DNA of 64,000 bases. It comes from an uncultured Bacteroidia bacterium (GTDB lineage Bacteria > Bacteroidota > Bacteroidia > Bacteroidales > UBA932). The notes beneath the pieces are model-generated. The model made no database searches, was not told the origin of the DNA, and was given only the letters and a program-made list of their open reading frames with translations. How positions within the stretch are numbered: position 1 is the stretch's first letter; the number at the start of each line of letters is the position of its first letter. The stretch lies in the NCBI GenBank assembly GCA_902780935.1, contig CACZHP010000001.1, forward strand, positions 129,264 to 193,263, written 5' to 3'. Below, piece by piece: positions 1 to 64,000 of the stretch. The translations under genes were made by a program, and so were the position numbers.

Positions 1-1
1 G

Positions 2-2044
2 TCCGGGGTGTGGAAAGTTGAGGTTGGGAAGCCGGATAAGGTGAATCTGCTCAGCGAATTGGAGTTCACGCCCAAGATAGACGCCATCAACACCATCGAA
101 GAGGTTGATCTACCTATTGACAAGTCCGAAATAACGACGGAAGTCTTTGACGGCAAGTCATATATCCGTTTCCCGCTGGACAAGGAAGAGAAAATATATG
201 GCCTTGGTCTTAATTTCAAATCCGTACAGCAGCGGGGCAGGATAACAAGACTCCATGTGGATCATTATGGCGGCTCGGATAACGGTCGCACCCATGCCCC
301 GGTGCCGTTCTTCGTGTCCAGCAAAGGTTATGGGGTGCTGATCAACGCCGCAAGATATATTGATGTCTATGCGGGAACCTCTGTACGGAAAGACTCCAAG
401 AATCCCCCGAAGCTCCAGAACCGCAACACTGACAGGGACTGGAATCCCCAGCCATATTCCGACAATCTCGAGTTTCTGGTGCCGGCGGAAGGGGTCGAGC
501 TGGTGTTTTTCGCCGGGAAAAATATGCTCGATGTCGTAAGGAGATTCAATCTCTACAACGGCGGCGGTGTCCTTCCTCCGAAATGGGGACTTGGCTTTTG
601 GCAGAGGGTTCCGACCTTATATTCCGACAAACAAGTTGAGGAAGAGGTTAACGAGTTTAAAAAGAGGGACTTCCCGCTGTCGGTAATCGGCCTTGAGCCG
701 GGTTGGATGACAAGGTCTTATCCTTGCACCTACCAATGGGATCCGGGACGGTTCCCCTCTCCCGACTCTTTTGTCAAGAATATGTCCGACCAGGGGATAA
801 AGGTCAATCTCTGGGTTAATCCCGGAGTGGCTCCTGATAGCGACATCGCTTCGGAGATCGAGCCGTACACCGGCACGCACACCGAGTGGAACGGGATGCT
901 TCCGGACTATTCGATGGAGGAGACCAAGGAGATCATGGGACGGCATTTCGGGAAAAATGTCATCAGCAAGGGCGTCAGCGGGTTCAAGATGGACGAGAAC
1001 GACGGTTACGACTCCTGGGTCGCTCCTGATGTGGCCAAATATCCTTCTGGGATCTCCGGAGAGCAGATGCGGCAGATCTACGGCTCGCTTATGCAGAGTT
1101 TTATGACAGGACTCTACAAGGAGAAGAACGAGCGCACCTACGGCCTTGTCAGGGCCGGGAATGCCGGCACAACCTCCTATCCCTTTGTGATTTACAATGA
1201 CTATTACAACCATCGTGATTTCATCACAGCCTTGATAAACAGCTCTTTCATCGGCGTTCTATGGACACCTGAAGTCCGGGCCTCCAAAACGTCCGAAGAA
1301 TGGCTCCGGAGGATGCAGACGGTCTGTTTCTCCCCGCTCGCCATGCTCAACGCCTGGGCTGACGGGACAAAGCCTTGGTCATTTCCGGATGTCGAGCGGC
1401 AGGTGAAAGAGGTGATGAAACTTAGGATGAGCCTGATTCCATATCTCTACACCGCCTTCGCCCACTACGCCTTCGATGGGATTCCTCCTGTGAGGGCAAT
1501 GAACCTTGAGCCAGGTTTCGAGGGGGAAGCGACTTATGATCAAGGGGTTCTGGATTCCACAGACAATCCTTACAAGATGGCCCGACGTCAAGAGATGAAA
1601 GACCAGTTCATGGTAGGAGAGAGCCTTCTTGTGGCTCCTCTTTTCGCCGGGGAGACAGAGCGTGCGGTTGTTCTTCCGGAGGGGAAATGGTATGATTTCT
1701 ACACTGGACAGCTTGTCGGCGAGAGTGAGAAAATCACAGTCAAACCAGGCTTGGACAAAATTCCGGTCTTTGTCAAGGATGGGGGCATGATTCCTATGTA
1801 TGAGCCGATGACAGCGATTCCGGAAGGTCCCGCACCCGTCATTGTGCGTCATTATGGTGTCAAGGCCTCCACGTTTGAATTATACGACGACGACGGCCGA
1901 ACCTATGATTACGAGAAGGGAGCTTTCACCTGGATCAGGTTGAGCGCCGATCCGGCTAAGGGAAGCGGCAAGGCAGTTGTTCCGGAAGGCGGAAACGTCT
2001 GGTCTTTCAGCGATTACGAATTCATGTTCATGACAAAACAATAA
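2..2044 (+). CDS. GH31 family alpha-glycosidase (alpha-glucosidase/xylosidase-like), 5' end probably cut by window edge
   Basis: Frame open from the window edge; GH31 motifs PPKWGLGFWQR, GFKMDEND (nucleophile region), QFMVGESLLVAPL, LPEGKWYDFYTG, IPVFVKDGGMIP. Confidence 0.85.
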   Translation, partial: SGVWKVEVGKPDKVNLLSELEFTPKIDAINTIEEVDLPIDKSEITTEVFDGKSYIRFPLDKEEKIYGLGLNFKSVQQRGRITRLHVDHYGGSDNGRTHAPVPFFVSSKGYGVLINAARYIDVYAGTSVRKDSKNPPKLQNRNTDRDWNPQPYSDNLEFLVPAEGVELVFFAGKNMLDVVRRFNLYNGGGVLPPKWGLGFWQRVPTLYSDKQVEEEVNEFKKRDFPLSVIGLEPGWMTRSYPCTYQWDPGRFPSPDSFVKNMSDQGIKVNLWVNPGVAPDSDIASEIEPYTGTHTEWNGMLPDYSMEETKEIMGRHFGKNVISKGVSGFKMDENDGYDSWVAPDVAKYPSGISGEQMRQIYGSLMQSFMTGLYKEKNERTYGLVRAGNAGTTSYPFVIYNDYYNHRDFITALINSSFIGVLWTPEVRASKTSEEWLRRMQTVCFSPLAMLNAWADGTKPWSFPDVERQVKEVMKLRMSLIPYLYTAFAHYAFDGIPPVRAMNLEPGFEGEATYDQGVLDSTDNPYKMARRQEMKDQFMVGESLLVAPLFAGETERAVVLPEGKWYDFYTGQLVGESEKITVKPGLDKIPVFVKDGGMIPMYEPMTAIPEGPAPVIVRHYGVKASTFELYDDDGRTYDYEKGAFTWIRLSADPAKGSGKAVVPEGGNVWSFSDYEFMFMTKQ

Positions 2045-2057
2045 CATTACATTATTT

Positions 2058-3422
2058 ATGAGAAAAGTTTTTATTGCATTATGTGCGCTTCTGGCCGGTA
2101 GTCTGGCTCTTGCGCAGGACCGTGGAGACATTGTCAAGCAGGCCGACGGCTACGAGTGGCCGACAGACCCGGCGGTCCTTCAAAAGCTTGACCAGTGGCA
2201 GGACCTTAAGTTCGGAGTCCTGATGCACTGGGGTATCTATGCCACCCAGGGCATGGTCGAGTCCTGGGCCATCTGCAACGAGGAGTGGATCCGCCGTCCG
2301 GAAGGTTCTGTATATGAGGACTATAAGAAGTGGTACTGGGATCTCTCAAAGGAGTTCAACCCGGTCAAGTTCAATCCTGACCAGTGGGCGGACGTTTTCA
2401 GCAAGGCCGGAATGAAGTACATGATATTCACCACGAAGCATCATGACGGCTTCTGCATGTTCGACTCTCAGTACACCGATTTCAGCATCGCCAAAGGACC
2501 TTTCGCCAACAACCCCAAGAGGGATGTGGCCAAGCACGTTTTCGACGCTTTCCGCAAGAAGGATTTCATGATCGGAGCGTATTTCTCAAAGCCTGATTGG
2601 CACCACCATGGCTTCTGGAATCCCTATTACGCTACCCCTGACCGTCATCCCAACTACAACATCGAGAAGCGTCCCGAGTGGTGGAAGAGCTATGTCGATT
2701 TCACCCAAAACCAGCTTCTTGAGCTCACTACAGGGAAGTATGGGAAAGTCGATATCCTCTGGCTTGACGGAGGCTGGATCGAGGGAGACCAGGTCGGCCT
2801 GAACGATGTCCTTAAGAAATCCCGCGCCTACAATCCCGGAATGCTGAGCGTGGACCGTACCATCCAGGGTCCCAACGAGAACTACCAGACCCCCGAGCAG
2901 AGCATCCCCAAGGAGCAGAAAAACCATCCCTGGGAGTCCTGCATAACCTTGACTCACAGCTGGGGCTGGTCTCCAAATGTCACCTTCAAGACTTCTCGCA
3001 AGGTTATCGATATTCTCGCTGAGATCACGGCCAAAGGCGGATGCCTTGCTCTTGGTGTAGGTCCTACTCCTGAGGGACTTATTGAGGACAGGGCGATTCC
3101 TATCCTTGAGGAGATCGGCGAATGGCTTGGGCGTTGCGGCGAGGCGATATATTCAACCCGCATCACGAAGAATTACAACGACGGGGACATCTGGTTCAAC
3201 GCCTCCAAGGACGGACAGACACTCTATGCGATCTATGCTCTTAAGGATGAGGAGGTTCTGCCCACTACCCTGACTTGGAGTGGCAATCTTCCGAAGGGAG
3301 GTAAGGTCACGATCCTCAATAACGGCAAGAAGGTCAAAGCCACTGTCAAGGATGGCTTGGTGACAGTCAAGCTTCCTAAGGGCATGAAGCAGGAGCCGGT
3401 AGCCTTGAAGTTCGGGATTTAA
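2058..3422 (+). CDS. GH29 alpha-L-fucosidase, secreted
   Basis: Signal peptide; KFGVLMHWGIY, FNPVKFNPDQWA, TTKHHDGFCMFDS, LWLDGGW, WESCITL motifs. Confidence 0.93.
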   Translation: MRKVFIALCALLAGSLALAQDRGDIVKQADGYEWPTDPAVLQKLDQWQDLKFGVLMHWGIYATQGMVESWAICNEEWIRRPEGSVYEDYKKWYWDLSKEFNPVKFNPDQWADVFSKAGMKYMIFTTKHHDGFCMFDSQYTDFSIAKGPFANNPKRDVAKHVFDAFRKKDFMIGAYFSKPDWHHHGFWNPYYATPDRHPNYNIEKRPEWWKSYVDFTQNQLLELTTGKYGKVDILWLDGGWIEGDQVGLNDVLKKSRAYNPGMLSVDRTIQGPNENYQTPEQSIPKEQKNHPWESCITLTHSWGWSPNVTFKTSRKVIDILAEITAKGGCLALGVGPTPEGLIEDRAIPILEEIGEWLGRCGEAIYSTRITKNYNDGDIWFNASKDGQTLYAIYALKDEEVLPTTLTWSGNLPKGGKVTILNNGKKVKATVKDGLVTVKLPKGMKQEPVALKFGI

Positions 3423-3426
3423 TAAG

Positions 3427-5421
3427 CTATTTCGAGATTTTAGCTGCCCAGCCTCCTCCTGGGGCCATCTTGACAGTGATTTTGCCTCCGGCAGGGAGAG
3501 CGGTCTCGACTTTTTTGTAGTCTTCCGCCATTTTGGTCGCGTTGACTCCATCCTGGAAAACGGTCATTTTTCCGCCTCCGGTGAAAGAGAGATCGAGTTC
3601 AAGCTCCCGCTCGTCCCAATTCGTCAAGGCTCCCACGAACCAGTCGCCGCCCTTCCTTCGGGCTATAGCGATGTATTCACCGACCTTTCCTTTCAAGGGA
3701 ATGGTCTCGTCCCATGTCGTCGGAATCCCCGCGATAAACTCTGTGCATTCCGGTTCTTTATAATATCTGGAAGGAGAGTCACAAAGCATAACCAAGGGTG
3801 ACTCAAATACCACATATTCAGCGATCTGGCGGCATCTGGTGCCTTGGCTCACAGGGTTTGAGTTGTCGGAATATGAGTTGCCTTTCGTCCTGTTGATCAT
3901 GGCGCCTTGGGTGTAGTCCATCCTTCCGGCCGCCATGCGGATGAAAGGCACAGTCACATCGTAAAGGACTTGGTCATATTCATCGGCTCCCCATTTCATC
4001 TGCTCAAGCCCATAGACTCCTTCGTAATTTATGACATTCGGATAGGTCCTCTCAAGACCCGAGGGTTTGAATACTCCGTGGAAGTCAATGAGCAAGTGGT
4101 ACTTAGCCGCGGATTTGGCGATATTCTCCAAGAACTCCACCATCATCTGGTCGTCCCTGTCGAAGAAATCGACTTTAAAGCCTTTAATCCCCATTTTCGA
4201 ATAATGCTCGAAAACCTTCTCATAATCATTGGCCATCGCGGTGTAGCCGGCCCAAAGAATAAGTCCCACGTTTCTTTCCTCTCCGTACCGGGCGAGCTCT
4301 TCCATGTCAACCTGGGGAATCACCTCCATCGGGTCGTTTTTCTTCCCGTCATACCACCCGGCGTCCATCAGGACGTATTCAAGTCCGAATTTTGCCGCGA
4401 AATCTATGAAATACTTGTAGGTGACCGTGTTGACTCCGGATTTGAAGTCAACCCCGTAGATGTTCCAGTTAGACCACCATTCCCAAGCCGCGTGGCCTGG
4501 TTTGACCCAGCTCCAGTCTGTTCCAGGGTCGGCGGGTTTAGCCAGCTGCCACGTGAGGTCTGAATTCGGGAGATCTTTGTCGTCGTCAAATATTCCTAAT
4601 ATCCTCCAGGGGAAAGACTTGCCTGCCTCGGCTTTGGCGATATATTCCTCCCTCTCCTTTACTATTCCCTGTACACCTTCCGGCACGACGGTTTTAGGAT
4701 AAGGAGCATTCACTCCTTTGAGGGAGTGCCCTCCTCCAGGGAACAGGAACAGCCCAGGATAGCCTCTCAGGTCTGATTCCGTGATAAGCACTTTGACACC
4801 GTCTCCCGCATCAACCAGCACCGGGAGAAAGGCGATCTTCTTGTCGCTCCACTCGGAAAGTTTCTGGATGTCATAAAAGTGCTCGAAAGAGTTTCTGAAT
4901 TGCCTTTCGATGGTTTGTTTGTCCGCCCCGATAGGGTAAGGAGCCCAGGAATTCCAGTTTTCCGGGAATTTAAGCTCCATTTTTTCTGAGGAAATATTGA
5001 ACGCGCCTTTTTTGGCAGTGGACACGAAGCGGTAAGTCACGGCGTTGTCGTAGGCCCGGAACTCTATGTCACAGTTCTTGAAGCTAAGTGTGAGATAGTT
5101 GTAAATGTTATCGACCTTTGCCTTGGTGTAAGCTACAGCGGGGAGTCCCCTTTCTTCAACCTTTCCAGTTTTCACTCCTTTCACTTTGCCTTCACCAAAG
5201 ACCTCTCCGCTTTCGAGCGTCATGGAGATCTCTGAAGGGGAAAGAATGGTTTTTCCGCTGAAAGTGACTGAGTACGAAGTCTTTCCGTTAGAGGAAATCT
5301 CCGCCTTTATCCTCCCGTCCGGAGAAATGAGGGTCCAAGCGGTCTTGGCGGCAAACGAGGAGGCTGATAAGATCAGGGCCGCGGAGGCGGCAATCATAAC
5401 ACTAAGAAGTTGTTTTCTCAT
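3427..5421 (-). CDS. GH97 glycoside hydrolase (retaining, alpha-galactosidase-like subfamily), copy 1
   Basis: Signal peptide; WVKPGHAAWEWW, YKYFIDFAA, GFKVDF (Asp nucleophile type), NYEGVYGLE, MDYTQG; ATG at 5421 with an in-frame GTG at 5424. Confidence 0.92.
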   Translation of the reverse strand: MRKQLLSVMIAASAALILSASSFAAKTAWTLISPDGRIKAEISSNGKTSYSVTFSGKTILSPSEISMTLESGEVFGEGKVKGVKTGKVEERGLPAVAYTKAKVDNIYNYLTLSFKNCDIEFRAYDNAVTYRFVSTAKKGAFNISSEKMELKFPENWNSWAPYPIGADKQTIERQFRNSFEHFYDIQKLSEWSDKKIAFLPVLVDAGDGVKVLITESDLRGYPGLFLFPGGGHSLKGVNAPYPKTVVPEGVQGIVKEREEYIAKAEAGKSFPWRILGIFDDDKDLPNSDLTWQLAKPADPGTDWSWVKPGHAAWEWWSNWNIYGVDFKSGVNTVTYKYFIDFAAKFGLEYVLMDAGWYDGKKNDPMEVIPQVDMEELARYGEERNVGLILWAGYTAMANDYEKVFEHYSKMGIKGFKVDFFDRDDQMMVEFLENIAKSAAKYHLLIDFHGVFKPSGLERTYPNVINYEGVYGLEQMKWGADEYDQVLYDVTVPFIRMAAGRMDYTQGAMINRTKGNSYSDNSNPVSQGTRCRQIAEYVVFESPLVMLCDSPSRYYKEPECTEFIAGIPTTWDETIPLKGKVGEYIAIARRKGGDWFVGALTNWDERELELDLSFTGGGKMTVFQDGVNATKMAEDYKKVETALPAGGKITVKMAPGGGWAAKISK

Positions 5422-5511
5422 CACGAATAATAATTCAGGTTCTTTAAAGATAGGGATATTTTATTCAACATCATAATTACACGGTCGAAAGTCTTATTAA
5501 AGGAAAATTAG

Positions 5512-5519
5512 TAACTTTG
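5512..5519 (+). promoter_or_regulatory. Bacteroidota housekeeping promoter -7 box (TAACTTTG)
   Basis: Exact TAnnTTTG match 36 nt upstream of the lactonase ATG in a divergent intergenic region. Confidence 0.6.
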
Positions 5520-5554
5520 GACTACTACGGGGATTAGATCACAGAGATGAGACC

Positions 5555-6637
5555 ATGAAAAAGATTTTGTTATTGATTATTTCCGCTATCTCACTCATTG
5601 GTTGCGGGAATAAATCGGACAATTTGACGCTGTTAGTAGGTACTTACACCGACACGGACAGCAAGGGAATATACACTTACAAGTTTGACCAGACTTCCGG
5701 AGATAGCTCTCCGCTCGACATTACGGACGTTCCTAACCCTTCGTTCCTGGCCGTGACACCGGACAATAAGACGGTATATACTGTCACGGAGCAGCAGGCG
5801 GCATCCGCAGTGTCGGCTTTTGATTTTGATGCCGCAAAAGGAACGCTCACCTTTAGGAACAAGCGGTTGACTCACGGCAGTGACGCCTGTCATGTAACTT
5901 TTGTCGGGAAAGACGTTGTCGCCACAAACTATTCCTCCGGAAGTATGACGGTATTTCCTCTGGATGATAAGGGAAATCTTGAGGAGGGAACCTTGGTGGA
6001 GTTCTTCGAGAGCGGCCCCGACACAGTCCGCCAGGCCGGATCCCATATCCATTCTTCGCAGGTCTCGCCAGACGGGAAATACCTGTTTGTCATAGACTTG
6101 GGAGGTGATTACATTTATCGCTATCCAGTAGTTGACGGAAAAGTTACCAGTTTCGAACCGGTTAAGATCAAGGTTCCTGCCGGTGAGGGTCCCCGCCATT
6201 TCACCTACTCCAACGACGGGCGTTTCATGTATGTCATCACCGAGCTTGAGGGTAATGTCATCGTGTATGATTACAATGGAGGTGATCTCAAGCTGATTCA
6301 GAAGATTGAGGCGGATCCGCTACATGCGAGGGGAAGCGCGGACATCCATTTCTCTCCAGACGGGAAGTTCCTTTATGCGAGTAACCGCCTGAAAGGCGAC
6401 GGGTTGGCGATATTCAGCCAGGATCCGGCCACCGGCCTTTTGACTTATGTTGGATATCAAAACACGGGAGTCCATCCTCGTAACTTCGCTATCACGCCTA
6501 ATGGGCTGTTTGTTTTGGTGGCTTGCCGTGACAGCGACGCGGTCCAAGTGTTCCGTCGTGATCCTAAGACGGGCCTGTTGACAGACACCGGGAAAGACAT
6601 AAAGATCCCTCATCCTGTTTGCGTCCTGACTATTTGA
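5555..6637 (+). CDS. Lactonase family beta-propeller lipoprotein (6-phosphogluconolactonase/cycloisomerase-like)
   Basis: Lipobox LIGC; LLVGTYT, NPSFLAV, SHIHSSQVSPDGK, GEGPRHF, ADIHFSPDGKFLYASNR, HPRNFAITP. Confidence 0.9.
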   Translation: MKKILLLIISAISLIGCGNKSDNLTLLVGTYTDTDSKGIYTYKFDQTSGDSSPLDITDVPNPSFLAVTPDNKTVYTVTEQQAASAVSAFDFDAAKGTLTFRNKRLTHGSDACHVTFVGKDVVATNYSSGSMTVFPLDDKGNLEEGTLVEFFESGPDTVRQAGSHIHSSQVSPDGKYLFVIDLGGDYIYRYPVVDGKVTSFEPVKIKVPAGEGPRHFTYSNDGRFMYVITELEGNVIVYDYNGGDLKLIQKIEADPLHARGSADIHFSPDGKFLYASNRLKGDGLAIFSQDPATGLLTYVGYQNTGVHPRNFAITPNGLFVLVACRDSDAVQVFRRDPKTGLLTDTGKDIKIPHPVCVLTI

Positions 6638-6648
6638 GTTTTAAGAAT

Positions 6649-8868
6649 ATGAAAAGGTCTTTTTTGCTGCTCACCTGCATTGTTACGGGATGTTTATGCG
6701 GCTGCTCAAAGCTGGAGGTTCAGCCCTCGGAGAGCGACTTGGTGTTCAACGATTTAGCCTCTGTATGGGACGAGGCGATGCCGCTTGGGAACGCTTCCGT
6801 CGGGGAACTGGTCTGGCAGAAAGGTGACAATCTGCGCCTTTCCCTTGACAGGATTGATCTCTGGGATATGCGGCCGATCGAGGCGTTCAAAGGCGAGGAT
6901 TATACTTTCGAATGGGTGAAGAACCAGGTCCGGAAAGGGGATTACGATCCCGTGGTGGACAAGTTCGAGAAGAAGGCTTATCTCGCCGCCCCGTCCAAAA
7001 TCCCGGGAGCGGCGTTGGAGATCGACATATCTTCCTGGGGCCCGGTCAAGGAGAACAGGTTATACCTGGATAACGCCCTATGCGAGGTGCTTTGGGAGAA
7101 TGGAGCCTCAATGAAGACTTTTGTCCAGGCCGATGGTGACGTGGGCTGGATGGTTTTTGAAAATGTTCCTGAATCGTTTGACATTCAATTGGTTCCTCCT
7201 GAATATCAAGTCAAGGGAGCCGAAGAGGCCGGACTCGGAAGCTCTTCGCTTGCTCTCCTTGGTTATCCTCAGGGAGAGGTTAAGCGGGAGGGCAACCGCG
7301 TTACCTATCACCAGCAAGGCTGGAAAGACTATTTCTACGATGTCGCCGTCGATTGGAAACGTGCTGGCGGCAAAGTGATCGCTGTATGGAGCGTCACCTC
7401 TTCCATTTCCGGTAAAAAAGCCGCGTCGGAGGTCGACAAGGCATTGGCCGAGGGTCCTAAAAAGGCTTATAAGCGTCACATGGGCTACTGGGAGCCTTAT
7501 TGGGAAGGATCTTCCGTGAATGTCCCTGACGCGACCATCCAACATCAGTACGACAGGGAGATGTACAAGTTCGGCTCAGCCACCAGGAAGGACTCCTATC
7601 CAATCTCATTGCAATCTGTCTGGACAGCGGACGATGGTTTCCTGCCGCCATGGAAGGGCGATTACCACAACGACCTCAACACCCAGCTGAGTTATTGGCC
7701 AGCTTATATCGGCAACCATCTTGATGAGGGCCTGGGCTATCTGAACACGCTTTGGAACCAGGTCGGCAAGTACAAGGAATTCACTAAAAAGTTCTTCGGG
7801 AAAGAGGGACTTGCCGCTCCGGGCTATTGTACCCTTGAGGGTGATGCGATGTCTGGATGGGTCCAGTACGGCTTCTCCCCCACAACCTCCGCCTGGCTTG
7901 GGCAGCACTTTTATCTCCATTGGAAGTATTCCGCTGACAATGAGTTCCTTAAGGAGAGGGCATATCCGTTCTTGAGGGATGTCGCCTTGTTCCTGGAGCA
8001 GGAGACGGAAGTCAAGCCGGACGGCACGAGGACTTTTGAATACAGCTCCAGCCCTGAGATCAACGACAACAGGATAGACGCGTTCTTCCCTGTGATCACC
8101 AACTATGACCTGGCGCTGACCAAGTTCGCCTTCACGGCGGCGGCAGAGATGGCCGACTCGCTCGGATTGGTTGATGATTCCGCCCGCTGGAAGAAAGACG
8201 GTGGCCAGCTGCCTTATTACGCCATCGACGAGGACGGGGGTCTCTCGATCGCCCCAGGGAAGTCTTATGACTTGTCCCACAGGCATTTCTCCCATGCGAT
8301 GGCGATCCATCCGCTTGGCCTTCTGGACATTCATAACGGACCAAAGGAAAAGACTATAATCGATGCCACCCTGGAAAGACTCCATGCGAACGGACCCGAC
8401 TGGTGGTGCGGATATTCCTATTCCTGGCTCGCTAATATGGAGGCCAGGGCGGCGCATGGGGAAGAAGCCGCCGAGGCACTAAGGACCTTCGCTGAATGCT
8501 TTGTTCTCCGTAACTCCTTCCACGCCAACGGTGACCAGACCAAGAGCGGTAAATCCCAATTCACATACAGGCCGTTCACGCTCGAGGGCAACTTCGCCTA
8601 CGCGTCCGGTCTCCAGGAGATGTTGCTTCAGAGCCAGAGCGGTGTGATCGAGGTGTTCCCAGCGATCCCGAAGGATTGGAAGAATGTGAGTTTCAACCGC
8701 TTGAGGGCTATGGGAGCCTTCATTGTCTCGGCTGAGTTGAAGGACGGTAAGGTGGTCTCGCTTAATGTCTATTCCGAGAAAGGTGGGACTTTGAAGATAT
8801 TATCTCCTATTGACGGAACTGTCATTACCCGACAGACCCGTCCCGGCGAGACAGTGAGGATTATTTGA
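6649..8868 (+). CDS. GH95-like alpha-L-fucosidase / (alpha/alpha)6-barrel glycosidase
   Basis: ATG at 6649 with lipoprotein-like signal; WDEAMPLGN, WKGDYHNDLNTQLSYW, SSSPE, HRHFSHAMAIHP, FTLEGNF, EMLLQS. Confidence 0.85.
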   Translation: MKRSFLLLTCIVTGCLCGCSKLEVQPSESDLVFNDLASVWDEAMPLGNASVGELVWQKGDNLRLSLDRIDLWDMRPIEAFKGEDYTFEWVKNQVRKGDYDPVVDKFEKKAYLAAPSKIPGAALEIDISSWGPVKENRLYLDNALCEVLWENGASMKTFVQADGDVGWMVFENVPESFDIQLVPPEYQVKGAEEAGLGSSSLALLGYPQGEVKREGNRVTYHQQGWKDYFYDVAVDWKRAGGKVIAVWSVTSSISGKKAASEVDKALAEGPKKAYKRHMGYWEPYWEGSSVNVPDATIQHQYDREMYKFGSATRKDSYPISLQSVWTADDGFLPPWKGDYHNDLNTQLSYWPAYIGNHLDEGLGYLNTLWNQVGKYKEFTKKFFGKEGLAAPGYCTLEGDAMSGWVQYGFSPTTSAWLGQHFYLHWKYSADNEFLKERAYPFLRDVALFLEQETEVKPDGTRTFEYSSSPEINDNRIDAFFPVITNYDLALTKFAFTAAAEMADSLGLVDDSARWKKDGGQLPYYAIDEDGGLSIAPGKSYDLSHRHFSHAMAIHPLGLLDIHNGPKEKTIIDATLERLHANGPDWWCGYSYSWLANMEARAAHGEEAAEALRTFAECFVLRNSFHANGDQTKSGKSQFTYRPFTLEGNFAYASGLQEMLLQSQSGVIEVFPAIPKDWKNVSFNRLRAMGAFIVSAELKDGKVVSLNVYSEKGGTLKILSPIDGTVITRQTRPGETVRII

Positions 8869-9034
8869 CTACCATAGAAAAAATATTTCTGTTTATTTAA
8901 CACTGTTTTTCTGTTTCTTGTCGTTTTTTCTGTTTTGACAAGGTATCTTAGCCGAAACTTCTAAACGAAAAGAATTGATGTCAAGACTGGGGAGCTGATG
9001 ACCGAGCTGAACCGTGATGCGGTTTACTATGTTC

Positions 9035-10051
9035 TTATTCAAACCTGACTTTGCAGACGGAGAGGTAGTAGGTGGCGTTGAGGGATTCCTTGCCCTGGTA
9101 GAATAGGTACACCTGGCCGTCGTCATCCTGGAATACTCCGGGGTGACCGCTCTCGAAAGCGTTCCACGCACCCTCAGGGCCGTGCCTGAAGAACAATCCG
9201 TCCGGAGCTATCCTCTCGTAGTGGTACCCGTCAGTCGAGGTGGCCAGACCGATCTGCTGGCCCTCGTGATTATATGCACCGGCGTAGAACATGTACCAGA
9301 CGCCTTTGTGTTTCACCACTGTAGGAGCCTCGGTACAGCTCATTTCCCAGGGATATTCAGGCTTCATCAAAGGTCCATCGACAGAAAGCAGGGTCCATTT
9401 ATCCGGGCCATAATCACTTCCGTAAGGAGCCTCGGCCATTCCCATGATCTGGTAGGTCGCGGTAGTGTCCCTGGTCGCGAAAAGAAGGATCAACTTGTCC
9501 TTCACCTTGTAAACCTCAGCGTCGATAGAACGCTTGATCGACCATTTCGTCTCAGGGACTATAATCGGCCTGTCGCAGGTGTTGGTGAAGGTGATTCCGT
9601 CCTCGCTTGTGGCATGCCAGATATTTGCGATACCGTCAGTCTCTTCCCAGGCCATCTGGTAGAACATGTGGATCTTGCCGTCAAGCTTGCGCACACAAGG
9701 GGCTACGGCACCATGGAGAGGGTTTCCCTTAGTGTCCCTAAGATCCATATCCCCAACTCTTTCCCAATTCACGAGGTCTGTGCTGCGGGCTATGGCGGCA
9801 TGCCAGTCATTGAACTTCGGCGGCTTGCTATTGTCCTGCGGAGTCGGGTCAAACGGCATCAGGGAGTAATACATAAAGTACTGGTTTCCGTGATGGATGA
9901 CCGTAGGATCCTTGGCGAAAGGATAATCATGAACCTTGGAATTGTCGCCATATTGCATCGGAAGCGGTTCCAGAACCACTTTCATTGGTTTGGGCGCACA
10001 GGAGGAAAGGCAAAGCGCCGTCGCCAGCGCGAAAAGTGAAAAGGCTCTCAT
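9035..10051 (-). CDS. GH43-like five-bladed beta-propeller glycosidase, lipoprotein
   Basis: Lipobox LSSC; three catalytic-type acids in AKDPTV, SIDAEV, CTEAPTV; SGHPGVF. Confidence 0.8.
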   Translation of the reverse strand: MRAFSLFALATALCLSSCAPKPMKVVLEPLPMQYGDNSKVHDYPFAKDPTVIHHGNQYFMYYSLMPFDPTPQDNSKPPKFNDWHAAIARSTDLVNWERVGDMDLRDTKGNPLHGAVAPCVRKLDGKIHMFYQMAWEETDGIANIWHATSEDGITFTNTCDRPIIVPETKWSIKRSIDAEVYKVKDKLILLFATRDTTATYQIMGMAEAPYGSDYGPDKWTLLSVDGPLMKPEYPWEMSCTEAPTVVKHKGVWYMFYAGAYNHEGQQIGLATSTDGYHYERIAPDGLFFRHGPEGAWNAFESGHPGVFQDDDGQVYLFYQGKESLNATYYLSVCKVRFE

Positions 10052-10057
10052 CGTCTG

Positions 10058-11572
10058 TTATTTTTCCTGATATTCAAAATATTCGAAACTGGCCTGGCCG
10101 CCTTCGGCGAAGAGCCCGAGCATCACTCCCGTGAAACCTCCGACCACTTCGGAGCTCAGCAGGGATGTCTCAAACTCCCCGAGAGACTTTCCTCCGGCGA
10201 AGAACTCATACCTGTTGCCATCTTTGGATTCCACTTTGAGGACAGTCTCCTTTCCCTTGACAGGAACCTCTCCCAATACGGTGTCGACGGACTTCAGCCT
10301 GAACCTCAAAACAGCCTTGCCACCACTGACCTCAATTGCGGCGAAGCCATTATAGTCCTGATAAACAACCAGTCCGGCCTTTCCTGAACGGGAATCAAGA
10401 CGGACCTTAGTCTCGGCCACAATCCCCGGACTCTCTTGGCGCACCCCGACAAAGGTAGGATGATCCCTCTCGTCAAGAGGCTTGGCGCCAGACAGGGTAA
10501 GACGACCCTTATCCATCTTATAACGAGACATTTCCGGATTCTGGATATACACCCAATTGGGGCCGAGAGGACTCTCGAATTCTTCCCGCCAGGACTTCTT
10601 GGCGGGAGTCGGAGCGGACCAGCTTGCCTTGACGGGCATAATTGCCTCAATAGGTGCCCCGTCATTGATCACTGGCCACCCGGCGACCCAGGAAACAGGA
10701 GCTATAAACGTCTCACGTCCAAGATGATGGAAGTCCCCTCCGTAACGCCTGAATCCCAGAAATACGACCCACCAGGACCCGTCGGGAGCTTGTACGAAGT
10801 CCCCGTGACCGGTTCCCTGAATCTGATGTCCCTGGGAAACCTGACGGAACTGCGTAAGGATAGGATTCAGGGGATTTGACTCATACGGCCCCCAGATGTC
10901 CCGGCTTCTGGCCACTGTCAGGCCATGACCCATCTCCGTTCCTCCCTCGGAAATCAGAAGATAGTACCATCCGTCTTTTTTGTAAATATGCGGTCCCTCG
11001 GCATAACGACCGCCTGTGCCATACCACAGAACTTTGCCCTCAGTCAATTGTTTACCGGTCACGGGATCGATCTCGCAAAGCACGATCCCATTAGGATTGG
11101 AGACCATGTAGCACTTGCCGTCCTCAAAGAGGAAAGAAGGGTCAATTCCTCCTTGCTTCAAATAGACAGGCTCTGACCAGGGTCCCTTTGGATCCTTCGC
11201 CGTCACGAAGAAATTCCCGCCAGTGGTGACATTCGTGGTGACCATGTAATATGTCCCCTCATTATAGCGGATCGTGGTGGCATATATTCCGCCGGACGAA
11301 TTCGCGTTCTTAAGGGGAAGCTGGCTCTCCCTGTCGAGAACATTGCCTATCAATTCCCAGTTGACCAGGTCTGTCGAATGGTAAATCGGCACCCCCGGAA
11401 AATACTGGAAAGAGGAATTGACTATGTAATAGTCGTTTCCAACCCGGCAGATTGAAGGATCCGGATGATACCCGGGAATGATAGGATTGTGAATCTCAAG
11501 GTTGCCGTTTTGGGCAAACGAGACCGCCAAAGAGAAGATGACGATAAAGGCTGTGGTTATAAGACGTTTCAT
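10058..11572 (-). CDS. GH43 beta-xylosidase/alpha-arabinofuranosidase with C-terminal ConA-like domain
   Basis: NPIIPGYHPDPSICRVG, SSFQYFPGVPI, GGIDPSF, AEGPHIYK, QGTGHGDFVQ, GGFTGVMLG; start moved to ATG 11572 (MKRLITTAF signal peptide). Confidence 0.92.
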   Translation of the reverse strand: MKRLITTAFIVIFSLAVSFAQNGNLEIHNPIIPGYHPDPSICRVGNDYYIVNSSFQYFPGVPIYHSTDLVNWELIGNVLDRESQLPLKNANSSGGIYATTIRYNEGTYYMVTTNVTTGGNFFVTAKDPKGPWSEPVYLKQGGIDPSFLFEDGKCYMVSNPNGIVLCEIDPVTGKQLTEGKVLWYGTGGRYAEGPHIYKKDGWYYLLISEGGTEMGHGLTVARSRDIWGPYESNPLNPILTQFRQVSQGHQIQGTGHGDFVQAPDGSWWVVFLGFRRYGGDFHHLGRETFIAPVSWVAGWPVINDGAPIEAIMPVKASWSAPTPAKKSWREEFESPLGPNWVYIQNPEMSRYKMDKGRLTLSGAKPLDERDHPTFVGVRQESPGIVAETKVRLDSRSGKAGLVVYQDYNGFAAIEVSGGKAVLRFRLKSVDTVLGEVPVKGKETVLKVESKDGNRYEFFAGGKSLGEFETSLLSSEVVGGFTGVMLGLFAEGGQASFEYFEYQEK

Positions 11573-11606
11573 AACAAACGTAAAGATAACATTATTTTCG
11601 CAGCTC

Positions 11607-12227
11607 TCAGAATGACAGATAAATATTCCTGAAGTCCATGGGGCCGCCTTCGGACTGGATGGCGATGTAGCCGTCGAGAGCGTCGCAGACGGCCTCATTG
11701 ACGAGTACGCCGTTCAGCCAGACTTTGATTGAGCCGCCCTTGCAGAGGAATTCCATCTCATTCCATTCTCCTACAGGTAGTTCCGCATTTTCTTCGACGA
11801 GGCGGTCTTTCTTGTAGAAAGGCCCTTCCAGCCCCTCTATCTTGATCCCTCCCATCAAGACTCCCATGTCCTTGGGAGTCATCTGGAGCTGGACACCGAG
11901 CGGCCAGACCTTATCCCCGTCCTGCAGGCGGTTGAAGACACCTCCGTCAACAGCCTCCGCACCGGCCCATCTCCATTCGAGATGAAGGCGGTAGTCGGAA
12001 TATTTTTTCTCTGTGCGGAGATAGCCGAACGGCTTGCCGGTCACATGAAGAACGCTGTCCCGGACAGAGAATGTCTCGCCATCAAAGGTCTCACCCTCAG
12101 CGGATTTAAGCACCGCCTTCCAGCCGGAAAGATCCTTTCCGTTAAACAAAACGGTTGTTTTTTCCCTCTCGCAGGAAAGAAAAATGGCCGCAGCGCAAAG
12201 TGCGGCCAAGAAATACTTGATATTCAT
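11607..12227 (-). CDS. DUF1080 (3-keto-disaccharide hydrolase family) lipoprotein
   Basis: Lipobox FLSC; LFNGKDLSGW, YSDYRLHLEWRW, GEWNEM, GYIAIQSEG, FRNI. Confidence 0.85.
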   Translation of the reverse strand: MNIKYFLAALCAAAIFLSCEREKTTVLFNGKDLSGWKAVLKSAEGETFDGETFSVRDSVLHVTGKPFGYLRTEKKYSDYRLHLEWRWAGAEAVDGGVFNRLQDGDKVWPLGVQLQMTPKDMGVLMGGIKIEGLEGPFYKKDRLVEENAELPVGEWNEMEFLCKGGSIKVWLNGVLVNEAVCDALDGYIAIQSEGGPMDFRNIYLSF

Positions 12228-12231
12228 AAAA

Positions 12232-13770
12232 CTAAAGGTTCCTGAGAAGGTTGGCCATGTTGACCTTCTTGTTGATCATCTCATGGAGCTCGCTGATAGG
12301 GACCCTCACCTGTTCCATCGAGTCGCGGTCGCGTACGGTGACGGTGTTGTCGTTCATCGTGTCGTTGTCGATGGTGACGCAGAACGGGGTTCCGATGGCA
12401 TCCTGGCGGCGATAGCGCTTGCCGATGGAGTCCTTCTCGTCATACTGGTAGGCGAAGTCGTACTTGAGAAGATCCACGACCTCCTGCGCCTTCTCCGGCA
12501 GACCGTCCTTCTTGACCAGGGGAAGGATAGCCACCTTGACCGGGGCGAGCGGGGCAGGAATGCTGAGGACCACGCGGGTCTCACCACCTTCCAGCTGCTC
12601 CACTTTGTAGGAATGGCTCAGGACGGCGAGGAACATACGATCCACACCGATCGAGGTCTCCACGCAGTAAGGAACATAGCTCTCACCGGTCTCAGGGTCG
12701 AAGTACTGAATCTTCTTCCCGCTGATTTTCTGATGGTTCCCGAGATCGAAGTCGGTCCTTGAGTGGATGCCCTCAAGCTCCTTGAAACCGAAGGGGAAGT
12801 TGAACTCGATGTCGGTGGCCGCATTGGCGTAGTGAGCCAGCTTCTCGTGGTCGTGGAAACGGTAGTTCTCCGCACCCATGCCGAGGTTGACATGCCATTT
12901 CATGCGGTTCTCCTTCCACTTGGCGAACCATTCCATCTCGGTTCCGGGACGGCAGAAGAATTCCATCTCCATCTGCTCGAACTCCTTCATTCGGAAGATG
13001 AACTGCCTTGCCACGATCTCATTACGGAAAGCCTTACCGATCTGGGCGATACCGAAAGGAATCTTCATACGGCCGGTCTTCTGGACGTTGAGGTACTCCA
13101 CGAATATTCCCTGGGCGGTCTCAGGACGGAGGTAAAGCACGTCGTCTGAATTACCTGTCGTGGAGCCCTGGGTGCTGAACATCAGGTTGAATTGCCTGAC
13201 CTCGGTCCAGTTGGCGGTGCCGGAGATGGGGCAGACGATCCCGCAGTCGATGATAATGTCTCGGTAGGCCTTGAGGTCGTTGGCATCCTCGGCGGCCTTG
13301 TAGCGCTCGTGTACCTCGTCGTATTTCTTCTTCTCGCGGAGGACATTGGGGTTTGTGGCCCTGAACTGTTCCTCGTTGAAGGCGTCTCCGAACTTCTTGC
13401 GTCCCTTGGCCACTTCCTTCTCGATCTTCTCCTCGATCTTGCCGAGATAGTCCTCGATCAGGTTGTCGGCGCGGTAGCGCTTCTTCGAGTCCTTGTTGTC
13501 GATCAGAGGGTCGTTGAAAGCGGCGACATGGCCCGAGGCGACCCAAGTCTTTGGGTGCATGAACACGCAGGAATCTATTCCCACGACATTCTCGTTGAGG
13601 CGGGTCATCGCCTCCCACCAATAACGCTTGATGTTGTTCTTGAGCTCAACGCCCATCTGGCCATAATCATAGACGGCGGCCAGTCCATCATAAATCTCAC
13701 TGGAGGGGAATATGAATCCGTATTCCTTGCAATGCGCGACCAGCACCTTGAAGAGTTCGTCCTGTGTCAT
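12232..13770 (-). CDS. glyQS: Glycine--tRNA ligase (homodimeric alpha2 type)
   Basis: SSEIYDGL, YDYGQMGVELK, YLRPETAQGIF, GKAFRNEI, EFEQMEM, ELEGIHSRTDFDL, anticodon domain IGKRYRRQDAIGTP. Confidence 0.97.
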   Translation of the reverse strand: MTQDELFKVLVAHCKEYGFIFPSSEIYDGLAAVYDYGQMGVELKNNIKRYWWEAMTRLNENVVGIDSCVFMHPKTWVASGHVAAFNDPLIDNKDSKKRYRADNLIEDYLGKIEEKIEKEVAKGRKKFGDAFNEEQFRATNPNVLREKKKYDEVHERYKAAEDANDLKAYRDIIIDCGIVCPISGTANWTEVRQFNLMFSTQGSTTGNSDDVLYLRPETAQGIFVEYLNVQKTGRMKIPFGIAQIGKAFRNEIVARQFIFRMKEFEQMEMEFFCRPGTEMEWFAKWKENRMKWHVNLGMGAENYRFHDHEKLAHYANAATDIEFNFPFGFKELEGIHSRTDFDLGNHQKISGKKIQYFDPETGESYVPYCVETSIGVDRMFLAVLSHSYKVEQLEGGETRVVLSIPAPLAPVKVAILPLVKKDGLPEKAQEVVDLLKYDFAYQYDEKDSIGKRYRRQDAIGTPFCVTIDNDTMNDNTVTVRDRDSMEQVRVPISELHEMINKKVNMANLLRNL

Positions 13771-13808
13771 AATATCTGGATCTTTTTATGTTCGTGTTTT
13801 TCCGCCTG

Positions 13809-13837
13809 CAAAGGTACAAAATAATTTAGTACCTTTA
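13809..13837. promoter_or_regulatory. Divergent promoter region with back-to-back -7 boxes forming an inverted repeat
   Basis: CAAAGGTA at 13809-13816 reads TACCTTTG on the minus strand toward glyQS; TACCTTTA at 13830-13837 (one mismatch) points toward the G1PDH-family gene. Confidence 0.55.
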
Positions 13838-13858
13838 TGGTCTGTAAACAATCAACAA

Positions 13859-15199
13859 ATGGATTCTAAACAGAGGATAGCGAACGCGCTCAAGGTGGCG
13901 ACCGACACCAAGGTGTTCGAGATGGGAAGAGGAGCCAGCCAGATGGCTCCAGATGTGTTCAAGGAGTATTTCCCCGGCCGAAAGGCGAAGATAATAGCCG
14001 ACATCCACACCTGGCCGGTTCTTGGGGAGAAGGTTTACGGCTTGTTTGTCGAGGCGGGGATCCCGACAGAGAAGTTCATCATCATGGAAGAGGAATTCCA
14101 TGCGGAATGGGAATATGTCGAGATGGTGGACAAGGAGCTGGATGGCGGATATATCGCTGTGTCAGTAGGTTCCGGAGTCATCAACGACCTTTGCAAGCTT
14201 TGCTCGCATCATCATGAGCAGCAGTATCTGACCTTGCCGACCGCGGCTTCAGTGGATGGATACTCCTCGTTCGGAGCCTCTATCTCTTATCAGAACTCAA
14301 AGCAGACTTTTTCTTGCCCGGCTCCGGTCGCTATAATCGCTGACATCGATGTGATAGCCGCCGCTCCCAAGGAGATGACAGCTGCTGGCTACGCCGATCT
14401 TGCCGCCAAGGTTCCCGCTGGGGCAGAGTGGATGGTCGCTGACCTGATGGGCACCGCTCCGATCAAGCCGGACGCCTGGCATGTGCTTCAGGACTATCTC
14501 GATGACTTGCTCTCGGATCCAGCGGGAGTCGCCGCGGGGGATCCGGCCGCTATAGCGGATTTGTTTGAGGGATTGACACTCAGCGGTTTCGCTATGCAGG
14601 CCGCCCAGTCCAGCCGCCCGGCATCCTGCTGCGATCACCTTTTCAGCCACATCCTGGACATGACCCATCACAGGTATAAGGGCAAGCTGCAATCCCATGG
14701 TTTCCAGGTCGCTATCGGAACCCTGACGATGTGCGCCGTTTTTGACGAGCTTTTCAAGCTGGATCTCACGAAGTTGGATGTGGACGCGTGTGTAAAGGCA
14801 TGGCCTACACTTGAGCAGGAGCAGGCCAGGGCTACGGAAATATTCAAGGATTTTCCTGCTCCGACCCTCGGGTACGACAACATCACGAAGAAGTACAACG
14901 ACGCTGAAACTGTCCGGGAGCAGCTCACGAGGGTCAAGGACACTTGGCCTGAGTTCAAGAAAAAGCTTCAGGGTCAGGTATATACCTTCGAGAAGATGCG
15001 GGATCTGTTCAAGATCGCGGGAGCCCCTTATGATCCATCCATGATCGGGGTCACCCGCCAGCAGCTTAAGGACATGTTCCCCATCGTGCAGCTAATGCGC
15101 CACAGGATGAACGTCCTGGATCTGGCGAAGAGGGGCATGTTCTACGACCGGATTGTCGAGCCGGTGTTCGCTCCCGGAGGGGCTTGGGAGATTGTTTAA
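13859..15199 (+). CDS. sn-glycerol-1-phosphate dehydrogenase family (AraM/EgsA-like, DHQ-synthase-like metal-dependent dehydrogenase)
   Basis: GSGVINDLCK, TAASVDGYSS, AGYADLAAK, SRPASCCDHLFSH, SHGFQVAIG; start moved to ATG 13859 because the longer ORF overlaps glyQS. Confidence 0.85.
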   Translation: MDSKQRIANALKVATDTKVFEMGRGASQMAPDVFKEYFPGRKAKIIADIHTWPVLGEKVYGLFVEAGIPTEKFIIMEEEFHAEWEYVEMVDKELDGGYIAVSVGSGVINDLCKLCSHHHEQQYLTLPTAASVDGYSSFGASISYQNSKQTFSCPAPVAIIADIDVIAAAPKEMTAAGYADLAAKVPAGAEWMVADLMGTAPIKPDAWHVLQDYLDDLLSDPAGVAAGDPAAIADLFEGLTLSGFAMQAAQSSRPASCCDHLFSHILDMTHHRYKGKLQSHGFQVAIGTLTMCAVFDELFKLDLTKLDVDACVKAWPTLEQEQARATEIFKDFPAPTLGYDNITKKYNDAETVREQLTRVKDTWPEFKKKLQGQVYTFEKMRDLFKIAGAPYDPSMIGVTRQQLKDMFPIVQLMRHRMNVLDLAKRGMFYDRIVEPVFAPGGAWEIV

Positions 15200-15205
15200 G
15201 GGATC

Positions 15206-15604
15206 ATGACTATCAGGGGTTCGGGAGTTGGCGGATTCGCCAAAGGGAAGGCGTTTGTCGCGGTTGACAGCGGCCAGCGCAATCCCTATGAGGACATTCC
15301 TCCGGGAAGTGTCCTTGTGGCCCGGACTGTCTTTCTGGCGGATTCCGTGATGATCAATTTCAATAATGTGGTGGCGATGGTCCTTGAGGATGAGGATCTG
15401 ACAGGCCATCCGAGCCTTTTGGCAAGGGGGCTGGGAATACCAGCCATAGTCGGGGTGAAGGGTTGTCTCTCGAATATTATCAACGGGGATAGGATTCTCA
15501 TCCAGAACATGGATGTGATCATCAATCCGGATCTTGCGGCGGTGGAGGAATATGACCGGCTGAGAAGGGAATCAGATCCCCAGCTCAGTCTTGATCTGCT
15601 TTAG
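15206..15604 (+). CDS. Stand-alone PEP-utiliser mobile (phospho-histidine swivel) domain protein
   Basis: N-terminal GSGVGGFAKGKA resembles the Enzyme I start; LTGHPSLLARGLGIPAIVG matches TSHxxIxARxxxIPAIVG; VIINPD tail; ATG 6 nt after the upstream stop. Confidence 0.78.
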   Translation: MTIRGSGVGGFAKGKAFVAVDSGQRNPYEDIPPGSVLVARTVFLADSVMINFNNVVAMVLEDEDLTGHPSLLARGLGIPAIVGVKGCLSNIINGDRILIQNMDVIINPDLAAVEEYDRLRRESDPQLSLDLL

Positions 15605-17102
15605 AGAGAACCTCCTTCCAGACCCTCATGAAATTTTCTCCCCAGAAGCCTTTGATCTGCTCTGGGGTGTAGCCATGTTCCAGCATCTTGACCGTGAGGT
15701 TGATAAGGTCATTGTCCCCATTGCAACCCCACACACCGCCGCCTCCATCAAAGTCGCTTCCTATCCCAACATGCTCAGCTCCAGCCACTTTGACGCAATG
15801 GTCGAAATGTTCCATCATGTCGTCTATGGTCATCGAGCTCCGTGGTCTGCCAAGATATTCAGGGACGCTATAGACTTGTATCAGGCCTCCGTTCTCGGCA
15901 AGAGCCTTGAGCTGTTTGTCGTCCAGCCCGCGGTCGTGGCCGTAAACTGCCTTGGCTCCGGAATGGGAACAGATAATAGGAGCCTTGCTGTATTTGACGC
16001 AGTCCCAGAAAGTACCGGCAGAAGGATGGGACAAATCTATCATGATCCCCTGGCGGTTCATCTCCTCGACCACCTGCTTTCCGAAGTCTGTCAGGCCTTT
16101 GGAGGGATTGCTTCCGTGTCGGGAGGAAGTGTTGCAGATGGCGTTGTCCCGGAAGTGGCATAGGGAGATATAGACCACTCCCAAGTCCTTCATTTTCTTT
16201 ATGTTCCCAAGGTCGTTACCTATCCCGTACCCGTTCTCAAGGGCGATCATGAAGACTTTTTTGCCAAGAGCTTTAAGGGAATCCGCTTCGGCTGGGGTCT
16301 TGGCAAGGCCGCATATTTGGGAATAATTGTCCACATCTGCCTTGATTTTCTTGATCTTGTCCAAGTTTTTCCTAACGGCTTTGTCGGAGGAAGCATTGTC
16401 CAGCGGTCCTTGCCAGAGAAAGCTGATTAGAATCTGAGCGTCCAAGTGGCCCTCTATCATTTTTGGGACGCCGGTCAGGGATTTCGAGCGTGTACCAACT
16501 GAATAGCCAAGATGATAAAGATCCGGGAGGTCGCAGTGGGTGTCAATCGAGAAACAACTGTCCATCAATTCTTTAGCCTTCCGGAATGTTCTCGCCTTCT
16601 CTATGAGACCATCCATTGTGGTGATTGTTCCCGGCATCTTGCGGAGCCCTTTGTCTATAGCCTCCGTCAAGCTGGAGGATCCCACGTGGGGAATATTCCT
16701 GTCAGCTATGGCTTTGTAAAACAGCACTGAATACTCATCCCCGGCCCGCACCCATCCGTCCGGGATCATGGCTCCGTCCCATAGCGCCGCCAGTGACCAG
16801 AGTTCGGAATAAGGGTTTCTAATGGCCGCCAAACTTGGGACTTCCGCTGGATGGCCACCGGCTTTTCGGACCATTTCCGAGAGTATCTCTTTTTGGGGGC
16901 AGTCGGGGATGGCGATGGTGGGGAGGAGGCCTTCGAGTCGAGGATGAGAATAATAATCAGAATGACAATATGAGGAGAGGGCAGCGTCGGATTTTTCGAA
17001 TATGGCCTTGACGTCGTCAGGATAATTAAGTTCCTGGGCTCTAGACCGAAAAGAGACCAGAGCTGACAGGAAAGAGACGAATATGAATAAATACCCCCTC
17101 AT
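15585..17102 (-). CDS. Membrane dipeptidase (peptidase M19) with degenerate N-terminal domain, secreted
   Basis: IDTHCDLP, ALENGY, YISLCH, GLTDFGKQVVEEMNRQGIMIDLSH, SHSG, HVGIGSDFDGGG, GENFMRV. Confidence 0.9.
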   Translation of the reverse strand: MRGYLFIFVSFLSALVSFRSRAQELNYPDDVKAIFEKSDAALSSYCHSDYYSHPRLEGLLPTIAIPDCPQKEILSEMVRKAGGHPAEVPSLAAIRNPYSELWSLAALWDGAMIPDGWVRAGDEYSVLFYKAIADRNIPHVGSSSLTEAIDKGLRKMPGTITTMDGLIEKARTFRKAKELMDSCFSIDTHCDLPDLYHLGYSVGTRSKSLTGVPKMIEGHLDAQILISFLWQGPLDNASSDKAVRKNLDKIKKIKADVDNYSQICGLAKTPAEADSLKALGKKVFMIALENGYGIGNDLGNIKKMKDLGVVYISLCHFRDNAICNTSSRHGSNPSKGLTDFGKQVVEEMNRQGIMIDLSHPSAGTFWDCVKYSKAPIICSHSGAKAVYGHDRGLDDKQLKALAENGGLIQVYSVPEYLGRPRSSMTIDDMMEHFDHCVKVAGAEHVGIGSDFDGGGGVWGCNGDNDLINLTVKMLEHGYTPEQIKGFWGENFMRVWKEVLSKADQD

Positions 17103-17142
17103 CTATGCGCGAAATTAATCGAAAAAAAGTTAAATTGCGGGT

Positions 17143-19695
17143 ATGAGAACAATATTGTCTTTCGCCGCCCTGTTCGTTTCGGTGGCTCTATCCGCCCAGG
17201 AGTGGGTCCCTTCCGCCTGGCCTGTTTTGACTCATTATGATTCCGCCCACCTTCAGCAAGTGGCTCTTCCCCTTGGTGGGATCGGGACAGGAACGGTCTC
17301 CCTTGGAGGCCGGGGTGAGATTCGGGACTGGGAGATCATGAATGTCCCAGGAAAGGGCAACAGCACTGTCACAACCGGGAACGACGCTCCTTTTTTCGCC
17401 ATATTCACTAAGCAAAAGAACGGAGGGAGCGCCACCAGGCTCCTTGCCGGGCCGCTTTATCCTCAGGAATACCTTCATTATGAAGGCCGGCCGGTCAACC
17501 ATCACGGTTTGCCCAGGTTCAACGAAGCCTCGTTCGATGCCGCCTATCCTTTCGGCCAAGTGAACCTGAGTGATCCAGGGCTTCCCGTGAAAGTCAAGAT
17601 CAAGGGGTTCAACCCTCTGGTGCCGGGCGATTCGGAGTCCAGCGGCTTGCCGCTGGCAGTCTTGTCTTACGAGGTGACAAACACTTCCGGGGACGAGATA
17701 GAAGTGGCTGTCTGCGGTGCGATCCGTAACTTCATCGGCAAAGACGGGCAGGATTACACCCTCAATTGGAAGGGCGACAGGATTCCTACCGGAGCCAAGG
17801 ACAACAAAAACGAGTACAGGGAGTCAAGAGGACTTAAAGGCATTTATTATTACTCGGAAGGTGTTGACCCTCAGAATAAAGCGTGGGGCAATATGTCTCT
17901 GTCGACTGATAGCCGGGACAAGGTGACCTTCAGGACATTCACGGTTGACAATAATTGGTCGAACGCCATGCTTAATTTCTGGGATGATTTCAGTGACGAT
18001 GGCCTGATTTCCAACCCGAAGGCGAGCGTGAGACACACTGTAGGCCGTGATATCGACCCTATGGGGGCATTGTCGGTCAAAGCTGTTCTCGGTCCCGGGG
18101 AGACTCACCGGTTCAATTTCTTCCTGACTTGGAATTTCCCCAACAGGATGGCTTGGTCCAAAGAAGTTGTCGGCAATTATTACAGCAAGCGTTATCCGGA
18201 TTCCTGGAAGACAGCAGGTGAGCTCATCCCCCGAATCGGAGATCTCGAGAATAAGACGCTGTTGTTTGTGAACTCATTCTTATCCTCATCCCTTCCTGAT
18301 GTTGTCAAGGAGGCCGCTTTGTACAACCTCGCGGTCCTCCGTTCCCAGACTGTGTTCAGGGTCGAGGACGGCCACATGCTTGGCTGGGAGGGTGTTATGG
18401 ATCACTACGGCTCATGCGCCGGATCTTGCACCCATGTCTGGAACTACGAGGTGGCCACCGCGTTCCTTTTCGGCGACCTTGCCAGGACTATGCGGGATGT
18501 CGAATTCAACTATGCTATGAATCCGGACGGTGCGATGGATTTTAGGGTCAACCTGCCCTTGGGATCCGCTCCGGACCCCACCCAGATCGCCGCTGACGGC
18601 CAGATGGGCTGCGTCATGAAACTCTACAGGGAATGGCAGCTTAGTGGGGACAGGGCTTTCCTCGAGCGCTACTGGCCAGCCTGTAAAAGCGCTTTGTCTT
18701 TCGCTTGGAAAGAGAAAGGTTGGGACGGCAATCAGGATGGGGTTATGGAAGGTTCCCAGCATAACACGATGGATGTCAACTATTTCGGTCCCAATCCCCA
18801 GATGGGATTCTGGTATATGGGTGCGTTGAGGGCAGCTGAGGAGATGGCGAAAGAGTTGAAAGACAAGGAGTTCGCCAAGAAATGCAGGAGCCTTTTCGAA
18901 AAGGGCAGTGCGTGGATGGACGCCAATCTTTTCAATGGAGAGTATTATGAGCACAAGATAACTGACCCCGAGACGTTCGAGTTCCTTCCTGAGGGCTCTG
19001 ATAAGACCCCGCCGTTCCAGCTTGGCAAAGGTTGCCTGGTGGATCAGCTTGTCGGACAGTACATGGCGCATATCTGTGGGCTCGGCTACCTTGGAGACAA
19101 AGAACATATTCGGAAAACCCTCCAGAGCGTAATGAAGTATAATTATGTGCCTGATGTCAGCGGAGAATTCAACAATATGCGGTCTTATGTCATGGGACAT
19201 GAGGCGGCTTTGATGATGGCTTCCTGGCCCAAAGGACGGCTCGAGGTTCCTTTCCCTTATTTTCCTGAAGCGATGACCGGATTTGAGTACTGTGCGGCGG
19301 TAGGAATGATTCAGGAAGGCATGGTCGATGATGGTTTGAAGTGCATCAAGTCAATCAGGGACCGTTTTGACGGGGCGAAGAGGAATCCTTTTGATGAGCC
19401 TGAGTGCGGCAAGCACTATGCCCGCTCGATGGCCAGTTGGGCCGCTGTCCTGGCTCTGAGCGATTTCCATTATTCTGGCGTTGACAAGACCATGAATTTC
19501 ACCTCTAAGCCGGGGCGTTATTTCTGGAGCAACGGATCTGCCTTCGGAATCTGTGAGGTGAGCGGGAAGTCCGTGGAACTTAAAGTCTTGAAAGGCTCTC
19601 TTGATCTCAAGTCTTTGACATTAACCGGTCGGGCGAAGCCCATAGCCAAGGGAATCTCTTTGACCGAAGGAGGCTCAATTAATATTCAAATCTGA
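17143..19695 (+). CDS. GH116 (non-lysosomal glucosylceramidase-like beta-glycosidase), secreted
   Basis: LPLGGIGTG, GSCTHVWNY, AADGQMG, QHNTMDV, FNGEYY, DQLVGQY, ECGKHYARSMASW. Confidence 0.9.
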   Translation: MRTILSFAALFVSVALSAQEWVPSAWPVLTHYDSAHLQQVALPLGGIGTGTVSLGGRGEIRDWEIMNVPGKGNSTVTTGNDAPFFAIFTKQKNGGSATRLLAGPLYPQEYLHYEGRPVNHHGLPRFNEASFDAAYPFGQVNLSDPGLPVKVKIKGFNPLVPGDSESSGLPLAVLSYEVTNTSGDEIEVAVCGAIRNFIGKDGQDYTLNWKGDRIPTGAKDNKNEYRESRGLKGIYYYSEGVDPQNKAWGNMSLSTDSRDKVTFRTFTVDNNWSNAMLNFWDDFSDDGLISNPKASVRHTVGRDIDPMGALSVKAVLGPGETHRFNFFLTWNFPNRMAWSKEVVGNYYSKRYPDSWKTAGELIPRIGDLENKTLLFVNSFLSSSLPDVVKEAALYNLAVLRSQTVFRVEDGHMLGWEGVMDHYGSCAGSCTHVWNYEVATAFLFGDLARTMRDVEFNYAMNPDGAMDFRVNLPLGSAPDPTQIAADGQMGCVMKLYREWQLSGDRAFLERYWPACKSALSFAWKEKGWDGNQDGVMEGSQHNTMDVNYFGPNPQMGFWYMGALRAAEEMAKELKDKEFAKKCRSLFEKGSAWMDANLFNGEYYEHKITDPETFEFLPEGSDKTPPFQLGKGCLVDQLVGQYMAHICGLGYLGDKEHIRKTLQSVMKYNYVPDVSGEFNNMRSYVMGHEAALMMASWPKGRLEVPFPYFPEAMTGFEYCAAVGMIQEGMVDDGLKCIKSIRDRFDGAKRNPFDEPECGKHYARSMASWAAVLALSDFHYSGVDKTMNFTSKPGRYFWSNGSAFGICEVSGKSVELKVLKGSLDLKSLTLTGRAKPIAKGISLTEGGSINIQI

Positions 19696-19702
19696 CATTT
19701 AG

Positions 19703-20431
19703 ATGCGTGTATATGTGGGGAGGGCGGTTCTTGACCTGTTTATTCCGAGATTGTGTGTGGTGTGTGGAAGGTCGCTCTCCCTTCGTGAGGATCACATCTG
19801 TCTTGACTGCCTGGCTGATTTGCCCAGGACCTATTATTCGAAATTGTCCCGGAACCGTATGGCGGACAGGCTGAATGGCCTTATCCAACGGGACTTGGAA
19901 GAACCGGAGCCATATTCGTATGCGACAGCGTTGTTCTATTACAGGGCTTCGACTGGCTATCGTGACATTACCAAGGACTTGAAATACCGGGGGAATATCG
20001 CTTCTGGGAGGTTTTTTTCGGAGATGCTTGCGTCGGAAATGGCTGATTCTGAGTTGTTTTCTGATATAGACACGGTTATACCCGTCCCTCTTCACTGGAC
20101 GAGGCGGTGGTCCAGAGGATATAATCAGGCGGAGGTGATTGGAGAGGTTCTGGCAAGGCGCTTCGGGGCCTCTCTACGGCCGGACGTTCTCTGTCGTCAC
20201 CGGAGGACGAAGACCCAGACTAGGCTGTCAATAGAAGGGAAAGTCTCGAATGTGGTCGGGGCGTTCAGGCTCCGGCGGTGTGCGGACCTGACGGGAGCCT
20301 CACATATCCTTCTTGTTGACGATGTGTTCACTACCGGGGCGACCCTTTGTTCCTGCCAAAAGACATTGCGGGGGGCGGTCGGCCCCAAGGTGCGGATTTC
20401 GGTGGCTACATTGGCTTGTGTCGGGGATTGA
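19703..20431 (+). CDS. ComF family / phosphoribosyltransferase-domain protein with N-terminal CxxC zinc ribbon
   Basis: CVVC...CLDC; IPVPLHWTRRWSRGYNQAE; ILLVDDVFTTGATL PRPP-binding loop. Confidence 0.9.
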   Translation: MRVYVGRAVLDLFIPRLCVVCGRSLSLREDHICLDCLADLPRTYYSKLSRNRMADRLNGLIQRDLEEPEPYSYATALFYYRASTGYRDITKDLKYRGNIASGRFFSEMLASEMADSELFSDIDTVIPVPLHWTRRWSRGYNQAEVIGEVLARRFGASLRPDVLCRHRRTKTQTRLSIEGKVSNVVGAFRLRRCADLTGASHILLVDDVFTTGATLCSCQKTLRGAVGPKVRISVATLACVGD

Positions 20432-20607
20432 TAAATTGTAACTAAAACAATTTATTATGTGTTTTAATCGTTTTTTACTACTCTCTGAAGTGCTTATTTT
20501 AAGGCTGGTTTAAAGTTAATCTAAAATTCTGTTATTGTTTATACTGCGAATAATCAGCGACTTAAATCAGTTAAATCGAAAATTTTAAGAAATTTATTAT
20601 AAAATAA

Positions 20608-20638
20608 TTTGCATAAATAAAAAAAAGCCGTACCTTTG
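20608..20638 (+). promoter_or_regulatory. Complete Bacteroidota promoter (-33 TTTG, -7 TACCTTTG) with no downstream ORF
   Basis: TTTG 20608-20611, 19-nt spacer, TACCTTTG 20631-20638. Confidence 0.75.
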
Positions 20639-20639
20639 T

Positions 20640-20757
20640 ATCGGGTTGAGGATGGAGGTTCTCTCCACTGACAACCCGATTGGTTATTAGTTTTAGTGTT
20701 ATTAATTATGTGGTTAGAGTGAGGGTCCACGCGGGAAGCGTCGAACCTCATTTTTTT
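20640..20757 (+). ncRNA. Candidate trans-acting small RNA (~115 nt)
   Basis: Own promoter; 5' hairpin ATCGGGTTG/CAACCCGAT with inner TGGAG/CTCCA; U-rich linker; terminator-like hairpin plus T7; no credible ORF. Confidence 0.6.
20720..20757 (+). terminator. Intrinsic terminator of the sRNA candidate
   Basis: TGAGG..ACGC-GGGAA-GCGT..CCTCA followed by TTTTTTT; U-tract only on the + strand. Confidence 0.65.
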
Positions 20758-22165
20758 ATTTCCTGTTTTCCATCTTGTGGATGATACTGATCAGCAAGCT
20801 GCCGAGCAGTCCGGCGCAGAGCGAGCCCATCAGCACGGCCACTTTACCCATATCCCGGAGCCTTGACATGATCTCCGGAGCCTGGTCTCCGAACGAGAGC
20901 GTGTCCACGAAAATAGACATTGTGAAGCCGATACCTCCAAGGCAGGCCACTGCGATAAGCATTTTCCAGGAGGCTTTTGCGGGCATCTCGCCGGCTTTCA
21001 ATTTGACGGCGATAAAACTGGCGAGGGAAATGCCGAGCGGCTTTCCGATGAGGAGCCCCAAGAATATGCCCATGCTCACTCCGCCGAGGGCGGGATCGAT
21101 GTGGAACACGTTGAAGTACGACACGTCGGGAATCTCCACACCGGCATTAGCGAGGGCGAAGAGAGGCATGATGAGGAAATTAACCCAAGGTCCCAAGGCG
21201 TGTTCAAGACGGTAGCTCATCGGGATGGCTCCTTTTGAGATCACGCTCATTCTGCGTAGGCAATGCCTCTGCGGGCCGTTCGGGAACTCTCCGGAGGTGG
21301 ACTCTATTCCATTGTACTCATTGAGCCTCTGGATGTACTGGATCCTCTTGCGGTGGAAATAGGCCTCGTTGTAGCGGGGGGTCATCGGGACCAGGAAGGC
21401 CATCACGACTCCTGACATCGTCGAATGGATCCCGGAGTAGTAGAACAGCGCCCAGATCACCATGGCGGGGATGAAGTAGTACCAGCTTCTCTTCTCTCCC
21501 AGCTTGTTCATGATAAGGATGGCCACAATCAACACAATAGCTATGCTGAGCAATCCGAAATTGATTGTTCCTCCGTAGAAAAGGGCGACAACGAGGATGG
21601 CGATCAGGTCGTCGGCGATGGCGAGAGCGGTCAGGAATACTTTAAGGGATACGGGAACCTTGTCGCCGAGGATCGAAAGTATTCCTACGGCAAAGGCGAT
21701 ATCTGTCGCCGTGGGGATTCCCCATCCGGAAGCGGCGGCTGTACCGTGGTTGACGAGAGTGAATATCAATGCCGGAGCCACGACTCCGCCGAAGGCTGCG
21801 ATCACGGGCATCAAGGCCTTTTTCACGCTGGACAGCTCGCCGTTTTTCATCTCCCTGCGGATCTCGAGGCCGACAGTGAAGAAGAATACGGTCATCAAGA
21901 TGTCGTTTATGAAGCTCTCGACGGTCATCCCTTTCGGGAACCAGACATCTTGTCCTCCCGGAGTCTTGAAGAACAGGGAGAGCTTGGTCTCGAGGATACT
22001 GTGGTAGAGTTCTTTTGTGAAAGGAAGGTTAGCCAGAAGCATGGCCACAACAACACATGCGAGGAGAATCACTCCCTGCGCCCAAGGTTGGTTGGAGAAT
22101 TTGCGTCTGCGGTGGTCGAAGTTTCTTATGCCCTTAGTCCAAGTGTAGATAGGGAAAAGTCTCAT
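20756..22165 (-). CDS. nhaA: Na+/H+ antiporter NhaA
   Basis: FINDILM, GWGIPTATDIAFA, LAIADDLIAILVVALFY, SGIHSTMSGV, FALANAGV, GIGFTMSIF. Confidence 0.95.
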   Translation of the reverse strand: MRLFPIYTWTKGIRNFDHRRRKFSNQPWAQGVILLACVVVAMLLANLPFTKELYHSILETKLSLFFKTPGGQDVWFPKGMTVESFINDILMTVFFFTVGLEIRREMKNGELSSVKKALMPVIAAFGGVVAPALIFTLVNHGTAAASGWGIPTATDIAFAVGILSILGDKVPVSLKVFLTALAIADDLIAILVVALFYGGTINFGLLSIAIVLIVAILIMNKLGEKRSWYYFIPAMVIWALFYYSGIHSTMSGVVMAFLVPMTPRYNEAYFHRKRIQYIQRLNEYNGIESTSGEFPNGPQRHCLRRMSVISKGAIPMSYRLEHALGPWVNFLIMPLFALANAGVEIPDVSYFNVFHIDPALGGVSMGIFLGLLIGKPLGISLASFIAVKLKAGEMPAKASWKMLIAVACLGGIGFTMSIFVDTLSFGDQAPEIMSRLRDMGKVAVLMGSLCAGLLGSLLISIIHKMENRK

Positions 22166-22170
22166 GATTG

Positions 22171-23427
22171 TTATTCTCCGTATAAATAGATTCTTTGTTT
22201 TTCTGTAAGGGTGTCGATCGCGATTCCCCAGTCGGTGAGTTTGCGGTGAGCGACTTCACTGTCGATCTCGGCCGGAACCTTATGGAGCATCGCTCCAGGC
22301 TCCCTTGTGAGGGTTTTCCTGTTGTCCGCCAGGAATTTGGCGCTCAGGGCCTGGATGGCGAAGGACATGTCCATGATCTCGGCCGGGTGGCCGTCTCCGG
22401 CGGCGAGGTTCACCAAGCGACCTTCCGCTATGACATATATCCTGCTGCCGTTCGAGAGGGTATATTCCTGAATATTCTGTCTCGCAAGTTTCTCGCTGAC
22501 AGCTATTTCCTTGAGATCCTTGACAGAGACCTCGCAGTCGAAATGACCTGCGTTGCAGCATATCGCCCCGTCTTTCATGAGAGGGAAATGCTCTTTGGTG
22601 ATCACATCCTCGCAACCGGTGACAGTCACGAATATGTCACCTATCCTTGCCGCCTCGCTCATGGACATGACCCTGAAACCGTCCATAACGGCCTCCATGG
22701 CCTTGATAGGATCGACCTCGGTGACTATCACCCTGGCTCCAAGCCCTTTGGCCCTCATGGCCACACCCTTGCCGCACCAGCCGTAACCGGCCACGACAAC
22801 ATCTTTCCCGGCCACTATCAGGTTCGTGGTGCGGTTGATGCCGTCCCAGACGGACTGGCCCGTTCCATAGCGATTGTCGAAAAAGTGCTTGCAGGCGGCG
22901 TCGTTGACCAGCATCATAGGGAAAAGGAGCCTGAACTCTCGGTTCATCGTCTCGAGCCTGAGGATCCCGGTGGTGGTCTCCTCGCAGCCACCAATCACAT
23001 TGTCAATTAGTTCCGGATAGTTCTCATGGATCATCGAGACAAGGTCTCCTCCGTCGTCGATTATAATATTCGGTCCGGCCTCGATTACCCGGCGTATTCC
23101 GCTCTCATATTCCTCGGGGGTAGCTCCGTGGACCGCATAAACATTCAGACCCTCATGGACAAGGGCCGCGGCCACATCGTCCTGGGTGGAAAGTGGATTG
23201 CTGCCGGTGATGAACATCTCGGCTCCGCCATGGGCGAGAACCTCGCAAAGACGGGCTGTCTTGGCTTCAAGATGGACGGACAGGGCAACCTTCAAACCGG
23301 CGAAAGGTTTGGTCTCAAGGAATTCTTTATCAAGACTTTCCAGCAGCGGCATGTGGTGCCTTACCCAGTTTATCTTAAGTTCCCCGCTCTCCCATATCAG
23401 GGGGTCCCGAATCTCACTTTTTATCAC
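22171..23427 (-). CDS. ahcY: S-adenosyl-L-homocysteine hydrolase (short 418-aa type)
   Basis: SVHLEAKT, IIDDGGDL, GGCEETTTG, KHFFDNRYGTGQS, VAGYGWCGKG, NAGHFD, GRLVNLAAGDGHPAEIMDMSF. Confidence 0.96.
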   Translation of the reverse strand: MIKSEIRDPLIWESGELKINWVRHHMPLLESLDKEFLETKPFAGLKVALSVHLEAKTARLCEVLAHGGAEMFITGSNPLSTQDDVAAALVHEGLNVYAVHGATPEEYESGIRRVIEAGPNIIIDDGGDLVSMIHENYPELIDNVIGGCEETTTGILRLETMNREFRLLFPMMLVNDAACKHFFDNRYGTGQSVWDGINRTTNLIVAGKDVVVAGYGWCGKGVAMRAKGLGARVIVTEVDPIKAMEAVMDGFRVMSMSEAARIGDIFVTVTGCEDVITKEHFPLMKDGAICCNAGHFDCEVSVKDLKEIAVSEKLARQNIQEYTLSNGSRIYVIAEGRLVNLAAGDGHPAEIMDMSFAIQALSAKFLADNRKTLTREPGAMLHKVPAEIDSEVAHRKLTDWGIAIDTLTEKQRIYLYGE

Positions 23428-23448
23428 GACATTTTATATTTAGAGGTG

Positions 23449-23498
23449 CAAATATAGCCAATAATTCTTGCCCCTCTTGCTAAATAACGTTATTTTTG
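23449..23498. promoter_or_regulatory. Divergent ahcY / fabG promoters
   Basis: Minus-strand TATATTTG (23449-23456) toward ahcY; plus-strand TATTTTTG (23491-23498) with TTG 20 nt upstream toward fabG. Confidence 0.6.
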
Positions 23499-23532
23499 CG
23501 GTTTAGATAGATTGTTATTTAAAAATCATAAA

Positions 23533-24279
23533 ATGGGTTTATTAGATGGAAAAGTCGCCCTTGTGACGGGCGCCGCGAGAGGAATCGGAAAAGCGATCGC
23601 GTTGAAATTCGCGTCCGAGGGTGCTGATGTGGCTTTCACTGACCTCGTGATCAACGAGGCGGCCGAGCAAACGATAAAGGAACTTGAGGCTTTCGGCCAT
23701 AAGGTCAAAGGTTACGCTTCCAATGCAGCCAATTTCGAGGAGACTCACGCGGTTGTGGATCAGATCCTCGCCGATTTCGGAAAAATCGATATTCTTGTCA
23801 ACAACGCCGGTATCACGAAAGACGGCCTGATGATGAGGATGACGGAGCAGCAGTGGGACGCTGTCATCGGAGTCAACCTGAAGTCCGCTTTCAACTTTAT
23901 CCACGCCATCACTCCTATAATGGCGCGCCAGAGGGGAGGAAGCATTATCAACATGTCTTCCGTAGTGGGTGTCTCAGGTAATGCGGGACAGTGCAACTAC
24001 TCCGCTTCCAAGGCTGGTATGATCGGACTTGCCAAGTCCATCGCCAAGGAAATGGGTCCCCGTGGCATCAGGGCCAACTGCATCGCTCCCGGATTCATCA
24101 TCTCCGATATGACAAACGCTCTTTCCCAGGAGGTTCGTGACGCTTGGACCAAGCAGATTCCTCTCCGTAGGGGCGGTACTCCCGAGGATGTCGCGAATGT
24201 GGCCCTCTTCCTCGCCAGCGACCTTTCCAGCTATGTCAGCGGCCAGGTCATCCACTGCTGCGGAGCTATGAACTGCTAA
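23533..24279 (+). CDS. fabG: 3-oxoacyl-ACP reductase (SDR)
   Basis: TGAARGIG, NNAGITKDGLMMRM, SSVVGVSGNAGQCNYSASKAG, PLRRGGTPEDVA; ATG at 23533. Confidence 0.9.
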   Translation: MGLLDGKVALVTGAARGIGKAIALKFASEGADVAFTDLVINEAAEQTIKELEAFGHKVKGYASNAANFEETHAVVDQILADFGKIDILVNNAGITKDGLMMRMTEQQWDAVIGVNLKSAFNFIHAITPIMARQRGGSIINMSSVVGVSGNAGQCNYSASKAGMIGLAKSIAKEMGPRGIRANCIAPGFIISDMTNALSQEVRDAWTKQIPLRRGGTPEDVANVALFLASDLSSYVSGQVIHCCGAMNC

Positions 24280-24708
24280 ATGGCGGGAATTCCCTCAATT
24301 AAGACTATTTTGAAAGAAAAGCCCGGCAGCCTTGTCGGGCAACTTTTCAGATATGCCGTTGTCGGGGGAATATCCTTTGTGGTCGATTACGGCAGCCTGT
24401 GGCTTCTCACCGAGAAGGCGGGGCTGCCTTATCTTTGGTCAGCCGCAATAGCGTTTATCCTCGGCTTGATCTGCAATTACCTGCTCAGCACCGCATGGGT
24501 CTTCGGAGAGAGCAAACTCAAGAACGCGTGGGCTGAATTCGCCGCTTTCGCGATAATCGGGGTGATTGGCCTCGGGCTGAACGAGCTTATAATGTTTGCC
24601 TGCACAGACGGGCTTGGTTTCCACTACATGTTATCCAAGATTGTCTCGACAGGTATCGTGTTTTTTTGGAATTTTCTCGCCAGGAGGTTCCTGGTTTTCA
24701 AATCTTGA
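24280..24708 (+). CDS. GtrA family membrane protein (putative lipid-linked sugar flippase/adaptor)
   Basis: 142 aa, four TM segments; QLFRYAVVGGISFVVDY, SKIVSTGIVFFWNF; ATG directly after the fabG TAA. Confidence 0.9.
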   Translation: MAGIPSIKTILKEKPGSLVGQLFRYAVVGGISFVVDYGSLWLLTEKAGLPYLWSAAIAFILGLICNYLLSTAWVFGESKLKNAWAEFAAFAIIGVIGLGLNELIMFACTDGLGFHYMLSKIVSTGIVFFWNFLARRFLVFKS

Positions 24709-24714
24709 TGTGGC

Positions 24715-26280
24715 ATGGGAAAGACAGCCGTGATAATCGGGGCCGGCCCCGCAGGATTGACCGCCGCCCTTGAGCTTCTGAGGCAGACAGACATCAAGCC
24801 CTTGGTGCTTGAGGAGAGCCCTTTCGTAGGCGGTATATCCAGGACGGTAAATAACGATGGCAACAGGATGGACATAGGAGGCCACCGTTTTTTCTCCAAG
24901 AACCAGGAAGTGATGGCTTGGTGGGAGTCCATGATGCCCATCCAGGGCTCTCCGTCCCTTGACGACATATTGCTTGAGAGGGACAAGGAGCTTGTCCAGG
25001 GAGGACCGGATCCCGAGAAAGAGGACAGGGTGATGCTCCTCAGGGATAGGGTTTCCCGTATTTTCTTCCTGCGTCATTTCTTTGATTACCCGATCTCCAT
25101 AAAATGGTCCACATTTGCCGGCATGGGATTGTGGAACACGATACGTGTGGGCTGGGGATATCTGGTCTCAACCCTCCACAAACTTCCTGAGACCTCTCTT
25201 GAGAACTTCTATGTCAATCGTTTCGGAAGGCCTTTGTACGAGATGTTCTTCGAGGATTACACCGAGAAGGTCTGGGGAGTCCATCCCAGCAAGATAGGGG
25301 CTGACTGGGGGGCCCAGAGAGTTAAGGGCCTGAGCGTCATGTCTATCTTGAAGGATGTCCTGACGAAACCTTTCAGGAAAAAAAGCATAGACCAGCAAAA
25401 GGTGGAAACTTCTCTTATTGAGAGATTTATATATCCTAAATATGGTCCTGGACAGCTTTGGGAGACCGTGGCGTCCGAGGTGAAGAAAGCAGGTGGGGAG
25501 ATCCGTTTGCTGTCCAAGGTTACAGGTATTGTCGCAGAGGAAGGAAAGGTCACTGCCGTTGAGGTGGAGACAGGAGGCGTCAAGGAGACGATCCCTTGCG
25601 ACTATATCTTCTCCAGCATGCCGGTCAAGGATCTTGTGGCTGCGGTCAAGGGAGTGGAGACTCCCTCAACGGTAGCCGATGTCGCTTCCGGGCTGCCTTA
25701 CAGGGATTTTATCACGGTCGGTGTCCTGGTGAAAAAGCTGAAGATCACCAATGGGACAAAGATAAAGACTTACGATGGAAGGGTGCCGGACACTTGGATA
25801 TATGTCCAGGAAAGGGATGTCAAAGTGGGCCGCCTCCAGATCTTCAACAACTGGTCGCCCTACATGGTCTCTGATTATAAAGGAACCATGTACGTCGGGA
25901 TGGAATACTTCTGTGACGAGGGGGACAAGCTTTGGGAAATGCCTGACAAAGAGTTTGTTGATATGGCTCTCGGGGAGCTTGAGAAAATCGGGGTCGCCGA
26001 CAGGGGTGATGTGCTTAAAGCGGACCGGATCAAAGTCAAGAAGGCTTATCCCGCCTATTTCGGCACATATAAGGAGATATCCAAAGTCAGGGAGTGGCTT
26101 GACGGTTTCCAGAACCTGTTCTGCATAGGCAGGAATGGCCAGCACAGGTACAATAATATGGACCACTCAATGCTGACCGCCATGGAAGCCGTCCGCTGCA
26201 TCAAGGAGAATATATCATCTAAAGATAATGTCTGGGAAGTCAACACCGAAAAAGAATACCACGAAACCGCCAAGGCCTGA
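24715..26280 (+). CDS. FAD/NAD(P)-dependent oxidoreductase of the UDP-galactopyranose mutase / protoporphyrinogen oxidase-like superfamily
   Basis: IIGAGPAGL Rossmann motif, [49 protein letters not shown]. Confidence 0.85.
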
Positions 26281-27766
26281 GAGCTATTTCCACTTCCTTT
26301 TCCGGAAGGAGCAGGCGTTGGACTGGATGGTCATATTCTTGACCGTACTGGCCGGGTGCTTGCTTGTGACAATCACATTCCCATACCCAAGAATGTCTTC
26401 AGACACTTACGGGTACATTTGGGCGGCCATGAACAATCGGTTCACCCATCTGCGGCCATTCGGTTACTCGTTTTTTTTGAGGATTCTCCATGTTTTTTCC
26501 AAGAGTCTCTATTCGATAATTGTGTCGCAGGCTCTCATTTATGCTGTCTCGGCGGGTATTCTCCTTCTGGCCGTGAAGAAATACTGGCCTCCAAGAAAGA
26601 ACTGGTGGTTTATTGTTTTTGAAGTCGTGACGGTCTTCAGCCCCACGGCCTTTTTCCTGTTTGACACCATTCTCTCCGATGTCCTGCAGTGTGCTTTATT
26701 GTTCGTTATCGTCGCCATGCTCTTGGTCATGATACACGAGGAATCCTGGGTTGCCTTGCTTCTGTACGCCGCCGCGTTGTTCTGCTCTTTCCACACAAGA
26801 TATTCCAGCATGTATCTTCCGGTCGCGATACTCCCCATCCTCGTCTTGTCGGGCAAAAAGGCCATGCGTTTGGTCTCTGTTGGGTTGACGGTCGCCGTAT
26901 TCGCCGTTTTCTATGTCCAGACAGAGCATGATATGGTTAAATATTACGGGCTCAAGCAGTTCTCAACGGGATTTGACGGATGGCAGCTCGCGAATAACGG
27001 GCTCCATGTCATACCTTTCATAGACATCGAGCCGGATAAGATCAAGATCCCCGAGGATAATGACTTGAAACGGCTCCATGAATTCGTGCTCAATTATAAT
27101 TATAAGCACCATAAAATTGAGGAGTACACCAATGAAGGGAAAAAACCCACCGCTTCATTTATATGGATTAACGATGCCCCGTTGAAACAATATCATATCC
27201 GGTATCTGAAGGAAAATGAGGGTAAGTATGATATGGCGATGTCATGGGTCATACTTGGGTCCGGGGTATATAAAGAATACGGGAAGTGGCTGATTGTCAA
27301 TTATCCATGGCTCTTTATAAAGCATTATCTTTTCCCTAATATCAAACAGGTCTTCTTCACGACATTGCTGGAGATGCACACTCTGGGGAGTGACATTCCT
27401 GCGGGAAAGAATGAAATTGTTGAGTGGTTTGATGTTCCTGCTGACAAGTCTTTCGGATCGAGGGGAAAATTGTACCCTACCATATTCAATCCCCTTTACC
27501 CCTGGATTGAACTGATGACATGGCTGGTGTTCATCGCTTCTGCCGTAGTCTTATTGATTGTCAAGAGAAAAGGAGACCTTTCCAAAGAGACCAAACTGTC
27601 CCTTTGGATGATTTTCCTGTTAGGGTTCGTGTATTATGGGACAGTCACGTTCGCCAGTCCGATAGCGCTTCGCTACTGGATGCCGATGCATGCGGTGAAA
27701 CTGGTGTTCGCCTGGATCGCCGTTACCGAAACTCTTCGTATCCGGGCATCCCGAGCCCGGCAATGA
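26228..27766 (+). CDS. Polytopic membrane protein, possible GT-C-type glycosyltransferase
   Basis: About 10 TM segments; acidic motif SSDTYGY in the loop after TM1; [13 protein letters not shown]; large soluble loop; start codon uncertain (overlaps the upstream gene). Confidence 0.6.
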
Positions 27767-28817
27767 ACTCCTTGAACTGCTTGTCGTCCCTCGGGCATAT
27801 CAGGAGGGCGTCGTCGGTGTCGATTACCATGAAGTTCCTCAGGCCTTTTATGGCGTAGATCTTCTTCTTGTCCTCGGTCACGACCAGGTTGTCCTCGTCT
27901 CCCTTGAAGAGGTTTTTCTTTGTGTTCGTGGCGTTTCCCTCCCGATCCCTGTTCGGTGCGGTCCTGAACAGCGACTCCCAGCTGTCGATGTCGAACCAAC
28001 CGAAACTGCCCGAATACAACCAGGCCAGGTCCGTCTTCTCCATGACACCATAGTCGATGGATATCTTCGGGCAGGCGGAGTAGGCTTTCTCCAGGAAAGC
28101 TTTCTCGCCGGGTCCGCCAAGGATGTTCTCCCAACCATTGAATACTGAAATGACGTCCGGCAGGTATTTCGTCATCTCGGTGAGGATTGTCGAGGCTTTC
28201 CAGGCGAAGATACCTGAGTTCCAGAAAAACTCGCCGCTATTGTAGAAAACCTGGGCGAGATCCTTGTCTGGTTTCTCGGTGAAAGTCTTGACTTTCACCG
28301 GTTTCCCTGATTGGGCTCCGGCTTTGCCTCCCGTGACTTGGATGTAGCCATATCCGGTCTCCGGACCAGTGGGAGATATTCCCAGGGTCATCAAGGCGTT
28401 GTTGCTGGCGGCGTATTCGATCACGTCGTCCACTGCCTTCCGGAAAGCAGTCTCGTCGGTGATGATATGGTCTGCCGGCGTGGTCAGGATGATGGCGTCC
28501 GGATCCCGTTTCAGGATGGTGAATGTCGAATATGCGATACAGGGTGCGGTGTTGCGGCTGTGTGGTTCGAGAAGAAGGTTCTCAGCCGGGAGTTCCGGGA
28601 TCTGCTCCTTTACCAAATCTCCGAACCTGTCCAATGTCACGACGATGATGTTCTCCTTCGGGATGATCCTTGAGAATCTCTCGAAAGTCATTCTCAGGAA
28701 GGATTTCCCGTCTCCGGCGATGTCCAGGAACTGTTTGGGCCTGGATTCCCTGCTTATCGGCCAGAAATGGTTCGCCGTACCTCCGGCCATGATCACACAA
28801 TATCTTTTATCTGTCAT
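27723..28817 (-). CDS. Mannose-1-phosphate guanylyltransferase-like nucleotidyltransferase
   Basis: VIMAGG, RPKQF, EPHSRNTAPCI, PADHII, TGYGYI, FTEKP, WNSGIF, SIDYGVME; start moved to ATG 28817. Confidence 0.88.
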   Translation of the reverse strand: MTDKRYCVIMAGGTANHFWPISRESRPKQFLDIAGDGKSFLRMTFERFSRIIPKENIIVVTLDRFGDLVKEQIPELPAENLLLEPHSRNTAPCIAYSTFTILKRDPDAIILTTPADHIITDETAFRKAVDDVIEYAASNNALMTLGISPTGPETGYGYIQVTGGKAGAQSGKPVKVKTFTEKPDKDLAQVFYNSGEFFWNSGIFAWKASTILTEMTKYLPDVISVFNGWENILGGPGEKAFLEKAYSACPKISIDYGVMEKTDLAWLYSGSFGWFDIDSWESLFRTAPNRDREGNATNTKKNLFKGDEDNLVVTEDKKKIYAIKGLRNFMVIDTDDALLICPRDDKQFKEFIAGLGMPGYEEFR

Positions 28818-28843
28818 ATTATGGGTCAAATCACAAAGCCTCC

Positions 28844-29245
28844 TCAAACATACATCGGGATGAAAGCCTCCGGAAACCATTCCAGCTTCTCCTCCCCACC
28901 ATCAAAAGTGACCGCCACGATGTCGAAGCTCACGTCCATCCCCCAGAACACCCCTGGATCCTTGGATTGGTGGAGATATCTCAGCGCTGCATTGGCTATC
29001 TTCTTCTGTTTGAGCGCAGTAACGTTTTCCTCCGGAGCTACGGCAACAGGTGCCACACGGCTCTTTACCTCTACAAAATGTACGCCGTTCCCTTTGGTTG
29101 AGATGATGTCAATCTCAAGATGCCCGGTCCTGTAATTCCTGGCGACGATCCGGTGTCCCATTCCTTGGAGAAAGCGGCATGCCGCATCCTCTCCTCTTTT
29201 CCCCAACAGCATCCTGGCTGTCGGTTTGCTTTCTTTGTTTTTCAT
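28844..29245 (-). CDS. YraN family (UPF0102) putative nuclease
   Basis: LGKRGEDAA, RNYRTGHLEIDII, VHFVEVKSR, FDIVAV. Confidence 0.9.
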   Translation of the reverse strand: MKNKESKPTARMLLGKRGEDAACRFLQGMGHRIVARNYRTGHLEIDIISTKGNGVHFVEVKSRVAPVAVAPEENVTALKQKKIANAALRYLHQSKDPGVFWGMDVSFDIVAVTFDGGEEKLEWFPEAFIPMYV

Positions 29246-29262
29246 AATTCATGTTAAATAAG

Positions 29263-31776
29263 TTATTCAAATTGGACGATGGTGACTCCGGTGCCGCCGA
29301 ACTGGATGTGCTCGTCATGGACGGAACTCACCCCGGGAATTGTCCTCAAATATTTCTGAAGCTCATCCCTCAGGGCTCCAGTCCCCTTCCCGTGGATGAT
29401 CCTGACTGAACCGACCCCTAGCATTATGGCGTCGTCGATGTAATGGATCACTATATCCAAGGCGTCGGAGACCCGCTCGCCCCTCACGTCAAGCTCGGGG
29501 GAAAATCTCATCCTGCGCTCCCTCAGTCCCGAATTGTCAACGGTCGAGACAGGTTTGACGGACTCTTTCCTGGCGGCCTTATATTCATTTGAGGATATTC
29601 TCTCCACCTTGTCCACTGGCATCTTGCTGGTGATGTTGCCAATAGCCACGGTCACCGCCTTGTTGGATACCCGGGTGACCTCGCCGACCATTCCGTTATC
29701 CTTGACCCTGACTTTCTCCCCGACTTTCAGCGGCCCGGGCCTGAAACGGTCTTTCTCTTCCGGCTCCATCTCCCTTTTCACACTGCCCTTCCTCGCCTCG
29801 GCCTTGCGCTTCCTATCTGACAGTTGCTTGAGTTTACGGTCTATGTAGTCGTCGTGCTCCTTCTTGTCGCTCTCTTTCTTTGTCTGGAGGGCTCCGAGGA
29901 AGTCCTGAAGCTCTTTCCTGGCGTCAGATGTTTTCTCCTTGTCCGCCTGCGACTCCTTGATCGTACGTATCGTGTTCTCGACGGTCTTGTTTGCTCCGAG
30001 CACTATCTCCTCGGCTTCCTTCTTGGCCTGCTCGAGGATCTCCTTCTTGGTCTGCTTTATGCCCTCCAACTCTTTCTGGTAGCGCTCGGTTATGCTGTCA
30101 AGGGTTCTGTCGGTATTCTTTATCTTCTGGAGCTTCTCATCCAAGGCCCGCCGGTTGCGCACGATCTTGCGAAGGTTCCTCTCCATTCCGACGAACTCCT
30201 CTCCGACCCTGGTCTCAGCGTCCTTCACTATGTTCTCAGGAAGCCCCATTTTCCTTGCAAGCTCGAAAGCGAAAGATCCTCCCGGCATACCGATGTCCAG
30301 CTTGAAAAGGGGCTGGATCTTTGAGGCGTCGAACTGCATGGCTCCGTTCACGACCCCGGTGTCGGGGCCCGAGGCGTAAAGCTTAAGATTCGTGTAGTGG
30401 GTGGTGATCACTCCATAGACACCTCTCTTATCTATCTCGCTGAGAATTGCTTCCGCTATCGCTCCTCCGGCTGTCGGCTCGGTGCCTGAACCGAACTCGT
30501 CGATCAGGACCAGGGTCTTGGAGTCCGCTTCCCTGAGCATGGTTTTCATGTCCTCGAGGAAAGAACTGTATGTGCTGAGGTCGTTTTCGATGCTTTGGTC
30601 GTCACCGATGCTCACCATGATCCTGTCGAACACGGGCAGCTCGGAAGACTCTGAGGTCGGGACGAGCATTCCCCATTGGAACATGTACTGAAGGAGTCCG
30701 GCGGTCTTGAGGCAGACGGATTTTCCTCCGGCGTTGGGACCGGAGATTAATAATATGTGCTTGGCCGGAGTGAGCTTGATGGTGACGGGGACGATCTCCC
30801 TTTTCTCCCTTGCGAGCGCTTTCTCGAGCAGGGGGTGTCTGGCTTTCCGCAAGTTCATCTCCCCTTCTTCGGAGATGACCGGCATCCCCGCTTTGAAATC
30901 GAGGGCGACCTGTGCCTTGGCGATCAGGAAATCCATCTCTCCCATATATTCGGCAGAGTTGATCAGATCAGGGACATAAGGCCTGATAAAATCGCTGAAA
31001 GCGGCGAGGATACGTTGGATTTCCTGGGTCTCCTCGGCCCGTAGGGAGAAGATCTCGTTCTCTATCTCAATTATTTCCGCGGGCTCCACGAAAGCTGTCT
31101 TTCCGGTCGCGGATGTGTCGTAAACGAATCCGGGGATCTTTTTCTTGCTTGAGCCGCTCACGGGGATCAGGAGTTTTCCGTCCCTGACCGACAGGCCCGC
31201 GTCCTCATCTACGAGGCCGTCCGCTTTTGCTTGGGCAAGGATGGCATTAGCCCTCTTGGAAATGGCTCCTTCCTTGGCTTTCAACGACTTCCGTATCTGA
31301 AGCAGGTTGTCCGAGGCCGTGTCTTTAATGTCTCCGTATTTGTCCAGGATCGTGTCTATCCTTCTCTGGACTTCCGGGAAACTCATCACCGGGGCGCTCA
31401 TCTTCTTGAGGTTGGGATATATCCCATCCTTTATAGACATGAAGAAATTGGTCAGCTTTCGGACGGTCTCCACCATGGTGCGGAGCTTACCCAGGGAACC
31501 CGTGTCGATGTACCATCCTTCTTGGGCGAGAGGTTTGAGGAAATACATGCAGTCGATGTAGCCGTTCGTCGGGAAGCTTTCCTCGAACATCATGATGAGC
31601 CTCATCTCGTCCGTCAGGGCAAGCCTGTGCCGGATAGTCCTCGGGTCAGAGCAGAAAGTCTCCTCAGCCACTCTGCCCACGGCATATTCAGTAGAACAAC
31701 GGTCAGAGACCATAGCCCTGACCTTGTCAAACCCCAGTTTGCTTTCCAGCCTCCTGTCTATTCCGTTCTCCTCCAT
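29263..31776 (-). CDS. mutS2: MutS2 family protein with C-terminal Smr domain
   Basis: ISGPNAGGKS P-loop, IGDDQSIENDLSTYSS, LIDEFGSGTEP, TTHY, coiled coil, KOW-like segment, LDVRG...IIHGKGTG; ATG overlaps the cdaA TGA. Confidence 0.95.
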   Translation of the reverse strand: MEENGIDRRLESKLGFDKVRAMVSDRCSTEYAVGRVAEETFCSDPRTIRHRLALTDEMRLIMMFEESFPTNGYIDCMYFLKPLAQEGWYIDTGSLGKLRTMVETVRKLTNFFMSIKDGIYPNLKKMSAPVMSFPEVQRRIDTILDKYGDIKDTASDNLLQIRKSLKAKEGAISKRANAILAQAKADGLVDEDAGLSVRDGKLLIPVSGSSKKKIPGFVYDTSATGKTAFVEPAEIIEIENEIFSLRAEETQEIQRILAAFSDFIRPYVPDLINSAEYMGEMDFLIAKAQVALDFKAGMPVISEEGEMNLRKARHPLLEKALAREKREIVPVTIKLTPAKHILLISGPNAGGKSVCLKTAGLLQYMFQWGMLVPTSESSELPVFDRIMVSIGDDQSIENDLSTYSSFLEDMKTMLREADSKTLVLIDEFGSGTEPTAGGAIAEAILSEIDKRGVYGVITTHYTNLKLYASGPDTGVVNGAMQFDASKIQPLFKLDIGMPGGSFAFELARKMGLPENIVKDAETRVGEEFVGMERNLRKIVRNRRALDEKLQKIKNTDRTLDSITERYQKELEGIKQTKKEILEQAKKEAEEIVLGANKTVENTIRTIKESQADKEKTSDARKELQDFLGALQTKKESDKKEHDDYIDRKLKQLSDRKRKAEARKGSVKREMEPEEKDRFRPGPLKVGEKVRVKDNGMVGEVTRVSNKAVTVAIGNITSKMPVDKVERISSNEYKAARKESVKPVSTVDNSGLRERRMRFSPELDVRGERVSDALDIVIHYIDDAIMLGVGSVRIIHGKGTGALRDELQKYLRTIPGVSSVHDEHIQFGGTGVTIVQFE

Positions 31777-32591
31777 CACTTCTCTTCTTTCTTACCCAGC
31801 CTGAGTTTGAGCTCGTTTATATTGCCTATCGGAATGAGGGAACCCCCGCTCACGAAAGACACCCCTCCCGTTTCCTCCGACACCACCACGACGTCGGCGT
31901 CCGTCTCTTCGGAGATCCCTATGGCCGCCTTGTGCCTCATTCCATAGCTGGGCGGAATGTCTGTCCTTTGGGTGATGGGGAGAGTACACCTTGCGGCGGC
32001 GATCCGGTCACCTTCTATAATCATGGCACCGTCATGGAGAGGGGAGTTCTTGAAGAAGATATTCATTATCAATCTTCTGGAGACTTTCGCGTCAACAGTG
32101 TCTCCAGTTTCGATAATATGATTCAAGGAATCTTTGTGAGGGAGCACTATCAAGGCGCCGGTCTTGTTCTCAGACATGGCCCTGCAAGCTTCCGCTATCT
32201 CATTGACAGATTCTCCCGCGAGCTTTTGTTCTTTGACTCCGAACAGTTTACCTATCAGTTCCCTGCCCTTGCCGGCAGCTCCGTATGTGGATCCCAGCCT
32301 GATCAGGAAATGCCTGACCTCCGGCTGGAAGATCACGATCAGGGCCAGCACACCAACGTCTATGAAGGTGCCAAGCAGGGCGTTCATCAGTTTCATGTTC
32401 AAGGCGGCCACGACCACTCTCAGCACAAACAGTATGATAACTGCGATGAAAATGCTCATCGCCGCGGATCCCCTGATCCAGCGGAACACGAGGTATATCA
32501 AGGCGGCGACCATCAGGATGTCCAGGCAGTCCGCCGCGGACAGGTTGAGGAAACCGAAGATAGACAATATATGGTTTATCATTACGCTCAT
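31776..32591 (-). CDS. cdaA: Diadenylate cyclase CdaA/DacA (three TM segments plus DAC domain)
   Basis: IVIFQPEVR, TGALIV, FFKNSPLHDGAMII, GMRHKAAIGISE, VVVSEETG; start at ATG 32591 or 32582 because the TTG at 32603 lies inside the -7 box. Confidence 0.93.
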   Translation of the reverse strand: MSVMINHILSIFGFLNLSAADCLDILMVAALIYLVFRWIRGSAAMSIFIAVIILFVLRVVVAALNMKLMNALLGTFIDVGVLALIVIFQPEVRHFLIRLGSTYGAAGKGRELIGKLFGVKEQKLAGESVNEIAEACRAMSENKTGALIVLPHKDSLNHIIETGDTVDAKVSRRLIMNIFFKNSPLHDGAMIIEGDRIAAARCTLPITQRTDIPPSYGMRHKAAIGISEETDADVVVVSEETGGVSFVSGGSLIPIGNINELKLRLGKKEEK

Positions 32592-32599
32592 TTTGTACC

Positions 32600-32608
32600 G
32601 CAAAGATA
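32600..32608 (-). promoter_or_regulatory. -7 box for the cdaA-mutS2-yraN-manC unit
   Basis: GCAAAGATA reads TATCTTTGC on the minus strand. Confidence 0.6.
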
Positions 32609-32650
32609 GCGATTTCTCTTTGATTATGAGGTCTTAGGGTTGTGGAAAAC

Positions 32651-32681
32651 TTTGTTAATTAAAATAAAATTCGTACATTTG
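32651..32681 (+). promoter_or_regulatory. Promoter directly upstream of rplC
   Basis: TTTG 32651-32654, 19-nt spacer, TACATTTG 32674-32681, then a short CCCGC/GCGGG leader hairpin. Confidence 0.75.
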
Positions 32682-32742
32682 CAGCCCGCGATTTTTAGCG
32701 GGATAATGTAATACATTTATATACAATTAATTAACCAAACCA

Positions 32743-33366
32743 ATGCCTGGATTAATTGGAAAGAAAATCGGAATGACTTCCGTTTTCGGTGCTGATGGAA
32801 AGAATATTCCATGCACCGTCATCGAGGCTGGTCCGTGTGTTGTCACGCAACTGCGCACTCTTGAGAAAGATGGCTATGAGGCCGTGCAGCTTGCCTATGA
32901 CGAAATCAAGGAGATACACGCCAGCGAGCCCCTCAAAGGGCACTTCAAAAAGGCAGGGACCACCCCCAAGCGTAAGCTCGTCGAGTTTCCGGCGGACTTC
33001 GAGGGTGAGCTCAAGCTCGGAGACACCATCACTGTCGGAGACATCATGAGCGATGTCAAATTCGTCGATGTTGTCGGTACTTCCAAAGGTAAAGGTTTCC
33101 AGGGCGTTGTCCACCGTTATCACTTCGCCGGTGTCGGCGGAGCGACCCACGGTCAGCACAACCGTCTTCGCAAACCTGGTTCACTGGGAGCTTCCTCATG
33201 GCCTTCACGCGTCTTCCCCGGAATGAGGATGGGCGGCCACATGGGCAATGAGAGGGTCAAGGTCTTCAACCTCGAGGTTGTCAAGGTCATCCCTGAGAAC
33301 AATCTTCTTGTCATTAAGGGTTCCGTTCCCGGAGCCAAGGGTTCATATGTAGCATTGGAGTTTTAG
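32743..33366 (+). CDS. rplC: 50S ribosomal protein L3
   Basis: [32 protein letters not shown]. Confidence 0.98.
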
Positions 33367-33368
33367 TT

Positions 33369-33998
33369 ATGGAATTGCCAGTATTGAAAATAGACGGAAC
33401 TGATTCCGGAAAGAAGGTTGTCCTTGACGAGAAGGTCTTCGGTGTCGAACCCAATGACCACGCTATCTATCTTGATGTCGTCCAGTACCTCGCCAACCAG
33501 CGCCAGGGTACCGCCAAGACCAAGGACCGCAGCGAGATCGCTCACTCTACCAAGAAGCTCGGCCGCCAGAAAGGCGGCGGTGGCGCCCGTCACGGAAGCT
33601 TGAAGTCCAACATCTTCGTTGGCGGTGGCCGCGTTTTCGGCCCCAAGCCCCGTATCTACAGGACCAAGCTCAACAAGAAAGTCAAGGAGCTCGCGCGCCA
33701 TTCCGCTCTCACATACAAGGCTCAGGAGAACGCTATCGTCTTCGTGGAGCCCTTCACCATGGAAGCCCCTAAGACCAAGGAGTTCATGCGCATCATCGAG
33801 GCCCTCAAGGCCGGCAGCCGCAAGGTTCTCTTCGTTCTTCCGGAGAATTCCAACAACATTTTCCTTTCGTCACGTAACCTCCCTGAGGTTAAGGTTATCA
33901 CTGTCAACGAGCTCAACACCTACAACATCATGAACGCCAACTCCATGGTGTTTGTTGACGGAGTCCAGGATATCCTCTCGGAAAGGGCTAACCGCTAA
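33369..33998 (+). CDS. rplD: 50S ribosomal protein L4
   Basis: [29 protein letters not shown]. Confidence 0.98.
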
Positions 33999-34010
33999 AA
34001 GATTAGAGAA

Positions 34011-34301
34011 ATGGGAATTTTAATCAAGCCTATAGTGACCGAGAAGATGACGGCTGAGACTGAGAAGTACAACCGTTATGGCTTCATTGTCGACAAGGAC
34101 GCCAACAAGCTTCAGATCAAGAGCGCCGTCGAGCAGATGTACAATGTGACCGTGAAGGATGTCAACACGATCAACTACCACGGAAAGAGAAAGTCCCGCT
34201 ACACCAAGGCTGGGATGCTCACTGGCCGTACCAACCACTTCAAGAAGGCTTATGTCACTCTTGAGGGTGAGGACAAGATCGATTTCTACGCTAATATTTA
34301 A
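34011..34301 (+). CDS. rplW: 50S ribosomal protein L23
   Basis: [26 protein letters not shown]. Confidence 0.98.
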
Positions 34302-34315
34302 GGAGGGACAAGGCA

Positions 34316-35143
34316 ATGGCAATTAGAAAATTCAAGCCCACGACCCCTGGACAGAGGAACAAGGCTATCAGCGCTTTTGACGAAATCACCGCCAAAAAGC
34401 CGTACAAACCGTTGTTGGAGCCCCTTAAGAGCACCGGCGGAAGGAACAACACAGGTCAGATGACCGTTCGTTACCGCGGCGGCGGACACAAGAGGATGTA
34501 CCGTATCATCGACTTCCTCCGTGACAAGGACAATATCAAGGCTACTGTCAAGACCATCGAGTATGATCCTAACCGCAGCTCCCGTATCGCCCTCGTCGAG
34601 TATGAGGATGGTGTCAAGAAGTACATCATCGCCCCTGCCGGACTGAAGGTCGGTCAGATCATCGAGTCCGGATCGGGTGTTTCTCCCGACCTTGGCAACT
34701 GCCTCCCTCTCGCTGAGATTCCTGTCGGTACGCTCGTCCACAACATCGAGCTTCGTCCCGGACAGGGCGCCGCGATGGCCCGCTCGGCCGGCACTTTCGC
34801 CCAGCTGGCGGCCCGCGAGGGCAACTATGCGATCCTTCGTCTCCCTTCGGGCGAGACCAGGATGGTTCTTACCGCTTGCCGCGCTACCGTCGGTACTGTT
34901 GGTAATGGAGACCACAATCTTGAATCTCATGGAAAGGCGGGACGTCGCCGCTGGTTGGGCCGCAGGCCTCACAACCGTGGTGTCGTCATGAACCCTCACG
35001 ACCACCCTATGGGAGGTGGAGAGGGCCGCGCCTCCGGAGGACACCCTCGCTCACGCAAGGGATTGCCTGCAAAGGGTTACAAGACGCGTAATCCCAAGGC
35101 GTCCTCCAACAAGTTCATCATCGAAAGAAGGAAGAAGAAGTAA
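34316..35143 (+). CDS. rplB: 50S ribosomal protein L2
   Basis: [35 protein letters not shown]. Confidence 0.98.
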
Positions 35144-35162
35144 TTAAACAGAAATCAAGATT

Positions 35163-35338
35163 ATGAGTCGTTCATTAAGAAAAGGACCGTACATCCAGGA
35201 AGCCCTGGAGAAGAGAATTCTTGCTATGAAGGGAACAAGTTCATTCCTGTTTACATTACTGAGAACATGGTCGGACACAAGCTTGGCGAATTCGCCCCTA
35301 CCAGAACTTTCAAAGGCCATTCGGGCAACAATAAGTAA
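35163..35338 (+). pseudogene. rpsS: 30S ribosomal protein S19 with an internal deletion of about 91 nt and a frameshift (as assembled)
   Basis: MSRSLRKGPYIQEALEKRILAM, then from 35231 in a different frame GNKFIPVYITENMVGHKLGEFAPTRTFKGHSGNNK*; the central KTWxRxSxIxPxFVGxTxAVHN segment is absent. Confidence 0.85.
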
Positions 35339-35359
35339 TCATTAAAGGAGATTTAAGTT

Positions 35360-35779
35360 ATGGGAGCTCGTAAAAGACTTATGGCTGAGAAGTTCAAGGA
35401 AGCCAAAAAGAATACCGCTATAACAAAGCTTAACGACGTGCCTACATCCCCTCGCAAAATGCGCCTTGTGGCCGACACTGTGAGAGGTGTGGAAGTGAAC
35501 CGTGCGCTTGACCTTCTTCATTTCTCGAAGAAGCATCCGTCAATCCCGCTCGAGAAGGCTCTCCGCAGCGCTATCGCTAACTGGGAAGCCAAGAACCCTG
35601 ACAAGAGTAAGGAGCTGGACAACGGTAATGTGTATGTCAAGACCATCATGGTGAATGAGGGCCGTACGCTCAAGAGAATCCGTCCCTGCCCCCAGGGCCG
35701 TGCCGGAAGGATCCGCAAGCGTTCGAACCATGTCACCATCATTCTCGATGTCAAACCCGCTACAGTAGAGGAGAATTAA
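35360..35779 (+). CDS. rplV: 50S ribosomal protein L22
   Basis: [35 protein letters not shown]. Confidence 0.97.
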
Positions 35780-35781
35780 TT

Positions 35782-36561
35782 ATGGGACAGAAAACTAATC
35801 CTATTTCCAACAGAATCGGTATCACCCGCGGATGGGACTCCAACTGGTGTGGCGGCAACTACGCCGAGAAGATCGCCGAGGATTATGAGATCCGCAAGTA
35901 CCTGACCAACCGTCTCGCGAAAGCCAGCATCTCCAAGATAGTCATTGAGAGGACTCTCAAGCTCATCACCGTGACCATCCATGCCGCAAGGCCCGGATTC
36001 ATCATCGGAAAGGGCGGACAGGAGGTTGACAAGCTCAAGGAAGAGCTCAAGAAAGTCACCAAGAAGGATGTCCAGATCAACATCTTCGAGGTCAAGAGGC
36101 CTGAGGTTGACGCCAATATCGTGGCTGACAGCATCGCTCGTCAGATCGAGGGACGCGTCTCTTACCGCAGGGCTATCAAGATGGCTATCGCCTCCGCCAT
36201 GAGGGTCGGTGCCGAGGGCATCAAGATCCAGATCAGCGGCCGCGTCGGTGGCGCTGAGATGGCTCGCAGCGAGATGTTCAAGGAAGGCCGTACTCCCCTT
36301 CACACTTTCCGCGCCGACATCGACTACGCTCTGGCTATCGCCAGCACCAAGGTCGGTTGCCTCGGAATCAAGGTGTGGATATGCAACGGTGAGCGTTACG
36401 GCAAGCAGGATCTTACTCCTAACGCCCCCTCAGCGGCGAATGCCCAGGGTGGCGGACGTCCCCGCGGAGACCGCGGAGACCGCAGGGGTGAGCGTCGTGG
36501 CGATCGTGGCGACCGTCGCGGTGGCCGCGGACCTCGTCGTGACTCCAGGAACGCCGAGTAA
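35782..36561 (+). CDS. rpsC: 30S ribosomal protein S3
   Basis: [43 protein letters not shown]; Arg/Gly/Asp-rich tail. Confidence 0.98.
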
Positions 36562-36580
36562 GCGAAATCCTTCAATATCA

Positions 36581-36621
36581 AGAAAGACCGGTACGGATTG
36601 TGCCGGTTTTTCTTTTTTTTT
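36581..36621 (+). terminator. Intrinsic terminator after rpsC
   Basis: AGAAAGACCGGTAC-GGATT-GTGCCGGTTTTTCT hairpin followed by a T run. Confidence 0.85.
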
Positions 36622-36653
36622 GGTAACTTTAAAGCTGCTAACATTTCGCTTCA

Positions 36654-37472
36654 ATGAATAGGAATCCACTCATATTCACCATTCTCGCCATCGCTTTGCT
36701 GTGCGGTTGTGGCGGCAAGGACGGCAGACCGTCCGTGAACGGTACTTATCCAAAAGAGAAACATGTGACCCGCATCGTCCAGTACAATGTCGGGGTGTTC
36801 GCCAAAGAGATTGAGAACAGTATCCCGATGGTCGCGGCTATGTTGACTGAGATCGGGGCGGATGCCGTGTCTGTCAATGAGCTGGACAGCTGCACCACGC
36901 GCCACGGTAATTACCAGCTCTCTGATTTCGCCGGGGCGATGGGCGGATGGGAATACCGTTTCAGTCGGGCGATGCCTTTCGCCGGAGGTGCTTATGGGGT
37001 CGGTATCACGGTTCCGGAGAAGATACTATCTTCGTTCACAGTTCCTCTTCCAAAGGGAAAAGGGACGGAGCCGAGGGCATGCGGAGTTGTGGAGACCAAG
37101 CGTTATATCCTTGCCACCACGCACCTCGACTATAAGGATATGCCCTCGATGGTAATCCAGGCCAAAACCATAAATGAGGCGCTTGCCGCCAAATACGCCA
37201 GATCGAAAAAGCCGGTATTCCTGGCTGGGGACTTGAACGCGACAGCTGGGAGTGACGTCCTTAAAGAGCTTGGGAAAGAGTGGGATGTGCTTTCTTGCGG
37301 GAAGAACACTTTCTCCGCAGACACCCCTTATGAGAGAATTGATTTTATTCTGGCTTTGAGGAACGGGGCCAAGTATTCTGTAGTCGGGTCCGATGTCCCG
37401 GTCGAGTTCAAAGGCGGAGATGTCAAGGTGGCATCAGATCACTTGCCGCTTTTCGTGGATGTGAAACTCTGA
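36654..37472 (+). CDS. Endonuclease/exonuclease/phosphatase family lipoprotein
   Basis: Lipobox LCGC; QYNV, NELD, TTHLD, AGDLN, RIDFI, SDHLP. Confidence 0.88.
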   Translation: MNRNPLIFTILAIALLCGCGGKDGRPSVNGTYPKEKHVTRIVQYNVGVFAKEIENSIPMVAAMLTEIGADAVSVNELDSCTTRHGNYQLSDFAGAMGGWEYRFSRAMPFAGGAYGVGITVPEKILSSFTVPLPKGKGTEPRACGVVETKRYILATTHLDYKDMPSMVIQAKTINEALAAKYARSKKPVFLAGDLNATAGSDVLKELGKEWDVLSCGKNTFSADTPYERIDFILALRNGAKYSVVGSDVPVEFKGGDVKVASDHLPLFVDVKL

Positions 37473-37526
37473 CGATCCGTTGACAAATTCATTGGTTTTT
37501 ATTAATTTAGCCGTGTTATAGAGCGG

Positions 37527-37553
37527 TGTCACCCTGAGCGGAGCGAAGGGTCT
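37527..37553. repeat. REP-like short dispersed element (TGTCACCCTGAGCGGAGCGAAGGGTCT)
   Basis: GC-rich imperfect palindrome (ACCCT...AGGGT) within an AT-rich spacer; resembles the GTCATCCTGAGCGxAGCGAAGGATCT type of intergenic repeat as I recall it; single copy in the window. Confidence 0.5.
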
Positions 37554-37590
37554 GCCGGTAGAAAATACTAAAACAATAACATAATTGATT

Positions 37591-38892
37591 ATGGCACAAT
37601 CCAGAAGAGATTTTATCAAGAAAGCCGGACTGGGAATCGGCGCCTTGACGATACTTCCGCGTGAGGTATTCGGCAAGATGGGCGACTCCTCCAGCAAGTT
37701 CGTCGCCCCGAGCGACCAGATGACCCGCGGTATCATCGGTGTCGGCGGCATCGGCATGAGCAACCTCCATTTTGTCAGCGATGAGCGTTGCCGTCTCGTC
37801 GCGGTCTGCGATGTTGACCAGAAGCACCTCGACAACGCTCTCCAGAAGGGCGAGGAGAGGTTCGGTACCAAGCTCCAGTCTTACCATGACTGGAGGGACC
37901 TGGTTCATGATCCCAATGTGGACATAGTACATATCGCCACTCCTTCCCATTGGCACGGGCTTATGGCGGTTGAGGCCGCCAAGGCGGGGAAGGATATCTT
38001 CTGCGAGAAGCCGATGACAAGGACTATCGGAGAAGGTCAGAAGGTGGTTGAGGCGGTAAACAAGTATGGCAGCATATTCCGTCTCGACACTTGGTTCCGT
38101 TTCAAGGACACCTTCTATGGACTTGGTACCACCGTCGAGCCTCTGAAGAAGCTCGTGGACAGCGGACTTCTCGGTTGGCCTCTTACCGTGAGGATTTCCG
38201 GAGCGACCGGATTTGCCTGGAAGTTCTATTGGACCGGACGTGAAAACCTTGAGCCTCAGCCGGTTCCGAAGGAACTCGACTACGATATGTGGCTTGGACC
38301 GGCTCCTGTGAAGCCTTATCATCCCCATCGTGTGCACCAGAGTTTCCGCGGATATTGGGACTACGAGTCCGGCGGTCTCGGTGATATGGGCCAGCACTAT
38401 ATCGACCCGGTCCAGTACTTCCTCGGCAAGGACAACGACCTTCCCGTGAAAGTCGAGGTTGACGCTCCCCAGCAGCATCCCGACGCCGTGGGCATCTGGA
38501 GGAGCATAACTTATACCTATGCCGACGGATGCAAGATCATCCTTGAGGGCGAGGGCTTCGAGAGCTCGGGTAAGGTTCCTTATCTTGAGGGTCCCAACGG
38601 AAAGGTTTACAAGGGATTCGAATGCACGATTCCTAATGTCATGGATGTCATCAACGAGCTTCCTGATCCGGAGCCTCGCCAGGTTGATTTCCTCGACTGC
38701 GTGAAGAACCGCCAGAAGTTCGCCCTCAACGAGGAGAACGGCCACCACAGCTGTACTATCGTCAATATGGGTTCCTGCGCCCTTCGTCTCGGAAGGACGC
38801 TCAATTTCGATCCCGACAAGCAGATGTTCATTAACGACGATGCCGCCAATTTGCTGATTAACCAGCCGATGCGCGCCCCTTGGTCAATTTAA
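37591..38892 (+). CDS. Tat-exported Gfo/Idh/MocA family oxidoreductase
   Basis: SRRDFIKK twin-arginine signal; IIGVGGIG, AVCDVD, IATPSHWH, CEKP, YDMWLGPAP, FRGYWDY, DMGQHYID. Confidence 0.92.
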   Translation: MAQSRRDFIKKAGLGIGALTILPREVFGKMGDSSSKFVAPSDQMTRGIIGVGGIGMSNLHFVSDERCRLVAVCDVDQKHLDNALQKGEERFGTKLQSYHDWRDLVHDPNVDIVHIATPSHWHGLMAVEAAKAGKDIFCEKPMTRTIGEGQKVVEAVNKYGSIFRLDTWFRFKDTFYGLGTTVEPLKKLVDSGLLGWPLTVRISGATGFAWKFYWTGRENLEPQPVPKELDYDMWLGPAPVKPYHPHRVHQSFRGYWDYESGGLGDMGQHYIDPVQYFLGKDNDLPVKVEVDAPQQHPDAVGIWRSITYTYADGCKIILEGEGFESSGKVPYLEGPNGKVYKGFECTIPNVMDVINELPDPEPRQVDFLDCVKNRQKFALNEENGHHSCTIVNMGSCALRLGRTLNFDPDKQMFINDDAANLLINQPMRAPWSI

Positions 38893-38905
38893 AACCGGAT
38901 AAGAC

Positions 38906-41350
38906 ATGAAAAAGATATATTCGATATTGATTCTTCTGGCCCTCTCGGTGTCCATGTACGCTCAGGACGCCAGGCAGAGGACAGTCCAGACCGTTGTCGC
39001 TGATGTGCTGGCTGCCATGCCGGCCCAGAACAGCTCCGATTTCGCCACCCAGATGGGCGATCTCGCAGCTGCTGCCCCCCAGTCTGTCGTGGAGGTGGCC
39101 AAGCTGATGAAGCCTGCCGGCACTGGTGTCAAGAACGCTATTTATGAATATGCCCTCCAGGGACTGGTCTCATATGTGAACGATCCCGCCCACGCCGCCA
39201 AGAAGGCTGACGTGCTCAAGGGTCTTCAGGATGCGGCCGCCGCTTGCCAGGACACTTATAACAAACAGCTGCTGACCTCCCTTCAGAGGATGCTCGGTGA
39301 CTATGTGGCTCCCGAGGCCGAGGCTTTGATGCCCCTCAAGGAAGCCAAGTCCCTCCTCAAGTCCGGCGCAACCCATGAGAAATGCCTCGCCGCCTGGTCA
39401 TTGATGAATGCCCAGCCCGAGAAGGCGATCAAGACAGTGGCTTCCGCCCTCAAGAGCGACGACAAGATATTCAGGAACTCTGTGATCGGCAACGCCACCA
39501 AGATCCTTGGGGCTTCCGCCCTTGTTCCCGTGCTCACCGGTAAGTTCAAGAAACTCTCGCCGGATGCTAAGGTTGATGTCCTCAATTGGCTGGGTAACAA
39601 TAAGATATCCTCTGTCGCCAATATCGTAAATGCTGCTATTGGAGACGGTGGTGAGGTTGCAAAGGCCGCCATCTCCGCCGCTGGCAAGATCGGCGGTTCC
39701 GCTGCCGGCAAGGCTCTTATCGGCCAGCTTGGAGGCGAGAACAGCGCCGAGGCTTTGACCGCCCTCAAGTCATTCAAGGGTGACATCAAGGATGATGTGG
39801 CCGCCGCTTTGACAGAGAAGCTCGCGGGGACTCCCGACATGGGCGCTGTCAACGCTTTGATGAGTCTCGCTTCCGCGAGGAAGATGAAGAATGTGGCTCC
39901 GATCGTCTATTCGATGATAGGCTCTTCTGACAAGGACCTTTCCTCAATGGCTACCAAGGCTTTGGCCAATTTCACTGGCGTGAATGATGTCGCCAAGGTC
40001 GGAGGTCTCCTAGATGCCGCAAAGGATGCCGCCAGCGTGTCCAGCTATCAGGATGCCCTCAAAGCCGCTGTCCACACTCTTGCTCCAGCGGAGCAGTATT
40101 CGAAGATAAGCGCTCTGATGAAGGCTGCCAAGAACGTGGCCAACTTCTATCCTGTGCTCGCTTCTACGGGCACCGACGAGGCCGTGGCTGACCTGGAGAA
40201 CGCCTGGAACTCAGGCAGCGCTCCCGCCCTTGACGCTCTAGCGACCGTCGATAATTTCAAAGCCGCCCCTATTCTGCTTAAGGCCGCCAAGGCCAACCCC
40301 GCCAAGCAGGGTTCTGTCCTTCCTCGTTACATCTCCCTGCTGGATCAGTTCGAGACCAATCCCGACAAGAAGCGCGCCGCCCTCGGAGAGGTTCTCGGCA
40401 TCACTGGACTTAAGGATGTCAAGAATCTGGCTTTGAAGTCTTTGGCAAATGTTCCCACCATGAAGTCCTTCTTGCTCGCCGGCAAATATCTTGATGACAA
40501 GGATGCCGCTTACGCCGCCGCCGGAGCGATCCGCAACATCGCTTCCAAGACAAAGGAAGAAGTTGATTACAACACCTTGAAGGCTAATCTTGACAAGGCC
40601 AAGACTATATTCAAGGCCGCCGGCGGGGCTGATGACGGTTACGCGATCGACGAGATCAACCAGGTTCTTGAGAAAGCCAAGCCTTTCACCCCTTCACAGC
40701 TCACTGCTGAGGAGAAGAAGCAGGGCTTTGAGATGCTCTTCGATGGAACCAACCTTGACAAATGGCAGGGAGACCTTGAAGGTTATATTCCTGTCAACGG
40801 AACCATCTATGTGAGCGCAAATTATGGCAGCACCGGCAACCTCTACACCAAGAAGGAATACCGTAATTTCGTATATCGTTTCGAGTTCTGCTTCCTCCGC
40901 GAGGGTGTCAATAATGGTGTCGGAATCCGCACTCCGATGGGTGTTGATGCCGCTTACGACGCCATGTGCGAGGTTCAAATTCTCGATCATGACGCGCCAA
41001 TGTACGCGAATTTACGCGAATACCAAGTTCATGGCTCGGTTTATGGAGTAATACCGGCCAAGAGGATCAAGCACAAGCCTCTCGGCGAGTGGAGCACCGA
41101 AGAGATAAGGGTCGAAGGAGACCGCATCAAGGTGACCGTCAACGGAGAGGTTATTGTGGACGGGAATATCCGCACAGCCTGCAAGGGTCACAATGTGGCT
41201 CCCGATGGCAGCGGAAACAATCCCTACACGGTGGATCACAGGAACCACCCCGGAATGTTCAACAAGAAGGGATTCATCTCCTTCTGTGGCCATGGGGAGG
41301 GACTCAAGATCCGCAATGTCAGGATCCTTGACCTTGGTGACAAGAAGTAG
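38906..41350 (+). CDS. Secreted Ala-rich alpha-solenoid (HEAT-like) protein with C-terminal DUF1080 domain
   Basis: Signal peptide; about 580 aa of amphipathic helical repeats; LFDGTNLDKW, NNGVGIR, EVQILD, GSVYG, GEWS, ISFCGHG, RNVRI. Confidence 0.85.
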   Translation: MKKIYSILILLALSVSMYAQDARQRTVQTVVADVLAAMPAQNSSDFATQMGDLAAAAPQSVVEVAKLMKPAGTGVKNAIYEYALQGLVSYVNDPAHAAKKADVLKGLQDAAAACQDTYNKQLLTSLQRMLGDYVAPEAEALMPLKEAKSLLKSGATHEKCLAAWSLMNAQPEKAIKTVASALKSDDKIFRNSVIGNATKILGASALVPVLTGKFKKLSPDAKVDVLNWLGNNKISSVANIVNAAIGDGGEVAKAAISAAGKIGGSAAGKALIGQLGGENSAEALTALKSFKGDIKDDVAAALTEKLAGTPDMGAVNALMSLASARKMKNVAPIVYSMIGSSDKDLSSMATKALANFTGVNDVAKVGGLLDAAKDAASVSSYQDALKAAVHTLAPAEQYSKISALMKAAKNVANFYPVLASTGTDEAVADLENAWNSGSAPALDALATVDNFKAAPILLKAAKANPAKQGSVLPRYISLLDQFETNPDKKRAALGEVLGITGLKDVKNLALKSLANVPTMKSFLLAGKYLDDKDAAYAAAGAIRNIASKTKEEVDYNTLKANLDKAKTIFKAAGGADDGYAIDEINQVLEKAKPFTPSQLTAEEKKQGFEMLFDGTNLDKWQGDLEGYIPVNGTIYVSANYGSTGNLYTKKEYRNFVYRFEFCFLREGVNNGVGIRTPMGVDAAYDAMCEVQILDHDAPMYANLREYQVHGSVYGVIPAKRIKHKPLGEWSTEEIRVEGDRIKVTVNGEVIVDGNIRTACKGHNVAPDGSGNNPYTVDHRNHPGMFNKKGFISFCGHGEGLKIRNVRILDLGDKK

Positions 41351-41367
41351 ATCATATAAAACGAAAA

Positions 41368-42426
41368 ATGAAGACAAGATCAATTATTTTAGGGGCCGCC
41401 CTGTCGCTAATGATAGCGGGTTGCGGCCCGAAAGTCTCTGACAAGACAGTAGTCACAGGCAACTTGGGAGCCGATGCCCCCGAGATGATTACCATCACCA
41501 TCAAGCCCTTGAATTACAACAGGAACGTTGTCGTCAAGAATGGACAGTTCAATGTTGAGGTTCCGAGATATGTCACGGGCTTGGCCAAATTGAAGGTCGG
41601 CAACATCACCGGAAGTTTCGTCTCAGACGGAACTCCTCTGAACATTACCTTCAACGAGGACAAGAGTCTCAATGTGACCTCGAAGTACCCGAAGATCTCG
41701 GTGCAGGCGAAATATGACGCCTACAACAAAGAGATGGATGGCCTGCAGGCCAAATATCGGCCGCTGATTGAGGCCGCCAAGGACGAGGCTACCGAGGACA
41801 AACTTTATGACGAGTACCAGAATAGCGCCAAGAAGGTTTGCCTGGCCGCTGTTGACGCCAATAAGGACAATCTGACCGCTGTCACTGCGATTGACAATCT
41901 CCGTTACTTGCTGACCAACGATCAGATGGATTCCGTTCTCACAACCATCGACACGGCTCTCGCCAAGATTCCTTCTATCTCGACAATCTCAAGGTCCGTC
42001 GCCGCAAGGAAGAAGACCGCCGAAGGCCAGAAGTTCACCGATTTCACAGTGAACGGCCAAAGCCTCTCCGATTATGTCGGTAAGGGCAAGTATATCCTCG
42101 TCGATTTCTGGGCTTCATGGTGCGGTCCGTGCAAGGCTGAGATGCCTAACATCAAGAATGTTTACCAGAAGTATGCCGGTCCGGAGTTCGACGTGCTCAG
42201 CGTCGCTGTCTGGGACAAGAAGGAGGACACCATCGAGTCAGCCAAGAAGCAGGGTATCGTCTGGAACCAGATCATTGACGCCCAGCGCGTGCCGACCAAC
42301 ATCTACGGAATTGACGGCATTCCCCACATCATCCTCTTCGGACCTGACGGAACCATCATAAAGAGGGATCTCCGCGGGGACGACATCGAGGCTGAGGTGG
42401 CCAAGCATGTCAAGCCCGTCAAGTAG
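41368..42426 (+). CDS. TlpA/ResA-like thiol-disulfide oxidoreductase lipoprotein (AhpC/TSA fold)
   Basis: Lipobox IAGC; LVDFWASWCGPCKAEMP, YGIDGIPHIILFGPDG. Confidence 0.9.
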   Translation: MKTRSIILGAALSLMIAGCGPKVSDKTVVTGNLGADAPEMITITIKPLNYNRNVVVKNGQFNVEVPRYVTGLAKLKVGNITGSFVSDGTPLNITFNEDKSLNVTSKYPKISVQAKYDAYNKEMDGLQAKYRPLIEAAKDEATEDKLYDEYQNSAKKVCLAAVDANKDNLTAVTAIDNLRYLLTNDQMDSVLTTIDTALAKIPSISTISRSVAARKKTAEGQKFTDFTVNGQSLSDYVGKGKYILVDFWASWCGPCKAEMPNIKNVYQKYAGPEFDVLSVAVWDKKEDTIESAKKQGIVWNQIIDAQRVPTNIYGIDGIPHIILFGPDGTIIKRDLRGDDIEAEVAKHVKPVK

Positions 42427-42428
42427 TC

Positions 42429-44249
42429 TTGGACGGAAAGAATCTCACTGTCAGGGAGAAAATCTCCCTGTTTCCACATTCCCCGGGGGTTTATCGCTAC
42501 TACGATTCCTCGGGGAAGGTGATTTATGTGGGGAAGGCCAAGGATCTCCATAAGCGGGTAGCCCAGTATTTCGTGCCACCCGAGAGGCTGAATGTCAAGA
42601 CCAGGCTGCTGGTCTCAAAGATAGCTGACGCCCAGTTTTCCGTGGTCGATTCCGAGGCGGATGCCCTCCTGCTTGAGAACAACCTTATTAAACAGTACAA
42701 ACCCCACTACAATATTCTCCTGAAGGATTCGAAGACTTATCCTTGGATAGTCGTGACCAATGAGGAGTTTCCCAGGGTCTTCCTGACCAGGAGGGTGGAT
42801 CGCAAGTCCGGAACTTATTATGGGCCATATAGTTCAGTGACCCATGCCAATTACCTCCTCGAGTTTTTCCGGAAGAACTATCCCTTGCGCTCATGCAAGC
42901 TTAAGATTACTGGAGAGGGAGTGCTCAGAGGCAAGTTCCGCCCTTGTCTGGAGATGCACATCGGGCGTTGCAAAGGCTGTTGCGTTGGGAGCGTCAGCAG
43001 GGAGGAGTATTCTTCCTGGATCCGAGAGATCACAAGGCTCCTTAAAGGCGGAGTGAACGACATAATCAGGGAATATGAGGCCTCAATGAAAGAGGCCGCT
43101 TCTGAACTCCGGTTCGAGGACGCGCAGGTGTTCAAGAACAGGATAGATGCCCTGAAGAAGCATTATTCAAAATCGATAATCTCCTCGGCGTCAGATGCTT
43201 CCTGCGATGTGTTCTCCCTTGTGTTCGACGGGAGCGAGGCCTTCGGCAATTTCTTGAGAGTTCGGGGAGGGGCGGTGATCCAGTCTCTCAATCTCGGGTT
43301 CAAGATGAACATCGAAGAGGAGCAGGCCTCTGTTCTCAGCGCTTTCATAGCTGAGATAGAATCCAAGTTCGGGGTATTGGCCAAGGAGGTGGTGGTGCCT
43401 TTCCTCCCGGACGTGGAGATTGACGGAGTGGAATTCAAGATCCCGGTCAAGGGAGACAAGATGTCACTCCTTGAACTTAGCGCCAAGAATGCGAGGGAAT
43501 ATCATTTCAACTCCCTCAAGCAGAAAGAGCGGACGGATCCGGACGAGTACAAGCGCATGGTCATGGAAGATCTTCAGAAGGCGCTGGGAATGAAGGAGTT
43601 ACCTAAGCATATCGAGTGTTTCGACAACTCTAACATCCAAGGCACCAATCCTGTAGCCTCCTGCGTGGTGTTCCGGGACGGGGTGCCGTCAAAGAAAGAT
43701 TACCGCAAATTCAAGATAAAAACGGTCATAGGCGCTAACGATTTCGCCTCGATGAAAGAGGTGGTCAACCGCAGGTATTCCCGCATGTTGGAGGAGGCTC
43801 CTGATGACCTTCCGCAGCTTGTAGTGATAGATGGAGGTGAAGGTCAGTTGGAGTTTGCTAGGCAGGCCCTCGCCGAGCTCGGGCTGCTCGACAAGCTGAT
43901 GGTTGTCGGTCTCGCGAAAAGGATGGAGCTGGTCATCCGGATCAATGATCCTTATCCCCTTTTCCTTGACCGTAACTCACACGCCCTCAAGGTCTTGATG
44001 CAGATTAGGGACGAGGCTCACCGGTTCGGAATAACCTTCCATCGCTCCCTGCGTAGCAAGGGGCAGATCCAGAGCGCTTTGAGAACGATCAAAGGAGTCG
44101 GAGAGCAGACCGAGAGCCGCTTGTTGATGCATTACGGGTCGGTGGCCCGAATCGCCGCCGCCTCGCTTGAGGATTTGTCCACCATGGTCTCCCCGGCCCT
44201 TGCGAAGACCATTCTTGAGGAACTGAATAAAGAATACTCAAACCAATAA
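42429..44249 (+). CDS. uvrC: Excinuclease ABC subunit C
   Basis: PGVYRY..IYVGKAK GIY-YIG, ALLLENNLIK, ECFDNSN, DDFAS-like NDFASM, VIDGGEGQ, RDEAHRFGITFHR, HhH; TTG start. Confidence 0.96.
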   Translation: MDGKNLTVREKISLFPHSPGVYRYYDSSGKVIYVGKAKDLHKRVAQYFVPPERLNVKTRLLVSKIADAQFSVVDSEADALLLENNLIKQYKPHYNILLKDSKTYPWIVVTNEEFPRVFLTRRVDRKSGTYYGPYSSVTHANYLLEFFRKNYPLRSCKLKITGEGVLRGKFRPCLEMHIGRCKGCCVGSVSREEYSSWIREITRLLKGGVNDIIREYEASMKEAASELRFEDAQVFKNRIDALKKHYSKSIISSASDASCDVFSLVFDGSEAFGNFLRVRGGAVIQSLNLGFKMNIEEEQASVLSAFIAEIESKFGVLAKEVVVPFLPDVEIDGVEFKIPVKGDKMSLLELSAKNAREYHFNSLKQKERTDPDEYKRMVMEDLQKALGMKELPKHIECFDNSNIQGTNPVASCVVFRDGVPSKKDYRKFKIKTVIGANDFASMKEVVNRRYSRMLEEAPDDLPQLVVIDGGEGQLEFARQALAELGLLDKLMVVGLAKRMELVIRINDPYPLFLDRNSHALKVLMQIRDEAHRFGITFHRSLRSKGQIQSALRTIKGVGEQTESRLLMHYGSVARIAAASLEDLSTMVSPALAKTILEELNKEYSNQ

Positions 44250-44251
44250 CC

Positions 44252-46645
44252 ATGCGAAAAGCGTTTTACCTTTCCGCTCTGGCTTTGTTTATTGCTATAT
44301 GCCAGAGCGTTCCGGCTCAAGACAGAATATCCCTTAACGGCAAATGGGATCTTGAGTTCTGGTCCCAGGATGGGGAGGCGGTCACGGATCCGTCTGATGT
44401 GACCGTTTTGAAAACCACAAAACTCTCCGCCACCGTGCCGGGCAACGTGGAGTTGGATCTGCTGGCGGCGGGGATGATCAAAGATCCCGAGGTCGGGAAC
44501 AACATCTACGACCTGCGTCCTTACGAGTTCTGCCAGTGGATGTATTCAAAGACATTCACCGCACCGGAAACATCTAAAGGACAACGTATTATTCTCGATT
44601 TCGAAGGGATAGACTGCCTTGCGGACATCTGGTTGAACGGGGAGAAAGTGGGTTCTGCAGAGAACGCCATGATAGCCCATAAATATGACGTCACTAAGAT
44701 CGTCAAACCTGGAGAGAACAAGCTGCAGGTTATTCTCCGGTCCGCTGTCCTTGAGGCTCAGAAATATCTTGTCGGGACTTACAGTTTCCGCCATTACACC
44801 GAGTCCGTTTGGATACGCAAGCCGCGCCATTGCTACGGCTGGGACATCATGCCTCGTCTTGTGAGTGCGGGTCTTTGGAGAGAGGTTTCTCTCATTGTCC
44901 AGAACCCGGTGAGTATCAGCGATGTGCATTGGGTGACGGTGAGCGCTGATCCTGCCACCAAGGAGGTTTCGGCCTTCGTGGACATCCAGGTCAAGTATCC
45001 CGCCTCCAAGATCGACAGGGTCAAACTCAATGTCAAGCTGGAGAGAAACGGGAAAGTCGCCTATGAGGATGAGCGGCTTCTTCCCACATACGCCTGGAGG
45101 ACGGAATTCAAGCTGGAGAACGCTGATCTTTGGTGGCCGAAGGGCTATGGAGAGCCGGCGTTGTACGACGGGACTTTGAGCTTGATTGACGAGGACGGTA
45201 CTGTCTTGGCTTCAGACACCCGCAAGGTCGGTTTCAGGACTGTCTCTCTTGAGAGGAGCGAGATGATTGATAAGGACGGGAAGGGTGAGTTCTGCTTCTA
45301 TGTCAACGGGGAGAAGATATATGTCCGGGGAACCAACTGGGTGCCTCTTGACGGCTTCCACAGCAGGGATACCCGATGGGTGGACAGCACCCTGGACATG
45401 GTAGTGGATCTTAACTGCAACATGATCCGCTGCTGGGGCGGCAATGTCTATGAGGACACTCAGTTCTATGATCGCTGCGACCGGGAAGGGATCATGGTCT
45501 GGCAGGACTTCTCAATGGCCGGGATCATATATCCTCAGGATCAGGCCTTTGTGTCCAAGGTACGGGAAGAGATCAAGCAGGTAGTCCTAAAATTCCGGAG
45601 CCATCCTTCCTTGGCGATATGGTCCGGAAATAACGAGAATGACAACTCCCTTCTCTGGACTCTGCCGACTTTCCGGATCGATCCGAACAGGGATGTGATC
45701 AGCAGGAAGATGATCCCAGAGGTGCTGTACGAATTCGACCCGACGAGACCATATCTGCCAAGCTCGCCTTGTTTTAGCGAGGAGGCTTTCAAGAACGGAT
45801 GTCAGCGCTCTGACCTCCCGCAGGATCATCTCTGGGGGCCGAGAGGCTACTATAAAGATCCGTTCTACAAGGACGCCAAGGCGATATTCGTGAGCGAGAT
45901 CGGTTACCATGGAGCCCCTAACATAGAGTCGATAGAAAAGATGTTCACCAAGGACAGCCGCTATCCTTGGACCAAAGACGGGCAGTGGAACAAGGAGTGG
46001 CTGACCAAATCTGTCCGACCTATACCATTCTTCGACGAGTTCGTGGGAAGGAACGACCTCATGACCAAGCAGATAAACCTTTTGTTCGGTTTCCGGCCAA
46101 AGACTCTTGAGGAGTTTGTGGCAGCTTCTCAGAGTACCCAGGCCGAGGCCATGAAGTACTTCGTGGAGAAGTTCAGAGGAGCGAAATTTGACCGCACCGG
46201 TATGATTTGGTGGAACGTCCGGGATGGCTGGCCGATAGTCTCGGACGCCATCGTGGATTACTATAATAGCAAGAAGCTGGCATACGACTTCCTCTGGAAC
46301 GCCCAGAGAACGGTGTGTCTGCTAATCAATGATCCGGAGGAGGGTGTTCTACCCCTGAAAGCTGTCAATGACTCCAGGGAGCCTGCTGAGGGCAAGGTGA
46401 AGGTCACCGACGTGGAAAGCGGCAAGGTGGTGTTCAAGGGCAAGTTCAGTGTGGGAGCCAATGGCCGTTCCCTGGTCGCCGGACTGCCAATCCCTGAAGG
46501 TCAAGGAGTTTTGCTCATTGAATATGAGACAGCGGGGCAGAAACTCCGCAACCACTACCTCTACGGAGAACCGCCCTTTGACTTCTCGGTCTATCAAAAA
46601 CTGATGACCAAGGCCGGTATCGAAGGTGTCTCATGGTCACTTTAG
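44252..46645 (+). CDS. GH2 beta-mannosidase-like glycosidase, secreted
   Basis: FEGIDCLADIWLNG, LWWPKGYGEPALY, RGTNWVP, NMIRCWGGNVYE, WSGNNE, SEIG. Confidence 0.9.
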   Translation: MRKAFYLSALALFIAICQSVPAQDRISLNGKWDLEFWSQDGEAVTDPSDVTVLKTTKLSATVPGNVELDLLAAGMIKDPEVGNNIYDLRPYEFCQWMYSKTFTAPETSKGQRIILDFEGIDCLADIWLNGEKVGSAENAMIAHKYDVTKIVKPGENKLQVILRSAVLEAQKYLVGTYSFRHYTESVWIRKPRHCYGWDIMPRLVSAGLWREVSLIVQNPVSISDVHWVTVSADPATKEVSAFVDIQVKYPASKIDRVKLNVKLERNGKVAYEDERLLPTYAWRTEFKLENADLWWPKGYGEPALYDGTLSLIDEDGTVLASDTRKVGFRTVSLERSEMIDKDGKGEFCFYVNGEKIYVRGTNWVPLDGFHSRDTRWVDSTLDMVVDLNCNMIRCWGGNVYEDTQFYDRCDREGIMVWQDFSMAGIIYPQDQAFVSKVREEIKQVVLKFRSHPSLAIWSGNNENDNSLLWTLPTFRIDPNRDVISRKMIPEVLYEFDPTRPYLPSSPCFSEEAFKNGCQRSDLPQDHLWGPRGYYKDPFYKDAKAIFVSEIGYHGAPNIESIEKMFTKDSRYPWTKDGQWNKEWLTKSVRPIPFFDEFVGRNDLMTKQINLLFGFRPKTLEEFVAASQSTQAEAMKYFVEKFRGAKFDRTGMIWWNVRDGWPIVSDAIVDYYNSKKLAYDFLWNAQRTVCLLINDPEEGVLPLKAVNDSREPAEGKVKVTDVESGKVVFKGKFSVGANGRSLVAGLPIPEGQGVLLIEYETAGQKLRNHYLYGEPPFDFSVYQKLMTKAGIEGVSWSL

Positions 46646-49600
46646 GATTGGTGAGCACTGCACTCCGAGTAGCTTGAGAGCGGAGACGAATTCCGAGGTT
46701 ACGGACACCTGGAACTTCGTGGAGTGGAACTCTATGTTGTACTTCGTGACCGGGTCATAGATAAACATTTTCAGCGGTGTCTTGCCTTTGTTGGCGCTGA
46801 CAAGACCCACCAGGTCGTGGCGGAATTTCTCCGTCAGCATAGGAGTGGTGACGTTGATCGAAAAGCCGGCGAGCTTCCCCTCGTTGACATTGCCAAGCAG
46901 GGATATTCCTTTGACTTTGAACCCGAAAGGAACCGTTTTGCCTTGGGCTCTCTCTTCCTGGCGAAGAGGGAATTTCTCGTCAATCTCTCCTTCGATGTAG
47001 AGACTGGCGTGTGGCTGGAGGTACCGCATGAAGGTCTCATGGTCCTTACCGAAGAGGGAGAGTTCGTAGGAGCCGCTATAGTCTTCAAGCTTTGTCCGGG
47101 AATATGGTTTCCCGTTCTTTGCGGTCATAGTCGCAGTCTCCGTCACTAGCCCGGCGACAGCCACTTTCATCTTCTTCTTGGACCTGTCGCAATCGGCTAC
47201 AAGGTTATCGAGGGTGGCGAGCTCCTGGTTGGTGAAAGTCTCTATCTCAAAGGAATATTTCTCCAGCGGATGAGAGGAAATGTACATCCCGACAAACTCC
47301 TTTTCTTTCTGGAGAATCTCGAGCTCGTCGTCAACCTCTACATTCTCAGGTATTTCCGGACGGACAGGCTTCATCTCTTCCATGTCTCCGAACAGGGACG
47401 CTCCGGAGTCGGCGCTGTCCTGGCTGTAGAGGGTGGCGTAGCGGGCTAGCTCGTCGATGAAGAAGTTTCCGTTCTTGCATGGCATGAAGAACTGCCTGCG
47501 CTTGATCTTGAAGGAGTCAAAGGCGCCCGAATAGACAAGGCACTCCATAGCCTTACGGTTCAAGACTCCCCCCATTCTCTCCACGAAATCAAACACGTCC
47601 TTGTAGGGACCGTCGCTCTCCCTTCCGGATATTATTGCGTCTGCCACGTTGGTGCCAAAACCCTTGATTCCTTTGAGTCCGAAGCGGATATCGCCATCTT
47701 TGTTGACGGTGAAGTGGGAATATGACTCATTGATATCAGGGCTTTTCACTTTGATCCTGTGGGCTTTGCAGTCGGACAGGATTTTGCGGATCTCGGAGGT
47801 GTTACCAAGGTTGCAGGATAGGTTGGCTGCGAAGAACTCAGCCGGATAGTGGCATTTGAGCCAGCCGGTCTGGTAGGACACCCAGGCATAACAGGTGGCG
47901 TGGGACTTGTTGAAGGCGTATTGCGCGAACTTCTCCCAGTCCTTCCAGATTTTGTCCAGGGTCTTTTCCGGGTGGCCGTTCGCCATTCCTCCGGTCATGA
48001 ACTTGTCCTTGAGCTCGTTCAGGATGGCTATCTGCTTCTTTCCCATCGCCTTACGCAGCTTGTCTGCCTCGCCCTTGGTGAAACCGGCGAGTTTCTGGGA
48101 AAGGAGCATGACCTGTTCCTGATAGACAGTGACCCCATATGTGTCGCTCAGGAATTCCTCCATGTCAGGGAGGTCATATTCAATGGCTTCCAATCCCAAC
48201 TTCCTGTTCACGAAGTTGGGAATATAATCCATTGGACCCGGCCGGTAAAGGGCGTTCATGGCAATCAGATCCTCAAAACGCTCCGGGTGAAGCCTTTGGA
48301 GCCAGTTCTTCATGCCAGGGGACTCAAACTGGAACACGCTGTCGGTGTCGCCGCGGCTGTAGAGTTCGTAAGTGGGCTTGTCGTTTATGTCGATTGCCTC
48401 GATGTCGATGTCTTCTCCGAAACGTAGTTTGATGTTATCCAAACACTTGTGGATGATCGAAAGTGTATTGAGCCCGAGAAAGTCCATCTTGAGCATTCCG
48501 ACATCCTCGATGTAATGGCCGTCGTATTGGCTGGTCCAGACCAGCTCGCCGGATTCTTTCTCCACCGACAGGCAGATTGGAATATAGTCGGTAAGCCGGC
48601 CGCGGCCAATAATGGTGGCGCAGGCGTGCTGGCCAACCTGACGGATGCATCCCTCAAGCCTCTGGGCATAGTTCAGCACAGCCTTGACTTGTTCGGATCC
48701 ATTTTCCAGCAGGTCTTTGAACTCTGGAACCAGCCGGTAACAGTTCTTAAGGGTGATTTTGACATCCGTGTCCTCCATTCCCTTCTGGAACCAATGCCCG
48801 TCTTTCTCATAAGACTTGAAACCGGGCTTCAGCTCGTCCAATTTGGGGTTGAAAGGATATTCCTTCTCGACTTTCTCGCTGAGGCGGTCGGGAACCAGGC
48901 CCGAGAGCCGGTTGGATTCGTCGAGGGGCAGGTCCCTCACTCTTGCGACATCCTTGATCGCCCCTTTGGCGAGCATGGTTCCGAAGGTGATCACCCGCGA
49001 CACATGGTCTTTGCCGTAGGTGTCATCGACATATTTGTGGGCGAGTCCAAGGTCCTCGAAGTCCACGTCGATATCAGGCATCGAGATTCGGTCCGGATTA
49101 AGGAAACGCTCGAACAGGAGCTGGTACTTGATCGGGTCCAGATTGGTGATCCCAAGGCAATAAGCCACAGCCGATCCCGCTGCGGACCCACGTCCCGGAC
49201 CGACCAGGCTGCCCATCCTACGGCAAGCGGCTATGTAGTCCTGGACGATAAGGAAATAGTCAGGGAAACCCATTCGGCAGATGGTCTTGAGCTCAAAATC
49301 AAGCCTTTCCGCCTGCTCCTCGTTGAGGGTTTCCCCGTAGCGTCTCTTGGCTCCCTCGTAGGTGAGGTAGCAGAGGTAGGCCACCGACCGGCAGAATTCG
49401 TCTCCTCGGTAATTCCCTTTCTTGTCGTTCCTTCCGGCGTCGATGACGTCTTTGTATTGTTCAAGATAATTGTCTATCTCGGCCAGGAAGGCGGGATCAA
49501 TCTCATATTTTGGAAGGACATGGTCTCGGTCGATGCTGTAAACCTCGACCTTGCCGGCGATCTCAAGGGTGTTGGCCAGAACCTCCGGATGATCGGGGAA

Positions 49601-50410
49601 CAGGGCCGCCATCTCCTCTTCGCTCTTCAGGTACTCCTGCTGGGTGTAATGGAGACGCGGTTCCTCAAATATCTTCTTGCCGGTGTTCAGGCAGATCAAG
49701 TGGTCGTGGGCCGGACCGTCCTCCTTGTCCACGAAATGCACGTCGTTGGTGGCCACTACCTTGACCCCGGTCTCCTCGGCCAGCTTAAAGATGCCGGCAT
49801 TGCTTATCTGTTGTTGCTCAAACACTTCCAGCGAGAGCCCGGGAACTTCGGTCTTATGGAGCATAACCTCCAGGTAGTAGTCCTCCCCGAACACCTTCTT
49901 ATGCCACTCGATGGCTTTGCGGGCGGCCGTAAGGTCTCCTGCCACGATGTCCTTCGGGATCTCTCCGGCCAGGCAGGCGGAACAGCAGATCAGTCCCTCG
50001 TGGTATTTCTCGATGATCTCATGGCTTACCCTCGGCTTGCCGTAATACAGACCCTCGATGTGGCCCAGGGACACTATGTTCGAGAGATTCTTGTAGCCTT
50101 GATAGTTCTTGGCGAGGAGGATAAGATGGTAGTACGACCTGTGCTCATTGTCTTTGAGTTTCGGGTCGTAGTGCCTTGTGACGTACACCTCGCACCCGAT
50201 GATCGGCTTGACTTTGTACTCTTTGGTCTCCTTGTCGCGGTGCTTGTCCGCGAACTTGAAGAATTCCTTGACACCGTACATGTTGCCATGGTCGGTGATG
50301 GCAAGGGCGGGCATGCCCATTGCCTCGGCCCGGTCAAAAAGGGTCGCTATCGATGAGAACCCGTCGAGAATCGAGTATTGGGTATGGACGTGGAGGTGTA
50401 CGAAAGACAT
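46637..50410 (-). CDS. dnaE: DNA polymerase III alpha subunit
   Basis: HLHVHTQYSILDG PHP domain, GRGSAAGS, FERFLNPDRISMPDIDVDF, KMDFLGL, ALYRPGP, VYQEQVM, YAFNKSH, OB fold. Confidence 0.97.
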   Translation of the reverse strand: MSFVHLHVHTQYSILDGFSSIATLFDRAEAMGMPALAITDHGNMYGVKEFFKFADKHRDKETKEYKVKPIIGCEVYVTRHYDPKLKDNEHRSYYHLILLAKNYQGYKNLSNIVSLGHIEGLYYGKPRVSHEIIEKYHEGLICCSACLAGEIPKDIVAGDLTAARKAIEWHKKVFGEDYYLEVMLHKTEVPGLSLEVFEQQQISNAGIFKLAEETGVKVVATNDVHFVDKEDGPAHDHLICLNTGKKIFEEPRLHYTQQEYLKSEEEMAALFPDHPEVLANTLEIAGKVEVYSIDRDHVLPKYEIDPAFLAEIDNYLEQYKDVIDAGRNDKKGNYRGDEFCRSVAYLCYLTYEGAKRRYGETLNEEQAERLDFELKTICRMGFPDYFLIVQDYIAACRRMGSLVGPGRGSAAGSAVAYCLGITNLDPIKYQLLFERFLNPDRISMPDIDVDFEDLGLAHKYVDDTYGKDHVSRVITFGTMLAKGAIKDVARVRDLPLDESNRLSGLVPDRLSEKVEKEYPFNPKLDELKPGFKSYEKDGHWFQKGMEDTDVKITLKNCYRLVPEFKDLLENGSEQVKAVLNYAQRLEGCIRQVGQHACATIIGRGRLTDYIPICLSVEKESGELVWTSQYDGHYIEDVGMLKMDFLGLNTLSIIHKCLDNIKLRFGEDIDIEAIDINDKPTYELYSRGDTDSVFQFESPGMKNWLQRLHPERFEDLIAMNALYRPGPMDYIPNFVNRKLGLEAIEYDLPDMEEFLSDTYGVTVYQEQVMLLSQKLAGFTKGEADKLRKAMGKKQIAILNELKDKFMTGGMANGHPEKTLDKIWKDWEKFAQYAFNKSHATCYAWVSYQTGWLKCHYPAEFFAANLSCNLGNTSEIRKILSDCKAHRIKVKSPDINESYSHFTVNKDGDIRFGLKGIKGFGTNVADAIISGRESDGPYKDVFDFVERMGGVLNRKAMECLVYSGAFDSFKIKRRQFFMPCKNGNFFIDELARYATLYSQDSADSGASLFGDMEEMKPVRPEIPENVEVDDELEILQKEKEFVGMYISSHPLEKYSFEIETFTNQELATLDNLVADCDRSKKKMKVAVAGLVTETATMTAKNGKPYSRTKLEDYSGSYELSLFGKDHETFMRYLQPHASLYIEGEIDEKFPLRQEERAQGKTVPFGFKVKGISLLGNVNEGKLAGFSINVTTPMLTEKFRHDLVGLVSANKGKTPLKMFIYDPVTKYNIEFHSTKFQVSVTSEFVSALKLLGVQCSPILK

Positions 50411-52611
50411 TAGAGCTCCTCCTGGACTTTAACTTTGATGAACCTTACTCCGTGGGAGGGGATGATGTAGGTGGCGTCCGTGGGGATGTCCTCCTGGCGC
50501 CAGAGGTCGCGGACGGTGGCAACATCCTCAATCCCGATTTTTCCGAGCGCGCCTTTCAGGAAAGTCGGCACTGGCGCGTCATTGAGGTTGAATATACCGA
50601 TCGCTATTGTCCCGTCGGACAGGCGGCGGCTCCACATCTGCATCCCGTCCTCATCGACGTCCCTGTGGGCCTGCTCTCCGAGGATGTCCTGGTTGACGGC
50701 GTTGACCTCGTTGTTGCAGAGCAGGTTGAAGGTGAAGTCGTCTATCTGGGCCAAATCGCAGCCGATCAGCATGTTGGAAGCCAGCAGCGACCAGAGTGTG
50801 ATGTGGGTGTACTGCTCGTCCGGAGTCAGGCGGCTGTCCCTGAGGTTGTCGCTCCAGCCCACCTTACCGACAACAAGCATGTCGGGATCGTTCCAGTGGC
50901 CTGGACCGGCATAGGGGTAAAGACCGGTCTGACGCTTGAATCCGATGTCGTAGAGAGACTCCCAGGTGTCGGTGATATCTCCCGTGGTCCTCCAGGAATT
51001 GGCGTCAACCGCATGTCCCCAGGTCCACACATCCGCCATTCCGTATTGGCAAAGAGAGTAGAAGATGTCTCGGGGTTGCTCCCTGAGGAACTTCTGCATC
51101 TTGAGGTAAGGGCGCACGTAGGCCGCGACGGACTTGTCGGGATCCGGCTCAAAGACTTTCCTGTAGCCGCACCAGTCGTATTTGAGGTAGTCCACGCCCC
51201 ATTCGTTCCAAGTCTCGGCGTCCTGTTTCTCGTGGTCGAGGGTCCCGAGGTAGCCTCCGCAAGTGCGGTCGCCCGGACTGGAATATATTCCCATTTTCAA
51301 ACCATTTGAATGAAGCCACTCTCCCAGGCCCTTCATGTCAGGGAACTTTTCATTGGTCTGGATCCGGCCTTCAGAGTCGCGCTCTTCGGCTTCCCAGGCG
51401 TCGTCGATGTTGATGTAGGAATATCCATAATCAGCCAAGCCGCTGTTTATCAACGCAGTGGCCGAAGACATGACCTTCTCCTGCGAGACGCTCACGCCCC
51501 AGCAGTTCCAGGAGTTCCATCCCATGGGGGGAGTCAAGGCTATCTTGGATCCCACCTTGAGGGTGAAATCCGCATCGGCGGCGCCTTTTGAGTTGGTGGC
51601 TTTCAGAGTGAGTTTGTAGTCCCCTTCCTTAAGGACCTTGCCGCTGAGGACTCCCTTTTCAGGATCGAGGGTCACGCCCTCAGGGAGGCCTTGGACCGAG
51701 TATCTCATAGGTTTCTCGCCGGAGAAAGCCAGACGGAAGATAACGGGAGATCCGGGCCTTACTCCGAACACCTTCGGCCCGTTGTAGCGTGGAGTGGCCG
51801 GAGCTTTCGGGGTCAGGATGTAAGCCGGGCAGAATGTGCCGCTCAGGGTCTCGCCGGAGCGATTGTCGCGGTAGGTGATCGTCAGGGTATTCTGTCCAAC
51901 CGCGGGAACAAATGCCGTGTGTCCTTTCTTGGGTGTGAGTTTCACGTCCTTGGAACTGACGGTTGATCTTTCGCCGGTCATCGGGTCGGTCGCTTCCACC
52001 TCAAGTTTGCCATCCAGTTTGGTTGTCGCGCTCAGGCTGACCTCGCAGCCGTTATCGCCTTTTGTTACTGTCAGTGCGGCGACAGCGTCGAGAGTAACTT
52101 GACCGATATATGCGGGGCCCTCGAAGAAGCCTCCGGGATTTCCGCCGTTATAGACCCTTACGGCGATCACATTCTCCTTGTCCCAAAGGACATCCTTCGG
52201 ATCCACCAGATACTTCCTGGGGGTGTCCCATTTGCCTTCATATCCTCCTTCCTCCTCTGGCATTCTGCCGGTCTTTCCGACCAGTTTGCCGTTGAGATAA
52301 GTCTCGTCACAGTCGTCGATGGACCCGAGAGCCAGCTGCACCTTTTCCGGGAAAGCGGCGCCGTTCAGAATAGAGGAAGGGAGTGTCACATGAATTCTGT
52401 ACCATGCGTAAGAATCGTCGTTGGAGATCCCTTGATCGTCCCAGGTCCTATCCAGCGAGAGGGTTTTCCAGGAGCTGTCGTCAAAGCCAGGAGCCTTCCA
52501 CTCCGCGGAGTCCCCGACGCTGAATTTCGCGTCTTTTACAACCACGCTCTGGGCGTTGGCCGAGAGTGTCAGCCAAATCAATGAAACAAAGCTAAATACG
52601 ATTCTCCTCAT
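50410..52611 (-). CDS. GH27 alpha-galactosidase with N-terminal galactose-binding-like and Ig-like domains
   Basis: TPPMGWNSWN, NIDDAW, DYLKYDWC, SWRTTGDI, HWNDPDML; N-terminal AWYR..LGSIDDCDETYLNG..NVIAVRV beta-sandwich. Confidence 0.92.
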   Translation of the reverse strand: MRRIVFSFVSLIWLTLSANAQSVVVKDAKFSVGDSAEWKAPGFDDSSWKTLSLDRTWDDQGISNDDSYAWYRIHVTLPSSILNGAAFPEKVQLALGSIDDCDETYLNGKLVGKTGRMPEEEGGYEGKWDTPRKYLVDPKDVLWDKENVIAVRVYNGGNPGGFFEGPAYIGQVTLDAVAALTVTKGDNGCEVSLSATTKLDGKLEVEATDPMTGERSTVSSKDVKLTPKKGHTAFVPAVGQNTLTITYRDNRSGETLSGTFCPAYILTPKAPATPRYNGPKVFGVRPGSPVIFRLAFSGEKPMRYSVQGLPEGVTLDPEKGVLSGKVLKEGDYKLTLKATNSKGAADADFTLKVGSKIALTPPMGWNSWNCWGVSVSQEKVMSSATALINSGLADYGYSYINIDDAWEAEERDSEGRIQTNEKFPDMKGLGEWLHSNGLKMGIYSSPGDRTCGGYLGTLDHEKQDAETWNEWGVDYLKYDWCGYRKVFEPDPDKSVAAYVRPYLKMQKFLREQPRDIFYSLCQYGMADVWTWGHAVDANSWRTTGDITDTWESLYDIGFKRQTGLYPYAGPGHWNDPDMLVVGKVGWSDNLRDSRLTPDEQYTHITLWSLLASNMLIGCDLAQIDDFTFNLLCNNEVNAVNQDILGEQAHRDVDEDGMQMWSRRLSDGTIAIGIFNLNDAPVPTFLKGALGKIGIEDVATVRDLWRQEDIPTDATYIIPSHGVRFIKVKVQEEL

Positions 52612-52707
52612 GGTTACAGGTCTGTTTTTTGTTAAATACCTTGCAAGTTATCGAAAAAATGGATTACAAGCAAGAGCTTCAAAAGGCTTGTTTTTACTCT
52701 ATTTTGT

Positions 52708-52715
52708 TATATTTG
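52708..52715 (+). promoter_or_regulatory. -7 box upstream of the YtxH-like gene
   Basis: TATATTTG 30 nt upstream of the ATG at 52746. Confidence 0.55.
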
Positions 52716-52745
52716 TAAATACCAAAACATTAAACATTCGAAGTT

Positions 52746-53153
52746 ATGAAAGGTGATTCTTTGTTCGCTTTGATAGCAGGGGCCGCCGCCGGGTTGACCC
52801 TCGGTCTGTTGTTCGCTCCTGAGAAGGGAGAAGAGACACGTCGTAAGGTTAAAGCCGCCGCCGCGGAAGGATGGGACGAGTTTGTCGATGCCACCGATGA
52901 TGGTTGGGAGAAGGCCAAAGAGACATACAATGATGTAAAAGAAGGGGCTGAGAGCGCCACAACAAGACTCAGGGCCAGAGCCAGGCTCGCCCGCAGGGAT
53001 CTCAAGGATCTGAAAGCGACATTGTCGGATCAGGCTACCGACCTTAAGGAAGAGGCCCGTCTGAAGATCCTGGCCCAACTGGATAAACTTGAGAAGGCCC
53101 TTTCCAAGGATCCTGACGAGACGGAGGACCGGTGGAACGAGCAAGACGCTTAA
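52746..53153 (+). CDS. YtxH-like protein (N-terminal TM anchor plus coiled coil)
   Basis: GAAAGLTLGLLFAPEKGEETRRKV signature. Confidence 0.85.
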   Translation: MKGDSLFALIAGAAAGLTLGLLFAPEKGEETRRKVKAAAAEGWDEFVDATDDGWEKAKETYNDVKEGAESATTRLRARARLARRDLKDLKATLSDQATDLKEEARLKILAQLDKLEKALSKDPDETEDRWNEQDA

Positions 53154-53157
53154 GGTA

Positions 53158-53508
53158 ATGAGTGATTTCACAAGACCGGTCGAGGATCTCGGGCAGAAGA
53201 CATCCGAATACATCGATCTTCGTGTTGACGAGCTTAAGCTCAAAACAGCGAAAGGACTGTCCCTGACCCTGAGCAAGTTGCTGTACATGCTGCTTGTCTT
53301 GTTCGTCGTGTCCATCATAATGATCTCCATCGCTGTAGGCGGTGTCATGTGGATCGGCGAGTTGGTGGGCAGCTATGCGGGTGGCGCGGCCATCGTCGCC
53401 GCCTTTTTCCTCCTTGTCCTTGGAGTTCTCGTTCTTTTGAGAAAGAGGCTGTTCCGCGATACCTTCGTTCCTCTTTTCATAGATCTCTTATTTGAGGATA
53501 AAAAATAA
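53158..53508 (+). CDS. YqjE / holin-superfamily-III-like two-TM membrane protein
   Basis: EYIDLRVDELKLK followed by two long TM helices; start moved to ATG 53158. Confidence 0.7.
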   Translation: MSDFTRPVEDLGQKTSEYIDLRVDELKLKTAKGLSLTLSKLLYMLLVLFVVSIIMISIAVGGVMWIGELVGSYAGGAAIVAAFFLLVLGVLVLLRKRLFRDTFVPLFIDLLFEDKK

Positions 53509-53516
53509 TCCTGGCC

Positions 53517-53750
53517 ATGAAGTACAGAGACATAAAAACAATGGACCAGCTGGAGGAGGCCGAGAAGCTTGTCAAGGAGCGCATCTCCAGCCAGGAAGGA
53601 GCAGTTAAAAGCTCTTTCGCCGACTTGAAGGAGTCTTATACTCCAAGCAATATGCTGCTTTCCGGGCTTAGGTCTATTTCCTCGTATATTCCTATAGATC
53701 AACTACTTCTGTCAACGGTAAGAATATTCAAGCGCAAGTTGCTGAAATGA
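53517..53750 (+). CDS. Small hypothetical protein, third gene of the YtxH unit
   Basis: 77-aa ORF, tight spacing to both neighbours, helical composition. Confidence 0.65.
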   Translation: MKYRDIKTMDQLEEAEKLVKERISSQEGAVKSSFADLKESYTPSNMLLSGLRSISSYIPIDQLLLSTVRIFKRKLLK

Positions 53751-55570
53751 GAAGCCGAATTGGGGCCATAAGGGATATGATGCGATCAAGGGGTTGGGAC
53801 GCTGTCATCCTGACAGGGAACGACCCTCATCAGAGCGAGTATTCCGCTCCGAGATGGCATCAGGTCGAGTGGGTGTCCGGTTACACAGGTGAAGGTGATA
53901 TCGTGATCACCGAGGATCATGCGGGACTTTGGACAGACACCCGGTACTTCATACAAGCGGAGAGACAACTTGAGGGAACCGGGATAGAGCTTCATAAGAC
54001 AAGAGTCCAGGACCAAGTGCTCATTCCCGAATGGCTCTCAAGGCAGTTTGAGGATTTCAGCGAGGTTGTTGTCGCTGTTGACGGGCTCGGAGTGAGCGCC
54101 TCTTTCGTGGAGGAGATACGTGGGGCTGTCGGGAAGGACAGAACCGCGGTGGCGAATGTGCCGGACCTGCTCTCTCCTCTTTGGGCGGACCGTCCTGAGA
54201 TTCCGTGTACCCCGATCATCACCTTAGGGACAGAAACCGTGGGGTGGTCCCGTAAGCAGAAAATCGTCTGGTTACGGAAATGGTTGGCAGACAAGGGCTT
54301 TGACGCTATCTTGCTGTCCGCCCTCGACGAGATAGCTTGGACTCTCAATGTCCGCGGGAGTGATGTGGCTTACAATCCGGTTGTCATGTCGTATCTTCTC
54401 GTAACCCTCGACACCGTCCAATGGTTTGTCAGGAAGGGCCCTATTCCGGAAGGCGATCATGAGACCGAAGACAGTTTCTACGAGTTGACCGCGGACGGAG
54501 TCAATATTCAGGACTATTCAGACATAGGGATGGCTCTTGCCGGAATGGTGGATGACGACTACATCAAGAGGCTGTTCGTCGATTCCTCGACACTCAATTA
54601 CAACCTATACGGTATCTTGAAGGAAAACACTCTTAATGAGAACGTTGTGGCCGGAAAATCGCCGGTGGCCCTCCGGAAGGCCGTGAAAAACGAGGTCGAG
54701 ATATCCGGAATGAGGGAGGCTCACCTCGAGGACGGGCTCGCGATGGAGAGGTTTCTCTATTGGCTTGATGCGATGGTTCAGGCCGGAGAGCCGCTCAATG
54801 AATATGAGTGCTCGGCCAAGCTACACGAGTTCCGTTCGGAGATTGAGGGTTTCAGGGGAGAGAGTTTCGAGACGATTTCAGCTTATGGCCCTAACGCCGC
54901 GCTTCCTCATTACGTGACACCCGAAGAAGGTTCCTCCGAGTTGTATTCTAACGGCTTGTACCTTTGCGATTCCGGGGGCCAGTACCTTTTCGGCACGACG
55001 GACATTACCAGGACCGTGCCGCTCGGCCCTTGCTCCCAACTGGAGAAAGAAGACTACACTCTTGTCCTGAAGGGACATATCGCCTTGTCTAAGATTGTGT
55101 TCCCGAAAGGTACGGCCGGATGCCAGATCGATGTTCTCGCCAGGGCTCCGCTTTGGAACTCAATGCGTAATTTCGGCCATGGGACAGGTCATGGCGTCGG
55201 CTTCTATCTGAATGTGCATGAAGGTCCACAGGACATCCGGCAGAGCTTCAACAAGCAAGCAATGCTGCCCGGGATGGTGACCTCGATAGAGCCGGGAATA
55301 TACAGGGAAGGCCGCCATGGGATCCGTCACGAGAACCTCGTCCTTTGTGTTGACGCCGGAGAGAACGACTTTGGCCGTTGGCTTCGCTTCGAGCCTTTGA
55401 CCCTTTGCCATTTCGACACGTCAATCATCGTCAAAGAACTTTTGGACGATTCGGAAATAAAGTGGCTGAACGACTATAACGAGAAAGTCTTCCGCACCCT
55501 ATCGCCACGCCTTTCTCCAGAGATCTCCCAGTGGCTCCGGGGAAAGACTTTGCCGATTAGAAGTAATTAA
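53747..55570 (+). CDS. Xaa-Pro aminopeptidase (M24B) with creatinase N-terminal domains
   Basis: DPHQSEY, LWTDTRYFIQA, SFETIS, DSGGQYLFGTTDITRT, HGTGHGVG, VHEGP, EPGIY, GIRHEN. Confidence 0.93.
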   Translation: MRSRIGAIRDMMRSRGWDAVILTGNDPHQSEYSAPRWHQVEWVSGYTGEGDIVITEDHAGLWTDTRYFIQAERQLEGTGIELHKTRVQDQVLIPEWLSRQFEDFSEVVVAVDGLGVSASFVEEIRGAVGKDRTAVANVPDLLSPLWADRPEIPCTPIITLGTETVGWSRKQKIVWLRKWLADKGFDAILLSALDEIAWTLNVRGSDVAYNPVVMSYLLVTLDTVQWFVRKGPIPEGDHETEDSFYELTADGVNIQDYSDIGMALAGMVDDDYIKRLFVDSSTLNYNLYGILKENTLNENVVAGKSPVALRKAVKNEVEISGMREAHLEDGLAMERFLYWLDAMVQAGEPLNEYECSAKLHEFRSEIEGFRGESFETISAYGPNAALPHYVTPEEGSSELYSNGLYLCDSGGQYLFGTTDITRTVPLGPCSQLEKEDYTLVLKGHIALSKIVFPKGTAGCQIDVLARAPLWNSMRNFGHGTGHGVGFYLNVHEGPQDIRQSFNKQAMLPGMVTSIEPGIYREGRHGIRHENLVLCVDAGENDFGRWLRFEPLTLCHFDTSIIVKELLDDSEIKWLNDYNEKVFRTLSPRLSPEISQWLRGKTLPIRSN

Positions 55571-55575
55571 TATTC

Positions 55576-55850
55576 AATAAAAAGAGATTATCTACATTAT
55601 TGCCGGTCTTTTTGATAACGCTGGCATCTTGTCCTGTTGAGTCGAGGAAAGAGTCTTCAGATTATCCGGAATGGGAATACACTAAAATCAAGAAAGAACT
55701 TGCCGCCGGATGGAACACTTGGGACACCAGAAGTGTGTTCACCCAGGTTTGGAGCGAGGAAGACGGTATGTTCTTCTGCAAGGATTTAAGGAAGGAGTTC
55801 GCCCGGAAGTCAAACAAGCTCCTCATGAAAGACTGGCTTGCCAGAGGCTA
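55576..55850 (+). pseudogene. Collapsed remnant of a lipoprotein glycosidase (trehalase/GH63 MGH1-like)
   Basis: Signal KKRLSTLLPVFLITLASC lacks an ATG (context reads CAAT-AAA-AAG); LAAGWNTWDTRSV N-terminal motif joined to WSEEDGMFF and KDWLARGY; runs into the stop codon of the convergent gene. Confidence 0.55.
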
Positions 55851-56717
55851 CTTCCCTTTTGGGATGGGGATCTCGAACTCGGCGTAAACCGGGTAATGGT
55901 CGGAGATGAACTTGGGACCGAACTTGCCGTCAACAACCTCATATTCCTCAACTTCCGCCTTGCGGAAAAGGATATGATCCGGCCAGCGCACCGAGTCAAC
56001 AGACTTCCCATAGCCATTGTAGGAAGCTCTCGTGTCGGGTTTTTTCAGGGCGAAGTTGGCGTCCTTGGCGTAAGAGACAAGGGGCGAGAGGAGCCTGTCC
56101 TGCGAGGACATCTTGAAGTCCCCGCCAAGGAAAACGACAGCGTCATCCCCGGCTATCTCCTTGATCTTGTCAACCATGAGTTCGGCGCTCCGCCTTCCGG
56201 CGGTCTCTTTGACTGAGAACCGTGTGTTGAAGCAAAAGAAGATGAGCCCGGATTTCTTGTAGCGGAGCTTGACCCAGGTCGCGTTCCTCACGTTGTCAGC
56301 GTCCCAGCCCGGAGTGTCAGCCTCCTGTTTCTCGTTGAGCCAGAAGAAGCCGTAGTCCAGAAGCTCGAACTTGTCGGCCCTGAACATGATGGGGTTCTCG
56401 TTGAACTTGATATCCTGGTCAACATTACCTGGTTTTGAGCTCCGGTCAACGAGCATGTGCTTCTTCATCTCCTTCATGATGTCGGCCTTGTGGTAGGCGT
56501 AGGCCTCCTGCAAGAACAACACGTCCGGATCGAATTTCTTGATAGCCTTGAGGCAGCCCTTCTTGCGGGCTTCCCAGCTGAAATCCCCGGCCTCATCCTT
56601 CTCCTGTCCGTGGATATTGAAGGTCATGAGGCTGAGATCCTCGCTTTTCGCCCCGGCGGTGGCGCCGGACAGAACCAGCGCCACCACGGTGACGACAGAC
56701 AGAAATAACTTTCTCAT
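55848..56717 (-). CDS. Endonuclease/exonuclease/phosphatase family protein, secreted, with altered catalytic motifs
   Basis: MTFNI, LQEA, FELLDYGFFWLNE, SDHYPV; NTRFS and GDFK in place of NTH and GDFN. Confidence 0.85.
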   Translation of the reverse strand: MRKLFLSVVTVVALVLSGATAGAKSEDLSLMTFNIHGQEKDEAGDFSWEARKKGCLKAIKKFDPDVLFLQEAYAYHKADIMKEMKKHMLVDRSSKPGNVDQDIKFNENPIMFRADKFELLDYGFFWLNEKQEADTPGWDADNVRNATWVKLRYKKSGLIFFCFNTRFSVKETAGRRSAELMVDKIKEIAGDDAVVFLGGDFKMSSQDRLLSPLVSYAKDANFALKKPDTRASYNGYGKSVDSVRWPDHILFRKAEVEEYEVVDGKFGPKFISDHYPVYAEFEIPIPKGK

Positions 56718-56737
56718 AACCAAATGGTTCTTGGAAT

Positions 56738-58735
56738 CTATCTGGAGATCTTGGCGACCCAGCCACCGCCGGGAGCCATGTGTATCTGGACTTTACCGTC
56801 AACAGGAAGGTCCTTGGTGACCTTCTTGTAGTCCTGGGCTGCCCTGTGGGCGTTTACGCCATCCTGGAAGATGGTCATCTTACCCCTTCCGATGAAGCCC
56901 AGATCAAGGACGAGATCACGGGCATCCCAGCCGGTGAGGGCTCCCACATACCAGTCGTTGCCCTTGCGGCGGGCGATGGCTACATATTCCCCGATCTTTC
57001 CGCAGACAGGGACGGTCTCGTCCCACGCGGTCGGGAAGGCGGCGATGAAGTCGGTGCACTCGGGCTCGGCCATGTAGTTGGACGGGGAGTCGCAAAGCAT
57101 GGTCAACGGGGCCTCGAAGATAGCGTACTCGGCGAGCTGGCGGCAGCGGGTGCCCTGGCTCATCGGTGAGGAGTTGTTGGGATAGGCCCTGCCCTTCGTG
57201 CAGTTGATCATCGCGCCCTGGGTGTAGTCCATCCTTCCGGCGGCCATCCTGACGAACGGGATGATCACGTCGTAGGTGACCTGGTCATATTCCCTGGCGC
57301 CCCATTTCATCTGCTCCAATCCGGCGACACCCTCGTAGTTGATGATATTCGGATAAGTCCTCTCGAGTCCCGAAGGCTTGAAGGCTCCATGGAAGTCGAT
57401 CATCAAGTGGTACTTGGCGGCTGTCTTGGCGACATTCTCGTAAAAATTCATGACGAGCTGGTCATCGCGGTCCATGAAGTCAACCTTGAAGCCCTTCACG
57501 CCCATCTTTGAGTAGTGTTTGAAAACACCCTCGATGTCTTTTTCAACCGCCTTGTATCCGGCCCAGAGGATGAGTCCGACATTCTTAGATTTCGCGTAGG
57601 CGAGGAGTTCCTTGAGGTCGATCTCAGGCACGATCTGGAAGAGGTCCGTCTTCTTGTTGACCGCCCAACCCTCGTCAAGAATCACGTATTCGATACCGTG
57701 TTTGGAGGCGAAATCGATGTAATACTTGTAAGTCTCGTTATTGATTCCGGATTTGAAGTCCACCCCGTAGAGGTTCCAGTCGTTCCACCAGTCCCAGGCC
57801 ACCTTTCCGGGCTTGATCCAGCTCCAGTCGGCGTCCTTGTCGGCCGGGGTTCCGAGCAGCCAGGTAAGGTCTGAGTTCACCAGATCCTTCTCATCTTCGA
57901 ATATCCCCACAATCCTCCAGGGGAAGCTGCGGCCGGCCTCGGCGGAGGCGATGTAGTCGTGACGGCTCTTGACGACACCCTGAAGCATGTTGTGGCCACC
58001 GATCTCGGTCTTGTCCGGAACGGGAGCGTTGACGCCGTAAAGGGATTTTCCGCCTTTACCGTTAAGGTAGAGACCCGGATAGTCGCGCAAGTCAGACTCG
58101 GTGATCATCACCTTGACCCCGTCGAAAGCGTCCACCACGAGCGGAAGGAAAGCCAGCCTCTTTTTGTCCCATGCTGATAGATTTATGTGCTGGTAATAGT
58201 TCTCAAAAGAGTTAGTAAACTGATCCTCAAATGTTTCCCCGTCCCGGACGTAAGGTACCCAAGCCATCCAGTCCTGAGGGAAATTGAACTCGGCTTTCTC
58301 GCTTTTGACTTTGAACTTGCCTTTCTTCGCTGTGGAGACGAACCTGTAAGCGACGGCGTTGTCGTAAGCGCGGAACTCTATCGAATAGTCCTTGAAGCTT
58401 ATCGCGAGGCAATTGTAGATGTCATCCACGGCCGCTTTCTTGTAAGCGATGGCGGGTATTGCTTTGTCCTCATTCTTCCAGGTATAGGTCTTCTTGACTT
58501 TACCTTCTCCGAAAGTGGACCCATTGTCCAGGACCATGGCTATCTCAGAAGGAGCCAACACGGTTTTTCCTTCGAAAGTGACTGAATATGAAACTTTTCC
58601 GTCAGCCTTTATTTCGGCTTTAATTTTTCCGTTCGGCGAAGTGAGAGTCCAGGACGTCTTCGCGGCAAATGCCGTCAATGGCATGCATATCGCCAAGATG
58701 GCGAAGCACAATAATGTTTTCAGTGTTTTACCCAT
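56738..58735 (-). CDS. GH97 glycoside hydrolase (retaining subfamily), copy 2
   Basis: WIKPGKVAWDWW, YKYYIDFAS, ILDEGW, GFKVDFMDRDDQ, NYEGVAGLE, MDYTQG. Confidence 0.93.
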   Translation of the reverse strand: MGKTLKTLLCFAILAICMPLTAFAAKTSWTLTSPNGKIKAEIKADGKVSYSVTFEGKTVLAPSEIAMVLDNGSTFGEGKVKKTYTWKNEDKAIPAIAYKKAAVDDIYNCLAISFKDYSIEFRAYDNAVAYRFVSTAKKGKFKVKSEKAEFNFPQDWMAWVPYVRDGETFEDQFTNSFENYYQHINLSAWDKKRLAFLPLVVDAFDGVKVMITESDLRDYPGLYLNGKGGKSLYGVNAPVPDKTEIGGHNMLQGVVKSRHDYIASAEAGRSFPWRIVGIFEDEKDLVNSDLTWLLGTPADKDADWSWIKPGKVAWDWWNDWNLYGVDFKSGINNETYKYYIDFASKHGIEYVILDEGWAVNKKTDLFQIVPEIDLKELLAYAKSKNVGLILWAGYKAVEKDIEGVFKHYSKMGVKGFKVDFMDRDDQLVMNFYENVAKTAAKYHLMIDFHGAFKPSGLERTYPNIINYEGVAGLEQMKWGAREYDQVTYDVIIPFVRMAAGRMDYTQGAMINCTKGRAYPNNSSPMSQGTRCRQLAEYAIFEAPLTMLCDSPSNYMAEPECTDFIAAFPTAWDETVPVCGKIGEYVAIARRKGNDWYVGALTGWDARDLVLDLGFIGRGKMTIFQDGVNAHRAAQDYKKVTKDLPVDGKVQIHMAPGGGWVAKISR

Positions 58736-58801
58736 AATTCTTGAATTTTGTGGTCAGAGTGACTCTGAATTGTAAAAATAAACAATTCTAATAAAAATCC
58801 G

Positions 58802-58809
58802 TACATTTG
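58802..58809 (+). promoter_or_regulatory. -7 box for mutS
   Basis: TACATTTG 20 nt upstream of ATG 58830. Confidence 0.6.
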
Positions 58810-58829
58810 TGGTAGTAAAATCTTTTACC

Positions 58830-61475
58830 ATGGCGAAAGGGAAGGCTCCCGAGGACACCCCGCTGATCAAGCAATTCTTCTCTGTGAAGGCACAGTACCC
58901 TGAGGCGGTGCTGCTTTACAGGGTCGGGGATTTTTATGAGTCATATTCTGACGACGCGGTGCTTGTCAGCAAGGTTCTCGGTATCGTCCAGACGCGGAAA
59001 TCCAACGGGGACAAGGGTTATGTCGAGATGGCGGGCTTCCCCCACCACGCTCTGGACACATATCTCCCCAAACTTGTCAGGGCAGGGTACAAAGTCGCTG
59101 TCTGTGACCAGCTTGAGGATCCGAAGTTTGCGAAAAAACTCGTCAAGAGAGGAGTAACGGAGCTTGTCACCCCGGGAATCGCCTTCAATGACCAGCTCCT
59201 CAACCAAAAGGAGAATAATTTCCTGGCCGGACTGTCTTTCGACAAGGATGAGTGCGGGGCGGCTTTTCTGGATGTGTCCACGGGCTCTTTCCAGGTGGCC
59301 CAGGGGTCGTTGGATTATATCGGAACCCTTCTTTCTTCCCTGAATCCCAAGGAGATAGTCGTGCAGAGGGGATATGAGAAAGGCGTTCGCCAAAGATATG
59401 GCGAGAGCCTTTACATTTCCTCCGTTGAGGAATGGGCTTTTGTCTATGAGGCGGCTGTGGAACGCTTGAAAAAGCAGTTCAAGGTGGAGTCCCTCAAAGG
59501 TTTCGGGGTCGAGAGATATCCCCTCGGTATCTGCTCCGCTGGAGCCTTGATGGTCTATCTTGAGCAGACCCAGCACACCGGCCTTGGTAATATCTGCTCA
59601 ATCTCCAGGATCGATGGCGACAAGTTTGTGTGGATGGACAAGTTCACCATGCGAAACCTTGAGCTGCTGGGATCGGCGGCCGGCGGGGAAGGCGTGAGCC
59701 TTGTCTCCGTGATCGACAAGTGCTCTTCTCCTATGGGCTCCAGGCTACTTAGGAACTGGATCGCCATGCCGGTAATGGACGTTAAGGAACTATCTGACCG
59801 TCAGGATGTTGTTGAATATTTTGCGAAGAATGACGAGCTACGGGAGAGTGTCTGTGACCTGATCGGCGGGATAGGCGACCTCGAGAGGATCATTTCCCGA
59901 GCCGCGATGGGAAGAATTGTGCCGAGGGAAGTGATGCAGCTCAGCCGCGGTCTTGAGAGGATGGTACCGGTGTCCGGAATATGCAAGGACAGCGGTGTGA
60001 AGGCTTTAGAGGCCCTCTCCGCTGGCATGAGGGACTGCTCGGCATTGAGGGATGAGATCGTCCGGGTGATGGATACCGAGCCTGCCGCCGCAGTGGGTAA
60101 AGGACCGGTGATCGGAAAGGGCGTCGATAAGGAGCTGGATGAGCTCAGGGACATATCCTCCGGCGGGAAAGACTATCTTCTCAGGCTTCAGCAAAGTGAG
60201 GCTGAAAGAACCGGAATCACCTCTCTTAAAATTGGTTACAACAACGTTTTCGGTTACTATATAGAGGTTCGCAACACTTTCAAAGACCTTGTTCCTCCGG
60301 AGTGGATCCGCAAGCAGACCCTTGTGGGTGCCGAGCGTTACATAACCGGCGAGCTGAAGGAATATGAGGAGAAAATCCTGAGCGCGGAGGACCGGATTTA
60401 CGCTCTTGAGACGAAGATATATTCAGACCTTGTCACCCAGATCCAGAAGAACATAGCGGCCATCCAGGCCAATTGCCGGATAATCGCCAGGATCGATGTC
60501 CTGAGGGGCTTCGCCTCGCTAGCCGTCGATAACCATTACCACCGTCCGGAGATGACCAAGGACTTGACCCTTGACATCAAGGGAGGCCGCCATCCTGTGA
60601 TCGAGACCCTGATGCCCCCGGGCGAGGAATATGTTCCCAACGATGTGTTCCTTGACAGCAAGAGCCAGCAGATCATAATTCTCACTGGACCTAACATGGC
60701 CGGTAAATCAGCCTTGCTCCGCCAGACCGCCTTGATAGTGCTGCTGGCCCAAATAGGATCATTCGTCCCGGCTGAAAGCGCACGTATAGGGTATTTTGAC
60801 AAGATATTCACACGTGTCGGAGCCTCTGACAATATCTCCCGGGGCGAGTCCACGTTCATGGTCGAGATGCTGGAGACTTCCATGATCCTCCATAACTTGT
60901 CTTCCCGATCTCTGGTGCTTCTGGATGAGATCGGAAGGGGAACATCTACCTATGACGGCATGTCGATCGCCAGGGCTATCGTGGAATATATCCATGAATA
61001 TGGCCATGGGGCGAAGACTCTTTTCGCCACCCATTATCACGAGCTCAACGACCTTGAGGAGATTTACCCCAGGGTCAAGAACTTCCATATCGCCGTCAAG
61101 GAAGTCGGTACCCAGGTCATATTCCTGCGCAAGCTCAAGGAAGGCGGTACGGCCCACAGCTTCGGAATCCATGTTGCCCGGATGGCCGGGATGCCGAAGG
61201 AGGTCGTCCAGAGCGCCGAAAAGACTTTGAAGGCTTTGGAAATGAATGATTCAGAGCATCTTGTGAGTTCAAAGAGGGGCCAGCTGAAAAAGCCTGTCCA
61301 GATCAAAGCCGGAACCCTGGAGAGCGACGGCTCTCTCCAGCTGTCTTTCTTCCAGCTCGACGATCCGACCCTCTCCTCTCTCCGGGACCAGCTTTCTTCG
61401 GCTGACCTCAACAACATGACCCCTCTTCAGGCCTTCGACCTGCTGCGCTCGATGAAAGACGAGCTGGGTGTGTAG
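58830..61475 (+). CDS. mutS: DNA mismatch repair protein MutS
   Basis: TPLIKQFF, YRVGDFYE, MAGFPHH, GRHPVIE, TGPNMAGKS, FTRVGASD, STFMVEM, LDEIGRGTST, FATHYHEL. Confidence 0.97.
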   Translation: MAKGKAPEDTPLIKQFFSVKAQYPEAVLLYRVGDFYESYSDDAVLVSKVLGIVQTRKSNGDKGYVEMAGFPHHALDTYLPKLVRAGYKVAVCDQLEDPKFAKKLVKRGVTELVTPGIAFNDQLLNQKENNFLAGLSFDKDECGAAFLDVSTGSFQVAQGSLDYIGTLLSSLNPKEIVVQRGYEKGVRQRYGESLYISSVEEWAFVYEAAVERLKKQFKVESLKGFGVERYPLGICSAGALMVYLEQTQHTGLGNICSISRIDGDKFVWMDKFTMRNLELLGSAAGGEGVSLVSVIDKCSSPMGSRLLRNWIAMPVMDVKELSDRQDVVEYFAKNDELRESVCDLIGGIGDLERIISRAAMGRIVPREVMQLSRGLERMVPVSGICKDSGVKALEALSAGMRDCSALRDEIVRVMDTEPAAAVGKGPVIGKGVDKELDELRDISSGGKDYLLRLQQSEAERTGITSLKIGYNNVFGYYIEVRNTFKDLVPPEWIRKQTLVGAERYITGELKEYEEKILSAEDRIYALETKIYSDLVTQIQKNIAAIQANCRIIARIDVLRGFASLAVDNHYHRPEMTKDLTLDIKGGRHPVIETLMPPGEEYVPNDVFLDSKSQQIIILTGPNMAGKSALLRQTALIVLLAQIGSFVPAESARIGYFDKIFTRVGASDNISRGESTFMVEMLETSMILHNLSSRSLVLLDEIGRGTSTYDGMSIARAIVEYIHEYGHGAKTLFATHYHELNDLEEIYPRVKNFHIAVKEVGTQVIFLRKLKEGGTAHSFGIHVARMAGMPKEVVQSAEKTLKALEMNDSEHLVSSKRGQLKKPVQIKAGTLESDGSLQLSFFQLDDPTLSSLRDQLSSADLNNMTPLQAFDLLRSMKDELGV

Positions 61476-61503
61476 GCTTGTGGTATTATTCCGTCTTTTT
61501 TCT

Positions 61504-61511
61504 TACCTTTG
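61504..61511 (+). promoter_or_regulatory. -7 box for the GT4-yfhO unit
   Basis: TACCTTTG between the mutS stop and ATG 61539. Confidence 0.55.
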
Positions 61512-61538
61512 AAAATTGGTGACAAGCCGGTTTTCTCC

Positions 61539-62834
61539 ATGAGAAGAGTCTTGATTATCACATATTATTGGCCGCCGTCCGGAGGCTCCGGGGTGCAGCG
61601 ATGGGTCAAGTTTGCCAAATACCTTCCGAAAGAAGGTTGGCAGCCCGTCATCTACACTCCTGAGAATCCGGAGCTTACGGCTGTCGACAGAACTCTTGCC
61701 GCCGAGATCCCGCCCGAGGCGGAGGTTATCAAACGTCCGATTTTCGAGCCTTATGGGATCTATCGCAAGCTGATGGGGAAAAAGGGTTCCGGCGAGGTCA
61801 ATCCTATCCATGGGGGCAAAAAGAACTGGAAGCAGAAACTCTCTCTAATGATCCGGGGCAACTTTTTCATCCCGGATCCCAGGGTGTTCTGGGTCAGGCC
61901 CTCCATCCGTTTCCTTAAAGGTTATCTCAAGAAGCATCCGGTTGACGCCATAATCACCACCGGCCCCCCTCATTCCATGCATTTGATAGGTCTCGGACTT
62001 TCAAAGGCCACCCATATCCCTTGGCTGGCCGATTTCAGGGATGCCTGGACCAACATGTTCTATTACAAGTATCTGGGCTTGGGTAAACGGGCGGACGAGC
62101 GGCAGCATGAGCTGGAAAAGGCGGTTTTGGACAACGCCACGATCGTGGTGTCCGTCTCTCCATTTGAGCAGAAGGATTTCCAGAAGATCACCACCAACAA
62201 TGTCCGTCTGATGACAAACGGCTTCGATCCGGACGATTACAAGTCGGAAACAGACTCGGACGATTATTTCAATATCACTCTCACCGGCCTTTTCGCTTCG
62301 GCCGGCAATCCGAAGATTCTCTGGAAGGTCTTGGCAGAGAAGGTCTTGGCCGACCATGAGTTCAAGAATCTTCTCCGGATAAGGCTTATCGGGAAAACCG
62401 ATGCTGAAATCTTGCGCTCTATTGAGGATGCCGGCTTGGGGGAGAATTTGTATTATCCCGGCTACCAGCCGCATGAGGTTGCGGTGCGGGAGCAGCGGAA
62501 CGCCTCTTTCCTCTTGCTGTGCCTCCGTCAGGAGCCGGAATACGCGTCCGCCGTTCCGGGTAAGATTTTTGAGTACCTGGCCTCCCGCCGTCCTATCCTG
62601 GGGATAGGCCAGACGGACAGCATCATGGCGAAAATGATAAGGGACACCGCGTCCGGAGTCGCTTATGACTGGGATGATGAGGAGAGTATCCGCCGGTGGG
62701 TCGATTTCTGCTGGGATGAGTTCAAGAACGGCGAGCTGAAGGACAACACCTCGGACATTTCCCGCTACGACCGGCGGGTCATCACCAGGCAGTTGGCCGG
62801 ATATTTAGATGAAATGACGAGAGACAAACGATAA
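61539..62834 (+). CDS. GT4-family (GT-B fold) glycosyltransferase
   Basis: VLIITYYWPPSGGSGVQRW, IPDPRVFW, TTGPPHSMHL, ADFRDAW, TNGFD, PGKIFEYLA. Confidence 0.88.
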   Translation: MRRVLIITYYWPPSGGSGVQRWVKFAKYLPKEGWQPVIYTPENPELTAVDRTLAAEIPPEAEVIKRPIFEPYGIYRKLMGKKGSGEVNPIHGGKKNWKQKLSLMIRGNFFIPDPRVFWVRPSIRFLKGYLKKHPVDAIITTGPPHSMHLIGLGLSKATHIPWLADFRDAWTNMFYYKYLGLGKRADERQHELEKAVLDNATIVVSVSPFEQKDFQKITTNNVRLMTNGFDPDDYKSETDSDDYFNITLTGLFASAGNPKILWKVLAEKVLADHEFKNLLRIRLIGKTDAEILRSIEDAGLGENLYYPGYQPHEVAVREQRNASFLLLCLRQEPEYASAVPGKIFEYLASRRPILGIGQTDSIMAKMIRDTASGVAYDWDDEESIRRWVDFCWDEFKNGELKDNTSDISRYDRRVITRQLAGYLDEMTRDKR

Positions 62835-62836
62835 AG

Positions 62837-64000
62837 ATGAGACTCGACAAAAACATATTGAAGAAGGCGGCCGTTTATCTCGGCATAGTCTTGTTTTTCC
62901 TGGTCCTGGCATATTCCACTGTGCCTCAAGTTCTTTCGGGCAAGATTGTGAACCAGGGCGATATCGTCGGCTACAACAGTATGGCCAAGGAGACAATTAG
63001 CTTCAAGGGAGCTAATCCGGAGGATGTGCCAAGATGGACCGGCTCGATGTTCGGCGGGATGCCCAATACGTCCTTCAACGCCTCAAGCAATGGCGACTTG
63101 ACCAGCAATATCTATTGGAAGTTGTTCGCGGGAAAGCGGCCGGCGAACTGGCTTTTTGTCTCATTGCTGGGAGCCTTTCTTTTGATGCTGGCTCTGGGCG
63201 TTGATAAGTTCCTTGCAATCGGAGGCGCTATAGCCATAACCTATTGCTCGTATAATTTTCAGATAATCAAGGTCGGGCATAATACCAAGATGGAAGCCTT
63301 GTCTTTGGTTCCTTGGGTCTTGGCGGCATTGATATTCACTTACAAGACCGCGGTGAAAAAGGACGGTCCTTGGAAGAAGTGGCTGCCTCTGACCATCTTG
63401 GGAGCGGCTCTTTTCGGACTGGCGGTGAGCATGCAGATCAAGTCCAGCCATCAGCAGATCACCTATTACCTTGCCCTGATGATCGTCGTCTATGTGGTCG
63501 CCCTTTTCATATGGATGTTGGCTTCCAAGCAGTTCCGCTTGAAAGCCGGGCGTTTTTTCGCGGCATCATTTGCCTTGCTGGTTTTGGGCTTGGCTGGCGT
63601 GGGTACCAACGCCAACAAGCTGGCTCCACTCTACGAGTACACGAAATACACTATGAGAGGCGGGACAGAGCTCTCGCATCCGACCGGGGGAAATGTCAAC
63701 AGCGAAGGGCTCCAGATAGACTATGCGACCTCATGGTCCTACGGCTGGGAAGAGCTTCCTAACCTGATGATTCCCAATTTCAACGGAGGATCTTCCGCCG
63801 GGGCTGTCAACCCGGACAAGTCCGAGGTTGTCAAGTTGTTCAAGCGCGCCGGCCAGGGCAACCCGAGGGAGATAGCCAAAGCCCTTCCCCTTTATTGGGG
63901 GCCGCAGCCTTTCACCGCAGGGCCTATGTACATGGGGGCGATAACAGTGTTCCTGTTCCTGCTCGGATTGTTCCTCTATAAGGGGAAAGAGAAATGGTGG
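62837..64000 (+). CDS. YfhO family multi-pass membrane protein (GT-C-like), 3' end beyond the window
   Basis: Not in the ORF track because no stop lies in the window; manual translation MRLDKNILKK...QGD...RWTGSMFGGMP...GHNTK...HQQITYYL...SWSYG...YWGPQPFTAGPMYMG. Confidence 0.85.
   Translation, partial: MRLDKNILKKAAVYLGIVLFFLVLAYSTVPQVLSGKIVNQGDIVGYNSMAKETISFKGANPEDVPRWTGSMFGGMPNTSFNASSNGDLTSNIYWKLFAGKRPANWLFVSLLGAFLLMLALGVDKFLAIGGAIAITYCSYNFQIIKVGHNTKMEALSLVPWVLAALIFTYKTAVKKDGPWKKWLPLTILGAALFGLAVSMQIKSSHQQITYYLALMIVVYVVALFIWMLASKQFRLKAGRFFAASFALLVLGLAGVGTNANKLAPLYEYTKYTMRGGTELSHPTGGNVNSEGLQIDYATSWSYGWEELPNLMIPNFNGGSSAGAVNPDKSEVVKLFKRAGQGNPREIAKALPLYWGPQPFTAGPMYMGAITVFLFLLGLFLYKGKEKWW

What the first reader, a model, noticed from the sequence alone, without database searches (positions are those of the whole stretch)
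13859..15604. G1P-dehydrogenase-family gene paired with a stand-alone phospho-histidine swivel domain
The 132-aa ORF joins an Enzyme I-like first strand (MTIRGSGVGGFAKGKA) directly to the His domain (LTGH68PSLLARGLGIPAIVG...VIINPD). It lacks both the HPr-binding helical domain and the PEP-binding barrel, yet keeps the phospho-acceptor His and has a clean ATG 6 nt after the dehydrogenase stop (seen). Such domains normally sit inside Enzyme I, PPDK, PEP synthase or DhaM, and Bacteroidota generally lack a sugar PTS (established). G1PDH interconverts G1P and DHAP, and PTS-fed DHA kinases use a truncated EI domain (established). Inference: this may be an undescribed two-gene module in which a free phosphocarrier donates phosphate to, or regulates, triose/polyol-phosphate metabolism. 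The Gly-rich loop before the His is replaced by EDED, hinting at a new partner surface.
Basis: partly seen in the sequence, partly recalled or inferred. Interest (0 to 1): 0.7.

Follow-up and report, generated by a model that had tools for sequence, protein, structure and literature searches.

The report
Domesticated Enzyme I remnant beside dehydrogenase
A rumen Bacteroidales bacterium keeps, right after an AraM-like glycerol-1-phosphate-type dehydrogenase gene, a 132-residue leftover of a sugar-transport (PTS) Enzyme I gene that is still under selection but has probably stopped carrying phosphate.

Summary
Window 13859-15199 encodes a 446-aa Fe-ADH_2 dehydrogenase whose closest solved relative is Bacillus subtilis AraM. 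Six bases later, 15206-15604 encodes a 132-aa protein that is only a PEP-utiliser swivel domain.

The small gene is not a decaying fragment. About 90 intact homologues of 122-139 aa exist, and dN/dS is 0.05-0.17. It lies next to the dehydrogenase in all but one lineage. It was found only in the genus Candidatus Cryptobacteroides, in 20 of 151 species genomes.

Its origin is now clear. In a relative (L113) the orthologous dehydrogenase gene is followed by ptsH, a full ptsI and a mannitol-type EIICBA. That Enzyme I carries the small family's invariant GFAKGKAF first strand. The small proteins form one clade inside the local Enzyme I lineage.

The free-phosphocarrier reading is not supported. The Gly-Gly loop is acidic in every member. 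The acceptor His is replaced by Gln, Glu, Asp, Ala or Ser in most deep lineages. The window's genome has no Enzyme I, HPr, EIIA or DhaK.

Best reading: a domesticated, largely non-catalytic Enzyme I remnant that acts as an accessory protein. A residual phospho-switch remains possible in the His-keeping clade. The scan noted the same pair in another genome (e1-5225574).

The parts
13859..15199 (+). AraM-like Fe-ADH_2 dehydrogenase (446 aa), predicted to act on sn-glycerol-1-phosphate or a polyol phosphate
   Evidence: PF13685 at 102 bits. NCBIfam G1PDH scores 144 bits against a cut-off of 413. Best solved relative is 9h4x, B. subtilis AraM: 112 bits by sequence and TM 0.82 by fold. The aligned D/H/H positions are kept (AAGYAD, CCDHLFSH, SHG).
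15197..15208 (+). Junction TAA GGGATC ATG. The two ORFs are in the same frame, one stop apart.
   Evidence: 13 of 25 related loci are also in frame with a single stop.
15206..15604 (+). 132-aa stand-alone swivel domain, equal to the alpha/beta subdomain of Enzyme I
   Evidence: Only PF00391 matches. AF2 pLDDT 87. Foldseek best matches are Enzyme I N-domains. dN/dS 0.05-0.17.
15233..15256 (+). First strand G10-F17 (GFAKGKAF). Six of its eight positions are invariant in the family (G10 F11 A12 K13 G14 A16). The identical 8-mer occurs in the full Enzyme I of L113.
15386..15397 (+). Acidic loop E61-D62-E63-D64 in place of the Gly-Gly loop
   Evidence: The motif T/SxxGGxxxH is from PMC12167813.
15407..15409 (+). 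His68 codon, at the position of the Enzyme I phospho-acceptor. It is kept in this clade and replaced by Q/E/D/A/S in other lineages.
15581..15601 (+). C-terminal tail QLSLDLL. Q126 and L127 are invariant, and the tail is predicted disordered.
12232..13770 (-). Glycyl-tRNA synthetase gene, the conserved upstream neighbour of the pair (synteny marker, not part of the unit)
15585..17102 (-). M19 dipeptidase gene, convergent; its 3' end overlaps the small gene by 20 nt

Best explanation
The 132-aa gene is a domesticated remnant of a PTS Enzyme I gene.

Inferred history: the ancestor of this Cryptobacteroides lineage carried an operon in which the AraM-like dehydrogenase gene was followed by ptsH, ptsI and a mannitol-type EIICBA. 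That arrangement survives in L113. In the window's lineage HPr, the HPr-binding helical subdomain, the PEP-binding barrel and the permease were all lost. What remains is Enzyme I's alpha/beta swivel subdomain: first strand, His domain and linker helix.

Shown: the remnant is intact and under purifying selection. It lies 6 nt after the dehydrogenase stop, on the same strand and in the same reading frame, so co-transcription is likely but was not measured.

Inferred: it no longer acts mainly as a phosphate carrier. Its phosphotransfer loop is degenerate, the His is dispensable in most lineages, and this genome has no Enzyme I or HPr to charge it. It most probably acts as a non-catalytic accessory protein that binds or tunes the dehydrogenase or its pathway. 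It would do so through its invariant surfaces (GFAKG strand, RNP-F/Y-E, GDR, NPDL, C-terminal QLSLDL tail).

The dehydrogenase itself most likely oxidises sn-glycerol-1-phosphate or another polyol phosphate. Such substrates would come from glycerophosphodiesterases or, in relatives, from the PTS.

A residual phospho-switch role for His68 remains possible in the His-keeping clade, where some species still own Enzyme I and HPr.
For: Origin:
- The closest full-length relative of the small protein is Enzyme I P0357, at 41% identity.
- P0357 lies in the operon Fe-ADH_2, HPr, EI, EIICBA in L113.
- That EI starts MIILKGIGTQGFAKGKAF and contains KGIPAIVGVKGCL, both matching the small protein. Its dehydrogenase is 69-74% identical to the small-partnered ones and falls inside their clade (95% SH-aLRT, quick tree).
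- The small family is monophyletic (100/99). It nests in a 97/97 clade with the Cryptobacteroides-type Enzyme I sequences.
- Other congeners have EIICBA, HPr, EI, dehydrogenase (L026, L064, L066). One has dehydrogenase, GlpT-like MFS, GDPD, ribulokinase, HPr, EI (L072).
- All 15 Enzyme-I-bearing genomes of 151 also carry the dehydrogenase family, which occurs in 66 of 151.

Selection:
- dN/dS is 0.05-0.17 in both His and Gln clades.
- dN/dS is 0.10 in the lineage where the gene is unlinked from the dehydrogenase and carries Ala.

Degeneracy:
- The GG loop is acidic in all members.
- Site 68 among 80 cluster representatives is H 71, Q 6, D 2, A 1. E and S occur in further members.
- The tree needs several independent losses of His.

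No donors in the own genome.

Dehydrogenase theme: neighbours in the genus are GDPD, GlpT-like MFS, FGGY/ribulokinase, GpsA-like, DeoR, HAD and metallophosphoesterase genes. The own genome has 7 GDPD genes and no PcrB.
Against: - No direct evidence of binding. The AF2 model of the natural read-through fusion gave pTM 0.76, which does not settle docking.
- No natural dehydrogenase-swivel fusion was found.
- About half of the orthologous dehydrogenase genes in the genus have no small partner, so the enzyme does not need it.
- Adjacency within one genus is weak evidence of functional coupling, because GlyRS and ComF are conserved neighbours too.
- His is invariant in all 71 representatives of the window's clade. 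Also, 3 of 7 His-clade genomes but 0 of 12 genomes of the 52-59% identity group have Enzyme I. That would fit a retained phospho-function in this clade.
- The gene order of L113 could be a secondary rearrangement rather than the ancestral state.
Confidence: 0.55

Rival explanations
1. True free phosphocarrier. His68 is phosphorylated by Enzyme I, HPr or PPDK. It then passes phosphate to, or switches, the dehydrogenase or its pathway.
For: - His68 and the flanking T-x-H / LARGLGIPA motif are kept in the window's clade, in 71 of 71 representatives.
- Three of seven His-clade genomes in the sample still have EIICBA-HPr-EI.
- DhaM shows that an Enzyme I N-domain can act as a carrier (NCBIfam match; established knowledge).
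- The dehydrogenase family is repeatedly operon-linked to EI and HPr.
Against: - The Gly-Gly loop is lost in all members.
- The His is lost in most deep lineages without loss of constraint.
- The window's genome and its nearest relative G569 lack EI and HPr.
- The HPr-binding subdomain is absent.
- The locus has no kinase-type acceptor, and the genome has no Dak1.
Confidence: 0.15
2. The remnant works independently of the dehydrogenase. It could, for example, mimic the central domain of the genome's only PEP-utilising enzyme (PPDK), or bind another partner through its conserved tail.
For: - In the G358/L007/L098 lineage the small gene stays at the GlyRS locus behind a GH123 gene, while the dehydrogenase has moved elsewhere. 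It is still under purifying selection, dN/dS 0.10.
- Many dehydrogenase orthologues lack it.
- A 913-aa PPDK-like protein is present.
Against: - All 20 genomes of the sample with the small gene also carry the dehydrogenase.
- The spacing of 6-22 nt on the same strand holds in most lineages.
- There is no evidence for any PPDK interaction.
Confidence: 0.15
3. Non-functional relic of ptsI that is merely slow to decay.
For: - It is a truncated piece of a larger enzyme with a degenerate active loop.
- It evolves 2-4 times faster than the dehydrogenase.
Against: - dN/dS is 0.05-0.17 at saturated dS.
- Length is constant at 127-132 aa across lineages that are 52% identical.
- 22 columns are invariant.
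- The AF2 fold is confident.
Confidence: 0.03

Closest known systems
PTS Enzyme I (PtsI), N-terminal alpha/beta subdomain (e.g. PDB 5woy, 2wqd, 1zym)
   Same: - Best sequence and fold matches.
- Same first strand, His-domain core (T-x-H, LAR-G-IPA-VG) and NPD linker helix.
- Phylogenetically nested within the local Enzyme I lineage.
   Different: - Lacks the HPr-binding helical subdomain and the PEP-binding barrel.
- The Gly-Gly loop is replaced by acidic residues.
- The His is not conserved in the family.
- The host genome has no PTS.
Extra C-terminal PEP-utiliser-like domain of Bacillus/Staphylococcus pyruvate kinase (PDB 2e28, 3t05)
   Same: A swivel fold reused outside a phosphotransfer enzyme, apparently as a structural or regulatory module. 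It matches over residues 3-103.
   Different: It is fused to its enzyme and not Enzyme I-derived. The domain here is a separate polypeptide next to a dehydrogenase.
Split small-molecule dikinases (HpeHI, CreHI, phenylphosphate synthase PpsAB; PMC12167813)
   Same: The swivel domain is encoded apart from the other catalytic parts.
   Different: In those systems the swivel is fused to a substrate-binding domain, has an ATP-grasp partner, keeps T/SxxGGxxxH, and its His is essential. None of this holds here.
DhaM of PTS-dependent dihydroxyacetone kinase
   Same: A truncated Enzyme I N-domain used as a phosphocarrier in triose metabolism. NCBIfam match at 29.5 bits.
   Different: DhaM also has EIIA-Man and HPr-like domains and needs DhaK/DhaL. 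No Dak1 is present in this genome.
Bacillus subtilis AraM, Ni2+-dependent sn-glycerol-1-phosphate dehydrogenase (PDB 9h4x)
   Same: - Closest solved relative of the 446-aa enzyme.
- Conserved D/H/H positions.
- As in the Bacillus ara operon, relatives sit with ribulokinase, class II aldolase and HAD genes.
   Different: - Only 23% identity.
- About 50-60 extra residues in the helical domain.
- No PcrB in the genome.
- The context points to catabolism of glycerophosphodiesters or polyol phosphates, not ether-lipid synthesis.

Membership tests
PTS Enzyme I (PtsI) | N-terminal HPr-binding helical subdomain (PF05524) | tested here: not met
   Only PF00391 is found. Residues 18-30 join the first strand directly to the His domain.
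PTS Enzyme I (PtsI) | C-terminal PEP-binding TIM barrel (PF02896) | tested here: not met
   The protein ends after the linker helix.
PTS Enzyme I (PtsI) | Descent from the Enzyme I lineage | tested here: met
   Monophyletic small family inside the Cryptobacteroides-type EI clade, 97/97. Shares GFAKGKAF and GIPAIVGVKGCL with the L113 EI.
PEP-utiliser phosphohistidine swivel domain (PF00391) | Swivel beta/beta/alpha fold | tested here: met
   PF00391 scores 47.8 bits against a cut-off of 23.1. AF2 pLDDT 87. Foldseek matches EI, RPH and PK domains at rmsd about 2 A.
PEP-utiliser phosphohistidine swivel domain (PF00391) | T/SxxGGxxxH loop with a conserved acceptor His | tested here: not met
   GG is replaced by E/D in all members. 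The His is Q/E/D/A/S in many. The motif is from PMC12167813.
PEP-utiliser phosphohistidine swivel domain (PF00391) | Phosphorylation of the His | not testable with these tools
   Needs 32P-PEP labelling or pHis detection.
Split small-molecule dikinase (HpeHI/PpsAB type) | ATP-grasp partner and a substrate-binding domain fused to the swivel | tested here: not met
   The neighbours are GlyRS, the dehydrogenase and an M19 peptidase. The protein holds no domain besides PF00391.
DhaM / PTS-dependent DHA kinase | DhaK/DhaL kinase subunits and PTS donors in the genome | tested here: not met
   No Dak1, HPr or EIIA_2 in the own genome.
sn-Glycerol-1-phosphate dehydrogenase (EgsA/AraM) | Fe-ADH_2 / DHQS-like fold, closest to solved G1PDHs | tested here: met
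   (9h4x, 4rgq, 5fb3).
sn-Glycerol-1-phosphate dehydrogenase (EgsA/AraM) | Score above the NCBIfam equivalog cut-off | tested here: not met
   144 bits against a cut-off of 413.
sn-Glycerol-1-phosphate dehydrogenase (EgsA/AraM) | Conserved Asp/His/His at the positions aligned with the metal site | tested here: met
   AAGYAD, CCDHLFSH and SHG align with AAGFGD, GGEHHISH and LHG of 9h4x. That these are the metal ligands is from my own knowledge of the family.
sn-Glycerol-1-phosphate dehydrogenase (EgsA/AraM) | DHAP/G1P activity | not testable with these tools
   Enzyme assay needed. G1PDH homologues with other substrates exist, e.g. glycolaldehyde reductase (NF053832).

The most novel reading that the evidence does not exclude
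The remnant may be a new kind of PTS-derived regulatory subunit. In His-keeping species that still own Enzyme I and HPr, phosphorylation of His68 would report PTS or PEP status to an AraM-like polyol-phosphate dehydrogenase. In PTS-less species it would be locked, by Gln, Glu or Asp or by lack of a donor, in one signalling state.

Linked to this, the Cryptobacteroides mannitol-type PTS operons would use an AraM-like enzyme in place of MtlD. That would be a previously undescribed catabolic role for bacterial G1PDH homologues.
Probability: 0.15. Interest if true: 0.65.

Novelty: new variant of a known kind. Interest (0 to 1): 0.45.

Why it matters
It documents how a multidomain phosphotransfer enzyme can be whittled down to one subdomain and yet be kept by selection. 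That makes it a candidate pseudo-enzyme or accessory protein.

It also uncovers complete PTS operons in a Bacteroidales genus, a phylum usually said to lack them. These operons tie bacterial AraM-like G1P dehydrogenases to catabolism of PTS products and glycerophosphodiesters rather than to ether-lipid synthesis. The physiological role of bacterial G1PDH homologues is an open question.

The practical reach is modest. The small family was found only in one rumen/hindgut genus, and no mechanism is shown.

Tried and rejected
- Decaying ptsI fragment: rejected by dN/dS and constant length.
- G1P supply for archaeal-type ether lipids: no PcrB/GGGPS in the genome.
- DHA-kinase-like relay: no Dak1.
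- PDRP-type Thr regulation of the swivel: no PF03618.
- Rosetta-stone fusion of dehydrogenase and swivel: none found among proteins of 320-1017 aa.
- Co-folding through the natural in-frame read-through (P0208, alignment A1): good pLDDT but pTM 0.76, and no access to inter-domain error, so it is inconclusive.
- Promoter, terminator and Rfam scans of 13000-16500: nothing informative.
- Literature searches found no description of this pair or of a PTS in Cryptobacteroides.
Full report
**What is there.** Window 13859-15199 (+) encodes a 446-aa protein, and 15206-15604 (+) encodes a 132-aa protein. They are separated by TAA GGGATC ATG.

- The first protein matches Pfam Fe-ADH_2 at 102 bits. It matches the NCBIfam G1PDH equivalog only weakly, at 144 bits against a cut-off of 413.
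- Its best solved relative, by sequence (112 bits) and by fold (TM 0.82), is 9h4x. This is the Ni2+-dependent sn-glycerol-1-phosphate dehydrogenase AraM of Bacillus subtilis.
- The Asp/His/His positions that align with the conserved AAGFGD, EH..SH and HG motifs are kept.
- The second protein matches only the PEP-utilizers mobile domain, PF00391 at 47.8 bits.
- Against solved Enzyme I N-domains, its residues 30-121 align with EI 151-243. Its first strand GFAKGKAFV aligns with EI residues 10-18.
- An AF2 model built on the family alignment is confident (pLDDT 87). Its best fold matches are Enzyme I, rifampin phosphotransferase and the pyruvate-kinase C-terminal domain.

**Is it a live gene?** Yes.

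- A search of 5.8 billion proteins gave 87 homologues. Nearly all are 122-139 aa, at 52-95% identity.
- A search of 1.84 billion cluster representatives found only about nine clusters of this family. The next hits are full-length Enzyme I proteins at about 38% identity.
- Pairwise dN/dS of the small gene is 0.05-0.17. The dehydrogenase gives 0.02-0.11 for the same pairs.
- The alignment has 22 invariant columns. These include G10 F11 A12 K13 G14 and Q126 L127 in the C-terminal tail.

**Distribution.**

- The organism is a Candidatus Cryptobacteroides from ruminant or hindgut metagenomes, judged from the record titles.
- The small gene was found in 20 of 151 species genomes of that genus.
- It was found in 0 of 272 genomes from 36 other genera of the family.
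- It was found in 0 of 200 other genomes sampled across the order.
- In every lineage but one it follows the dehydrogenase gene. The pair usually lies next to the glycyl-tRNA synthetase gene.
- In G628 a GDPD gene sits between the two, and a transporter gene follows.
- In the G358/L007/L098 lineage a GH123 gene has taken the dehydrogenase's place, and the dehydrogenase lies on another contig.
- About half of the orthologous dehydrogenase genes in the genus lie in other loci and have no small partner.

**The PTS connection.** The window's own genome is 97% complete. It has no HPr, no EIIA_2 and no Dak1. PEP-utilizers_C occurs only in a 913-aa PPDK-like ORF. Congeners, however, carry real PTS operons linked to the same dehydrogenase family.

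- G477, G534 and G640 have EIICBA, HPr (GIHARPA), Enzyme I, then a dehydrogenase 53-55% identical to ours.
- Their EIICBA passes NCBI's cut-off for the mannitol IICBA subfamily, 735 bits against 589.
- G614 has dehydrogenase, GlpT/PgtP-like MFS, GDPD, ribulokinase (570 bits against 428), HPr, then Enzyme I, with no EII.
- Enzyme I occurs in 15 of 151 genomes. All 15 also carry the dehydrogenase family, which occurs in 66 of 151. These genomes are related, so the association is only indicative.

**Origin of the small gene.**

- I searched for proteins of 320-1017 aa that contain a relative of the small domain. No dehydrogenase-swivel fusion turned up. The closest full-length relative was Enzyme I P0357, at 41% identity.
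- P0357 is encoded in an operon Fe-ADH_2 (480 aa), HPr, Enzyme I (552 aa), EIICBA (L113). Here Enzyme I lies downstream of the dehydrogenase, as the small gene does.
- That Enzyme I begins MIILKGIGTQGFAKGKAF, which holds the small family's first-strand motif. It also contains KGIPAIVGVKGCL, which matches the window's protein over twelve residues.
- Its dehydrogenase is 69-74% identical to the small-partnered ones. It falls inside their clade.
- In a tree of swivel regions the small family is monophyletic (100/99). It nests in a 97/97 clade with the Cryptobacteroides-type Enzyme I sequences, apart from other Enzyme I proteins and from PPDK.

The most economical reading is a single in-situ reduction of ptsI in a dehydrogenase-ptsH-ptsI-EIICBA operon. 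That reduction removed the helical HPr-binding insert and everything after the linker helix.

**Does it still carry phosphate?** Probably not as its conserved function.

- Swivel domains share T/SxxGGxxxH. The G-rich loop orients the His, and the His is essential (PMC12167813).
- In this family the two Gly positions are Glu/Asp in all members.
- The His position among 80 cluster representatives is H 71, Q 6, D 2, A 1. Glu and Ser occur in further members.
- Nine species genomes of the sample carry DGQVCVLAKG. His-to-Gln is the very substitution used experimentally to block Enzyme I phosphorylation (PDB 2l5h title).
- Constraint is the same in His and non-His lineages.
- The tree requires several independent losses of His.

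Against this, all 71 representatives of the window's own clade keep His. Also, 3 of 7 His-clade genomes in the sample have Enzyme I, against 0 of 12 genomes in the 52-59% identity group. That is a small, non-independent sample. A residual phospho-switch in that clade cannot be excluded. In the window's genome, though, no Enzyme I or HPr exists to charge it.

**What the pair does (inference).** Neighbours of this dehydrogenase family in the genus are the following:

- glycerophosphodiesterases;
- GlpT-like antiporters;
- FGGY kinases, including a ribulokinase;
- a GpsA-like dehydrogenase;
- DeoR regulators;
- HAD, metallo- and histidine phosphatases;
- a class II aldolase;
- PTS components.

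The own genome has seven GDPD genes and no PcrB. This points to catabolism of sn-glycerol-1-phosphate or another polyol phosphate, not to ether-lipid synthesis.

The small protein most likely acts as a non-catalytic accessory or regulatory partner. Its strongly conserved but predicted-disordered tail looks like a docking motif.

Binding to the dehydrogenase is not shown. The two ORFs are in frame, so I folded the natural read-through product (P0208) with a mixed paired/unpaired alignment. The pLDDT was 91, but the pTM was only 0.76, which does not decide whether the domains dock.

**Limits.**

- No multimer model or inter-domain error was available, and no biochemistry.
- Counts across one genus are phylogenetically dependent.
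That is not independent evidence.

**Verdict.** It is a new variant of a known domain: an Enzyme I swivel subdomain kept as a stand-alone, catalytically degenerate protein. The evolutionary story is clear, but the present function is unresolved. Interest is moderate.

Noticed in passing
L026:6101-11286; L064:5031-10526; L066:8106-13391; L113:6229-11487: Complete PTS operons occur in a Bacteroidales genus: mannitol-type EIICBA, HPr, Enzyme I and an AraM-like dehydrogenase where MtlD would be expected. Enzyme I is present in 15 of 151 Cryptobacteroides species genomes.
   Followed up: partly
L072:2140-9318 (minus strand): Six-gene operon: AraM-like dehydrogenase, GlpT/PgtP-like MFS, GDPD, ribulokinase, HPr, Enzyme I. 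It has no EII. This suggests HPr/EI-dependent regulation of a kinase, and it echoes the araB/araM association of Bacillus.
   Followed up: partly
window 15197-15208 and 13 of 25 related loci: The dehydrogenase and the small ORF are in the same reading frame, separated by a single stop codon. This could be shared descent, a former fusion or occasional read-through. No natural fusion was found.
   Followed up: partly
L068, L069, L070, L063 (same genus): A third paralogue group of the dehydrogenase (41-47% identity) sits with GpsA-like G3P dehydrogenase, DeoR regulators, a HAD hydrolase, a class II aldolase and metallophosphoesterase genes.
   Followed up: no
L046, L049, L052, L073, L077 and others: Dehydrogenases of the Gln-clade lineages are 474-481 aa long. 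They carry an insertion of about 22-30 residues near residue 100 relative to the window's 446-aa protein.
   Followed up: no
window 15585-15604: The 3' ends of the small gene and of the convergent M19 dipeptidase gene overlap by 20 nt.
   Followed up: no
own genome, contigs C6, C13, C15, C16, C23, C26 (L105-L111): There are seven GDPD-family genes in a 3.05-Mb genome, which suggests heavy investment in glycerophosphodiester breakdown.
   Followed up: no
L027:11237-12703 (minus strand): A 488-aa protein with no Pfam match lies directly upstream of EIICBA-HPr-EI in G426. It could be the unknown enzyme acting on that PTS's product.
   Followed up: no

What the first reader, a model, noticed from the sequence alone, without database searches (positions are those of the whole stretch)
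20608..20757. Orphan small RNA gene between comF and nhaA
A full -33/-7 promoter with 19-nt spacing is followed by a 9-bp outer stem with an inner 5-bp hairpin, a 39-nt U/G/A-rich unstructured segment, and a hairpin plus T7. The U-tract is on the + strand only, so the hairpin is not oriented as the nhaA terminator. There is no ORF (all seen). This hairpin-seed-terminator layout is typical of trans-acting sRNAs (established). The 3' end overlaps the nhaA stop, so antisense effects are also possible (inference).
Basis: partly seen in the sequence, partly recalled or inferred. Interest (0 to 1): 0.65.

Follow-up and report, generated by a model that had tools for sequence, protein, structure and literature searches.

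The report
Genus-wide small RNA with invariant core
The gap between comF and nhaA holds a real gene for a roughly 115-nucleotide regulatory RNA that nearly every species of the uncultured rumen and gut genus Cryptobacteroides carries, and its never-changing 36-base unpaired core most likely pairs with the leaders of a few mRNAs to block their translation.

Summary
Window 20608-20757 (+) has a Bacteroidota -33/-7 promoter, a two-tier 5' hairpin, a 36-nt C-free unpaired stretch (20682-20717) and a hairpin followed by T7.

It is not an orphan. BLAST found it in 46 of 49 genomes of the genus (Candidatus Cryptobacteroides), at 1-6 copies each. It was not found in other genera of the family or order.

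In 31 copies found by BLAST the core is identical. Both hairpins vary with compensatory changes: 22 of 22 pairs, 95% of cells paired. Other copies have a sigma-54 promoter or sit just after tRNA-Cys.

Rfam has no match. The FopS and GibS models fail. The genus lacks Hfq (checked in this genome only) and almost entirely lacks RRM-1 proteins.

Most likely function: a trans-acting, base-pairing translational repressor. The leaders of fusA2 (elongation factor G2) and ftcD (formiminotransferase-cyclodeaminase) are complementary to the core across the genus, but not in sister genera that lack the RNA.

This scan found the same family earlier in another genome (e1-5225576). I retested its EF-G2 idea here and it held. 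This is a new sRNA family of a known kind (FopS-like).

The parts
20608..20611 (+). -33 box TTTG of a Bacteroidota sigma-ABfr-type promoter
   Evidence: Sequence. A TTTG or TTGC about 19 nt upstream of the -7 box recurs in the aligned homologues.
20631..20638 (+). -7 box TAccTTTG (consensus TAnnTTTG). The predicted transcription start is about 20643 (inferred, not mapped).
   Evidence: Sequence. A TAnnTTTG box is present upstream of 126 of 138 copies: 117 at 39-53 nt and 9 at 10 nt from the 27-mer core.
20641..20679 (+). Variable two-tier 5' hairpin: an outer stem, an internal loop, and an inner stem with a GUUCU-type loop
   Evidence: Fold. 111 of 114 homologues fold to -8 kcal/mol or better, from 93 distinct sequences. 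All 11 pairs show compensatory changes. The hairpin is absent in the short-form, sigma-54 and tRNA-linked copies.
20682..20717 (+). Invariant 36-nt C-free (G/U/A only) unpaired core. This is the presumed pairing surface; it holds GUUAUUA twice and UGGUUA at both ends.
   Evidence: Identical in all 31 BLAST-ascertained copies from 30 genomes. One A-to-G variant was found by the covariance model. Unpaired in the centroid fold. Complementary words occur in fusA2 and ftcD leaders across the genus.
20720..20750 (+). Terminator hairpin (interrupted G+C-rich stem, 5-nt loop)
   Evidence: Fold. 113 of 114 homologues fold to -8 kcal/mol or better, from 87 distinct sequences. All 11 pairs show compensatory changes.
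20751..20757 (+). T7 tract ending the transcript. Its last 2 nt overlap the nhaA stop codon on the - strand.
   Evidence: Sequence. A run of 4 or more T follows the hairpin in 102 of 114 homologues. The nhaA ORF is 20756-22165 (-) and matches Na_H_antiport_1.

Best explanation
This is a gene for a roughly 115-nt non-coding RNA, about 20643-20757 on the + strand. It is the single copy in this genome of a small-RNA family confined, as far as searched, to the genus Candidatus Cryptobacteroides.

The RNA is made from its own housekeeping-type promoter and ended by an intrinsic terminator. Two variable hairpins frame a 36-nt invariant, C-free, unpaired segment.

Inferred mechanism:
- The unpaired segment pairs with A/C/U-rich 5' leaders just upstream of start codons, at about -30 to -5.
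- This occludes the site where the Bacteroidota ribosome loads and lowers translation.
- The best candidate targets are fusA2 (alternative elongation factor EF-G2) and ftcD (formiminotransferase-cyclodeaminase). A branched-chain-type aminotransferase is a weaker candidate.
- In other species, extra copies driven by sigma-54 promoters or co-transcribed with tRNA-Cys would feed different signals into the same core.

Shown here: the anatomy, conservation, covariation, distribution and target complementarity with its phylogenetic co-occurrence.

Inferred, not shown: transcription, the direction of regulation, and the lack of a need for a chaperone.
For: **Anatomy and stability.** (z = -4.0).

**Distribution.**
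- 33 of 36 and 13 of 13 genus genomes match by BLAST, at 1-6 copies each. Other genera of the family give 1 weak hit in 187 genomes.
- The exact 27-mer occurs on at least 120 contigs, nearly all titled Cryptobacteroides or Bacteroidales MAGs.
- A covariance-model search of 150 order-level genomes gave strong hits only in the genus.

**RNA-level selection.**
- The core is identical in the 31 BLAST-found copies, while both hairpins change.
- 95% of cells are paired. 22 of 22 pairs show double changes. There are 425 compensatory cells against 105 in shuffles. Slid controls give about 40% paired.

**Independent transcription units.**
- A TAnnTTTG box sits at fixed distance in 126 of 138 copies.
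- Six copies have TGGCAC-N5-TTGCA at a fixed 19 nt from the 27-mer core. Three copies follow tRNA-Cys(GCA).
- rpoN is present in this genome.
- There are at least 10 unrelated syntenic contexts with housekeeping neighbours.

**fusA2 as target.** The gene is G000 C1:205248-207401 and scores 1066 bits on NF058620 EFG2_Bacteroid.
- 19 of 23 non-redundant leaders in the genus carry a perfect complement of 10 nt or more to the core, in different registers.
- The background is 5 of 1116 in-genus leaders. None of 2000 dinucleotide shuffles of the RNA reaches 19.
- Median duplex energy gives z = -3.9 in the genus and z = -0.3 in 27 leaders from other genera, where 0 of 28 have a 10-nt word.

**ftcD as target.** In-genus z = -5.2 (0 of 200 shuffles as good). 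Other genera z = -0.6.
Against:
- In this genome the fusA2 duplex is unremarkable: a 10-nt exact match, -15.9 kcal/mol, rank 635 of 2372.
- Genome-wide duplex energies and G-U-tolerant complementarity show no excess over shuffled RNAs.
- A 10-13-nt site per target does not explain why all 36 nt are frozen. More targets or a protein partner must exist.
- The co-occurrence of the RNA with complementary leaders rests on a single clade, so it is one evolutionary event. Leaders within the genus are related by descent.
- Gene starts were called crudely (first ATG of the longest ORFs).
- ftcD was picked because it ranked high in this genome, although its orthologues in other genomes are independent data.
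Confidence: 0.62

Rival explanations
1. The RNA is real, but it works mainly by binding a protein as a decoy, sponge or scaffold rather than by pairing with mRNAs. The invariant 36 nt would be a protein-binding platform, and the repeated UGGUUA and GUUAUUA motifs would be its sites.
For: - Total invariance over 36 nt is more than a 10-13-nt seed needs.
- The core contains internal repeats.
- In Bacteroides the comparable 41-nt FopS motif is the footprint of the RRM protein RbpB (PMC11697453).
- Global target prediction gave no excess over shuffles.
Against: - The known partners are missing. There is no Hfq or RRM_1 hit in this genome, and RRM_1 occurs in only 1 of 41 near-complete genus genomes.
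- Leader complementarity for fusA2 and ftcD is specific to the genus that has the RNA. A pure protein sponge does not predict this.
- The two modes are not exclusive.
Confidence: 0.2
2. The element acts in cis at this locus. It would serve as a terminator or 3'-end element for comF or nhaA, or as an antisense RNA against the nhaA 3' end.
For: The T-tract overlaps the nhaA stop codon by 2 nt, and the hairpin lies where converging transcripts end.
Against: - nhaA is the downstream neighbour in only 4 loci, and comF is upstream in 17 of about 150. Other copies sit in at least 10 unrelated contexts.
- No U-tract exists on the - strand.
- A terminator does not need its own promoter, a covarying 5' hairpin and an invariant 36-mer.
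- Neighbour gene families show no unusual complementarity.
Confidence: 0.05
3. It is a dual-function or coding RNA. The frame through the core reads (M)VISFSVINYVV, a short hydrophobic peptide.
For: The frame is open through the core, and 120 of 136 copies have TTG, GTG or ATG at the right place.
Against: - There is no conserved stop or length. ORFs range from 12 to more than 33 aa, and 81 run on past the 70 nt of downstream flank that was read. Any stop there lies beyond the terminator's T-tract.
- 16 copies lack a start codon, including the sigma-54 class.
- Every codon position is frozen, synonymous positions included. That points to nucleotide-level rather than protein-level selection.
Confidence: 0.03
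4. It is a DNA-level repeat, such as a mobile-element end, an integration site or a recombination site, and not an RNA gene.
For: It is multicopy in some genomes (6 in G008). Some copies abut tRNA-Cys, a classic integration target. Some lie at contig ends.
Against: - Orientation is always promoter, then core, then terminator.
- Compensatory changes keep the RNA helices.
- No transposase or integrase recurs among neighbours.
- The flanks are ordinary syntenic housekeeping genes.
Confidence: 0.03

Closest known systems
FopS (family of paralogous sRNAs; Rfam RF04319) and GibS (RF04182) of Bacteroides thetaiotaomicron (PMC11697453)
   Same: [quoted passage not shown]
- Multicopy, highly conserved within one taxon, and driven by sigma-ABfr promoters.
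- Act near start codons to repress translation.
- Weak local sequence resemblance of the cores (TATTAGnTTTAnnGTTA ... GGTTrGAG): alignment score 25 against 16.3 +/- 3.0 for shuffles, reached by 23 of 2000.
   Different: - Neither Rfam model matches this genome, although both ring in the B. thetaiotaomicron control. The FopS core is not present here.
- Most copies carry an extra covarying 5' hairpin.
- This genome has a single copy.
- The partner protein RbpB (RRM-1) is essentially absent from the genus.
- The candidate targets are fusA2 and ftcD, not susC. Some copies use sigma-54 promoters or ride behind tRNA-Cys.
GcvB (Rfam RF00022) of enterobacteria (comparison from my own knowledge)
   Same: A long, highly conserved G/U-rich, C-poor unpaired region between hairpins. 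It pairs with C/A-rich leaders of several mRNAs tied to amino-acid transport and metabolism. Here ftcD and a class-IV aminotransferase are candidates.
   Different: No Rfam hit. No Hfq in this genome. A different phylum and no sequence relationship. The transporter candidates seen in this genome are not conserved.
Qrr1-5 of Vibrio and other sigma-54-dependent sibling sRNAs (from my own knowledge)
   Same: Sibling copies share an identical pairing region. Part of this family sits behind canonical -24/-12 promoters.
   Different: Only a minority of copies are of the sigma-54 type, and the copy in this window is not. There is no Hfq and no sequence similarity.
MasB sRNA of B. thetaiotaomicron (PMC10994844)
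   Same: A Bacteroides sRNA whose pull-down (MAPS) enriched the fusA2 (EF-G2) mRNA. This shows that the EF-G2 message associates with an sRNA in the order.
   Different: No convincing MasB-fusA2 pairing site was found in that paper. There is no sequence relation to the RNA described here.
tRNA-linked sRNAs such as 3'ETS-leuZ of E. coli (from my own knowledge)
   Same: Three family members start about 8-10 nt after tRNA-Cys. They would be released by tRNA 3' processing.
   Different: This applies to a few copies in other species only. The window copy has its own promoter.

Membership tests
FopS (Rfam RF04319) | Match to the family covariance model at or above its gathering score (56 bits) | tested here: not met
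   There is no FopS hit even at E <= 10 in window 20400-20850. There is no hit in the whole genome, while the B. thetaiotaomicron control rings.
FopS (Rfam RF04319) | Conserved single-stranded motif followed directly by a Rho-independent terminator, behind its own promoter | tested here: met
   Most copies also have an extra 5' hairpin that FopS lacks.
FopS (Rfam RF04319) | Shared R1/R1' core sequence | tested here: not met
   The FopS core pattern with up to 3 mismatches is absent from the genome. Only a weak local resemblance exists, reached by 23 of 2000 shuffles.
FopS (Rfam RF04319) | Association with the RRM-1 protein RbpB | tested here: not met
   PF00076 has no hit in G000. It hits 1 of 41 genus genomes of at least 90% completeness. 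Binding itself cannot be tested with these tools.
FopS (Rfam RF04319) | Represses susC-like PUL mRNAs at the start codon | not tested
   No susC gene emerged among the top predicted leaders. No dedicated susC test was run.
GibS (Rfam RF04182) | Match to the family covariance model (gathering score 115 bits) | tested here: not met
   No hit in G000, while the control rings in B. thetaiotaomicron.
GcvB (Rfam RF00022) | Match to the Rfam model and dependence on Hfq | tested here: not met
   No Rfam hit. No Hfq (PF17209) in the genome.
Trans-acting base-pairing sRNA (general class) | Own promoter and intrinsic terminator delimiting a short non-coding transcript | tested here: met
   Promoter boxes and terminators are conserved in position across more than 100 loci. 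No conserved ORF. Actual transcription was not testable.
Trans-acting base-pairing sRNA (general class) | Conserved unpaired seed flanked by covarying helices | tested here: met
Trans-acting base-pairing sRNA (general class) | Conserved complementarity to target mRNAs encoded elsewhere | tested here: met
   fusA2 and ftcD leaders are complementary in the genus and not in sister genera. This is computational evidence only; regulation is not shown.
Trans-acting base-pairing sRNA (general class) | Detected as a discrete transcript | not testable with these tools

The most novel reading that the evidence does not exclude
An abundant, uncultured genus of herbivore gut bacteria uses one invariant small RNA as a translational gate on its starvation programme, without Hfq or RRM-type chaperones.

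- The RNA would hold down the alternative elongation factor EF-G2 and histidine and amino-acid catabolism (ftcD, and possibly a branched-chain-type aminotransferase).
- Different gene copies would wire this gate to housekeeping, sigma-54 and tRNA-Cys transcription.
- The target leaders keep drifting but stay complementary by sliding along the 36-nt core, which would explain why the whole core is frozen.
- Together with FopS and the look-alike RNAs seen in other families (L310, L311), it would belong to an order-wide superfamily of C-free 'anti-leader' RNAs in Bacteroidales.
Probability: 0.3. Interest if true: 0.72.

Novelty: new member of a known kind. Interest (0 to 1): 0.58.

Why it matters
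Cryptobacteroides (the 'RC9 gut group' lineage) is one of the commonest bacterial groups in rumen and hindgut metagenomes (from my own knowledge). All the genomes seen here are MAGs, so its regulation can be read only from sequence.

A near-universal sRNA with a frozen core gives three things:
- a ready marker for the genus;
- a missing Rfam family that would improve MAG annotation;
- a concrete, testable link between RNA regulation and EF-G2.

In Bacteroides, EF-G2 is the alternative protein-synthesis factor induced by carbon starvation (PMC10994844) and is tied to gut colonisation (PMC6989115, by its title). If the sRNA-fusA2 and sRNA-ftcD pairings hold, FopS-like 'anti-leader' RNAs would extend beyond polysaccharide-utilisation genes. 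They would also work in a lineage that has lost the RRM chaperone.

Tried and rejected
1. **Rfam.** Gathering and permissive searches gave only chance-level hits, such as L20 leader at 18.8 bits against a gathering score of 58.7.

2. **Global target prediction in G000.** RNAduplex on 2372 crude leaders showed no excess over shuffled RNAs. G-U-tolerant complementary runs genome-wide showed no excess either.

3. **'Global anti-leader' idea.** Perfect complements of core words are 2-4 times enriched in G000 leaders against dinucleotide shuffles, peaking at -25 to -5. This did not replicate in two other genus genomes (G026, G185) or in an outgroup (G066). It reflects word usage in this species' own leaders. 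Rejected as a conserved property.

4. **Transporter regulon.** Both sodium:dicarboxylate symporters, DcuB and a xanthine permease ranked in the top 10 in G000. Symporter orthologues in other genus genomes have background energies. Rejected.

5. **Regulation of neighbouring genes.** No neighbour family stands out, and synteny is not conserved.

6. **Peptide coding.** Rejected.

7. **RNAalifold on the plain MAFFT alignment.** It missed the hairpins because their length variation misaligns them. A covariance-model alignment was used instead.

9. **Literature.** No paper in the library holds the core sequence, and none of the papers listed for Cryptobacteroides plus sRNA terms mentions the genus.

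Full report
**1. The observation**

- TTTG lies at 20608-20611. A 19-nt spacer follows, then TAccTTTG at 20631-20638. This is the Bacteroidota -33/-7 promoter form.
- The downstream 117 nt fold into a two-tier 5' hairpin (20641-20679), a mostly open middle, and a hairpin (20720-20750) followed by T7 (20751-20757).
- The MFE is -40.8 kcal/mol against -28.2 +/- 3.1 for dinucleotide shuffles (z = -4.0).

The flanking genes are:
- a GH116 glycosidase (17143-19695 +);
- a ComF-type phosphoribosyltransferase (19703-20431 +);
- nhaA (20756-22165 -);
- adenosylhomocysteinase (22171-23427 -).

The T-tract overlaps the nhaA stop codon by 2 nt, and there is no U-tract on the minus strand. Mechanical ORFs do cross the region (65 aa on the - strand, 34 aa on the + strand), so 'no ORF' is not literally correct. 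See section 5.

**2. It is a family, not an orphan**

Rfam gives nothing at gathering thresholds and only chance-level hits at E <= 10. The genome has one copy by BLAST and by covariance model.

Distribution among relatives:
- BLAST finds the element in 33 of 36 and 13 of 13 sampled genomes of the same genus, at 1-6 copies per genome.
- Other genera of the family gave 1 weak hit in 187 genomes.
- Twenty-four other families of the order gave only promoter-like fragments.
Their titles name Candidatus Cryptobacteroides or unclassified Bacteroidales MAGs from rumen, gut and faeces.
- A covariance model built from 102 copies finds only genus members strongly among 150 order-level genomes.

Two weak hits in other families (L310, L311) are sRNA-like units of similar build: a promoter, a G/U/A-rich stretch and a terminator. 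They have different sequences.

**3. Selection acts on an RNA**

In the 31 copies ascertained by BLAST, and so not selected for an exact core, 36 nt (window 20682-20717) are identical, while both hairpins differ. Loci L031 onward were fetched by exact match to a 27-mer. Their core identity is therefore by construction, although the 9 flanking invariant bases are not. The covariance model recovered one variant with a single A-to-G change.

Folded one by one:
- 111 of 114 copies form a 5' hairpin of -8 kcal/mol or better, from 93 distinct sequences.
- 113 of 114 form a 3' hairpin, from 87 distinct sequences.
- 102 of 114 have a T-run after the 3' hairpin.

On the model-based alignment:
- 95% of cells are paired.
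- All 22 pairs show changes on both sides.
- There are 425 compensatory cells against 105 +/- 8 in shuffles.
- Sliding the partner by 1-3 columns drops pairing to about 40%.
- Caveat: an alignment fitted to the model leans towards the structure.

The core contains no C. It holds GUUAUUA twice and UGGUUA at both ends.

**4. Transcription units**

Of 138 copies with enough flank, 126 have TAnnTTTG upstream. In 117 it lies 39-53 nt from the 27-mer (the long form with the 5' hairpin). In 9 it lies 10 nt away (a short form without the hairpin).

Six copies, plus one variant, instead carry a canonical TGGCAC-N5-TTGCA sigma-54 promoter at a fixed 19 nt from the 27-mer. Three copies begin 8-10 nt after a tRNA-Cys(GCA) gene that has its own promoter. 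rpoN is present in this genome.

Neighbouring genes fall into at least 10 unrelated syntenic classes of housekeeping genes. Examples are Maf, a pseudouridine synthase, an epimerase, a thioesterase, a bile-acid symporter-family protein, glutaminase and FtsX. The comF-linked class has 17 loci, and nhaA is downstream in only 4.

Different promoter types placed correctly in front of the same core, always followed by a terminator, argue strongly for a transcribed, trans-acting product.

**5. Not coding**

One frame is open through the core, reading (M)VISFSVINYVV, and 120 of 136 copies have a start codon there. Against coding:
- There is no conserved stop or length. ORFs run from 12 to more than 33 aa, and 81 run on past the 70 nt of downstream flank that was read.
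- The sigma-54 class lacks the start codon.
- All three codon positions are frozen.

**6. What it pairs with**

Several blind searches in this genome were uninformative or misleading.
- Duplex energies over 2372 crude leaders and G-U-tolerant runs show no excess over shuffled RNAs.
- Exact complements of core words are 2-4 times enriched in this genome's leaders. This failed to replicate in two other genus genomes and reflects species-specific leader words.
- Two dicarboxylate symporters, DcuB and a permease ranked high here, but the symporter orthologues elsewhere do not.
- Neighbour genes show nothing.

A note from an earlier agent of this scan on another genome (e1-5225576) proposed EF-G2 as the target. 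I tested this independently.

The paralogue in this genome (G000 C1:205248-207401, outside the window) scores 1066 bits on NCBIfam NF058620 'elongation factor G2'. Its leader has a 10-nt perfect complement at -21 to -12, but an ordinary duplex energy of -15.9 kcal/mol (rank 635 of 2372).

| Test on fusA2 leaders | In the genus | Comparison |
|---|---|---|
| Perfect complement of 10-13 nt at -32 to -5 | 25 of 30 orthologous leaders; 19 of 23 after removing leaders at least 80% alike | 5 of 1116 background in-genus leaders; 0 of 28 in other genera |
| Dinucleotide shuffles of the RNA | 19 leaders hit by the real RNA | mean 0.63, maximum 12, none of 2000 reaches 19 |
| Median duplex energy | -18.9 kcal/mol | -14.25 kcal/mol in other genera |

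The matches use different registers of core positions 5-31.
- Fisher's exact test gives p = 2e-10 and Mann-Whitney p = 8e-8. Both overstate significance because the leaders are related.
- With the RNA shuffled as a control for composition, z = -3.9 in the genus and -0.3 outside it.

I then tested two top hits from this genome.
- **ftcD** (G000 C2:83278-84987, 13-nt exact match at -18 to -6). Orthologues give a median of -18.9 against -13.4 +/- 1.0 for shuffles (z = -5.2, 0 of 200) in the genus. In 29 leaders from other genera the median is -13.1 (z = -0.6).
- **A class-IV aminotransferase.** The signal is weaker and partial: z = -2.1 in close orthologues and none in paralogues.

So two mRNA leaders are complementary to the core exactly where the RNA exists, and the sites sit where the ribosome must load.

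**7. Mechanism proposed**

The RNA is a trans-acting translational repressor. Its open, C-free core anneals to A/C/U-rich leaders and occludes initiation.
- Shown: the complementarity and its phylogenetic co-occurrence with the RNA.
- Inferred: the pairing in vivo, the direction of regulation (repression), and the physiological logic.

On that logic, EF-G2 is a starvation-induced factor in Bacteroides (PMC10994844; PMC6989115, by its title). From general knowledge, FTCD belongs to histidine catabolism.

A 10-13-nt site per target cannot by itself freeze 36 nt. Either many targets tile the core, as the sliding registers suggest, or a protein also reads it.

**8. Comparison with known families**

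The closest is FopS/GibS of Bacteroides (PMC11697453).
- Same in outline: a multicopy family, a long conserved single-stranded motif, a terminator, and action near start codons. There is even a weak resemblance of the cores.
- Membership fails. The RF04319 and RF04182 models do not match, although both ring in the B. thetaiotaomicron control. The FopS core is absent. RbpB-type RRM proteins are missing from 40 of 41 near-complete genus genomes. Hfq is also absent in this genome.

GcvB is a functional analogue: a G/U-rich region with amino-acid-related targets. Qrr RNAs are an analogue for the sigma-54 siblings. Both comparisons are from my own knowledge.

**9. Verdict**

This is a real, conserved sRNA gene: a new family within a known kind. 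No paper in the library contains its core sequence, and it is absent from Rfam 15. The same family was already reported once by this scan on other DNA. I confirmed its EF-G2 lead and added the following:
- the outgroup contrast;
- ftcD as a second candidate target;
- the census of sigma-54 and tRNA-Cys copies;
- the near-absence of RRM-1 proteins in the genus.

Noticed in passing
L310:1500-1660 (-) (G345, another family of the order) and L311:1500-1600 (+) (G043): Weak covariance-model hits turn out to be sRNA-like units of the same build. One has a sigma-54 promoter and the other a TAnnTTTG promoter. Both have a G/U/A-rich, C-poor stretch and a terminator, but different sequences. This hints at an order-wide class of FopS-like RNAs.
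   Followed up: partly
G000 genome-wide leaders (-35 to -1); not specific to the window: This species' leaders are unusually rich in AATAATTAATAA-type words compared with two other genus members and an outgroup. Many genes also have a TAnnTTTG box within 35 nt of the ATG, which implies very short 5' UTRs.
   Followed up: partly
L027:1512-1709: Two copies of the sRNA gene face each other and share a single hairpin as a bidirectional terminator.
   Followed up: no
L040, L050, L083 (contigs CAVEDD010000143.1, CAVHJF010000004.1, CAVERO010000259.1): Contigs that carry the Cryptobacteroides-specific sRNA are binned into MAGs labelled Treponemataceae, Acutalibacteraceae and Methanomethylophilaceae. 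These are probably binning contaminants.
   Followed up: no
L208:12389-16912 (-) (G185:C3): A 1507-aa Cas9-like gene (N-terminus MKKILGLDLGTNSIGWAVL) has a leader with a 10-nt perfect complement to the sRNA core at -16.
   Followed up: no
G008 (six matches): One genus member holds at least six copies sharing the core and terminator but with different 5' parts. Copy number in the genus ranges from 1 to 6.
   Followed up: no
window 20432-20607: The 176-nt spacer between the comF stop and the sRNA promoter is very A+T-rich and has no conserved feature that I tested. Rfam gave only a chance-level nuoG-RNA hit at 20493-20529 (-).
   Followed up: no

Follow-up and report, generated by a model that had tools for sequence, protein, structure and literature searches.

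An array of four tightly packed genes in the window (the whole 64,000-nucleotide stretch of DNA that was analyzed, from a rumen Bacteroidales genome) raises the question of whether an SDR, a GtrA protein, a flavoprotein and a membrane protein act together as one system, as a preliminary description of the locus proposed, and what chemistry may be carried out by those that do.

Gene order and the limits of the cassette

The first gene of the array, on the forward strand like the three that follow (23533 to 24279), encodes the housekeeping 3-oxoacyl-ACP reductase FabG (assigned by TIGR01830). It is followed by genes for a small GtrA-family membrane protein of 142 amino acids (24280 to 24708; PF04138), a long-form UDP-galactopyranose mutase (UGM)-like flavoprotein of 521 amino acids that is a predicted sugar pyranose/furanose mutase (24715 to 26280; NCBIfam PRK07208.1-2), and a membrane glycosyltransferase of 512 amino acids with a GT-C fold (26228 to 27766; assigned by structure model and fold search). 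The packing of these open reading frames is as first described: the sequence passes from the TAA of fabG to the ATG of gtrA with no gap (24277 to 24282), six nucleotides separate gtrA from the flavoprotein gene, and the flavoprotein gene overlaps the membrane-protein gene by 53 nucleotides. The 3' end of the latter overlaps by 44 nucleotides the 3' end of a convergent gene on the reverse strand (27723 to 28880) for a ManC-like mannose-1-phosphate guanylyltransferase (partial matches to NTP_transferase and TIGR01479). The single promoter that had been placed ahead of the array agrees with a motif scan that located a Bacteroidetes-type -7 box (TAnnTTTG) on the forward strand at 23491 to 23498, approximately 35 nucleotides upstream of the fabG start; this candidate, a consensus match, is the sole box positioned to drive all four genes, the remaining matches (24430 and 26414) both being intragenic and lacking a -33 element.

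The close packing is real, yet the four genes are not one functional unit. The SDR is an ordinary FabG, as had been suspected, scoring 326.8 bits against the FabG equivalog model TIGR01830 (cutoff 297.75), and genome-wide it is the only protein above that cutoff. Orthologs are present in 26 of 31 genomes of the genus and in all 13 of the high-quality genomes, as a single-copy core gene, and the order nhaA-ahcY-fabG is kept in relatives that do not have the other three genes. In a comparison of the neighborhoods of 79 loci with flavoprotein homologs, fabG adjoins the flavoprotein gene only in the three closest kin (L016 to L018) and is absent from the other 76. Because it is single-copy core, syntenic without the cassette and so rarely beside the flavoprotein gene, fabG, although physically joined to the cassette, is not a functional member of it, and the proposal of a four-gene system gives way to a true unit of gtrA, the flavoprotein gene and the membrane-protein gene (24280 to 27766). 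The convergent manC-like gene occurs in every one of the 31 genomes of the genus, where its placement with respect to fabG differs, and it marks the downstream boundary. Since the cassette lacks its own promoter and is an insertion between the core genes fabG and manC, it is probably transcribed, to judge from the sequence, by read-through from the fabG promoter, with fabG probably serving as promoter donor.

The linkage of the remaining three genes, which had also been proposed, is conserved across the 79 loci. A gtrA gene adjoins the flavoprotein gene in approximately 50 of them, and a co-oriented gene for a protein with at least six transmembrane (TM) helices and at least 350 amino acids is found at the +1 position relative to the flavoprotein gene in 43 of 78 loci, compared to 2 to 9 at other positions. 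Where the flanks reach at least 3 kb in each direction (52 loci), GtrA is encoded in 30, the membrane protein in 40, both in 24 and neither in six; since the last group is about a tenth of the well-flanked loci, the flavoprotein family works in other settings too. The trio, for which no published description was found in the literature, is a conserved and widespread module whose partners are very variable in sequence. Natural fusions join the flavoprotein to GtrA (P0247, on several independent contigs), to 7-11 TM helices (P0244, P0263, P0388), to a GT2 and a PMT_2 GT-C in one triple fusion (P0361, with a cluster mate, RNC81890.1, on a 3.26-Mb Phycisphaera contig), and to a GT4 (P0267). Within the genus the cassette is accessory, being present in three of the 25 genomes searched. 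In another genome of the genus than that of the window (G006), a gtrA-flavoprotein pair that is 67-68% identical to that of the window lies behind a different housekeeping pair (amgK/murU-like, located elsewhere in the window genome) and is accompanied by an unrelated GT-C, and fabG is on a different contig.

The three cassette proteins

The flavoprotein matches Amino_oxidase/NAD_binding_8 and scores 810 bits against NF005546 (PRK07208.1-2; cutoff 418), a model that carries the name "hypothetical protein" in NCBIfam. PRK07208 is an unnamed family that is sister to the fungal and trypanosomal UGMs: the single sequence matches Trypanosoma cruzi UGM (4dsg) with an E value of 4.9e-13, and the family profile matches the UGMs of Aspergillus fumigatus and T. 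cruzi (3ute/3uka/4dsg) with E values of approximately 1e-36 (best 7e-37) over residues 6-81, 112-383 and 408-498, compared to 1e-18 for bacterial UGMs and approximately 1e-12 for amine oxidases. In the earlier label "UGM/PPO-like", it is therefore the UGM side that holds, the best solved relatives being UDP-galactopyranose mutases. Against TIGR00031, the equivalog model for bacterial Glf, the protein scores 25.9 bits, below the cutoff of 303.75, and PF03275, the Pfam GLF family, has no match in it or anywhere else in the genome.

Conservation of the active site was counted over 48 family representatives at the 20 residues listed for A. fumigatus UGM (AfUGM) in Table 2 of PMC3322874 (H63, F66, R91, F158, M159, Y162, N163, W167, R182, P206, N207, W315, Y317, R327, E373, Y419, R447, Y453, N457 and Q458). 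The window flavoprotein is identical to AfUGM at 14 of these positions. Thirteen residues (H63, R91, F158, Y162, W167, R182, W315, Y317, R327, Y419, R447, Y453 and N457) are kept in 85-100% of the representatives and F66 in 75% (36 of 48), and the substitutions N163 to T, M159 to F and Q458 to M correspond to the prokaryotic UGM state. The residues that bind UDP (F158, Y162, N163/T, W167, R182, Y317, R327, Y419 and Y453) are thus conserved, but P206 and N207, which contact galactose, are not, hydrophobic Leu/Ile being found in the flavoprotein. E397 of the flavoprotein is nearly invariant; in the alignment it falls opposite a T. cruzi UGM glutamate that presumably corresponds to AfUGM E373. 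With this UGM profile and these residues, the flavoprotein resembles a mutase that interconverts pyranose and furanose, and not an enzyme of haem or carotenoid metabolism. It had been suggested that the flavoenzyme either isomerizes or oxidizes a sugar; isomerization to a furanose is the predicted activity, and oxidation is disfavored by conserved residues that appear to be those of a redox-neutral mutase.

The GT-C assignment offered for the 512-residue membrane protein is borne out by its fold. The AF2 model (pLDDT 93, pTM 0.92) was compared by VIA-align to 48,161 chains, and every one of the best 20 matches (rmsd 3.7-5.4 over 260-348 aligned residues) is GT-C or GT-C-like, their Z scores running from 20.9 down to 10.3 and the next being 6.3; they include Pmt1/2 (20.9), AglB (18.9), ArnT (18.5), PglB (18.2), AftB (15.9) and AftA (15.2), and the best Foldseek matches are ArnT, AglB, ALG9 and AftB. 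By sequence, the match to PMT_2 is weak (17.7 bits, E 0.0044, below the cutoff of 26.1), no NCBIfam model matches, and a few homologs carry PF13231 or PF09913. Three residues (D59, D151 and R191) are invariant in 51 homologs, and D59, located just past the helix of residues 27-50 in the model, in the first extracytoplasmic loop, which follows TM1, is a candidate catalytic acid. This GT-C belongs to a Bacteroidales-restricted family and is the variable, "type-specific" component of the cassette. The partner family seen most often, at 15 loci, has the GT-C fold (Z 20.4 to AglB, 18.9 to ArnT) even though no sequence similarity to the window GT-C can be detected; two further partner families have hhalign matches of 95-98% probability, and one more family and the G006 partner match PMT_2. 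The four partner families tested beyond that of the window are thus GT-C or GT-C-related.

The third component scores 102.4 bits against PF04138 (cutoff 26.1), its cluster representative has four hydrophobic segments, and its gene is the only one for a GtrA protein in the whole genome. From its family, it is presumed to flip or otherwise handle a sugar linked to polyprenyl phosphate.

A predicted furanose pathway and its alternatives

The cassette is assigned, with a probability of roughly 0.6, to extracytoplasmic glycan modification, the mutase feeding a lipid-linked furanose, GtrA flipping it and the GT-C attaching it outside the cytoplasm. Furanose isomerization followed by flipping and transfer, as put forward in the preliminary description, remains the best reading. 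Using reduced FAD, the flavoprotein would act in the cytoplasm to convert a UDP-hexopyranose to the furanose by the UGM mechanism, by way of an adduct at flavin N5. Because galE is present and there is no other UGM in the genome, UDP-galactopyranose would be the most likely substrate. No GT2 is encoded within the four-gene unit, as had been noted and as searches of Pfam and NCBIfam domains agree, and the furanose would be loaded onto undecaprenyl phosphate by the product of a gene outside the cassette. The candidate is the one GtrB/ArnC-like GT2 of the genome, which has two C-terminal TM helices, is located on contig C18 and is core (present in 29 of the 31 genomes of the genus, the majority of them without the cassette); its use of a UDP-furanose is purely conjectural. 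GtrA would move the lipid-linked furanose across the inner membrane to its outer face, and the GT-C would transfer it to an envelope acceptor, which may be LPS/O-antigen, capsule or a glycoprotein.

Any GT2 is encoded within 8 kb in only five of the 79 loci (GtrB-like in three), and its absence from the other 74, though the cassette moves between sites and lineages, would also fit an unlikely alternative in which the flavoprotein replaces GtrB. The flavin-sugar adduct would be resolved not by UDP but by undecaprenyl phosphate (Und-P) that GtrA presents, for a net conversion of UDP-Galp and Und-P to Und-P-Galf and UDP without a glycosyltransferase. In DPMS-type synthases, the GtrA-like membrane domain presents the lipid phosphate; the flavoprotein-GtrA fusions share the layout of synthases that join a GT2 to a GtrA domain, the flavoprotein occupies the gtrB slot of classical gtrA-gtrB-gtrC units, and its UDP-binding residues are conserved. 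The UGM equilibrium favors the pyranose, and such a transfer might be expected to pull it. A reaction of this kind is without precedent, however, and the flavoprotein sequence has no obvious membrane-binding segment; a GtrB/ArnC-like GT2 does exist in the genome, and the triple fusion P0361 and the few loci with a GtrB-like GT2 show that at least some systems use a GT2. If true, the flavoprotein would be a new kind of lipid-sugar synthase, in which the covalent flavin-N5-sugar hands the furanose to Und-P, and the cassette would represent a glycosyltransferase-independent route to Und-P-galactofuranose, serving hypervariable GT-C enzymes in many phyla.

The core GtrB/ArnC-like GT2 would also be the starting point of a mutase that acts on a lipid-linked sugar, a rather unlikely scheme in which the host GT2 makes an Und-P-hexopyranose and the flavoprotein converts it to Und-P-hexofuranose before flipping, in resemblance to the remodeling of decaprenyl-P-ribose by DprE1/DprE2. 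This would account for a cassette that has no GT2 and draws on a common host pool, and the fusions to membrane partners put the enzyme at the membrane; but conservation of the UGM residues that hold the uridine and diphosphate speaks for a nucleotide sugar, the GT4 fused in P0267 is of the Leloir type that uses nucleotide sugars, and neither a hydrophobic groove nor an anchor can be made out in the flavoprotein sequence. That fusion, and the loci with a flavoprotein but no GtrA or membrane partner, would suit an indirect linkage, in which the flavoprotein feeds UDP-Galf to cytoplasmic Leloir transferases while GtrA and the GT-C add another, pyranose sugar to the same glycan. Proteins that directly fuse the flavoprotein with GtrA or with polytopic (GT-C-like) membrane domains, the +1 position of the membrane partner, and the lack in the cassette of a GT2 or other sugar-activating gene for a second donor make such an arrangement improbable. 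Very improbable, and largely refuted by the comparative data, is a two-step epimerase like DprE1/DprE2, in which a lipid- or nucleotide-linked sugar is oxidized by the flavoprotein and then reduced again by the FabG-like SDR: fabG and gtrA do abut (TAAATG) behind a common promoter region in an arrangement kept in three close relatives, and NAD-dependent epimerase/SDR genes occur near a few other loci (4 of 81 neighbor families), but the SDR is the sole, core FabG of the genome and is missing at 76 of 79 loci, the G006 cassette follows other housekeeping genes on a contig separate from the fabG of that genome, and the flavoprotein has the fold and residues of UGM, not of the VAO-type DprE1.

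Comparison with known systems

The GtrA/GtrB/GtrC systems of Shigella and Salmonella phages and the CsbB/GtcA/YfhO system likewise combine a small GtrA-type protein with a GT-C, and conserved supply genes with a sequence-variable transferase, in a cassette-like accessory distribution; the cassette differs in having the UGM-like flavoprotein where a GtrB-type GT2 or polyprenyl-phosphoribose synthase (PPPRS) would be. In Citrobacter youngae, pentofuranose systems consisting of a PPPRS, a MATE flippase and a GT136 add Ribf or Xylf outside the cytoplasm (PMC11127046); the concept of extracytoplasmic furanose addition is held in common, but the furanose of the cassette would be a ring-contracted hexofuranose and not a pentofuranose derived from PRPP.

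The mycobacterial arabinan module Rv3789-DprE1-DprE2-AftA likewise sets genes for a GtrA-like protein, a flavoprotein, an SDR and a furanosyltransferase of the GT-C type in one row, and the fold search with the window GT-C matched both AftA and AftB. In that module a lipid-linked pentose is the substrate of DprE1, a FAD oxidase of the VAO type, and of its partner reductase DprE2. The window flavoprotein, in contrast, has the amine-oxidase/UGM fold, and the parallel drawn in the preliminary description loses its reductase because the SDR is a housekeeping FabG that has nothing to do with the cassette. The short-form bacterial Glf (PF03275, TIGR00031) is of the same superfamily, has the same predicted chemistry and shares the T, M and F states at three active-site positions, but is approximately 130 amino acids shorter. 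The long-form UGMs (AfUGM 3ute/3uka/3ukh; T. cruzi 4dsg) likewise have approximately 510-520 amino acids and a GGH histidine loop, and the window flavoprotein shares with them nearly the full active-site set and profile similarity over most of its length. It differs in being bacterial and approximately 20-25% identical (an estimate made from alignments rather than a computed figure), in having an invariant His in place of W451, hydrophobic residues at the flap positions P206 and N207, a family-specific insertion (approximately residues 82-111) and a C-terminal tail, and in being encoded beside GtrA and a GT-C rather than Leloir Galf-transferases or a Golgi UDP-Galf transporter.

Gene order and extent of the cassette

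Four co-oriented ORFs on the forward strand encode an SDR scoring above the cutoff of the FabG equivalog model (fabG, 23533-24279), a GtrA protein (gtrA, 24280-24708), a flavoprotein of 521 amino acids (24715-26280) and a polytopic membrane protein with a below-threshold match to PMT_2 (26228-27766). Pfam and NCBIfam matches uphold the family assignments of the preliminary description, and its junctions are confirmed by reading the sequence: the TAA stop of fabG abuts the ATG start of gtrA (24277-24282), 6 nt lie between gtrA and the flavoprotein gene, and the last 53 nt of the latter are shared with the membrane-protein gene. The start of the membrane-protein gene is backed by an N-terminal block (FxFxKxQxxDW) conserved among 51 homologues. 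A motif scan located a Bacteroidetes-type -7 box approximately 35 nt upstream of fabG. The 3' end of the membrane-protein gene overlaps that of a convergent manC-like gene on the opposite strand by 44 nt (27723-27766), so there is no space for a terminator of the unit's own; a terminator scan returned a count at chance level, and a sigma-70 promoter scan gave nothing usable, its model being ill-suited to a Bacteroidetes genome.

The genome, which is 97% complete, contains a single sequence that passes TIGR01830, namely this fabG (326 bits; runner-up 200), and across the genus 26 of 31 genomes, among them all 13 of high quality, have a single ortholog with 73-92% identity. Relatives that lack the cassette retain the order nhaA(-)-ahcY(-)-fabG(+), followed by unrelated genes. 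The manC gene is present in all 31 genomes and is placed elsewhere relative to fabG in the relatives, and the flavoprotein was found in only three of the 25 genomes searched. In another genome of the genus (G006), gtrA and the flavoprotein gene have 67% and 68% identity to those of the window and come after two other housekeeping genes, which encode a kinase resembling AmgK and a MurU-like nucleotidyltransferase, with fabG on a separate contig; the membrane partner there (565 amino acids) scores above the PMT_2 cutoff and has no BLAST similarity to the membrane protein of the window. Because fabG is a core gene that keeps its synteny without the cassette, manC is likewise core, and the G006 cassette lies elsewhere, the heritable unit is gtrA-flavoprotein-membrane protein, with fabG a bystander. 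From these gene orders, the cassette lands at the 3' ends of housekeeping operons and apparently borrows their promoters, which corrects the operon reading for the window: the promoter used is apparently that of fabG. The SDR, being the housekeeping FabG, is rejected as a cassette partner, and the analogy to DprE1/DprE2 drawn in the preliminary description thereby loses its reductase. Membership of manC in the unit is rejected on account of its universal presence and its different position relative to fabG. The AmgK/MurU-like pair is rejected as a dedicated sugar-activation pair of the cassette, being unlinked to it on contig C2 in the genome of the window. In this genus the anomeric sugar kinase of the AmgK-like type carries a fused RapZ C-terminal domain (PF22740; 1375-2796 of locus L014 in G006 and G000:C2:71705-73123 in the genome of the window), and its gene precedes that of the MurU-like uridylyltransferase; the two have the look of core genes for MurNAc/GlcNAc salvage, to which an unusual domain of regulatory appearance has been added.

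Family assignment of the flavoprotein and the membrane protein

The flavoprotein matches NCBIfam NF005546 (PRK07208.1-2) with 810 bits and fails the models of Glf, the bacterial short-form UDP-galactopyranose mutase (UGM), with 25.9 versus 303.75 bits for TIGR00031 and no match to PF03275; Protein Atlas returned only generic names for it. With the single sequence as query, its closest solved relatives (E 5e-13) proved to be long-form UGMs, those of T. cruzi and A. fumigatus. A family profile of 48 representatives with 36-65% identity to the flavoprotein matched long-form UGMs along three segments that together span most of the enzyme (E 7e-37), bacterial UGMs with E 1e-18, and amine, protoporphyrinogen or carotene oxidoreductases with E of approximately 1e-12. 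The conserved UGM active-site residues listed in Table 2 of van Straaten et al. 2012 (PMC3322874) were mapped via alignments. Residues H63, F66, R91, F158, Y162, W167, R182, W315, Y317, R327, Y419, R447, Y453 and N457 of the A. fumigatus enzyme (AfUGM) are identical to H57, F60, R112, F178, Y182, W187, R202, W361, Y363, R373, Y445, R473, Y479 and N481, respectively, of the flavoprotein, and 13 of these 14 positions are retained in 85-100% of the 48 representatives, the remaining one (F66) in 75%. M159, N163 and Q458 of AfUGM are replaced by F, T and M, the prokaryotic UGM residues at these positions (PMC3322874 Table 2). Glutamate E397 is nearly invariant and aligns with a T. cruzi UGM glutamate that is taken, from the alignment, to be the counterpart of AfUGM E373; the flap residues P206/N207 alone differ, being Leu/Ile in the flavoprotein. 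The conserved set contains the residues that grip the uridine and diphosphate in UGM structures. Tyr-317 holds the alpha-phosphate (PMC3322874). Because the UGM active-site residues are conserved, including those that hold uridine and diphosphate, the most economical reading is that the flavoprotein would be a nucleotide-sugar pyranose/furanose mutase and not an oxidase; the preliminary description had allowed for either activity, and the active-site residues and the profile favor isomerization over oxidation. Since galE is present in the genome and a PF03275 search found no other UGM in it, UDP-Galp is the simplest candidate substrate. On the mutase reading, a large family whose sole NCBIfam name is "hypothetical protein" would acquire a function.

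A sequence search of the membrane protein against solved structures gave no match. Its AlphaFold2 model, made with 51 homologues (pLDDT 93, pTM 0.92), has ArnT, AglB, ALG9, AftB, STT3 and PMT as best Foldseek matches (probability approximately 1, E from 4.5e-3). A separate structural search against representatives placed GT-C or GT-C-like proteins in all of the first 20 positions, including Pmt1/2 (Z 20.9), Pmt4 (19.8), AglB (18.9), ALG12 (18.8), ArnT (18.5), PglB (18.2), AftB (15.9) and AftA (15.2), and the next match had Z 6.3. The predicted fold, by its 20 best structural matches, is thus that of the GT-C membrane glycosyltransferases, so the preliminary description withstands its own condition of refutation, a fold other than GT-C. 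Residue Asp59, which follows closely on the first transmembrane helix, does not vary among the 51 homologues. The family has no name and is limited to Bacteroidales-like sources, with members in Prevotella sp. 10(H) and Dysgonomonas termitidis.

Linkage and fusions in related loci

Conservation of the module was assessed at 79 loci of genomes that represent species, where the encoded homologues have 58-97% identity to the flavoprotein; these were drawn from the 80 nearest among at least 598 matches, and the wider family was sampled through its fusions alone. The source MAGs are labeled Bacteroidales, many Clostridia, one Treponemataceae and one "Riflebacteria"; a simple rule that takes the longest ORF defined the neighboring genes, and transmembrane helices were assigned with a hydropathy window. 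GtrA adjoins the flavoprotein gene in approximately 50 of the 79 loci. The +1 gene encodes a co-oriented protein of at least 350 amino acids with at least six transmembrane helices in 43 of 78 loci, compared to 2-9 for other positions. Among the 52 loci flanked by at least 3 kb on each side, a count that excludes three near-identical kin, GtrA is present in 30, such a membrane protein in 40, both in 24 and neither in 6, the incompleteness of MAGs limiting what an absence can show. Thus, of the linkage proposed in the preliminary description, that of gtrA, flavoprotein and membrane partner stands but that of the SDR does not. A search for a recurrent soluble partner among 93 neighbor families, 81 of them scanned with Pfam, found no dominant Pfam family, an NAD-dependent epimerase occurring in four. 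A GT2 glycosyltransferase of any kind lies within 8 kb in only five of the 79 loci, and a GtrB-like one in only three.

The membrane partners form 23 clusters unrelated by BLAST, of which two are related to the GT-C family of the window by hhalign (95% and 98% probability) and one matches PMT_2. Comparison of the window's family by hhalign with three partner families gave no significant match. One of these three, the commonest cluster (15 loci), could not be matched to it by sequence and yet is GT-C by predicted fold, the 20 best structural matches of its model (pLDDT 86) being GT-C proteins (AglB Z 20.4, ArnT 18.9, AftA 16.2).

Seven loci of Acutalibacteraceae/Eubacteriales MAGs (L043, L045, L051, L056, L058, L063, L086) lack GtrA and have two co-oriented U32-family "peptidase" genes followed by the flavoprotein gene, with a divergent FAD/BFD-[2Fe-2S] and Pyr_redox_2 pair further upstream; four of them are counted among the six well-flanked loci that lack both GtrA and a membrane partner. 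These loci are a second, different context of the flavoprotein family. Genome G019 has two flavoprotein gene copies, one (L013) with GtrA and a 403-amino-acid GT-C-related partner, the other (L015, G019:C123, 882-2456, minus strand) directly after tilS on a 5-kb contig on which no GtrA or membrane partner is visible.

A HMMER scan of 1.84 billion representatives found 8,939 relatives of the flavoprotein, with 1,381 clusters (50%-identity level) at E<1e-30, and the module is widespread. The top 150 representatives include a flavoprotein-GtrA fusion (P0247, 679 amino acids) on several independent contigs, flavoproteins joined to 7-11 transmembrane helices (P0244, P0263, P0388), a GT4-flavoprotein fusion (P0267) and a triple fusion of flavoprotein, GT2 and PMT_2-type GT-C (P0361, 1409 amino acids), a cluster mate of which (RNC81890.1) is on a 3.26-Mb Phycisphaera MAG contig. 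These fusions directly tie the flavoprotein to GtrA and polytopic partners, including a PMT_2-type GT-C, and they also demonstrate that in at least some systems a GT2 stands between the putative mutase and the GT-C. Approximately 16 of the 150 are soluble proteins of 800-2168 amino acids with an N-terminal UGM-like domain and a long C-terminal extension (among them P0243, P0246, P0272, P0303, P0307, P0309, P0312 from a Lachnospiraceae MAG, P0314, P0318 and P0321). The extensions have no Pfam matches and no transmembrane helices, and Protein Atlas returned nothing for the C-terminal part of one; most have in common two modules, a conserved one of approximately 75-100 amino acids that directly follows the flavoprotein and one of approximately 130 at the C terminus, with a variable middle.

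Proposed pathway and known systems

The favored model, to which we assign a probability of roughly 0.6, is that the flavoprotein would convert a UDP-hexopyranose, probably UDP-Galp, to a furanose that is loaded onto undecaprenyl phosphate (Und-P), flipped by GtrA and transferred by the GT-C to an acceptor in the envelope. The gap in this pathway is at the loading step. The cassette GtrA is the only GtrA-family protein of the genome, and the one GtrB/ArnC-like GT2, with two C-terminal transmembrane helices and 179 bits against the ArnC model (below cutoff), is encoded on a different contig (G000:C18:17741-18703 = L128:5739-6704, minus strand); it is core to the genus (29 of 31 genomes, with or without the cassette). 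It adjoins thrS and an aspartokinase-homoserine dehydrogenase gene. The foremost alternative, that the flavoprotein itself passes its flavin-bound furanose to Und-P and no glycosyltransferase is required, would account for its position in the gtrB slot, its fusions to GtrA and the lack of GT2 at the loci, but is without precedent and seems unlikely. Action of the flavoprotein on Und-P-hexopyranose, next in rank, is also improbable, being disfavored by the conserved UDP-binding residues. Less likely than either are an indirect association of the flavoprotein with GtrA and GT-C, against which the fusions speak, and, least probable, an oxidase-plus-SDR epimerase along the lines of the DprE1/DprE2 parallel in the preliminary description, the SDR being the bystander FabG.

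All parts of the module are from known superfamilies (UGM, GtrA, GT-C), and its conserved supply genes with a hypervariable GT-C follow the pattern seen in gtrA-gtrB-gtrC cassettes, except that the flavoprotein occupies the place of gtrB. Within the literature searched, which included few subscription journals, no description was found of a coupling between a flavoprotein of the UGM type and GtrA plus GT-C, or of a lipid-linked hexofuranose donor. The coupling of mutase, GtrA and fast-diverging GT-C predicts such an undescribed donor, possibly with new flavoenzyme chemistry, and it predicts that gut and rumen bacteria harbor much hidden, serotype-like variation of their surface glycans. To our knowledge, every known incorporation of hexofuranose is by cytoplasmic Leloir transferases supplied with UDP-Galf. 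Mycobacterial arabinan is made by extracytoplasmic addition of PRPP-derived pentofuranose. Extracytoplasmic addition of pentofuranose has also been shown for three-component systems of C. youngae, in which the donor is derived from PRPP via a polyprenyl-phosphoribose synthase (PMC11127046).
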